From: a virus
Lineage: Monodnaviria; Loebvirae; Hofneiviricota; Faserviricetes; Tubulavirales; Inoviridae
IMG/VR virus record: IMGVR_UViG_2565956711_000002
Location: 1 to 7,551 of that record
DNA: 7,551 nucleotides
Strand: one strand, 5' to 3'
Part shown: one piece after another, positions 1 to 7,551 of the stretch
How the letters are laid out: every line of letters begins with the position of its first letter
How positions within the stretch are numbered: position 1 is the first letter of the stretch
Notes under the pieces: generated by a model
Databases searched by the model: none
Seen by the model: the letters and a program-made list of their open reading frames with translations, nothing else
What the model was told of the DNA's origin: nothing
Translations under genes and position numbers: made by a program

Positions 1-1035
1 TCATCGTATCGCCCCTGAATAAACCGTCACCGTTTCGCCGTCGATTTCACCCGTCATCATCATGCCGTCAAAGCTGAACTGCGAAGCCGGCTCTATACGC
101 AATCTGCCTGACGTGTCTGCAACAACAACCCATGCCTGACCATCGCGTTTAAGCCGTCCGGCAAGTCGCCATTTGTCCGACACAACGGGCTTAGCTGGCG
201 CGGCAGGTACAAAAGACGCTGAATTATTTGCGGCGGGTAAATCTTTAGTCTGCTGTTCAGGCTCTGAATTACCGTTTGACGTGAAAAACCAGAACAGATA
301 AAAAATGGCAATTACCGCCAGAATCAGTAACCCGACAGCTTTAAACCACAACATTTTAGAACTGAAAATATTCTGACGTTTATCGGTGACAAGTTCCCTT
401 CCCTGCCCGTTCTCATGGGATTTATATAGGGGGAATATCGCCTTGTCATATTTATTCTGATAACTGTTCGTCAGATTCGACTTAAACAGTTTGATACCCG
501 TAAATACGTCCACACGGTAGCGGTTATGCAGACCCAGCGCCACATGCTTACTCATGCGATACGTTGTTTCCACCCGGTCTTTAATGAATCGCGGAAGGTT
601 GGCAACAGACTGATTCATAACCACTAAATCACAGGTTACGCCCGTTTTTTCATCGGCAAAATGGCGATGTTCTGCAATGAAAGAGCGATGATTTGCAGGA
701 ATCCCTTTATCGTTCTCCCATATGCGCCATGCTTCATCAATACAGATTAAATCCCCCGGACGGCAGAACGTATCATCCGCAATGCCTGAATCCGTTTTGT
801 AGGGAAAGAAATTATCGTTCTGAACGTCTTCATTCTGAACAAGTAAAATTTCACCAAGTGATTCCCTGTCTGCCTTTTTAATATCAACGCAGTAATCATA
901 AATACTTTGCGTGGCAAGGCCGTAAATATTACTGACAATGCGACGCCCAGCGATACAGGCGGGAATAATGACGCTTGCCACCACTTCGTAAGATTTACCG
1001 CTTCCGGGAATGCCCACATACGCAGAAATAGCCAT
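1..1035 (-). CDS. Zot / pI-family filamentous phage assembly ATPase (gene I homolog)
   Basis: 344 aa. N-terminal Walker A GIPGSGKS and Walker B-like LICIDEAW, a single central hydrophobic span (MLWFKAVGLLILAVIAIFYLFWFF), then a C-terminal domain. ATG at 1033-1035 lies 3 nt after the pVI stop; stop TGA is at 1-3 on the minus strand. Confidence 0.88.
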   Translation of the reverse strand: MAISAYVGIPGSGKSYEVVASVIIPACIAGRRIVSNIYGLATQSIYDYCVDIKKADRESLGEILLVQNEDVQNDNFFPYKTDSGIADDTFCRPGDLICIDEAWRIWENDKGIPANHRSFIAEHRHFADEKTGVTCDLVVMNQSVANLPRFIKDRVETTYRMSKHVALGLHNRYRVDVFTGIKLFKSNLTNSYQNKYDKAIFPLYKSHENGQGRELVTDKRQNIFSSKMLWFKAVGLLILAVIAIFYLFWFFTSNGNSEPEQQTKDLPAANNSASFVPAAPAKPVVSDKWRLAGRLKRDGQAWVVVADTSGRLRIEPASQFSFDGMMMTGEIDGETVTVYSGAIR

Positions 1036-1038
1036 AAA

Positions 1039-1326
1039 TTAACCAATCAAAGGAATGCGACGAATAATAAAGCGCGTTAACAATGCTGAAAACATCAGTT
1101 TAATCCCTTCCGTGACCATAAACAGATTCACGAAATACCATACGCTATCAGGTAGTGAGGAAAACAACCCGGCAATATCAACAGATTTTGGCAACAGTGA
1201 CGCCAGAACCGGAACAAACGCCTGTACGACAAAGTACAGGCCAAAAAACAGAATAAATTTGACAACCACCGTTCGCAGCACAAAACCCAGCGCCACGTTA
1301 AAGGCTGAAACCAGAATACCAAACAT
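1039..1326 (-). CDS. Minor coat protein pVI-like
   Basis: 95 aa, very hydrophobic, with an LPDSV motif resembling the LPSDF region of Ff pVI. Positioned between pIII and pI as in Ff phages. GGAGG Shine-Dalgarno about 7 nt upstream of the ATG, lying just downstream of the pIII stop codon (TGA at 1337-1339). Confidence 0.7.
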   Translation of the reverse strand: MFGILVSAFNVALGFVLRTVVVKFILFFGLYFVVQAFVPVLASLLPKSVDIAGLFSSLPDSVWYFVNLFMVTEGIKLMFSALLTRFIIRRIPLIG

Positions 1327-1336
1327 AACGCCTCCG

Positions 1337-3220
1337 TCACGCAGTCAGAATGATACGCAGCGAAATAATGCCCCAGATAAGCAGGAATACCGCTTTCAGA
1401 AGTGGCCTGATTTTTTCCAGAAGCTCGCAGTGAGAATCAATGGAATATTTATTGTCCCAGAGTTCGAACGACCATACCGGACACTGAACATCCTTCGATG
1501 AAATACTCAGGTTTTTAATGTCCGGCATTAATTCTGTAATTGGCTTGAGAATTTCCTCACCTGTAGGCGGTTTTTCAAGTTCCGGCGATTTAATGCCGGG
1601 GTCTTCGCCTAAATCAACAGAAGTATCGGTATCTGTGCCTGTACCAGGGTGTACACCTGTATCCGTTCCCGCACCGGGTCTGGCATTAACCCACGACTGA
1701 GGAACGACAACCGGACTATAAAGCAAGCCCTTATCAAGTTTTACGCCAACAGCATTAGCCGCAGCCGTCAGTTCAGCCGCCGTAAAAGGTTTATCAAGCG
1801 GTATCCCCTGATATCCTTCCTGAACAACAGTCTGACCTGCAAGGCCATTAATAAGATTAACCAGCGCAGCCGGGTTTAACTGTTCCTCCGGCTTGAAATC
1901 TATATTATCAATAACCTCGCCATTAATTACCTGAGGTAAATTTGATGTATCAAATTCTGTATTAAAAAATATCTGGTCTTTAACATCCTGAACATCATTC
2001 GTCGTTTTATACACGGCCTTCTCAGGGTGGCAAATACTTTTCCACTGCGTTTTGGGATTATCAGCCGTACTGCCCGGCGCAGGTACTTTCTCGCTTTTAC
2101 ATAAATCCCATGAGTTTTCAAGCGTAACCGTTGTTGTTCCAACAGATAAAACCACAGTTACAATCGATGAATATCCACCAAAATAAGGATTCGGCTTTTC
2201 ATACTGAAAGTCTTTAACGGAAACCGAATAAACCTTAAAATTTCTTGGCATCCTGATATGTAAGTTATTGTCGTCAGACGCCTCATGATAAGTCACATTG
2301 GAATGAGAATAACCATTAATCGACTTATAAAGCGCAATCATTACCGGATTATCACTGACAAGTACAGCATCGCCCTTTGCATCCCTGATATCAGTCGAAT
2401 AAGGATATTTAGTACCCTTAACTGACACACGATATACATCATTCGGTAATGGCTGGCTTATCGGCGGTGGTGCATCAATATTGTAATAGGTTGGCGCAAT
2501 CTGAACAGGTTTAACCTGATGATTATAAGGGCTTATCGAGTCCTGAATATTCTTCGCAGAAAAGCCAGTAGCATCAGAGGGCAAATAAACAGCAACAGGG
2601 CTTTTAGGTGAAGGTGCAACAGAAGAAGTAACAGTAGCGCCATTGGACAAATTAAGTAAATAAGTTCCATCATCCTGTTTTATTCCACTTGTAATATATT
2701 CAACAGCTTTTGCGCCCTGCTTTAAAGCAAGGTCAGCAACGGAAATAACACCCGCAGCCTGCCCCAGCAATCCCCATGTTGTCTGTCCGGCAGCCATCAT
2801 ATTACTGCCAAAACTTGAAATACCCGTGGATATCGAATCGTCAATTGTATGCTTCGCAAGGCCATAAGCAGCCGCGAAAACTGACGTTCCGGTGCAAAGC
2901 TGAGGATTACCCACTTTCTCGCCACACATGCGGATTGAATCAAAAACGTCAGGACGTTCGCGTATAACCTCCGCAGCGACAGCGATACCCGCGCCCATAC
3001 CGAGAGAACTGGCACCCGTTGCGAATACACGCCCCGCAGATTGAGAAACAACCTGAGCTTCACGGGTTTCAACCATTTGCTGAATTACACGTCCAAATCC
3101 GTCTGCTGTTACTGCATCAGCATGTACACCGGATGAAACCAGTAAAGACAATATAGTAATACCTAACTTTCCAGACCCTGAATGACCGCCCAGGCGCATA
3201 AAAGCCCCCATAAAAAACAC
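1337..3220 (-). CDS. pIII-like adsorption / minor coat protein (large, 627 aa by longest ORF)
   Basis: N-terminal signal-peptide-like segment (hydrophobic core ITILSLLVSSGVHA). A Gly/Thr/Asp-rich linker (PGAGTDTGVHPGTGTDTDTS). C-terminal SID motif plus hydrophobic anchor (YSIDSHCELLEKIRPLLKAVFLLIWGIISL), comparable to the Ff pIII C-terminus (YEFSIDCDKINLFRGVFAFLLYV). Start is ambiguous: in-frame GTG at 3218-3220, ATG at 3209-3211, and ATG at 3197-3199 (the last preceded by a GGGGG run). Confidence 0.7.
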   Translation of the reverse strand: MFFMGAFMRLGGHSGSGKLGITILSLLVSSGVHADAVTADGFGRVIQQMVETREAQVVSQSAGRVFATGASSLGMGAGIAVAAEVIRERPDVFDSIRMCGEKVGNPQLCTGTSVFAAAYGLAKHTIDDSISTGISSFGSNMMAAGQTTWGLLGQAAGVISVADLALKQGAKAVEYITSGIKQDDGTYLLNLSNGATVTSSVAPSPKSPVAVYLPSDATGFSAKNIQDSISPYNHQVKPVQIAPTYYNIDAPPPISQPLPNDVYRVSVKGTKYPYSTDIRDAKGDAVLVSDNPVMIALYKSINGYSHSNVTYHEASDDNNLHIRMPRNFKVYSVSVKDFQYEKPNPYFGGYSSIVTVVLSVGTTTVTLENSWDLCKSEKVPAPGSTADNPKTQWKSICHPEKAVYKTTNDVQDVKDQIFFNTEFDTSNLPQVINGEVIDNIDFKPEEQLNPAALVNLINGLAGQTVVQEGYQGIPLDKPFTAAELTAAANAVGVKLDKGLLYSPVVVPQSWVNARPGAGTDTGVHPGTGTDTDTSVDLGEDPGIKSPELEKPPTGEEILKPITELMPDIKNLSISSKDVQCPVWSFELWDNKYSIDSHCELLEKIRPLLKAVFLLIWGIISLRIILTA

Positions 3221-3242
3221 ATAAAATCAAAAAGATATTGAG

Positions 3243-3273
3243 CCATAAATATAAAGGGGCTGTTACGCCCCTT
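3243..3273 (-). terminator. Intrinsic terminator downstream of the major coat gene
   Basis: Plus-strand arms aaggggc (3254-3260) and gcccctt (3267-3273) with a 6-nt loop. On the minus-strand transcript the hairpin is followed by the U-rich UAUAUUUAU. Lies immediately 3' of the pVIII stop (TAA at 3285-3287), matching the known terminator after gene VIII in Ff phages. Confidence 0.55.
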
Positions 3274-3284
3274 ACCTTTATGAA

Positions 3285-3533
3285 TTAAGCGCCACGAACC
3301 ATACGCAAAATCCAGCGGACACCCGCAGAACCTGCATACAGAACAATAAGAGAACCCGCTACCGCCATAATTCCGGTCAGAACGGAACCGAAATTAACGC
3401 TGTTAGTCAGTGGCGTAAGGTCAATACCTTTACCACCAACAACATCACCTTCAGCAGCAAATACGGCAGGTGCAGCAACTGCCAGAGTAAAAGCACCAAT
3501 ACGGGTTAAAGCCTGTTTAGTCTTAACAAACAT
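3285..3533 (-). CDS. Major coat protein pVIII
   Basis: 82 aa. Signal peptide ending AVFA followed by AEGD (Ff pVIII has FAAEGDD at its cleavage site). Mature part has an acidic N-terminus, a hydrophobic span (VLTGIMAVAGSLIVLYAGSAGV) and a basic C-terminus (RWILRMVRGA). AAGGAG Shine-Dalgarno 6 nt upstream of the ATG at 3531-3533. Confidence 0.88.
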   Translation of the reverse strand: MFVKTKQALTRIGAFTLAVAAPAVFAAEGDVVGGKGIDLTPLTNSVNFGSVLTGIMAVAGSLIVLYAGSAGVRWILRMVRGA

Positions 3534-3544
3534 AAAAACTCCTT

Positions 3545-3814
3545 TTATGCATTTCTTACGTGTTTAAGAATTTCACCTATTCCCTTTGCAAAGAGCCACA
3601 GGAAAAAGGTTGTCGTAAAAGCCAGCCCCCAGAATTGCGCCGCGACTGAATAATCAATATCGGGAACAGGCTTATCCTGAGAAACTACCGAAGACTGTAA
3701 TTTAGCCACTTCTGACTTCGGTAATTTCAAAGTCACTTCATCGCATCCGTCAGGGCTACCAAAACTCATATTCGGATTGCAGTATTTTGTCCTGATGATT
3801 ACCTCATCTGACAT
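3545..3814 (-). CDS. Small membrane protein in the g7/g9 position (function unknown; possible virion cap or assembly protein)
   Basis: 89 aa. Soluble N-terminal part with two Cys, then a C-terminal hydrophobic span (FWGLAFTTTFFLWLFAKGIG) and basic tail. Its stop TAA (3545-3547) abuts the pVIII Shine-Dalgarno; its start is 17 nt after the ssb stop. No family recognised from sequence. Confidence 0.45.
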   Translation of the reverse strand: MSDEVIIRTKYCNPNMSFGSPDGCDEVTLKLPKSEVAKLQSSVVSQDKPVPDIDYSVAAQFWGLAFTTTFFLWLFAKGIGEILKHVRNA

Positions 3815-3831
3815 AAAAGTATCGCCTTAGC

Positions 3832-4122
3832 TCATTCTAATAATTCAAGCAGCATATCAACGTTATACCCTTTAGACTGCTCACCTGTTTGCTTATCAGT
3901 GTATGGGAAACTCCGTTCATAACCAGTAATGCGGCAATGTACATCGGTAATTTCATCACCAATACGGCCTAGTGATTTCTTTGATTTAATACGAATGACA
4001 GGCGGAAAGCTATAAGCATCAGCCGCAGGAGAAACAATTGTTGTATAATAAAAACCGCCACTATTATTAAAACGTTTAATCTTTCCGGTAACAGTAGTTT
4101 CTAAATTAAGTAAATTACTCAT
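3832..4122 (-). CDS. ssDNA-binding protein, SSB/PriB-like OB-fold (functional analog of gV)
   Basis: 96 aa, immediately downstream of rep (16-nt gap) with an AAGGTG Shine-Dalgarno. Motif pattern recalls bacterial SSB: VTGKIKRF..NSGGFYYTTI against SSB LVGNLGQ..NGGAVANITLAT, and ITGYERSFPYTDKQTGEQ against SSB IEGQLRTRKWTDQSGQ. Assignment is by position plus this motif resemblance. Confidence 0.6.
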   Translation of the reverse strand: MSNLLNLETTVTGKIKRFNNSGGFYYTTIVSPAADAYSFPPVIRIKSKKSLGRIGDEITDVHCRITGYERSFPYTDKQTGEQSKGYNVDMLLELLE

Positions 4123-4138
4123 AATAACACCTTATATT

Positions 4139-5254
4139 CTATGCAACTCGTAAATGAGACGGTTTTACATACCACGATGGAATAACACAATCAGACACTT
4201 TAATCTCTCGCGTTTGCTTGACAACAACAGGAGAGAATTTCGAAACATTACATTTTTGCGCAATGTCAATACCAATCTTGCGGAGTCTTGCCCGATGAAT
4301 ACGCACTTGATTTTTACTTAAATCAAAAATATGACCATGAAACCATTGGATCGCGTACATAGCTGTAGTATTAGCTGCCCGTGTAGTTTCAACTATTCCA
4401 CGGGTAATAAGATGTTCACTAATAGTTTCAAAATCCATAGCATTCACCGATAACTTTTCATCAAGCGCCAGAAAATCAGAATGTAACTTATTTAACACAG
4501 AATAATCAGATAACCCCCAAAAACCTAGAGAGTGTTTTTGAATAAAACGAGACTTCAATTTTTGTTCAAATCTGACTATTCCATTTTCCTTACAATAATC
4601 AATCACACTAACAATATAATTAAACTCTTTTGACTGCTCAGAGAATTTATTTTTTATTTTTAATAAACTATGTAACTCAATCTCATGTGACTTATTATAT
4701 ACAGTCGGATAAATAAGATTAACATTCCCTTTTTTAGACAACCAGTCAACAGATTTACCGTTTGAATGCAACCGTGGTACACTATTCCTATAGGGTTGAG
4801 TCGAAAGCCCTGAAATATAATCATCCTCATTCCCTTTGCCAACAGATTTATTAGATGTTATGTGAAGCTCTTTAATTAACGCCCCATCACTGACCATATG
4901 AGCTTTTTCGGTTTCTTTAGACTGACCGGGCATTAAACGAGTGCATTTTGTAAAAAAAGGCAATTTAAGATCAAGAAGGATCTTATTGAAAACCATAACG
5001 CAAGCATCAACGGTAGGTAAGCCAAATAAATTATCAAGCCGCCCCCACCGCGAAGGGTTGCCCGTCATTTTTAGAACAGATCCACGGATAGAAATAGAAA
5101 CGACATCACAGAAAGATCCCCGGTGCTGAAAAGTTGGCTGAGAAAGCGCACTAACCTCACCACTTTCAAGATGAATACGCTGGTAAGCAACATCCGAGAG
5201 AATAGGAAGTTGAAAGCCGAAATCCTGTTCAATACTTAACCAGTCGAAGAACAT
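4139..5254 (-). CDS. Rolling-circle replication initiation protein, filamentous-phage gII (CRI) family
   Basis: 371 aa. Segment GIVRFEQKLKSRFIQKHSLGF resembles Ff pII GLVRFEARIKTRYLKSFGLP. First gene of the minus-strand operon, with a strong promoter-like element upstream. Gene is visibly AT-rich. Confidence 0.85.
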   Translation of the reverse strand: MFFDWLSIEQDFGFQLPILSDVAYQRIHLESGEVSALSQPTFQHRGSFCDVVSISIRGSVLKMTGNPSRWGRLDNLFGLPTVDACVMVFNKILLDLKLPFFTKCTRLMPGQSKETEKAHMVSDGALIKELHITSNKSVGKGNEDDYISGLSTQPYRNSVPRLHSNGKSVDWLSKKGNVNLIYPTVYNKSHEIELHSLLKIKNKFSEQSKEFNYIVSVIDYCKENGIVRFEQKLKSRFIQKHSLGFWGLSDYSVLNKLHSDFLALDEKLSVNAMDFETISEHLITRGIVETTRAANTTAMYAIQWFHGHIFDLSKNQVRIHRARLRKIGIDIAQKCNVSKFSPVVVKQTREIKVSDCVIPSWYVKPSHLRVA

Positions 5255-5295
5255 AGCGCCCTTTCTTAGATTCTCAGAAATTATTTCATGGTGCT

Positions 5296-5324
5296 TTTAT
5301 AAGACCTGAGAAACTAAGTGTCAA
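5296..5324 (-). promoter_or_regulatory. Putative sigma70 promoter for rep
   Basis: On the minus strand: -35 TTGACA (plus coordinates 5319-5324), 17-nt spacer, -10 TATAAA (plus coordinates 5296-5301). Predicted transcription start is roughly 35 nt upstream of the rep ATG at 5254. Confidence 0.45.
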
Positions 5325-5350
5325 CATTTCTAAGAATTTAGAGATATGAT
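5322..5350 (+). promoter_or_regulatory. Putative divergent promoter for the 62-aa ORF; its -35 overlaps the rep -35
   Basis: -35 TCAACA (5322-5327), 17-nt spacer, -10 TATGAT (5345-5350). GAGG Shine-Dalgarno at 5367-5370, ATG at 5378. The 10-mer ACATTTCTAA (5325-5334) overlaps the -35 and spacer. Confidence 0.35.
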
Positions 5351-5377
5351 GCAAGGCTAGCAGAATGAGGAAAGAGC

Positions 5378-5566
5378 ATGCCTACAAAGCACATAAACGA
5401 TGTTCAATGGCGAAAAATAGAGAAAGAAACCGTTAGAGCGGTATCAACCCTAGCTGTTCCAGTTAAAGATACCAAAATGCTCGAATGGATAATCGCCAAA
5501 GGGCTAGAGACGATCACAGAAGACGACTACCGCAAGTTCCTGAAGACAGAAAGCAAAAAAAAATAA
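5378..5566 (+). CDS. Hypothetical small protein (62 aa), candidate phage regulator
   Basis: Good Shine-Dalgarno (GAGG, 7-nt spacing) and ATG. Transcribed divergently from rep, the position taken by repressors in lysogenic filamentous phages. Charged protein with a lysine-rich C-terminus; no recognisable motif. Confidence 0.5.
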   Translation: MPTKHINDVQWRKIEKETVRAVSTLAVPVKDTKMLEWIIAKGLETITEDDYRKFLKTESKKK

Positions 5567-5581
5567 GCGAGCAGGAAGAAA

Positions 5582-5636
5582 ATACGGGAAACCGTACTAA
5601 AGTTCGGGTGTCACAGAACCCCGAACCGCTTCGCGG
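5582..5636. other. Cluster of three short GC-rich stem-loops between the two small ORFs
   Basis: TACGG-GAAA-CCGTA (5583-5596); GTTCGGG-11 nt-CCCGAAC (5602-5626); CCGC-TTC-GCGG (5626-5636). No U-run follows on either strand, so this is not a classic intrinsic terminator. Confidence 0.3.
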
Positions 5637-5758
5637 CGAAAAAACGAACAACAGCAGAGCTTGCGAAATCGGAATTAAGATAAGCTGGACGTCAAACGAT
5701 TAAACAAAAATACGCCATTATGCAAAGATCAAATGACACACTCTAAAAGGTATAGGTA

Positions 5759-6025
5759 ATGAACAAAGACCAGATAATACAGGTACTTAATGAAACAGAG
5801 AATGACAGCCCCGTAGCAAGAGCAGAATTAGCAAGATTCCTCGTAAAAACAATCTACAATTTTGTAAAAATGGAGAGGCCAGAAGGTGAAGGTCTGGACG
5901 GACGTGATGGCCCAGAAAGGCGCAGCATGGGAAAAATTGTAGATGCGGCAGAAAACCACTACTTTAACATGATAAAAGAAAGCCATGAAAAACAGGGAAT
6001 TGGAAGAAGAAACCCTGAGGAATGA
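5759..6025 (+). CDS. Hypothetical acidic protein (88 aa), accessory gene next to the att site
   Basis: ATG at 5759 with AAAGG about 8 nt upstream; stop TGA at 6023-6025, 6 nt before the dif-like site. Highly charged, soluble-looking composition; no family recognised. Confidence 0.45.
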   Translation: MNKDQIIQVLNETENDSPVARAELARFLVKTIYNFVKMERPEGEGLDGRDGPERRSMGKIVDAAENHYFNMIKESHEKQGIGRRNPEE

Positions 6026-6031
6026 CGCCCT

Positions 6032-6058
6032 AATGCGCATAATGACGTTATGCTAAAG
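6032..6058 (+). other. dif-like XerC/XerD recombination site (prophage att junction)
   Basis: AATGCGCATAA-TGACG-TTATGCTAAAG compared with E. coli dif GGTGCGCATAA-TGTATA-TTATGTTAAAT (recalled): each arm matches at 9 of 11 positions, with a divergent, apparently 5-nt, central region. Located next to hipA, where chromosomal dif lies in E. coli K-12 (recalled). Confidence 0.7.
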
Positions 6059-6059
6059 A

Positions 6060-6096
6060 GGCAGCTGCGGGGAGAAATTCTCGCAGCTGCCTTTTT
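6060..6096 (+). terminator. Intrinsic terminator (10-bp GC-rich stem plus T5)
   Basis: GGCAGCTGCG (6060-6069) pairs with CGCAGCTGCC (6082-6091) around a 12-nt loop, followed by TTTTT (6092-6096). Lies downstream of the 88-aa ORF but on the far side of the dif-like site. Confidence 0.6.
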
Positions 6097-6104
6097 GACA
6101 TATG

Positions 6105-7551: not shown

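Follow-up and report, generated by a model that had tools for sequence, protein, structure and literature searches.

A probable gene X-like internal start in the If1-like rep gene of a filamentous prophage of Escherichia coli

Gene X of the filamentous phages is a classic nested in-frame gene, annotated only in the Ff phages, IKe, I2-2 and their close kin. In the Ff phages (M13, f1 and fd), it lies in frame within gene II. The Ff pX protein inhibits pII-mediated initiation at the plus-strand origin (PMC11962056), and modulation of replication by pX is known for this group of phages (PMC11962056; PMC7697814). In IKe and I2-2, gene X is likewise annotated as an in-frame internal start in gene II. 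According to work by Fulford and Model in the 1980s, Ff pX is reportedly also required for normal single-strand accumulation. A comparable arrangement occurs in phage phiX174, where an internal in-frame start in gene A, which encodes a rolling-circle initiator, gives rise to A*, a fragment from the C-terminal end that has regulatory or inhibitory functions. The phiX174 A protein, however, is an HUH endonuclease from a protein superfamily unrelated to the Rep protein described here, and phiX174 belongs to a different virus family.

The DNA analysed here (hereafter, the window) is a stretch of 7,551 nt, IMG/VR record IMGVR_UViG_2565956711_000002, and comprises the right-hand part of a filamentous (Inoviridae) prophage of E. 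coli beside hipA (Table 1). The phage genes on the minus strand are rep, a gene V-like gene that starts 17 nt past the rep stop, a small ORF and a coat-like gene, followed in our list by a long gene III-like ORF, a DUF2523/gene VI-like ORF and a Zot/gene I-like gene. Of complete genomes, that of E. coli G5 (NZ_CP060065) is closest, at 99.1% identity; its PGAP annotation labels rep simply 'phage/plasmid replication domain-containing protein' and lists no nested gene. The closest characterised phage is Escherichia phage If1 (Infulavirus), whose Rep is 81.6% identical at the protein level; If1 is a free I-pilus phage, whereas the element in the window is a prophage. The UPphi prophages (PMC7307601) were considered as the identity of this element and rejected, since their kinship is with IKe and I2-2 (Lineavirus-like), in contrast to the If1-like Rep found here.

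Table 1. Coordinates of rep, the proposed internal start and neighbouring features in the window
Feature	Position	Strand	Basis or remark
rep, 371 aa, rolling-circle replication initiator, filamentous-phage G2P (gene II) family	4139..5254	-	Pfam, NCBIfam, PHROG
Proposed gene X-like in-frame ORF	4139..4438	-	99 codons + TAG; Rep residues 273-371
Internal start codon ATG (Met273)	4436..4438	-	codon 273 of the 371-aa Rep
Shine-Dalgarno (SD) motif GGTGA	4444..4448	-	5 nt before the ATG; spacer 4443-4439
Codons 269-272 (S-V-N-A), SD motif and spacer, predicted flexible interdomain linker	4439..4450	-	
G2P_X_C domain (Rep residues 282-366), main folded part of the putative short product	4157..4411	-	Pfam PF05155
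Gene V-like ssDNA-binding protein gene	3832..4122	-	PHROG 8473, 5.4e-42
Small ORF, 62 aa	5378-5566	+	PHROG 5219, phage family of unknown function
Small ORF, 88 aa	5759-6025	+	PHROG 37184, phage family of unknown function
hipA	6229-7551		adjoins prophage

Rep belongs to the same families as Ff pII. It matches Pfam PF05144 (Phage_CRI, the G2P N-terminal domain; 22.1 bits against a cut-off of 21.7), PF05155 (G2P_X_C, C-terminal; 86.6 bits, cut-off 25, 1.7e-24) and NCBIfam TIGR01629 (rep_II_X, 'phage/plasmid replication protein, II/X family'; 33.8 bits, cut-off 29), as well as the replication protein family PHROG 702 (1.5e-104). A PDB sequence search with Rep gave no match at E <= 1. The AlphaFold model of the protein (pLDDT 85.8) found its best PDB matches in the staphylococcal RepDE rolling-circle initiators 4cwe and 4cwc (E 1.7e-4). 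Only two segments of this model fall below pLDDT 50, namely residues 269-272 and residues 343-346 in the C-terminal tail. The former is the sole such segment between domains and is flanked by a helix at 252-267 and another at 275-284. Since this linker splits the two helices, Met273 is predicted to open the C-terminal domain, and it stands 9 residues ahead of the Pfam G2P_X_C domain.

The C-terminal portion by itself is readily recognized as this domain. The 99-aa product alone scores 90.2 bits against PF05155 (cut-off 25; 1.3e-25), with its residues 10-94 aligned to positions 1-86 of the 88 in the profile, and its residues 6-93 match PHROG 17464, a profile of 100 positions. When modelled alone, the domain consists of three helices (residues 3-12, 19-32 and 42-62) and an extended tail, with a pLDDT of 73. 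A Foldseek search with this isolated model returned a best E value of 1.7 (the KorB DNA-binding domain), which is not significant; with no significant structural analogue, no biochemical activity can be assigned to the domain.

The sequence-only reading of the window had proposed that an in-frame ATG at 4436-4438, preceded by GGTGA at a suitable distance, directs synthesis of a protein of about 99 aa co-linear with the Rep C-terminus. Both elements were found as described, with a 5-nt spacer between them, and the frame is exactly 99 codons long (MDFETISEHL...HLRVA) and ends at the rep stop codon, TAG at 4141-4139. The minus strand around this site reads tcGGTGAatgctATGgattttgaa, or tta tcG GTG Aat gct ATG gat ttt gaa in codons, such that the GGTGA is composed of the third base of codon 269, the whole of codon 270 (GTG) and the first base of codon 271. 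The calculated energy of the duplex between GGTGA and the 3' tail of the 16S rRNA is -7.6 kcal/mol. This is the best value among the seven in-frame ATGs of rep, the start codon of rep itself having -4.4. In-frame positions of rep reach -7.6 or better in 4.4% of cases, which for six internal ATGs gives a probability of ~0.24 that one or more would score this well in a single sequence. Thus, the pairing of ATG and SD is not significant alone, and any significance has to come from comparative data. Two GTG codons nearby were evaluated as alternative starts and rejected: GTG270 (4447-4445) has no usable SD (-2.4), and the -12.3 calculated for GTG253 (4498-4496) is due to a run of GGGGG that, at 15-20 nt upstream, is too distant. 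A sigma-70 scan for a gene X-specific promoter gave 5 sites against 5.1 expected, none of them just upstream of 4438.

Conservation of the start codon was assessed in proteins and in DNA. Met273 is shared by all 120 of the best protein homologues (60-88% identity) and by all of 71 distinct DNA loci, which collapse to 35 lineages with less than 85% nucleotide identity between them and 45-100% protein identity. Among the seven Met positions of Rep, only 273 (35/35 lineages) and 299 (33/35) are conserved. The first DNA sample was partly seeded on MDF[ED]TIS, a peptide that includes the Met, and is thereby biased for Met conservation; for this reason, a second DNA sample was gathered with seeds from N-terminal motifs. 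Met299 (4358-4360, minus strand) lies in the C-terminal domain without an SD (mean, +1.0 kcal/mol) and is probably a structural Met, not a start. D274, I278 and L282, neighbours of Met273, are also highly conserved, so that conservation of this Met could by itself be structural. The most serious rival explanation takes up this point. It holds that Met273, located two residues before helix 275-284 and amid conserved residues, has no more than a structural role, at the N-terminal edge of the C-terminal domain, and that the GGTG before it is kept for a reason other than initiation, either as an SD-like pause that aids co-translational folding or as a cis-acting DNA or RNA motif. The mRNA also carries no start-site signature in its accessibility, as would suit this explanation: the mean over the 35 lineages near the internal start is average (rank 174/361), a result that is in itself neither for nor against an internal start.

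The nucleotides upstream of Met273 are more informative than the residue itself. Residue 269 varies between lineages (Ser TCG, Met ATG, Gln CAG, Lys AAG) and yet its codon ends in G in 29 of the 34 informative lineages against 9.7 expected (Poisson-binomial P ~2e-15), and Val270 is encoded by GTG in 27 of 35 against 6.4 expected (P ~4e-15), where the expected counts come from each gene's own codon usage and the P values assume independent lineages, which these are not. A better control, though an informal one, is provided by comparison with other Val columns within the gene: in five other conserved columns, GTG was used by just 1-5 of ~35 lineages. The constraint is local, covering ~5 nt, in that the third positions of codons 267, 268, 271 and 272 are free to vary. 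Across lineages, the resulting motif reads GGTGA or AGGTGA and keeps a constant distance to the ATG. The mean SD energy at the Met273 column is -6.9 kcal/mol for the 35 lineages, which ranks fourth among 364 columns (z = -3.0), and the corresponding mean at the start codons of rep is -3.8. These patterns indicate that codons 269 and 270 are under synonymous selection that preserves the SD motif.

An antisense ORF on the plus strand (4331-4453) was examined as a possible cause of this constraint and rejected, as stop codons break it up in most lineages and only two codons are constrained. Both the narrowness of the constraint and the lack of conservation of the antisense ORF argue against a purely structural Met, as does the placement of the motif at fixed spacing from the only fully conserved start codon within rep. 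In favour of that rival, SD-like sequences are not rare in rep, and columns 143-144 even average slightly better than the Met273 column. The strongest conserved SD-like stretch of the gene, at 4820-4840 on the minus strand (codons ~139-144; mean, -7.3 kcal/mol), is the G-rich coding region of GKGNE, ggcaaagggaatgaggatg; among in-frame start codons, no conserved one follows it.

The second DNA sample, with its seeds in the N-terminal domain, comprised 41 distinct contexts. A start codon was present at the profile position of Met273 in 31 of these, and 29 of the 31 had an SD of -7 kcal/mol or better; the other 10 contexts had no start at that position. Examples include GGAGGTGtccaacATG, at -14.1, and AGGAGttgctaccGTG, which was found in two lineages. 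Separately, the Pseudomonas phages WX_Y and 36-2 were seen to have AAGGTGActgctATG and GAGGTGAtggcgATG, respectively. The residues encoded around the site differ across this sample; L-E-V-S-N-M, for instance, is written as GAGGTGtccaatATG. Two lineages have GTG in place of ATG, with AGGAG before it; the long protein then has a Val, yet the codon can still serve as a start. In addition, one Vibrio clade without a start at the Met273 position has GGAGAAGGctATG eight codons upstream, i.e. a new ATG with its own SD. The exchange of Met for another start codon and its re-creation elsewhere both count against the structural explanation. At the protein level, 1.84 billion representatives clustered at 50% identity were searched with a profile; 21 of 36 full-length matches had Met at position 273, and in the distant ones a Met is often located upstream, by 3, 5 or 8 residues. 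Taken together, the second DNA sample and the distant proteins indicate that the signal is general in this Rep lineage, is not universal in the wider family, and is apparently able to move.

Database proteins of ~100 aa that begin at Met273 were considered as stand-alone X genes and rejected as evidence. The one that was inspected, P0160 (L093), is a fragment call on an apparently chimeric contig of 1 kb, in which a CRISPR-repeat-like sequence precedes the rep fragment. The NCBI entry WP_227657289.1, which has the exact 99-aa sequence, was likewise set aside; it clusters with rep fragments of many lengths, among them one of 146 aa from a contig equal in length to its own, and so looks like a call on a broken rep and not like an annotated gene X.

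The gene X-type interpretation is further supported by the location of the annotated X starts. When eight diverse G2P proteins are aligned with MAFFT, the pX starts of M13, IKe and I2-2 all fall in column 348 and Met273 in column 351, a coincidence with three reference phages that counts against a purely structural Met. Weighing the mobile start and this shared position against the points in its favour, we regard the structural explanation as improbable, although it is the strongest of the rivals. A functional internal start at codon 273 of rep is, in our judgement, likely. The sequence-only reading would have been contradicted by a lack of any initiation signal at this ATG and of conservation of the Met and its upstream purine stretch among related rep genes; the opposite was found, and the Ff gene X-type reading gains support from the conserved start and SD and from the families and domain boundary shared with Ff pII and pX.

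The resemblance to the known X genes extends to domain layout and signal strength. The G2P_X_C profile begins at residue 10 in the product described here, residue 20 in M13 pX, residues 20-21 in IKe pX and residue 7 in I2-2 pX. With 111 aa, M13 pX is longer than the 99-aa product here, and its start precedes the domain by 19 residues as compared with 9; IKe gene X encodes 121 aa. The I2-2 gene X (98 aa, 6 residues before the domain) is almost equal in size and layout to the 99-aa product. Both Ff pX and the product proposed here represent the C-terminal quarter to third of the respective initiator. In M13, IKe and I2-2, as in the window, the SD of the nested gene is stronger than that of the full-length gene, with -11.3 versus -6.4 in M13 and -7.6 versus -4.4 here. 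The gene order, II/X followed by gene V, is also the same here, in M13 (Ff), in IKe and in I2-2. There are differences as well. Ff pX has been demonstrated and genetically characterised, whereas the product described here is predicted from sequence. Similarity between M13 pX and this product is marginal (~29% identity over 55 residues, E 0.022), and M13, IKe and I2-2 are absent from the tblastn matches at E <= 1e-3. The Rep proteins of IKe and I2-2 belong to sub-lineages other than that of the Rep found here, and in BLASTP, I2-2 pII resembles it only over short local stretches. The host elements also differ, in that the prophage described here lies next to a dif-like site and the Ff phages are purely episomal and do not integrate.

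From the conservation of the start codon and its SD we infer that translation initiates at codon 273, and the analogy with Ff pX suggests a role for the product in replication. In the proposed mechanism, rep would have two starts: the 5' ATG (5254) would yield the 371-aa initiator, and the ATG at 4438 would yield a 99-aa protein consisting of the C-terminal domain, with the internal SD GGTGA written into codons of the flexible interdomain linker. As the internal SD is stronger than that at the start of rep, synthesis of the short protein would exceed that of Rep. If it acts as Ff pX does, the free C-terminal domain may antagonise or modulate full-length Rep at the plus-strand origin, and the origin DNA, Rep itself or a host factor are its possible targets. 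The outcome would be limited amplification of the replicative form and a shift in favour of single-strand accumulation, jointly with the downstream gene V-like protein.

A second rival accepts the internal start as real and proposes that its product does not act like Ff pX, being instead, for instance, a trans-dominant inhibitor of incoming related phages, by which the prophage would exclude superinfection, or a partner required by Rep for origin binding. Chromosomal integration of the element next to a dif-like site, unlike the non-integrating Ff phages, would be compatible with such a departure, as would the weak similarity to M13 pX and the failure of the structural search to supply an analogue that fixes a biochemical activity. 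The domain family and the order of genes (II/X, then V) are nevertheless those of Ff, and we consider this proposal very unlikely as a separate account; it is a variant of the best explanation and not a contradiction of it. The chance pairing of an in-frame ATG with a purine-rich pentamer of no function, which the single-sequence probability given above would allow, is the least credible reading of all and is effectively refuted by the invariant ATG and the synonymously preserved SD across 35 lineages and by recovery of the same pattern in the independently seeded sample.

A broader reading combines several of these elements, and we hold it to be improbable. It views the internal start as ancient, mobile and family-wide, and as kept by selection on linker codons. 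Val270 would then be invariant mainly since GTG completes the SD, and where a start is lost, GTG would take its place or a new one would arise a few codons upstream. The product would perhaps be a superinfection inhibitor as well: in dif-integrating prophages, an excess of the C-terminal domain might confer superinfection immunity at the level of replication besides acting as a replication governor.

Returning to the gene X-type interpretation, the If1-like Rep lineage very probably encodes gene X too, as judged from its sequences. If1 Rep carries the identical tcggtgaatgctATG context (locus L024). In the region concerned, the If1 record annotates 'ORF320; homologous to R-pyocin' and a 'minor intergenic region', and contains no full-length rep/gene II or gene X. 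The deposited If1 sequence (NC_001954, L002, 7316-8432) has a frameshift near rep codon 50, with the first 50 residues in another frame, and we attribute the missing gene II and gene X annotation to this frameshift. Literature searches for gene X in If1 or the If1-like Rep lineage found nothing. The internal start described here is an expected, previously unannotated case of the gene II/X arrangement and not a new mechanism or system, and it leaves the understanding of filamentous phage replication unchanged.

Recognition of the nested gene may still be of practical use. The If1-like Rep lineage is widespread, in prophages and viral contigs, among Enterobacteriaceae, Pasteurellaceae, Aeromonas, Shewanella, Pseudomonas and Alteromonas. 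The annotations of If1 and of many prophages miss a likely regulatory protein, and their correction would be useful. Compound phenotypes are to be expected from knock-outs or truncations of rep. In addition, the locus offers a clear case in which amino-acid conservation in a disordered linker would be explained by an embedded ribosome-binding site.

Several other features of the element were recorded. The two small ORFs on the plus strand are divergent from rep, and the 62-aa ORF occupies the position of a repressor or regulator in related phages. In E. coli G5 (L001, 1-585 and 7139-8254), the prophage is tandemly repeated, with two copies of rep and of the two divergent small ORFs, and an ISKpn21 insertion separates the end of the phage from hipA. 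In the window, a dif-like sequence, ATGCGCATAATGacgtTATGcTAAAg, is located at ~6031-6058 (plus strand), past the last phage ORF and before hipA; the canonical E. coli dif is absent within 3 mismatches. The dif-like site suggests XerCD-type integration at or near dif and would mark the end of the prophage.

A 44-bp element at 5598-5641 (plus strand), with the hairpin GTTCGGG...CCCGAAC, is 95.6% identical to part of the 'major intergenic region' of If1. Its 25-nt core, GTTCGGGTGTCACAGAACCCCGAAC, recurs without change in 19 other loci that were fetched, at ~350-1300 nt upstream of rep; If1 is among them, as is Alteromonas phage phiAFP1, whose Rep is only ~50% identical. The alignment of the window to the prophage-free E. 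coli records H16/H17 likewise begins at 5598, in two pieces. For this Rep lineage, the 44-bp element could serve as a replication origin or nick hairpin, or as a packaging signal.

The 1-kb Logan contig DRR513859_90101 (L093) starts with a CRISPR-repeat-like 29-mer, GTGTTCCCCACGGGCGTGGGGATGAACCG, within positions 1-60. This repeat resembles those of type I-E and runs straight into a related rep gene, and the contig looks like an assembly chimera formed through a rep-matching spacer. If such a spacer is real, a host CRISPR array would target this phage group.

Follow-up and report, generated by a model that had tools for sequence, protein, structure and literature searches.

A candidate control region of divergent promoters and TCTWAGA repeats between the replication gene and a small probable repressor gene of a filamentous prophage

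Organization of the prophage

The window, by which we mean the whole 7,551-nucleotide stretch of DNA analysed here, is a dif-integrated filamentous prophage adjoining hipA, as indicated by its gene content and a dif-like site. The product of the leading minus-strand gene, rep, contains G2P N- and C-terminal domains (Pfam G2P_X_C, E 1.7e-24, and Phage_CRI) and matches PHROG 702, 'replication protein', with an E value of 1.5e-104; judged from these domains, it is the rolling-circle replication initiator of the prophage. Minus-strand genes besides rep encode a ssDNA-binding protein, an 89-aa protein, the major coat protein, a 627-aa adsorption-type protein, a DUF2523 protein and a Zot-family protein (as identified from ORFs, Pfam and PHROG). 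A gene for a 62-aa protein diverges from rep across a short spacer (Table 1), and the right side of the window contains, in order, an 88-aa ORF, a dif-like sequence at approximately 6031-6057, and an E. coli-type hipA gene on the minus strand.

The prophage is present in only 3 of 5,426 complete E. coli genomes. The lysogens E. coli G5 and NCTC9040 show 99.6% identity to this DNA, and in E. coli PEC148 (L001, 1-10174) it occurs as a tandem array beside hipA. The inter-copy junction in PEC148 shows a secretin (GspD-like) gene and an attP region, both of which lie outside the window. Because a search of phage genomes at near-identity yielded a 44-nt match to the intergenic region of If1 and nothing else, the prophage does not correspond to a named phage. 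The match lies in the gap between the 62-aa and 88-aa ORFs, where 44 nt are 95.6% identical to the If1 'major intergenic region'. It is the If1-like part (core 5598-5641) of a hairpin-containing element at 5585-5647, which recurs at ~90% identity in several hundred E. coli records, among them 427 places on plasmids. The If1-like element may be a single-strand initiation signal or a complementary-strand origin signal; its predicted DNA fold is unremarkable (z -1.6), and the one plasmid context inspected was uninformative. We also note that CTTATATTCTATG, at 4131-4143, is the 13-bp palindrome CTTAGANTCTAAG with two mismatches, spanning the rep stop codon ahead of the ssDNA-binding protein gene; the resemblance may well be due to chance.

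Table 1. Positions in the window of the genes, predicted promoter elements and repeat units at the rep-proximal locus.
Feature	Position	Strand	Sequence or length	Remarks
rep	4139-5254	minus	371 aa	ORF; ATG at 5254-5252; first gene of minus-strand operon
62-aa gene	5378-5566	plus	62 aa	ORF; divergent from rep
Spacer between rep and 62-aa gene	5255-5377		123 nt
88-aa ORF	5759-6025	plus	88 aa	ORF; 192-nt gap after 62-aa ORF
rep promoter, -35	5324 to 5319	minus	TTGACA	6/6; GTCAA invariant in alignment A1
rep promoter, -10	5301 to 5296	minus	TATAAA	5/6, without the usual final T; TTTATA invariant in A1
62-aa gene promoter, -35-like	5321-5326	plus	TCAACA	4/6
62-aa gene promoter, -10	5345-5350	plus	TATGAT	5/6; 18 nt after TCAACA; invariant in A1
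Putative rep Shine-Dalgarno	5259-5264	minus	AAAGGG	4 nt before ATG; abuts unit U1; inferred by reading the sequence
62-aa gene Shine-Dalgarno	5367-5370	plus	GAGG	7 nt before ATG; read from sequence
U1	5264-5270		TCTTAGA	0 mismatches; O1
U2	5272-5278		TCTCAGA	1 mismatch; O1
U3	5298-5304		TATAAGA	1 mismatch; O2
U4	5305-5311		CCTGAGA	2 mismatches; O2
U5	5313-5319		ACTAAGT	2 mismatches; O2
U6	5329-5335		TCTAAGA	0 mismatches; O3
U7	5336-5342		ATTTAGA	2 mismatches; O3
O1	5264-5278			in predicted rep 5'UTR, about +12 to +26
O2	5298-5319			fills rep promoter spacer; overlaps rep -10
O3	5329-5342			within plus-strand promoter spacer

Two divergent promoters with overlapping -35 hexamers

The rep promoter, TTGACA followed by a 17-nt spacer and TATAAA, is found exactly as, and where, an earlier note on this DNA had placed it, and with 11/12 positions it matches the sigma-70 consensus better than any other site in the 7.5-kb window. 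The opposing plus-strand promoter is a 9/12 match. The same note had described a plus-strand TCAACA overlapping the rep -35 hexamer, and both the element and the overlap stand, although its position is 5321-5326 and not 5322-5327; the two -35 hexamers thus have 4 bp in common (5321-5324). Both promoters have the 16-18 bp separation of -35 and -10 hexamers upstream of their gene, a geometry that is kept in relatives, and transcription starts are predicted at ~5289 on the minus strand and ~5357 on the plus strand.

A match of 11/12 arises in 0.3% of dinucleotide-shuffled spacers, and one accompanied by a promoter of at least 9/12 on the opposite strand in 0.1%. Promoter-like sites across the whole window are nonetheless fewer than in shuffled sequence in a promoter scan, so that consensus matching alone is weak evidence; moreover, the scan demands a T at the last -10 position and hence does not list the rep promoter. 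Weak points of the pair are that the rep -10 is missing this highly conserved final T and that the plus-strand -35 matches at just 4/6 positions, and at 3/6 in many relatives. The decisive support for a control region is comparative and does not come from within-window statistics. The spacer contains no LexA box (CTGT-N8-ACAG, with up to one mismatch allowed), and an RNA element in the spacer was considered and ruled out, a search of Rfam with 5000-6300 having returned chance matches only.

A 7-bp repeat unit in three clusters

An ungapped profile anchored on GTCAA identifies a 7-bp pseudo-palindromic unit, TCTWAGA, seven copies of which (U1-U7) are arranged in three clusters, O1, O2 and O3 (Table 1). 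The units are 7-8 bp apart and occur in both orientations. Exact TCTWAGA occurs twice in the window (U1 and U6), both times within the spacer; the inverted 7-mer repeat by itself is not significant (p about 0.09). The O2 cluster of the window is unusually degenerate for the family, with one or two mismatches in each unit, and is one of two degenerate examples among 24 loci.

These observations redraw the operators as they had been proposed. The earlier note correctly reported TCTTAGA at 5264-5270, the inverted partner of which is TCTAAGA at 5329-5335, and its view that these are operator-type elements is borne out, for they are the two perfect copies of a unit that is enriched 52-fold upstream of homologous genes. 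It had also put forward a 10-mer as an operator element; the 10-mer is present, as ACATTTCTAA, at 5324-5333 rather than 5325-5334, but it is not the repeated unit, which is TCTWAGA, and its first bases belong to the -35 overlap. Nor do the operators merely flank the region as had been supposed: the units occupy the spacers of both promoters as well as the rep 5'UTR, and O2, the best-conserved cluster of the family, was absent from the earlier description. That interpretation is in sum partly supported, being largely right and incompletely delimited. The 10-mer ACATTTCTAA is found three times in the window against 0.04 expected, with additional copies at 6106 and 6131; these two were considered as distal operators and rejected, since they lie in an att-region remnant also found in the prophage-free strain E26.

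Conservation of the layout among gammaproteobacterial loci

In a distant BLAST comparison, some E. coli prophages match the window DNA only from 5264/5265 to 5566, an interval comprising the spacer and the 62-aa gene; within the spacer, conservation runs from about 5263 up to the 62-aa ATG. The rep genes of these prophages are unrelated to that of the window, encoding a 349-aa II/X-type protein (L005, L007) or a 666-aa replication endonuclease (L006), and in L006 the regulator is the sole annotated gene between rep and hipA. In an alignment of these spacers (A1), neither -10 hexamer varies, nor does the GTCAA core of the two overlapping -35 hexamers, and the aligned spacers also hold perfect palindromes, such as CTTAGATTCTAAG.

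A broader scan of the family used one genome per species and gave 35 loci, with 26 non-redundant upstream regions; the profile covers 24 loci. The loci are from Xenorhabdus, Pseudomonas, Aeromonas, Pseudoalteromonas, Kangiella, Neptuniibacter, Colwellia, Rodentibacter, Haemophilus, Methylobacter and others, and all of the encoded proteins begin with MPTKHI. At about 30 loci in many gammaproteobacterial genera the layout is kept with no other shared DNA homology. An unbiased hexamer count identifies CTTAGA/TCTAAG as the top-enriched hexamer upstream of the gene, 52-fold and in 23 of the 26 loci, with 53 copies in 3.8 kb of upstream regions versus 33 in 124 kb of flanking sequence; TTGACA/TGTCAA is present in 16 of the 26 upstream regions.

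The divergent, back-to-back arrangement of promoters with overlapping -35 hexamers, which the earlier note had recognized in the window, is a geometry shared by approximately 20 of the 26 non-redundant loci. On the rep strand these loci have TTGAC(A/T), 17-18 nt and a TAnnnT-like hexamer, and on the plus strand TCAA(C/G)N, 17-18 nt and then TATGAT, TATAAT or TAGAAT, with TACGAT also seen; the plus-strand -35 position is occupied in relatives by TCAACA, TCAAGA or TCAAGG. The repeat units are placed with similar regularity relative to the G of GTCAA, one being centred 12 nt from it in 22 of 24 loci (O2) and another 45-46 nt from it in 19 of 24 (O1). An O3-side unit is present in some loci, and TCTAAG/TTAGA elements lie between GTCAA and the plus-strand -10 in many relatives.

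A recognizable rep gene diverges from the regulator gene in 17 loci, with at least two rep types represented in the family scan. Overall, the TCTWAGA layout pairs with at least three unrelated rep genes and always accompanies the 62-aa gene family. The close relatives L001, H28 and H29 are nearly identical and contribute no independent evidence.

The 88-aa protein was considered as a co-regulator and rejected: the ORF is not conserved with the module and has no family match other than PHROG 37184. The loci have no second plus-strand gene in common, and some lack one altogether.

Longer proteins of 130-320 aa starting with an MPTKHIDD domain are encoded in Erwinia, Pantoea, Cedecea, S. diarizonae, Rahnella and Enterobacter (L038, L040-L044). 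Some of them have weak P-loop NTPase-like matches in their C-terminal regions, and their genes are preceded by CTTAGAAA in three to six tandem 8-bp copies, or by similar TTAGAA repeats.

The repeats change with the regulator

Prophages that share the rep gene of the window and have another first plus-strand gene contain wholly different spacers with repeats of their own. In L003 (3255-3449) a 162-aa HTH_3 protein is encoded in the regulator slot and the repeats are GATAC/GTATC, while L002 (1671-1847) and L004 (3255-3422) combine the same rep with PHROG 2503 proteins and GCATGC repeats. The association of one rep with different regulators and different spacers indicates that the repeats follow the regulator gene and not rep, and the sequence comparison points to an exchange of cassettes at the rep start codon.

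Variation within the regulator family offers a second view of this relationship. The N-terminus varies in a minority of 135 representatives at 50% identity, and in three viral contigs the proteins begin with MPT[VL]R[IL]DD and the spacers contain TGTCACA/TGTGACA palindromes (for example ATGTCACATGTGACAT) and no TCTAAG. These palindromes lie in the interval separating the regulator gene from a divergent G2P-like rep, at positions equivalent to those of the TCTWAGA units, whereas the MP[TS]KHI genes of the same viral collection again have TCTAAG arrays. The same layout with another repeat and another protein subtype is what cognate repressor-operator pairs look like at the level of sequence. A search for MPSQHI-type loci gave MPTKHI and MPSKHI genes only.

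An exception is presented by the E. coli prophages L008 and L009 (2501-2689 in each), which carry a 62-aa protein identical to that of L006 as a downstream gene. Both encode the 666-aa replication endonuclease, and neither has a TCTAAG array in the rep spacer; a PHROG 2503 gene is present in each, with GCATGC repeats in L009 and GTTAACA in L008. That an identical protein is held in the absence of such an array shows that the 62-aa protein can persist without local operators. The L008 and L009 copies could be orphan regulators, possibly acting in trans on other phages. In L008 an unannotated, ribbon-helix-helix (RHH)-looking ORF at 1978-2160 also lies upstream of the 62-aa gene, in addition to the PHROG 2503 gene.

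The 62-aa protein

The 62-aa protein matches PHROG 5219 over its full length (residues 1-62, E 5.1e-26), a group without an assigned function, and several UniRef entries are labelled 'Repressor' with no stated basis. The MPTKHI family occurs in hundreds of filamentous phages; it comprises 591 clusters at 90% identity and is distributed among Enterobacterales, Aeromonas, Pseudomonas, Pasteurellaceae and marine genera. The exact 62-aa protein is encoded on 352 contigs across Enterobacterales, some of them ~7.7 kb in length, which is the size expected of a replicative form and suggests that episomal forms occur.

Sequence searches place the protein in no characterized family. Apart from a chance match, Pfam returned no family at E ≤ 0.1, and there was no helix-turn-helix (HTH) match; comparison of the 62-aa family with Arc and CopG by hhalign gave a probability of 0.1%, and thus no link; a sequence search of the PDB gave no match; and tblastn against phage records gave two unannotated inovirus matches only. 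We found no description of the MPTKHI protein family in the literature. A fold search with the predicted structure, however, points to RHH proteins, the predicted fold being RHH-like with a third helix. The fold is RHH-like in the model, not proven, and in such a structure the DNA would be read by the strand that the invariant N-terminal MPTKHI forms. We therefore regard the family as probable ribbon-helix-helix repressors that were previously uncharacterized.

A proposed mechanism and its alternatives

Sequence elements that are conserved at fixed geometry and linked exclusively to one gene family, the covariation of repeat and protein subtype, and the similarity of fold together argue for a repressor-operator module, for which the comparative support from sequence is solid. 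We consider it likely that 5255-5377 is a control region in which divergent promoters are combined with TCTWAGA operators for a 62-aa repressor that limits rep. What we infer from the sequence is that the protein binds, in which direction it regulates, where transcription starts and that the promoters compete. Dimers of the 62-aa protein would bind TCTWAGA units arrayed 7-8 bp apart, and those at O2, in the rep promoter spacer and -10, and at O1, in the 5'UTR beside the ribosome-binding site, would block rep transcription and in this way limit phage replication and superinfection. Dimers at O3, in the spacer of the regulator's own promoter, would provide autoregulation of the repressor. Since the -35 hexamers overlap, occupancy of O2 may also free the regulator promoter from competition with the stronger rep promoter.

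The earlier note had spoken of a genetic switch, a term that may overstate what could be plain negative feedback, and one that is weakened by the absence of a LexA box or inducer pathway and of an antagonist or second conserved regulator. A more ambitious reading, which we hold tentatively and think rather unlikely, is that the MPTKHI/TCTWAGA cassette is a horizontally mobile immunity module grafted onto inoviruses with unrelated rep genes. It might even constitute a one-protein bistable switch, in which O2 shuts off rep and frees the repressor's own promoter while O3 caps its expression, and the orphans of L008 and L009 would silence in trans the rep of rivals, whether co-resident or incoming.

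Several other explanations account for parts of these data. Overlapping -35 hexamers are conserved across the family, and competition is plausible because the rep -35 is consensus and the other -35 weak; control might then be exerted mainly by promoter competition, RNA polymerase at either promoter shutting it out from the other as the earlier note suggested, with the small protein an activator or anti-repressor instead of a repressor of rep. The best-conserved unit nevertheless lies between the rep -35 and -10, and another just past the predicted start, both of which are repression-type positions; competition and repression can moreover coexist, and we consider competition as the principal control improbable. 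We give still less credence to the proposal that the arrays are bound by a host nucleoid or regulatory protein, or by Rep at origin- or iteron-like sites, and that the 62-aa protein acts elsewhere. It would accommodate the identical protein that L008 and L009 keep without a local array, and the repeats are AT-rich like many host-factor sites. The arrays, however, accompany at least three unrelated rep types in hosts from Pasteurellaceae to Pseudomonas, the spacer is without a LexA box, and the If1-like origin-region element is located elsewhere, at 5598-5641. A host factor or Rep as the binder is also disfavoured because other repeats take their place when the regulator gene is replaced or is of another N-terminal subtype.

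The partition adaptors ParG and omega are RHH proteins that recognize arrays of 7-8-bp repeats, and the protein-repeat pair could accordingly be a centromere-like or plasmid-maintenance module of the replicative form, with any effect on transcription being secondary. The ~7.7 kb contigs suggestive of episomal forms and the weak P-loop NTPase-like C-terminal regions of some longer family members would fit such a role, but no conserved ParA-type partner gene lies beside the 62-aa gene, and the units are in register with promoter hexamers, for which a pure centromere has no need; we rate this slightly below binding by another protein. Shared ancestry without function, with the spacer simply being conserved along with the adjacent gene, appears the least credible explanation. 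It would suffice for the close relatives L001, H28 and H29, whereas distant loci can be aligned only at the units and promoter hexamers and yet retain fixed spacing, and another protein subtype comes with another repeat sequence in an unaltered layout.

Relation to known phage and plasmid systems

Temperate filamentous phages influence the virulence and fitness of Vibrio, Pseudomonas, Yersinia and E. coli, and to our knowledge the control of their lysogeny and replication is understood for only a few HTH repressors (RstR, Pf4r and FpsR). The closest functional parallel is the rstR/ig-2/rstA region of CTXphi, in which a 138-bp spacer contains adjacent divergent promoters and three repressor-binding sites (PMC4762005). 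As in the prophage described here, with its spacer of 123 bp, the repressor gene diverges from rep in a dif-integrating filamentous phage, and regulator and spacer are exchangeable as a cassette and vary among phages that are otherwise alike; the three repressor-binding sites of CTXphi may be compared with the three TCTWAGA clusters that, by sequence, stand in register with promoter hexamers. The two systems differ in that RstR is a Cro/CI-type HTH protein, while the 62-aa protein has no HTH signature and models as a ribbon-helix-helix, and in that CTXphi has a LexA box for SOS control of the rep promoter and the spacer here has none. The best reading by analogy is that the module works like RstR/ig-2 or like Arc/Mnt of P22; the lack of an HTH regulator places it outside the RstR family.

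YpfPhi and CUS-1 likewise integrate at dif and have an RstR homologue, a presumed regulator, in the slot divergent from rep (PMC4266046, PMC4762005). These phages and SW1, which are enterobacterial or marine, are filamentous like the present prophage and also have a regulator gene that diverges from rep, but their regulators are RstR-like or Cro/CI-like HTH proteins, and in SW1 the spacer measures 621 bp and the 5'UTRs are long and overlap. Among the relatives of the window itself, the 162-aa HTH gene of L003 fills the same slot and is accompanied by different repeats.

Parallels among RHH repressors concern the operators and the protein. In the immI region of P22, the back-to-back, overlapping promoters Pant and Pmnt compete for RNA polymerase, and repression of one stimulates the other. 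Arc and Mnt are, as proposed here, small RHH repressors with operator boxes placed within promoter elements, and the Arc operator consists of inverted TAGA boxes read by the small repressor (PMC2724298). The target of Arc, however, is an antirepressor gene in a tailed phage and not a replication gene, its boxes are spaced by 5 bp within an element of 13 bp as opposed to 7-bp units at 7-8-bp spacing, and Arc has no detectable sequence similarity to the 62-aa protein. CopG of pMV158 is a 45-aa RHH repressor of the rolling-circle repB gene, cooperative dimers of which cover the promoter and exclude RNA polymerase (PMC2724298). It offers a precedent for a small RHH-type repressor directed at a rolling-circle rep gene, although copG and repB share a single promoter and transcript whereas the genes here are divergent with two promoters, and there is no detectable sequence similarity between the proteins. 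RHH operators in general are arrays of short repeats in direct and/or inverted orientation (PMC2724298), each repeat taking up one dimer, a description that would also suit the 7-bp units in both orientations seen here and the tandem arrays of 8-bp CTTAGAAA in distant members. The N-terminal RHH domain of TraM (pED208) has 7-9% sequence identity to the 62-aa protein, at which level we do not claim family membership; TraM, moreover, serves the conjugation relaxosome as an accessory factor and has a tetramerisation domain.

The arrangement as such, with operators for a repressor lying across divergent promoters, is well known, and it is the protein family that is the undescribed part. Sequence alone defines here a second widespread regulator family, together with its operator unit, promoter layout and a natural specificity variant, and yields predictions as to superinfection immunity among the inoviruses of Salmonella, Citrobacter, Serratia, Enterobacter and E. 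coli. It may further help to annotate the 'hypothetical' first gene of many inovirus genomes, and the operator array may serve to mark the end of such prophages that is nearest to rep.

The attachment region beside hipA

The dif-like site that follows the 88-aa ORF, at 6031-6057, reads AATGCGCATAA-TGACG-TTATGCTAAAG. The canonical E. coli dif has no match within three mismatches anywhere in the window, and the junction was read by alignment. In PEC148 (L001, 2262-2380) a second, inverted dif-like site is present ~60 nt further on (…CACATTATGCGCACC), a pairing that recalls the folded attP of CTXphi. In the window this second site is replaced (6058-6150) by sequence that is also found in the prophage-free strain E26; the interval 6104-6146 contains two copies of the direct repeat GACATTTCTAA(C/T)GAGCC, which includes ACATTTCTAA and belongs to the att-region remnant. 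In E. coli E26 (L046, 142-1494), a SIR2-family gene abuts the same dif-like/att remnant beside hipA with no prophage present, which suggests that another element has used the hipA-side att site.

Follow-up and report, generated by a model that had tools for sequence, protein, structure and literature searches.

A candidate immunity cassette, a probable replication origin and a variable cargo slot at the dif end of a filamentous prophage

The right end of this filamentous prophage follows a known architecture of immunity cassette, origin, cargo slot and attP, and its two plus-strand genes, ORF62 and ORF88, represent two apparently unstudied protein families. The window, by which we mean the whole 7,551 nt stretch of DNA analysed here, holds the right part of the prophage where it adjoins hipA. 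We favour, with moderate confidence in its three parts taken jointly, an explanation in which ORF62 is a repressor, a hairpin downstream of it (hp2) is a replication origin and ORF88 is an accessory gene.

Layout of the prophage end and its attachment site

The minus strand of the window encodes pI/Zot (1-1035), pVI (DUF2523), a 627-aa pIII-like protein, the major coat protein, an 89-aa protein, a 96-aa ssDNA-binding-type protein (phrog_8473) and a G2P-family Rep (4139-5254). After Rep come ORF62 (+ strand), ORF88 (+ strand), a dif-like site, a GC-rich hairpin, the end of an IS element and, beyond it, hipA (6229-7551). This end of the prophage is best read as carrying regulatory, origin and cargo functions, and the phage integrates at dif. 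In E. coli G5 and PEC148 related prophages lie in tandem at dif, and there the phage unit runs from ORF88 through attP into the secretin gene pIV.

A first-pass annotation had described ORF62 and ORF88 as the only plus-strand genes, as the only ones without a recognisable family and as a single module. Both ORFs, found at 5378-5566 (62 aa) and 5759-6025 (88 aa), are real genes with reading frames conserved in many relatives. They do have families, phrog_5219 for ORF62 and phrog_37184 for ORF88, both annotated as being of unknown function, and the 89-aa and 627-aa phage proteins likewise have no Pfam match. Nor do the two genes form one module, as each is swapped independently of the other. ORF88 occurs with three different regulators in the rep-proximal position (slot 1), and the slot-1 cassette shared by two related loci, L012 and L093, recurs in a third, L090, beside a different gene in the att-proximal position (slot 2). 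The annotation had also placed the two genes where an ori region would otherwise lie; conserved hairpins that we assign to the origin are in fact still present between them. Its suggestions that a repressor slot lies next to rep and that the region may hold cargo fared better: ORF62 occupies that slot, with no recognisable helix-turn-helix (HTH), and ORF88 behaves as exchangeable cargo. An overlapping 72-aa ORF (5485-5703) had chance-level Pfam and PHROG matches only, and an Rfam scan of 5200-6230 returned miRNA and sRNA matches at chance level only.

As the annotation had stated, ORF88 ends 6 nt from a dif-like site, with its TGA at 6023-6025 and the site (AATGCGCATAATGACGTTATGCTAAAG, + strand) at 6032-6058. 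This site corresponds to one arm of a CTXphi-type attP, which is a forked hairpin formed from two inverted dif-like sites. Intact relatives (PEC148, G5 and L012) have a dif-like site, a hairpin and a second, inverted dif-like site, and their attP folds on the packaged strand into such a forked hairpin (-31 kcal/mol, z -8.2). The window retains the first dif-like site only, the second arm having been replaced by the IS end. The GC-rich hairpin at 6058-6096, the tip of the folded attP of intact relatives, is here the variant of an IS-borne copy. It is followed by the right inverted repeat of an ISNCY/IS1202-group element (6104-6152, within 6104-6157) and an AATAT target duplication (6153-6157), after which host DNA and hipA begin. 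The stretch from 6034 to 6150 is identical to the right end of a Shedu-bearing ISNCY/IS1202-group element in E. coli MB50, and this identity takes in the inverted repeat and the AATAT duplication adjoining dif. The single dif-like arm is therefore explained by the joining of the right end of the prophage to an IS-borne copy.

ORF62 and its operator-like repeats

ORF62 (5378-5566, + strand) encodes a basic protein of 62 aa (pI 9.5) that matches the phrog_5219 profile over residues 1-62 (5.1e-26). It is most likely the immunity repressor of the slot that rstR occupies in CTXphi, from an unstudied family that lacks an HTH, and we propose that it would bind DNA and repress the rep promoter. This assignment is made because repeats lie over both promoters of the control region and because the cassette is replaced as a unit in nearly identical phages.

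The divergent control region between rep and ORF62 (5255-5377) contains promoters and operator-like repeats. The rep-strand promoter, as read from the sequence, consists of TTGACA (5324-5319) and TATAAA (5301-5296) on the minus strand with a 17-nt spacer, and a promoter-like site for ORF62 consists of TCAACA (5321-5326) and TATGAT (5345-5350) on the plus strand with an 18-nt spacer. The two are arranged back to back and overlap, as had been noted earlier, since the plus-strand TCAACA overlaps the rep-strand TTGACA. The good Shine-Dalgarno reported for ORF62 is also present (GAGGA at 5367-5371, 6 nt ahead of the ATG). Operator-like repeats are found downstream of the rep promoter (TTCTTAGATTCTCAGAA, 5263-5279), within its 17-nt spacer (CCTGAGAAACTAAG, 5305-5318) and in the spacer of the ORF62 promoter (TTCTAAGAA, 5328-5336).

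These repeats are strongly enriched in cassettes of the ORF62 family. Upstream of 61 ORF62-family genes there are 1.28 copies of the full motif, TTCTNAGAA, per 150 nt, compared with 0.0032 in the remainder of these loci, an enrichment of approximately 400-fold; for the repeat core the corresponding densities are 5.26 and 0.16 (approximately 33-fold). The motif is absent from cassettes with other regulators. A TTGAC(A/T) hexamer is present on the rep strand in 60 of the 61 cassettes, flanked by TCTNAG / TTCTNAGAA repeats, and an operator core lies no more than 22 nt to the rep side of this hexamer in 56 of them. The same upstream architecture is retained down to 41% ORF62 protein identity. By these sequence criteria the TTCTNAGAA repeats are candidate ORF62 operators.

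The strongest evidence for ORF62 as a repressor, read at the level of sequence, is the replacement of its cassette, for the rep-proximal slot is swapped between unrelated regulators in relatives of this phage. The other phage proteins of L012 are 92-100% identical to those of the window, but in place of the segment corresponding to 5255 to ~5597, which begins at the rep start codon and stops short of hp2, L012 has unrelated DNA; identity resumes at AAAGTTCGGG. The replacement encodes a 78-aa ORF that appears by eye to be of the ribbon-helix-helix (RHH) type, although a Pfam search with it gave no match, and the TTCTNAGAA repeats are absent. The same 68-78-aa type of protein occupies slot 1 in Salmonella and Klebsiella-plasmid inoviruses, and slot 1 of L093 and L090 has small ORFs of this L012 type. 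In a further locus, L014, slot 1 holds a Pfam HTH_3 protein (29.9 bits). This pattern is what would be expected if ORF62 and its operators travel jointly as an exchangeable cassette.

Clustering at 50% identity leaves 136 representatives of the ORF62 family. The gene is divergent from a G2P-type Rep, from ~120-170 nt upstream, wherever Rep is detectable in 69 inovirus-like viral contigs. The N-terminus MPTKHI is invariant in the family alignment, as are W11 and G42. UniRef entries already name the 62-aa protein 'Repressor', but we found no homology of ORF62 to any characterised repressor. There was no match in Pfam, NCBIfam or PDB sequence profiles; HTH families, including HTH_3 and other XRE-type families, were not matched by ORF62 or any of 19 relatives at E-values up to 10, and RHH Pfam families were not matched by ORF62 or its relatives. 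The 68-aa slot-1 protein of L090, RHH-like by eye, gave a weak match to ORF62 (E 0.014). In an AlphaFold2 monomer model (pLDDT 69.5) the N-terminus is disordered (coil 1-7) and is followed by helices at residues 8-24, 31-41 and 48-60. This model would suit an RHH protein whose strand forms only in the dimer, a fold that neither the RHH profiles nor a comparison with Arc supports. The MPTKHI N-terminus and the pI of 9.5 are compatible with a predicted DNA reader. In longer relatives the first ~50 residues are fused to P-loop NTPase-like domains.

RHH repressors such as Arc, Mnt and CopG resemble ORF62 in several respects. They are similar in size and, like it, have two helices after a conserved N-terminal segment, all within ~45 residues, the portion of ORF62 that is kept in the fusion proteins; ORF62 is small and basic and is accompanied by short repeated operator candidates; and slot 1 of related phages holds the small ORF that is RHH-like by eye but without a domain match. 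ORF62 differs from them in having no RHH Pfam match, in giving nothing when its family was compared with Arc using hhalign, and in having a single hydrophobic residue in its N-terminal segment.

It is very improbable that ORF62 is instead a replication accessory, an origin-binding protein or an antitoxin-like factor. The absence of a recognisable DNA-binding fold and the fusion of its N-terminal domain to P-loop NTPase-like domains in some proteins would suit such a role, but the conserved repeats lie over promoters and not at the origin, the slot alternatively holds an HTH_3 protein or a small ORF that is RHH-like by eye, and the gene is divergent from rep in the same placement as rstR.

With ORF62 as repressor, the arrangement resembles the RS2 region of CTXphi (rstR / ig-2 / rstA). 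In both, a small regulator gene points away from the replication gene, the operators lie between the two, the regulator is swapped along with its operators as a cassette between otherwise similar phages, as is the case for rstR/ig-2 in CTXphi, and the origin (ig-1 in CTXphi) lies beyond the regulator gene. Both phages integrate at dif, and the attP of relatives of the present phage is a forked hairpin of the packaged strand as in CTXphi. The present system differs in that ORF62 has neither an HTH nor sequence similarity to RstR, that the variable gene ORF88 lies between origin and attP, and that the window retains one dif-like arm. The dif prophages Ypfphi of Yersinia pestis and CUS-1 of E. 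coli K1 have an rstR-like gene next to rep, which in Ypfphi is an rstR homologue at the position matching ORF62, and their small att-proximal ORFs of unknown function differ from each other (PMC4266046). Compared by published description, these phages share the overall plan of the present phage, which belongs to another lineage and has a regulator of another family.

We therefore propose, on the grounds of the promoter repeats and the cassette exchange, that ORF62 is a small basic DNA-binding protein that would act as immunity repressor and autoregulator. By binding TTCTNAGAA-type repeats, ORF62 would limit Rep levels in the lysogen and protect it against superinfection by phages of like immunity type.

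The hairpin cluster between ORF62 and ORF88

A cluster of hairpins between the two ORFs, reported in the first-pass annotation, was confirmed at 5583-5636. It consists of hp1 (5583-5596), which has a covarying stem and, on the rep (packaged) strand, a T-run after it; hp2 (5602-5626), with a GTTCGGG / CCCGAAC stem and an 11-nt loop, GTTCTGTGACA, on the packaged strand; and a mini-hairpin, CCGC-GAA-GCGG on the packaged strand and containing GCGAAGC, that abuts hp2 (5626-5636). All three are assigned to the minus strand. The cluster is better supported by conservation and covariation than by energy. The 71-nt hairpin core folds at -12.7 kcal/mol (z -2.5) and the stability of the 206-nt spacer as a whole is unremarkable (z about -1), but across 13 distinct versions 86.9% of cells are paired, compared with at most 44% in slid controls. 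Both sides have changed in 5 of the 7 pairs of hp1, and the hp2 stem contains a compensatory T-A to C-G change. The T-run of hp1 is present on the rep strand in most versions. Hairpin hp1 is a probable terminator for phage-sense transcripts, whose transcription it would end, and is possibly the counterpart of origin hairpin E of the Ff phages.

Hairpin hp2 is probably the plus-strand origin, that is, the hairpin nicked by Rep. We favour this because hp2 resembles the Ff nick hairpin and because it is located at the breakpoints of module exchange. The hp2 loop and the loop of the M13 hairpin in which gpII nicks, GAGTCCAC-GTTCTTTAATA-GTGGACTC, are both 11 nt long and are identical at 8 of 11 positions (GTTCTGTGACA against GTTCTTTAATA). 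The present phage differs from Ff (M13/f1) in the sequence of the hp2 stem and in having a gene between origin and rep. Module breakpoints lie on both sides of hp2: the immunity-cassette swap terminates between hp1 and hp2, and the slot-2 swap starts right after the mini-hairpin. The element also follows Rep. Among inoviruses, hp2 was detected exclusively where Rep has 50% identity or more to that of the window; most such loci have it, always on the rep strand. Phage If1 has an 88% match to the hairpin block in its 'major intergenic region', and Alteromonas phage phiAFP1 is also matched (Rep identities of 81.6% and 50.5%, respectively). If1 is the closest isolate for both Rep and origin, with hp1 and hp2 conserved almost base for base; the hairpin element is unannotated in its record, and no mapped nick site was found in the literature consulted.

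A rather unlikely alternative is that the cluster is an origin for the complementary (minus) strand or a general signal for single-strand initiation, not the Rep nick site, in which case its reader on incoming ssDNA would be a host factor (primase, PriA or RNA polymerase). The hp2 element occurs in 434 plasmids, of which 389 are conjugative, and twice in an IS-borne Shedu cassette, and there was no Rep gene in the three non-phage contexts inspected (two plasmids and the IS element). This spread suits a host-recognised priming signal equally well or better than a Rep-specific origin. The sequence is moreover nearly invariant in hosts as distant as Alteromonas, which suggests a conserved host reader, and the GCGAAGC mini-hairpin lies on the packaged strand. 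Mini-hairpins have been linked to ssDNA priming sites, with the GCGAAGC motif reported at primase-dependent origins (PMC13037366); beyond this review, a search for literature on ssi/G-sites or on origin mapping in If1 gave nothing usable. Against a priming signal stand the tracking of Rep relatedness and rep-strand orientation among inoviruses, the likeness of the loop to the Ff nick hairpin in length and sequence, the coincidence of hp2 with the exchange breakpoints and the absence of BLAST similarity to G4-type origins within the phage collection. We also considered that the hp2 loop might hold a CTG start site for DnaG and rejected this, as such a site is not conserved on one strand. By analogy with Ff, plus- and minus-strand origins may be adjacent here.

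Taking hp2 as the plus-strand origin, the G2P-family Rep would nick the packaged strand in the hp2 loop, with the predicted nick at GTTCTGTGAC/A on the minus strand of the window, around 5611-5612. Origin-to-origin rolling-circle copying in tandem dif arrays could then exchange modules at hp2.

The remainder of the spacer, 5637-5758, is partly conserved among relatives, and no convincing plus-strand promoter or terminator was found in it. Read-through from the ORF62 promoter into ORF88 is therefore possible, and ORF88 may be expressed in the lysogen in this way.

ORF88 and the variable slot before attP

ORF88 (5759-6025, + strand) encodes an 88-aa helical-hairpin protein that matches phrog_37184 over residues 1-88 (2.3e-62). 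It is acidic, as described before (pI 5.4, net charge -3.3), and the gene has a weak Shine-Dalgarno, AAGG, 8 nt ahead of its start. At least 148 clusters make up the family; they come from Enterobacterales and Actinobacteria and are without exception annotated 'hypothetical'. The family alignment has an invariant loop (PEGEGLDGRDGPERR; residues 40-56, RPEGEGLDGRDGPERRS). This motif is under protein-level selection, because it has been kept through many synonymous codon changes in loci that are 35 to 99% identical. A structure model (pLDDT 87) has helices at residues 3-10, 18-39 and 52-78, with the motif as connecting loop, and structure searches returned generic helical hairpins only. Rop variants were among these matches, and Rop/Rom-type helical-hairpin dimers are among the closest known systems. 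No match to ORF88 was found in the Pfam, NCBIfam or PADLOC profile libraries, the Pfam search having included 27 aligned relatives; DUF3653 (the XafT Xer activation factor) matched neither ORF88 nor these relatives, and PADLOC gave no matches for ORF62, ORF88 or two ORF88 homologues.

We considered whether a perfect 12-nt inverted repeat within ORF88 (5852-5863 / 5933-5944) might be an origin or a packaging signal, and rejected the idea. Its fold is not significant (z -1.4), its arms are by eye non-complementary in a plasmid homologue, and the motif that it encloses is under selection at the protein level. On the same grounds we discarded the possibility that a DNA element underlies the ORF88 motif.

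Slot 2, between origin and attP, is variable, and unrelated genes occupy it in relatives: a 113-aa protein in a Klebsiella-plasmid phage, a 64-aa protein in E. coli SW071618, and an ORF88 homologue together with a 364-aa protein in L014. ORF88 is 99% identical in phages with unrelated slot-1 repressors, and its association with three unrelated regulators implies that it is not a specific partner of ORF62. Homologues are also found outside phages, between traI and repA on an IncFII-type conjugative plasmid, between parAB and a resolvase on an actinobacterial plasmid, on a T4SS element, beside umuDC and in an IS-rich island. One family member (P0259) is fused to an Arc-like RHH domain (Pfam Arc, 46.3 bits), another, on an actinobacterial plasmid, has an N-terminal domain that is Xis-like by eye but has no Pfam match, and a third is a tandem duplication. 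The fusions and the duplication hint at a dimeric bundle working with DNA-binding proteins.

We take ORF88 to be a non-essential, mobile accessory gene of the variable slot. Its product is probably a dimeric four-helix-bundle protein, and its invariant Gly/acidic loop probably binds a widely conserved partner that is cellular or associated with DNA. Of the roles that such a protein might have, two lead: that of a regulatory co-factor and that of an anti-defence effector.

The first, which we put forward tentatively, is that ORF88 supplies an oligomerisation or sensor domain, for example as co-repressor or anti-repressor, to the DNA-binding proteins of mobile elements, and what it tunes could be the lysogenic switch or functions in replication and resolution. 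The natural fusions to an Arc-like RHH domain and to a domain that is Xis-like by eye point this way, as do the tandem duplication, which suggests a dimeric bundle, the constant proximity of the gene to regulators or to replication, partition or resolution modules, and its position downstream of the repressor with no plus-strand terminator between them. However, its near identity beside unrelated slot-1 repressors argues against a role specific to ORF62, a single fusion is confirmed by a domain model, and some of the fusions may be gene-calling artefacts on short contigs.

The second reading, which we consider unlikely, is that ORF88 is an anti-defence or host-takeover protein of elements that enter as ssDNA, its loop blocking a conserved immunity or repair factor. 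It would account for a small acidic protein in a variable cargo slot that is carried by inoviruses, conjugative plasmids and T4SS elements in two phyla, and the adjoining junction bears defence genes in plasmids and in the IS element. Searches of PADLOC, Pfam and NCBIfam gave no matches and the fold matches are generic, which speaks neither for nor against superinfection exclusion or anti-defence. Against this reading, PADLOC gave no match and there is no structural likeness to known inhibitors; the copy on the IncF-type plasmid lies near repA, not in the leading region; and the fusions to DNA-binding domains point to regulation and not to inhibition.

A broader proposal, which we think improbable as a whole, is that ORF88 founds a family of ~80-residue helical hairpins of ssDNA-transmitted elements (inoviruses, conjugative plasmids and ICEs in Proteobacteria and Actinobacteria) whose loop, PEGEGLDGRDGPERR, would engage a universally conserved host factor, and that hp2, with the slot that follows it, would serve generally as a junction at which Rep drives the exchange of cassettes, those with defence genes such as Shedu included. 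If true, ORF88 would represent a new class of establishment, anti-defence or regulatory effector common to phages and plasmids. ORF88 is in any case a clean small target, with its invariant loop, its confident model and its occurrence in phages and plasmids of two phyla.

For the inoviruses, our analysis provides a probable role, and a candidate operator (TTCTNAGAA), for a widespread family listed as of 'unknown function', and it places a proposed replication origin for the clade of If1-like Rep proteins. It suggests that these dif prophages of Enterobacteria carry exchangeable immunity cassettes as CTXphi does, which bears on polylysogeny and superinfection among the phages of Citrobacter, Salmonella, Serratia and E. 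coli. We suggest that copying between the origins of phages arrayed in tandem at dif is the process that shuffles their immunity and cargo modules.

Domain architectures of ORF62 and ORF88 homologues

Several homologues of ORF62, the proposed repressor encoded beside rep (slot 1), including P0084, P0128, P0160, P0171 and P0176, carry the ORF62-type domain at the N-terminus, joined to C-terminal P-loop NTPase-like domains. These fusion proteins are 170-320 aa long and their N-terminal domain follows the pattern MPTKHID..W..E...VKE. The domain of ORF88, the cargo gene product, was also found in composite proteins (P0259, P0287 and P0236; L098 3004-3534): one is a fusion with an Arc-like RHH domain, another, from an actinobacterial plasmid, has an uncharacterised N-terminal domain followed by the ORF88-type domain, and a third is a tandem duplicate of the domain. 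An ORF88 homologue is paired with a 364-aa protein with an apparent N-terminal membrane helix in two settings: an inovirus (L014 6298-7392) and a locus beside umuDC-like genes (L096 3425-4519). ORF88 itself contains a perfect 12-nt inverted repeat (window 5852-5863 and 5933-5944) whose arms flank the conserved motif. The repeat is probably due to chance, because its folding is not significant and it is absent from a distant homologue.

The intergenic region of phage If1

Within the annotated "major intergenic region" of phage If1 (NC_001954; locus L001, positions 1290-1493 and 781-1224), the opposite strand carries a 67-aa ORF that is absent from the annotation. This ORF is homologous to slot-1 proteins from related prophages, and the hairpins that follow it are the same as those in the window. 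Another ORF in the region resembles a fragment of an IS200-type transposase. The If1 "ORF320" is Rep and is 81.6% identical to the Rep of the window.

Attachment sites, the adjoining IS element and hp2

In relatives with an intact attP (L006 10776-10874 and L004 9772-9860), the site consists of a GC hairpin between two inverted dif-like sites. This arrangement forms a strong fold on the packaged strand (z -8.2), resembling the ssDNA attP of CTXphi. The second dif-like arm is missing from the window, where an ISNCY/IS1202-group element is joined by its right end to that of the prophage (junction at 6034-6157; IRR at 6104-6152, with an AATAT duplication) and the crossover lies within the dif-like site. 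In E. coli MB50 (L007 3330-3410 and 5960-6125) that element immediately adjoins dif, carrying a transposase and a Shedu gene.

This E. coli element has two copies of hp2, the proposed plus-strand origin hairpin, one on each side of Shedu (L007 5005-5043 and 5960-5994). Further copies (among them L002 4012-4050 and L003 4020-4058) occur in more than 400 plasmids, most of them conjugative. The plasmid copies adjoin STM4504-family or TIR-domain genes and share a common left flank. The hairpin appears to serve repeatedly as a junction for defence-type cargo.

Follow-up and report, generated by a model that had tools for sequence, protein, structure and literature searches.

A conserved three-hairpin element upstream of rep in filamentous phages is a candidate plus-strand replication origin

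We describe a ~56-nt hairpin element, hereafter E, in a filamentous phage (inovirus) prophage integrated at dif, and propose that it is the central part of the origin for viral (plus)-strand replication and holds the nick site of the phage Rep protein, a reading to which we assign a probability of roughly 0.55. In the 7,551-nt stretch of DNA analysed here (the window), E comprises three stem-loops at 5581–5636. It is a well-defined element, and its presence in insertion sequences (IS) that target dif and carry defence genes was unexpected.

Results

E lies between an accessory gene and a putative antisense regulator, upstream of rep

The phage genes of the window occupy its minus strand, and the virion strand is therefore the window minus strand. 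They consist of a Zot/pI-like gene (1–1035), a pVI-like gene (1039–1326), a pIII-like gene (1337–3220), the major coat gene (3285–3533), a small protein gene (3545–3814), a gene for an ssDNA-binding-like protein (3832–4122), and rep (4139–5254), a gpII-family gene with matches to Pfam G2P_X_C (1.7e-24) and Phage_CRI (1.3e-4). Adjoining rep is a divergent promoter/operator region with inverted repeats (5255–5377) that is hypervariable across relatives, and a promoter scan of 5100–6300 gave a single match, at 5321–5350. Between this region and E is a small antisense ORF of 62 aa (5378–5566, plus strand) in the place of CTXphi rstR; a Pfam search with it gave no match, and homologues occur in few relatives only. 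In relatives a plus-strand ORF likewise terminates just upstream of hairpin 1.

On the other side of E, ORF88 (5759–6025, plus strand) fills an accessory slot between E and the phage attachment site attP, which in relatives is filled by other genes, including SIR2 and Shedu defence genes. The first half of a CTXphi-type attP follows (6033–6102), made up of a dif-like site (ATGCGCATAATGACGTTATGCTAAA, 6033–6057), a GC hairpin (6060–6091) and the start of a second arm, and hipA lies at 6229–7551. The second arm has been replaced by an IS end of IS1202-family type (6103–6152), after which come AATAT and the K-12 sequence whose usual position is 5 bp from dif. A complete attP is visible in the tandem prophage of E. 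coli PEC148, whose phage unit is 7669 nt: two inverted dif-like sites surround the GC hairpin, the whole adopts a forked-hairpin fold (−31.6 kcal/mol, z = −6.8), and it joins the XerC arm of dif beside hipA. The modules run in the order attP, accessory gene, E, antisense regulator, promoters, rep. The hairpin cluster is located ~330 nt upstream of the gpII-family rep on the virion strand of a filamentous prophage, as an earlier sequence-only reading of this DNA had supposed in placing it upstream of a rep gene.

Three hairpins fold on both strands of a non-coding segment

All three hairpins are assigned to the minus strand and are written here in plus-strand letters. Hairpin 1 (5583–5596) is TACGG-GAAA-CCGTA; in the register shared by its family (5581–5598) it has a 7-bp stem and a 4-nt loop, with an A5581–T5598 pair and a 5582/5597 mismatch below TACGG/CCGTA, and its GAAA loop reads TTTC on the virion strand. 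Hairpin 2 (5602–5626) pairs GTTCGGG (5602–5608) with CCCGAAC (5620–5626) around an 11-nt loop, TGTCACAGAAC (5609–5619), which on the virion strand is GTTCTGTGACA. Hairpin 3 (5626–5636) is CCGC-TTC-GCGG, or CCGCGAAGCGG on the virion strand, where it is a GNA-loop mini-hairpin of the d(GCGAAGC) type. Read 5’ to 3’, the virion strand presents the GNA mini-hairpin CCGCGAAGCGG, then GTTCGGG-GTTCTGTGACA-CCCGAAC, a TTT spacer and an 18-nt hairpin.

The sequence-only reading had described three adjacent short stem-loops, one with a GAAA loop, in a non-coding region, and had called for ssDNA folding of both strands. All three are present, the GAAA-loop structure being hairpin 1, and DNA minimum-free-energy folds of both strands reproduced them. 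Of 200 shuffles, 7 and 9 folded equally well (z = −1.91 and −1.96), and an energy only ~1.9 SD below shuffles means that thermodynamics alone is no proof against chance. No credible frame through the segment is coding: two ORFs overlap it (5485–5703 on the plus strand and 5514–5651 on the minus strand), and they are not conserved as coding because the flanks diverge right outside E. The view that the hairpins are not an intrinsic terminator holds for the plus strand, where no T-run follows them; on the minus strand, hairpin 1 with a T-rich tail was flagged as terminator-like in the window. An A-run upstream of hairpin 1 (plus sense) occurs in only about half of relatives, and scanning found neither a sigma-70 promoter nor a plus-strand terminator within E.

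E is conserved and its stems covary

When 5255–6230 was compared with phage records by blastn, only 5579–5635 matched and the flanks had no similarity. The matches were the annotated ‘major intergenic region’ of If1 (88%) and Alteromonas phage phiAFP1 (93% over 41 nt). Copies of E occur in ~40 inovirus contigs or prophages and on ~440 enterobacterial plasmids, and the 5579–5635 segment matched 427 places on E. coli plasmids. The exact 17-mer GGGTGTCACAGAACCCC is present in 27 inovirus-sized IMG/VR contigs, and a looser pattern recovered more loop variants. Scanning one genome per species brought further copies, in Yersinia, Serratia, Erwinia, Pantoea, Lelliottia, Neptuniibacter and others, together with chance matches to the 17-mer in unrelated taxa, which lack the flanking arms.

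For pairing and covariation statistics we used a gap-free alignment of 36 distinct copies of E. In this alignment 91.2% of cells pair, compared with 81.4% in shuffles, and none of 500 shuffles reached the observed value; sliding the 3’ partner by 1–3 columns as a control left 25–44% paired. The covariation score was 0.349 versus 0.175. Judged by this comparison across copies rather than by folding energy, the hairpins of E are not a product of chance and are under strong selection.

The three hairpins are constrained in different ways. Hairpin 1 shows double changes at 5 of its 7 pairs with 90% of cells paired; its stem occurs as ACCGTGG, GTACGG, GTATGG, GTGCGG, GTGTGG, CCCCGG and others, and its loop is mostly GAAA, with GAAT, GATT, GTTA, GTAA and GGTTGT as other forms. 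This substitution pattern indicates that hairpin 1 is constrained in structure, not in sequence. An invariant AAA joins it to hairpin 2, which has five invariant pairs and one compensatory swap (UA in 27 copies, CG in 8) that exchanges GTTCGGG/CCCGAAC for GTCCGGG/CCCGGAC in the same 27:8 proportion. Variants of the hairpin 2 loop, in virion-strand sense GTTCTGTGACA, GTTCAGTGACA, GTTCAGTGACT, GGCCAGTGACA, GGCCAGTAACT, TTCTAGTGACA and TTCCAGTGACA, fit a consensus C-W-G-T-R-A-C. Hairpin 3 is 76% paired and is present in most but not all copies, being absent from the GTCC/GGAC subgroup and from phiAFP1. Because G·T wobbles in the alignment are about equally frequent on both strands, the functional strand cannot be called from it. 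The mismatched hairpin 2 stem of one copy (L006) was considered as a nick-site hybrid and rejected; it differs from that of L005 by one base, and a point mutation is the simpler explanation.

E is inherited with rep

Nearly all phage contigs with E encode a Rep homologue 50–99% identical to that of the window. E lies upstream of rep, beyond the small antisense regulator gene, at a distance of 200–740 nt in divergent orientation, and is antisense to the phage genes throughout. It is 88–93% identical between the window and If1 or phiAFP1, where Rep is only 50–80% identical and the flanks are unalignable. When the PEC148 phage is compared with relatives whose Reps are 50–69% identical, nucleotide matches are confined to rep and E. 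The coat and assembly genes of phages that share E are often unrelated, with little or no detectable similarity, in agreement with the published module exchange of UPPhi and YpfPhi (PMC7307601). The promoter/operator region next to rep is wholly different between relatives, and with such hypervariability it is not the conserved cis site of the replication module. As only rep and E are conserved while structural genes and operator vary, E itself is that site, the non-coding counterpart of rep.

A second group of Reps (L008, L032, L066 and L111) is of the textbook gpII type (Pfam Phage_CRI, 1e-73) and shares just 27% identity with the window Rep across the part of the C-terminus that matches; the layout around E is unchanged, and E is nearly identical in both Rep lineages. 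The stem types of hairpin 1 (ACCGTGG, GTACGG, GTATGG, GTGCGG and CCCCGG) are scattered over the Rep tree. Since stem type does not follow Rep similarity, hairpin 1 is not supported as a Rep-specific recognition sequence.

A predicted Rep nick site in the hairpin 2 loop

The sequence-only reading had offered a Rep nick site, a minus-strand origin or a packaging hairpin. We favour the first on account of the co-inheritance of E with rep, the geometry it shares with the Ff and IKe origins, and its position, which is that of CTXphi ori(+); the other two are disfavoured, as set out below. The functional strand would most probably be the window minus (virion) strand. By analogy with f1, the nick is predicted in the hairpin 2 loop between 5613 and 5612 of the minus strand (5613|5612); analogy with CTXphi would instead put it at 5614|5613 (G^T) on the same strand.

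In the mechanism that we propose, the gpII-family Rep (4139–5254) would bind the replicative form at E and cut the virion strand within the middle hairpin’s loop, at ~5612–5614 on the minus strand. The resulting 3’-OH would serve as primer for rolling-circle copying of the regulator gene, then rep, then the structural genes, and the displaced strand would be terminated and re-ligated at the same E site. Where prophages are tandem or adjacent, synthesis could run from one copy of E to the next.

Further observations count for a plus origin: E is kept with two Rep lineages in one layout, If1 and the PEC148 phage contain no Ff-type nick motif outside E, and the mapped phiLf origin fragment is assembled from parts of similar kind (see below). 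Others count against it. G·T wobbles do not single out one strand; the hairpin 1 stem does not co-vary with Rep, which would be unusual in a Rep-binding repeat recognised by its sequence and accords with a role for structure alone; near-identical copies of E beside Reps that are 27% identical over the C-terminal stretch would also fit a conserved host factor; and E is kept in transporter IS without Rep. The probability given above reflects the failure of a covariance model of E to recover mapped origins (see below), the failure of hairpin 1 to follow Rep relatedness, and the outcome of literature searches: one for the E sequence returned no paper containing it, and one for origin mapping in If1, CUS-1, YpfPhi and UPPhi found nothing relevant.

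E is carried by dif-targeting insertion sequences

The plasmid copies of E sit within transporter IS of the IS1202 family, between the transposase and defence passenger genes. These IS are annotated ISNCY and are related to ISSen13 and ISKpn21; insertion in the IS1202 family is known to occur 3–6 bp away from the XerC arm of a dif or pdif site (PMC10132070; bioRxiv 10.1101/2022.12.17.520857). Complete copies (L004, L158, L149 and L036) run from dif through a left inverted repeat with two 17-nt repeats, the transposase and a ~130-nt spacer to E, which is followed by the passenger gene, a segment that shares ~95% identity with the first half of attP in the phage, and the right inverted repeat. 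The passengers are all concerned with defence: Shedu SduA, a SIR2 protein (PDC-S25/ThsA-like), a ThsB-like TIR protein and an AbiJ-NTD4/DUF7014 protein. In a Yersinia rohdei copy (L126), which has a full E, no IS flank and no phage gene detected beside it, E is followed by that same SIR2 gene; in the inovirus contig L073 the gene after E is Shedu-like.

IS copies of E have a hairpin 1 truncated at the loop and an A·C mismatch as the first pair of hairpin 2. Partial degeneracy of copies that lack a linked rep is expected if full constraint on E depends on Rep. We had considered whether the IS-linked copies might be ssi sites of plasmid leading regions; they are instead internal to the IS1202-family transporter IS.

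A bolder interpretation, which we regard as doubtful, is that ‘E – cargo – attP’ is a mobile cassette format common to filamentous phages and dif-targeting IS1202-family transporter IS. The IS-borne E would then be an initiation or termination site recognised by Rep, and an inovirus, whether resident or incoming, could copy defence genes (SIR2, Shedu, TIR and AbiJ-like) out of or into the IS by E-to-E rolling-circle replication, with the attP-like end joined through Xer recombination. In that case dif would serve as a place where phages, plasmids and chromosomes exchange defence genes.

Alternative explanations for E

E might be a minus-strand origin, its hairpins recruiting host primase or RNA polymerase to SSB-coated virion ssDNA for primer synthesis. 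The strong conservation of E across Reps 27–50% identical would fit a conserved host enzyme, the structure-only constraint on hairpin 1 would fit ssDNA folding, and in Ff and IKe the minus origin adjoins the plus origin. In the canonical copy, the hairpin 2 loop of the virion strand also includes the primase start triplet CTG, and a stable GCGAAGC hairpin lies on its 5’ side, an arrangement loosely like stem-loop I of G4. However, CTG is missing from many loop variants (GTTCAGTGACA and GGCCAGTGACA, for example), and a site read by the host need not travel with rep alone, yet E does. Comparison of G4 oriC with E, by eye and with the covariance model, detected no similarity, and together with the lack of a conserved CTG this led us to reject a G4-type primase ssi; the primase-type minus origin of the sequence-only reading is accordingly disfavoured. 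A minus origin of the Ff type, which relies on RNA polymerase and has two long hairpins with a −35/−10-like duplex, does not fit either: the hairpins of E are 11–25 nt, compared with 53 and 29 nt in the IKe minus origin, and the promoter scan, with its one match outside E, found no −35/−10 site there. Overall, we consider a minus-strand origin unlikely.

A plus-strand RNA element, acting as a 3’-end, processing, stabilising or insulating structure between the regulator or transposase gene upstream and the accessory gene downstream, would account for other features. In phages and IS alike, a plus-strand ORF ends a few bases before hairpin 1 and another begins 40–400 nt past hairpin 3; the loop of hairpin 1 is mostly a GNRA-like GAAA and its stem covaries as an RNA helix would, and G·U pairs are common on the plus strand. 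Against this, C·A mismatches on the plus strand (G·T on the minus strand) are frequent too, the hairpin 1 loop is also found as GTTA, GATT and GGTTGT, and no U-tract follows any hairpin on the plus strand. The near-invariant stem and loop of hairpin 2 are atypical of terminators or stabilisers and point to sequence-specific recognition by a protein. An Rfam 15 scan of E in the window, If1, phiAFP1 and a plasmid copy matched no family at an E-value of 1 or below. An RNA role is improbable in the light of these features.

Packaging offers a further possibility, in which a virion-strand hairpin, most naturally hairpin 1, would be recognised by the assembly proteins. The packaging signal of phiLf is a 20–26-nt GC-rich hairpin with T/C loop bases beside the ori hairpins, and hairpin 1 of many relatives, ACCGTGG-TTTC-CCACGGT on the virion strand, recalls its consensus. 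Yet E is common to phages whose structural and assembly genes are unrelated or very divergent, which tells against the packaging option of the sequence-only reading, and the sequence of hairpin 1 tracks neither the structural module nor Rep. A much stronger candidate exists in the same phage, the forked hairpin of attP (z = −6.8), and we judge a packaging role for E quite unlikely. Ff phages keep their packaging signal and minus origin in the region after gene IV; for the present phage, an origin or packaging signal downstream of gene IV, beyond the window, was rejected, since the structure there is not significant (z = −0.02) and the region is not conserved.

Also quite unlikely is a role mainly as a crossover site through which phages and the transporter IS swap accessory genes, E being conserved because it forms the left boundary of an ‘E – cargo – attP’ cassette. 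Modules to its left and right do reassort freely (window/L031; L007/L014/L019/L025; L008/L066/L073), IS copies that share a backbone differ in the passenger that follows E, and the same SIR2 and Shedu genes follow E in phage-type and IS contexts, but the covarying hairpins and invariant loop are left unexplained, and reassortment needs no dedicated function because any conserved block of 50–60 nt serves homologous recombination; a boundary is also compatible with origin function and may be its consequence. Finally, an integron attC site (RYYYAAC ... GTTRRRY) was rejected, as the arms GTTCGGG/CCCGAAC are in the wrong order and off consensus, and E precedes the cargo instead of lying 3’ of it.

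Discussion

If E is the plus origin, it would define a ~56-nt cis site for the replication module of If1, of prophages of the YpfPhi/UPPhi type in E. coli and Yersinia, and of marine phages such as phiAFP1. Such a site would be directly testable, usable for building phagemids, and a sequence tag for finding prophages of this kind. It would also mean that the Ff-type design of a nick hairpin with an adjacent hairpin persists where Rep is barely recognisable as gpII.

In both phage and IS, E and a half-attP bracket anti-phage defence genes, and the IS are found on hundreds of conjugative plasmids. This arrangement suggests a concrete route, open to test, by which defence genes could move between filamentous phages and dif-targeting IS.

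Comparison with mapped origins

Resemblance to the mapped origins varies from one system to the next. Like the G4 origin, E presents three short GC-rich hairpins in virion ssDNA and, in its canonical copy, a stable GAA(A)-loop hairpin beside CTG. The G4 hairpins differ in being longer and otherwise arranged, with no sequence similarity to E, and the CTG is not conserved in the E family.

In the Xanthomonas phage phiLf, origin and packaging signal share a 120-nt fragment whose hairpins are one with the nick, one of GCGNAGC type and a GC-rich one for packaging (bioRxiv 10.1101/2023.12.30.573655). E shares with it a compact set of small hairpins consisting of a nick site (predicted in E), a GCGNAGC GNA-loop hairpin and a GC-rich hairpin. 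The parts stand in another order, however, the phiLf nick motif, CTTG, is of the superfamily I Rep type, and E matches the phiLf packaging-signal consensus GGX(A/-)CCG(C/T)G only loosely.

The ori(+) of CTXphi lies in ig-1, between attP and the antisense gene rstR, and has a hairpin whose apical loop is cut between a G and a T (PMC4439123). E likewise lies between attP and an antisense regulator gene, upstream of rep, and is a conserved cluster of short hairpins beside a variable repressor/operator module. The two phage types also have in common a forked-hairpin ssDNA attP, integration at dif and tandem arrays. By contrast, RstA and the window Rep have no BLASTP similarity, and the CTXphi nick hairpin, CCCCCGT-CTAGTATT-ACGGGGG, has an 8-nt loop where that of E has 11 nt. 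The CTXphi ori(+) spans 167 bp and requires HU, and the sole sequence in common with E is a nearby 9-mer, CTGTGACAC, which may be chance.

A further parallel is with Ff and IKe. When a covariance model of E was run against M13, IKe, CTXphi and G4, none of the Ff, IKe and CTXphi origins came up in the proposed register; the best non-self match was the M13 intergenic region in another register (E-value 0.12). The likeness to Ff consequently consists of architecture and a match between loops. The Ff stems are unrelated in sequence to those of E, the Ff nick motif CTTTAATAGTGG is absent, and a 14-mer search (GTTCTTT^AATAGTGG, up to 3 mismatches) found none in If1 or the complete PEC148 phage. Unlike Ff, E is flanked by antisense genes rather than set in a long non-coding intergenic region, it has no A+T-rich enhancer domain, and it has an extra GNA mini-hairpin on its 5’ side.

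The Ff core consists of hairpins named D and E, with the gpII nick site. In M13/f1 it reads AGTCCAC-GTTCTTTAATA-GTGGACT, then ct, then TGTTCCA-AAC-TGGAACA, and both its nick hairpin and hairpin 2 of our element have a 7-bp stem and an 11-nt loop. The two loops, GTTCTTTAATA in f1 and GTTCTGTGACA here, are identical at 8 of 11 bases, a match with a likelihood by chance of roughly 1e-3 to 1e-2. In the IKe record, stem-loops of 27 and 18 nt lying 1 nt apart, AGTCCAC-TATGTTTAATA-GTGGACT and TGTTGCA-TTT-TGCAACG, are both annotated as ‘viral-strand origin’; their dimensions, 27+1+18 nt, compare with 25+3+18 nt for E on the virion strand. In Ff, IKe and E alike, the element is on the virion strand, intergenic and upstream of gene II or its counterpart, whose product belongs to the gpII Pfam families, and a second hairpin or inverted repeat of 17–18 nt follows 1–3 nt after the hairpin that carries, or in E is predicted to carry, the nick. 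Hairpin 1 of E occupies the position of the Rep-binding inverted repeat of Ff and IKe. Between Ff and IKe, moreover, the nick hairpin is conserved and the second hairpin is paired but variable in sequence, which is the pattern that E displays.

Attachment site and junctions of the prophage

Between positions 6033 and 6102 the window carries half of a CTXphi-type attP, made up of a dif-like site (ATGCGCATAATGACGTTATGCTAAA) and a GC hairpin. The complete attP is found in the tandem prophage of E. coli PEC148 (5105-5205 of that locus), where an extra inverted dif-like arm, TTTTCAACATAACGAGTCACACATTATGCGCACC, is present. The full PEC148 site is predicted to adopt a forked-hairpin fold (-31.6 kcal/mol, z = -6.8), which implies integration as ssDNA at dif through XerCD.

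In the window strain, an IS1202-family insertion sequence has its right end (6103-6157) in place of the second attP arm; this end contains two 17-nt repeats, GACATTTCTAA(C/T)GAGCC, and terminates in TTGACA. Next come AATAT and the stretch of K-12 DNA usually found at a distance of 5 bp from dif's XerC arm. Because the IS end occupies the place of the second arm, the window prophage has probably lost the ability to excise by Xer recombination.

A near-identical prophage (L020) shows what would lie on the window's left side (7665-9953 of that locus). Beyond gene I there is a pIV secretin gene, and past it another IS1202-family transporter IS, encoding a 467-aa transposase together with a DUF6904 passenger; it is reached at its right end, which adjoins AGTGCGCAGG at the left phage junction.

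Insertion sequences carrying E and a half-attP

The IS1202-family transporter IS that carries the conserved hairpin element E has the order IRL, transposase, E, passenger, half-attP, IRR. Copies were located in L004 (4375-7175), L036 (6323-9120), L158, L149 and about 440 plasmids; they are frequent on conjugative plasmids of the IncF and IncHI groups and also occur beside chromosomal dif. The passengers are anti-phage defence genes of the Shedu, SIR2/ThsA-like, ThsB-like TIR and AbiJ-like types.

Such genes also follow E outside the IS, as a comparison with L036 and L006 shows. In Yersinia rohdei (L126), a full-length E is followed by the same SIR2 gene as is borne by the IS, with neither an IS flank around E nor a phage gene detected adjoining it, and in an inovirus contig with a pI homologue (L073) E precedes a Shedu-like gene. 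This suggests an accessory-gene hotspot in the slot that separates E from attP, with contents that it has in common with the IS.

Loci with two copies of E and atypical contigs

Two copies of E per locus were found in L019, L127, L143 and L163. Tandem prophage arrays account for L019 (565-581 and 7874-7890, 7309 nt apart) and the PEC148 locus L163 (spacing 7669 nt). The copies in the Erwinia locus L143 are 3556 nt apart, neither Rep nor a transposase is detectable there, and the locus may represent small modules or satellites with E, arranged as an array. On two further contigs (L025 and L027) the distance between the window-type pI gene and E is only about 660 nt, and Rep was not detected; these may be deleted or hybrid prophages.

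Comparison with M13 and CTXphi

The best non-self match of the E covariance model falls on the minus strand of the M13 intergenic region (L161 310-382; M13 5709-5781), at a non-significant 12.4 bits (E-value 0.12), just 5' of the nick hairpin and in a register that differs from the proposed homology. CTXphi (L162 3603-3611) shares the 9-mer CTGTGACAC with the minus strand of the window (5608-5616). It spans loop and stem of E in the window and in CTXphi lies in ig-1, about 20 nt past the hairpin CCCCCGT-CTAGTATT-ACGGGGG; the match may be due to chance.

Between rep and the small antisense ORF62, nested inverted repeats of the TTCTCAGAAAT type (5265-5340) are probably operators of divergent promoters. 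Their counterpart in relatives is entirely different in sequence, and this variability of the rep/ORF62 intergenic region resembles that of the CTXphi immunity region.

Follow-up and report, generated by a model that had tools for sequence, protein, structure and literature searches.

The presence of a dif-like sequence between the genes of a filamentous phage and the chromosomal hipA gene raises the question of where, and by what means, the phage entered the bacterial chromosome. In the 7,551-nucleotide stretch of DNA analyzed here (the window), such a sequence occupies positions 6032-6058, and a sequence-only reading had taken it for the signature of integration by host XerCD, in the manner of CTXphi. 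Comparison of the window with related lysogens supports Xer-type integration at dif, but places the crossover elsewhere than 6032-6058.

On the + strand, window positions 6032-6058 read AATGCGCATAA-TGACG-TTATGCTAAAG, a site of 27 bp. AATGCGCATAA agrees with the XerC arm of dif (GGTGCGCATAA) at 9 of 11 positions, and the same degree of agreement is observed between TTATGCTAAAG and the XerD arm (TTATGTTAAAT), confirming the resemblance originally noted at these positions. When 300 dinucleotide shuffles of the window were searched for sites with at least 18 of 22 arm matches and a spacer of 5-8, a mean of 0.007 sites per shuffled window was obtained; the dif-like match at 6032-6058 lies far above this level and is therefore not attributable to chance. 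It was also the sole site found when the window was scanned for dif-like sites. While the arms are thus of dif type, the architecture is not: the spacer measures 5 nt (TGACG) as opposed to the 6 of dif, such that the 11-6-11 arrangement is absent, and the full 28-bp dif pattern has no match anywhere in the window when up to three mismatches are allowed.

The sequence-only reading had further placed the site at the position near hipA that dif occupies in K-12, and this proposal does not survive alignment. In K-12-like genomes dif directly abuts AATATAAACCAAGG (corresponding to the window from 6153 onward, and also given as AATATAAACC), which puts the K-12-type dif at window-equivalent positions 6125-6152, 76 nt from the hipA stop. 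Chromosomal identity in the window begins only at about 6150-6153, 94 bp to the right of the 6032-6058 site, and the two sites differ in orientation as well: the XerC arm of K-12 dif faces hipA, whereas in the window it is the XerD-like arm that does so, and the site is inverted. Alignment to the empty site, suggested earlier as a means of defining the junction, did yield the position of dif, but showed that the insertion boundary is not at 6032-6058. Neither arm of the site is contiguous with chromosomal sequence, the 94 bp on its right being the end of a transporter IS. Moreover, the site is not the only dif at the terminus, as a perfect 28-bp dif is located at 16799-16826 of the contig designated L011, at the opposite end of a two-copy phage array; this is the second dif that had been anticipated beyond the left edge of the window. 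With an intact dif elsewhere and no junction between the site and the chromosome, the outcome that the earlier reading had itself named as contrary to its claim, 6032-6058 can no longer be regarded as the integration junction. A decayed chromosomal dif was likewise considered and is ruled out by spacer, orientation, position, and the perfect dif elsewhere.

The greater part of the window consists of inovirus prophage, which extends past the left window edge. Encoded on the - strand are a Zot/pI-like assembly protein (1-1035; 344 aa in the list of open reading frames, with PF05707 Zot detected in the identical L011 gene), a DUF2523 minor virion protein (1039-1326; 95 aa; PF10734; phrog_974 'minor head protein', E 6e-28), a pIII-like adsorption protein (1337-3199; 620 aa as called in L011, from a start downstream of that of the 627-aa open reading frame; phrog_3942, E 5e-194), a major coat protein (3285-3533; 82 aa; phrog_2186 virion structural protein, labeled 'major capsid protein' in PEC148), a single-strand DNA-binding protein (3832-4122; 96 aa; phrog_8473, E 5e-42), and a rolling-circle replication initiator (4139-5254; 371 aa; PF05155 G2P_X_C; phrog_702 replication protein, E 1.5e-104), whose region displays 74% nucleotide identity to phage If1. 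The center of the pIII-like gene (1588-3075) has no match in the PEC148 phage, which is otherwise 95-96% identical; this mosaicism between relatives suggests that a receptor-binding domain may have been swapped. Divergent from rep, on the + strand, is a 62-aa ORF (5378-5566; phrog_5219, unknown function) that is conserved in all phage copies and that, judged by position only, may sit where CTX has its rstR-like regulator.

Beyond this ORF, a conserved double hairpin (5586-5636) represents a candidate replication origin and forms the left edge of the variable cargo; it spans approximately 51 nt (GGGAAACCGTACTAAAGTTCGGGTGTCACAGAACCCCGAACCGCTTCGCGG), and its core is found exactly in 24 inovirus-sized IMG/VR contigs. 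The cargo slot, which ranges from 405 to 1465 nt in length and ends at the short-spacer dif-like site, holds other genes in related phages, and in the window contains an 88-aa accessory ORF of unknown function (5759-6025, +; phrog_37184). Just upstream of the 88-aa ORF, at 5699-5728 on the - strand, is a weak dif-like match (TCTTTGCATAA TGGCGTAT TTTTGTTTAAT, 16/22) that is inverted with respect to the main site, restricted to cargo of this ORF88 type, and of a frequency expected by chance. A pdif-like second site flanking the cargo was looked for and rejected, this chance-level match being the only candidate found. An Rfam scan of positions 5200-6300 returned only sub-threshold chance matches.

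The nature of the 6032-6058 site becomes apparent from intact copies of the phage. The window is 100% identical to parts of two independent records, L011 and L015, the former of which holds two tandem copies of a 7669-bp (7.67-kb) inovirus, the second copy being that of the window. This unit comprises genes for Rep, SSB, coat proteins, Zot, and secretin together with small ORFs, and it encodes no recombinase, in keeping with the earlier observation that the phage has no integrase. At the junction between phage copies in L011, the short-spacer site is followed by a 32-nt GC-rich stem-loop and then by TTTCAACATAA CGAGTCACACA TTATGCGCACC, an inverted second dif-like site composed of a perfect XerC arm, an 11-nt spacer starting TGT, and a XerD arm matching at 9 of 11 positions. 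This long-spacer half (GGTGCGCATAA-10-11 nt-TTATGTTGAAA) thus lies in inverted orientation about 35 nt from the short-spacer half. Both halves are present in all intact copies (L002, L008-L014, and L096), as well as in two unrelated inoviruses at the LD39-1 locus and in approximately 20 inovirus-sized IMG/VR contigs. Across these copies and contigs the spacers are conserved, at 5 nt in one half and 10-11 nt in the other, and the central bases of the long-spacer half invariably begin TGT, like the dif center TGTATA. Variants of the XerC arm and of the long-half center are reshuffled among phages. The viral (coding) strand of L011:9125-9228 folds to -33.3 kcal/mol (z -8.9; 0 of 200 shuffles as good), and the predicted fold is a forked hairpin in which like arms pair (XerC with XerC, XerD with XerD) and the center stays unpaired. 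Of this fold the window retains the inner stem alone; of the long half, neither the XerC arm nor the central region is present in it. The sequence of the 6032-6058 site, for its part, recurs at the phage-phage junctions of tandem copies. On sequence grounds, then, 6032-6058 is the phage-internal short-spacer half of a bipartite, CTX-type attP, and not a phage-chromosome junction.

Where integration takes place is indicated by the products found in lysogens. In L011, the window's own contig, phage DNA follows immediately on a perfect dif (ATTTAACATAATATACATTATGCGCACC), and the same is seen in PEC148 and NCTC9040; hipA-proximal hybrid junctions are present in PEC148, L010/L013/L014, NCTC9040, and LD39-1. 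Prophages accordingly have a rebuilt dif at one end and a hybrid that is not dif at the opposite end, and tandem copies occur. On the hipA side of ordinary lysogens the short half is followed by the stem and the long half, and the XerC arm of the latter continues into the chromosome, so that the normal chromosome junction is located 35-70 bp to the right of the short-spacer half, within the inverted long-spacer half. Alignment would place the crossover within the 14 nt (GGTGCGCATAATGT) common to dif and the long-spacer half, and no more narrowly. The proximal XerC arm of L008 and L012 has A as its first base, against G in the internal and distal arms, a pattern that fits an exchange to the right of that base; the hipA-proximal XerC arm of LD39-1 starts with A and not with the E. 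coli G, which the simple model does not predict.

The perfect dif-phage fusions and the hybrid junctions lend support, by analogy with CTXphi, to the view that a filamentous phage has here made use of host XerCD at dif. [quoted passage not shown] The expected outcome would be a perfect dif at the far prophage end and a dead hybrid beside hipA. The short-spacer half would supply only the complementary strand of the hairpin, and would never serve as the crossover point.

Sequence to the right of the short-spacer half has a different source. Window positions 6034-7551 are 100% identical to E. coli MB50, and, with the same 100% identity, positions 6034-6152 correspond to the right end of a 2761-bp transporter IS. 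The MB50 element (L006 7367-10127) adjoins dif and possesses inverted repeats and AATAT duplications, the order being dif, AATAT, left inverted repeat, a gene for a 465-aa ISNCY-type transposase, Shedu, TGTGCGCATAA TGACG TTATGCTAAAG, a stem-loop, TTTTTGACATA, right inverted repeat, AATAT, and hipA. Complete copies in MB50, pCO_Eco4457-1, and NCTC9040 have terminal inverted repeats, a 5-bp duplication, and a dif-proximal left end, and are situated 5 bp from the XerC arm. Since inverted-repeat ends, target duplication, and dif-adjacent insertion are as in the ISAba32 subgroup, window 6103-6152 (+), which is 100% identical to MB50 and an inverted repeat of the IS left end, is assigned as the right terminal repeat of an IS1202-family transporter IS. 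It contains two 17-nt direct repeats (GACATTTCTAAYGAGCC), and the rest of the IS is absent.

Between the dif-like half and this repeat lies, at 6060-6091 (+), a GC-rich stem-loop (10-bp stem, 12-nt loop) with T5 behind it; it differs from the phage allele and represents the attP hairpin tip in its IS-type form, the same as in the MB50 and NCTC9040 IS copies. The stem-loop may also terminate the cargo gene. Its classification as a simple intrinsic terminator was rejected, a terminator scan having made no call because the 12-nt loop exceeds 8 nt. Adjacent to it, TTTTTGACATA (6092-6102, +) is, by an alignment made by eye with phage TTTTCAACATAA-CGAGTCACACA-TTATGCGCACC, a vestige of the long half, being homologous to its XerD-like arm. 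On the far side of the right repeat, AATAT (6153-6157), which in K-12 directly follows dif, is the surviving copy of the 5-bp target-site duplication, and is followed by chromosomal hipA (6229-7551, -; 440 aa; 99.9-100% identity to K-12-type genomes).

The transporter IS is common. Of 5426 complete E. coli genomes, approximately 920 match its right end, both on chromosomes, where it adjoins dif, and on plasmids, where it adjoins plasmid dif-like sites; the plasmid pCO_Eco4457-1 carries the same element beside a plasmid dif-like site with an AAGTC duplication, further element copies occur in L005, L007, and L096, and a variant exists in which SIR2 takes the place of Shedu. The 465-aa protein is labeled by RefSeq as an ISNCY family transposase, and displays HTH domains and a sub-threshold rve match. 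Relatives of this transposase are found in many genera, 5 bp from the XerC arm of dif-like sites, and include an element of 2278 bp, the published length of ISKpn21. The internal dif-like site is present in the E. coli elements and in relatives from Buttiauxella, Cedecea, and Phytobacter, the Phytobacter element keeping it despite transposase and Shedu identities of 71% and 77%, respectively. ISKpn21 proper and a Scandinavium element are without it and in Pseudenterobacter it has decayed, cases which rule it out as a universal trait of the IS clade. In one copy (L003, E. coli M21170, 10790-12000), ISApl1 is situated inside the SIR2 passenger and splits the gene.

How phage and IS came to be joined is suggested by E. 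coli NCTC9040, which contains a 99.6%-identical phage, an identical IS, and an identical HipA. [quoted passage not shown] An ungapped comparison reveals that taking 2739 bp out of this order gives the window. The window sequence agrees with the phage up to and including 6062 and with the IS from 6034 onward, such that the switch falls within the 29 nt (6034-6062) that are identical between the phage half-site and its IS-borne copy. In the window, then, 6032-6058 is a recombinant joint with phage sequence on the left and transporter-IS sequence on the right, and it is highly probable that a 2739-bp deletion fused the short-spacer attP half to the end of the dif-targeting IS. As reconstructed from this one related strain, the phage would have integrated at a dif that already held the 2761-bp IS, with its transposase and Shedu, 5 bp from the XerC arm. 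[quoted passage not shown] The fusion joint is known from two independent assemblies, L011 and L015, and is a lineage-specific rearrangement. Because a complete attP is kept at the junction of the tandem copies, the array can presumably still make normal phage by the rolling-circle route.

The agent of the deletion would most likely have been homology-driven, either RecA-dependent exchange or replication slippage on the 29 identical nt, a route favored because a spacer of 5 nt is shorter than those with which Xer core sites are known to work and because separate double-stranded halves are reportedly no substrates. A possible but doubtful alternative is that XerCD itself made the 2739-bp deletion, with the pair of 27-bp direct repeats as its substrates; these lie within the FtsK-activated region about dif. 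XerC- and XerD-like arms occur in each of the two partners, as does the identical TGACG spacer, and three different left partners (phage ORF88, Shedu cargo, and SIR2 cargo) diverge exactly in the outer XerC arm and share everything rightward; the reshuffling of XerC-arm and long-half central variants among phages described above points in the same direction. This pattern of shared and unshared sequence is, however, equally expected from homologous exchange, and as the XerC and XerD cleavage positions both fall inside the 29-nt interval, the sequence cannot decide between agents. Known Xer core sites have central regions of 6-8 bp, which sets them against the 5-nt spacer seen here. Separate double-stranded halves of the CTX site, moreover, are stated not to be Xer substrates (PMC4246890). 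The order of events may also be reversed, with a replicative form recombining through its short-spacer half with the IS-borne copy, in a VGJ-like manner, and an exchange between dif and the long half then removing the IS body. Such a course would use existing sequence pairs at both steps and produce the same final structure; it is nonetheless unlikely, given that NCTC9040 represents the other intermediate, in which the phage is at dif and the IS intact to its right, and that a search of 5426 E. coli genomes turned up none in which the phage lies inside the IS. Direct CTX-type integration into the IS-borne site was considered separately and rejected: it would put the phage genes on the other strand, and the joint would then show a GGTGCGCATAA arm with pIV-side phage sequence in front of it.

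Two further explanations concern the reality of the joint and the identity of the site. A mis-join through the 29-nt repeat in a genome resembling NCTC9040 deserves mention because the joint does lie in a repeat and because L011, a metagenome scaffold, keeps apart two near-identical copies of 7.7 kb, a demanding task for short reads. The identical 7551-bp sequence is present, however, in an independent isolate assembly (GCA_000488015.1, the L015 record), whose scaffold breaks at the phage repeat, as expected, yet runs cleanly through the joint, and 9 further similar places with the same neighborhood are on record, all of which make an assembly artifact very improbable. Least credible is the interpretation of 6032-6058 as a hybrid attL or attR that was produced by XerCD recombination and marks the exact insertion boundary. 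The agreement of both arms with dif and the location between phage genes and hipA speak for it. Against these stand the 94 bp of IS-derived, non-chromosomal DNA that precede the chromosome, the occurrence of the same site at internal junctions between tandem copies, which identifies it as phage-borne, its inverted orientation and 5-nt spacer, and the existence of the real hybrid in other lysogens and of a rebuilt dif at the far end of the array; comparison with the empty site and with the NCTC9040 intermediate refutes it.

Phage and IS share more sequence than the dif-like half. The double hairpin of the window phage is found in the major intergenic region of If1, next to a homologous rep gene, and is partly conserved in Alteromonas phage phiAFP1; its first stem displays compensatory changes. 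The same double hairpin is located within the transporter IS, just after the transposase gene, and in the Shedu variant of the IS it appears again, 5 nt before the IS-borne site. The passenger content of the IS is thus arrayed in phage order: origin-like hairpin, cargo, short half, stem, and the XerD-like arm of the long half, after which comes the right repeat. It may tentatively be proposed, as a minority reading of these data, that the passenger region of this common dif-targeting IS is a captured inovirus module. Since the module is shared and both types of element accumulate at dif, it would act as a portable recombination platform. None of the simple insertion models tried explains how the IS acquired the inovirus-like module, neither Shedu nor SIR2 was found within the sampled inoviruses, and no paper was found that links IS1202-family elements to filamentous phages or to Shedu. 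Were the proposal correct, inoviruses and IS copies on chromosomes and plasmids could swap cargo, here the anti-phage genes Shedu and SIR2; the module could yield deletions and fusions such as that of the window; and in a lysogen, phage Rep or XerCD might mobilize parts of the IS.

Several known systems resemble the one described here. The attP(+) of CTX-phi of V. cholerae consists of inverted dif-like sites with spacers of 12 bp and 5-7 bp that form a (+)-strand forked hairpin (PMC4246890). The present phage is alike in having two inverted sites of non-canonical spacer (10-11 and 5 nt) and a predicted (+)-strand forked hairpin, in rebuilding dif on one side and leaving a dead hybrid on the other, and in its tandem arrays, lack of an integrase, and accessory slot beside attP; 6032-6058 corresponds to the short-spacer CTX 'attP2'. 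The likeness is one of architecture: the host is another, and the halves are separated by about 35 nt as opposed to about 90 bp. Ypf-phi of Yersinia pestis and CUS-1 of E. coli O18:K1:H7 are listed as CTX-type (PMC4246890) and, by description, are similar as enterobacterial inoviruses at dif, where they form 2-4 tandem copies; an attachment anatomy of the CTX-phi kind has been proposed for both. As a close relative of the window phage occurs in only 3 of 5426 E. coli genomes, the window phage is not CUS-1 itself, and a fusion to an IS is not described for either of the two.

The UP-phi901 group comprises inoviruses of approximately 7.5 kb, tandem at dif, in E. coli, Citrobacter, Salmonella, Klebsiella, and Yersinia, with reverse-orientation accessory ORFs beside dif and a repeat boundary that matches only the first ~15 nt of dif (PMC7307601, Shapiro & Putonti 2020). 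As far as can be judged from that description, the ~15-nt boundary fits the GGTGCGCATAATGT of the long-spacer half. Structural genes of the UP-phi phages are IKe/I2-2-like, whereas the window has no match to IKe/I2-2 and matches only If1, over the rep region; furthermore, the phage site is there described as 'a copy of dif', and a second, short-spacer half is not described (PMC7307601). Among insertion sequences, the ISAba32 subgroup of the IS1202 family (ISKpn21/ISAjo2-type) targets dif or plasmid dif-like sites, inserting at a distance of 5 bp from the XerC arm, left end proximal and with a 5-bp duplication, and some members, such as ISKpn21, carry a passenger gene. The transporter IS differs from ISKpn21 proper (L034/L036, 2278 bp), to which its transposase is approximately 72% identical, in having the internal dif-like site, and from the ISKpn21/ISAjo2 type in that its passenger region is inovirus-like. 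Similarity also exists to the pdif modules of Acinetobacter, in which genes are bounded by XerC/XerD-type sites that are likewise targets of IS1202-family elements; these modules, however, have two complete 28-bp sites in inverse orientation, whereas the cargo described here is flanked by an origin-like hairpin at one end and by only one 27-bp half-site at the opposite end.

CTX-type IMEX, dif-targeting insertion sequences of the IS1202 family, and XerCD integration of enterobacterial inoviruses at dif are thus all of kinds already known, and the integration finding, as originally stated, is another example of an established process that adds little. The unexpected point is that the transporter IS carries what could, with considerable reservation, be an inovirus-derived module. 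Two classes of dif-homing element interact at this locus, and one of them, the IS, has matches in ~17% of the complete E. coli genomes, as well as on numerous plasmids, and carries defense genes within an inovirus-like module. Such an IS can recombine with resident prophages, in the process erasing its own transposase and the attachment scar of the phage, which bears on the movement of defense genes and on the stability of the region around dif. For annotation of this phage group, a dif-like 27-mer with a 5-nt spacer is to be treated as a passive attP half, and the junction sought at the inverted half starting GGTGCGCATAATGT.

The surroundings of dif in the genomes compared hold additional features. 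Beyond the rebuilt dif, on the side away from hipA, one to three tyrosine-recombinase genes stand in a row (L011 16970-21116, L004 10772-14776, and L096 6179-7579); they are absent in K-12 and appear to belong to another island abutting dif. A recurrent dif-like match of 17/22 (GATGCGAATAA, 9 nt, TTATGTTGACA) at L002 14971-15001, found also in L003, L006, L007, L015, L096, and L122, lies inside the ECSE_1600 autotransporter gene downstream of hipB, and is probably coincidental coding sequence. In E. coli LD39-1 (L122 1-12400), two different inoviruses of the same bipartite attP design are arranged in tandem at dif/hipA, and their cargo, which differs between them, comprises a DUF2971 protein, a HigA-like antitoxin, and a 364-aa protein.
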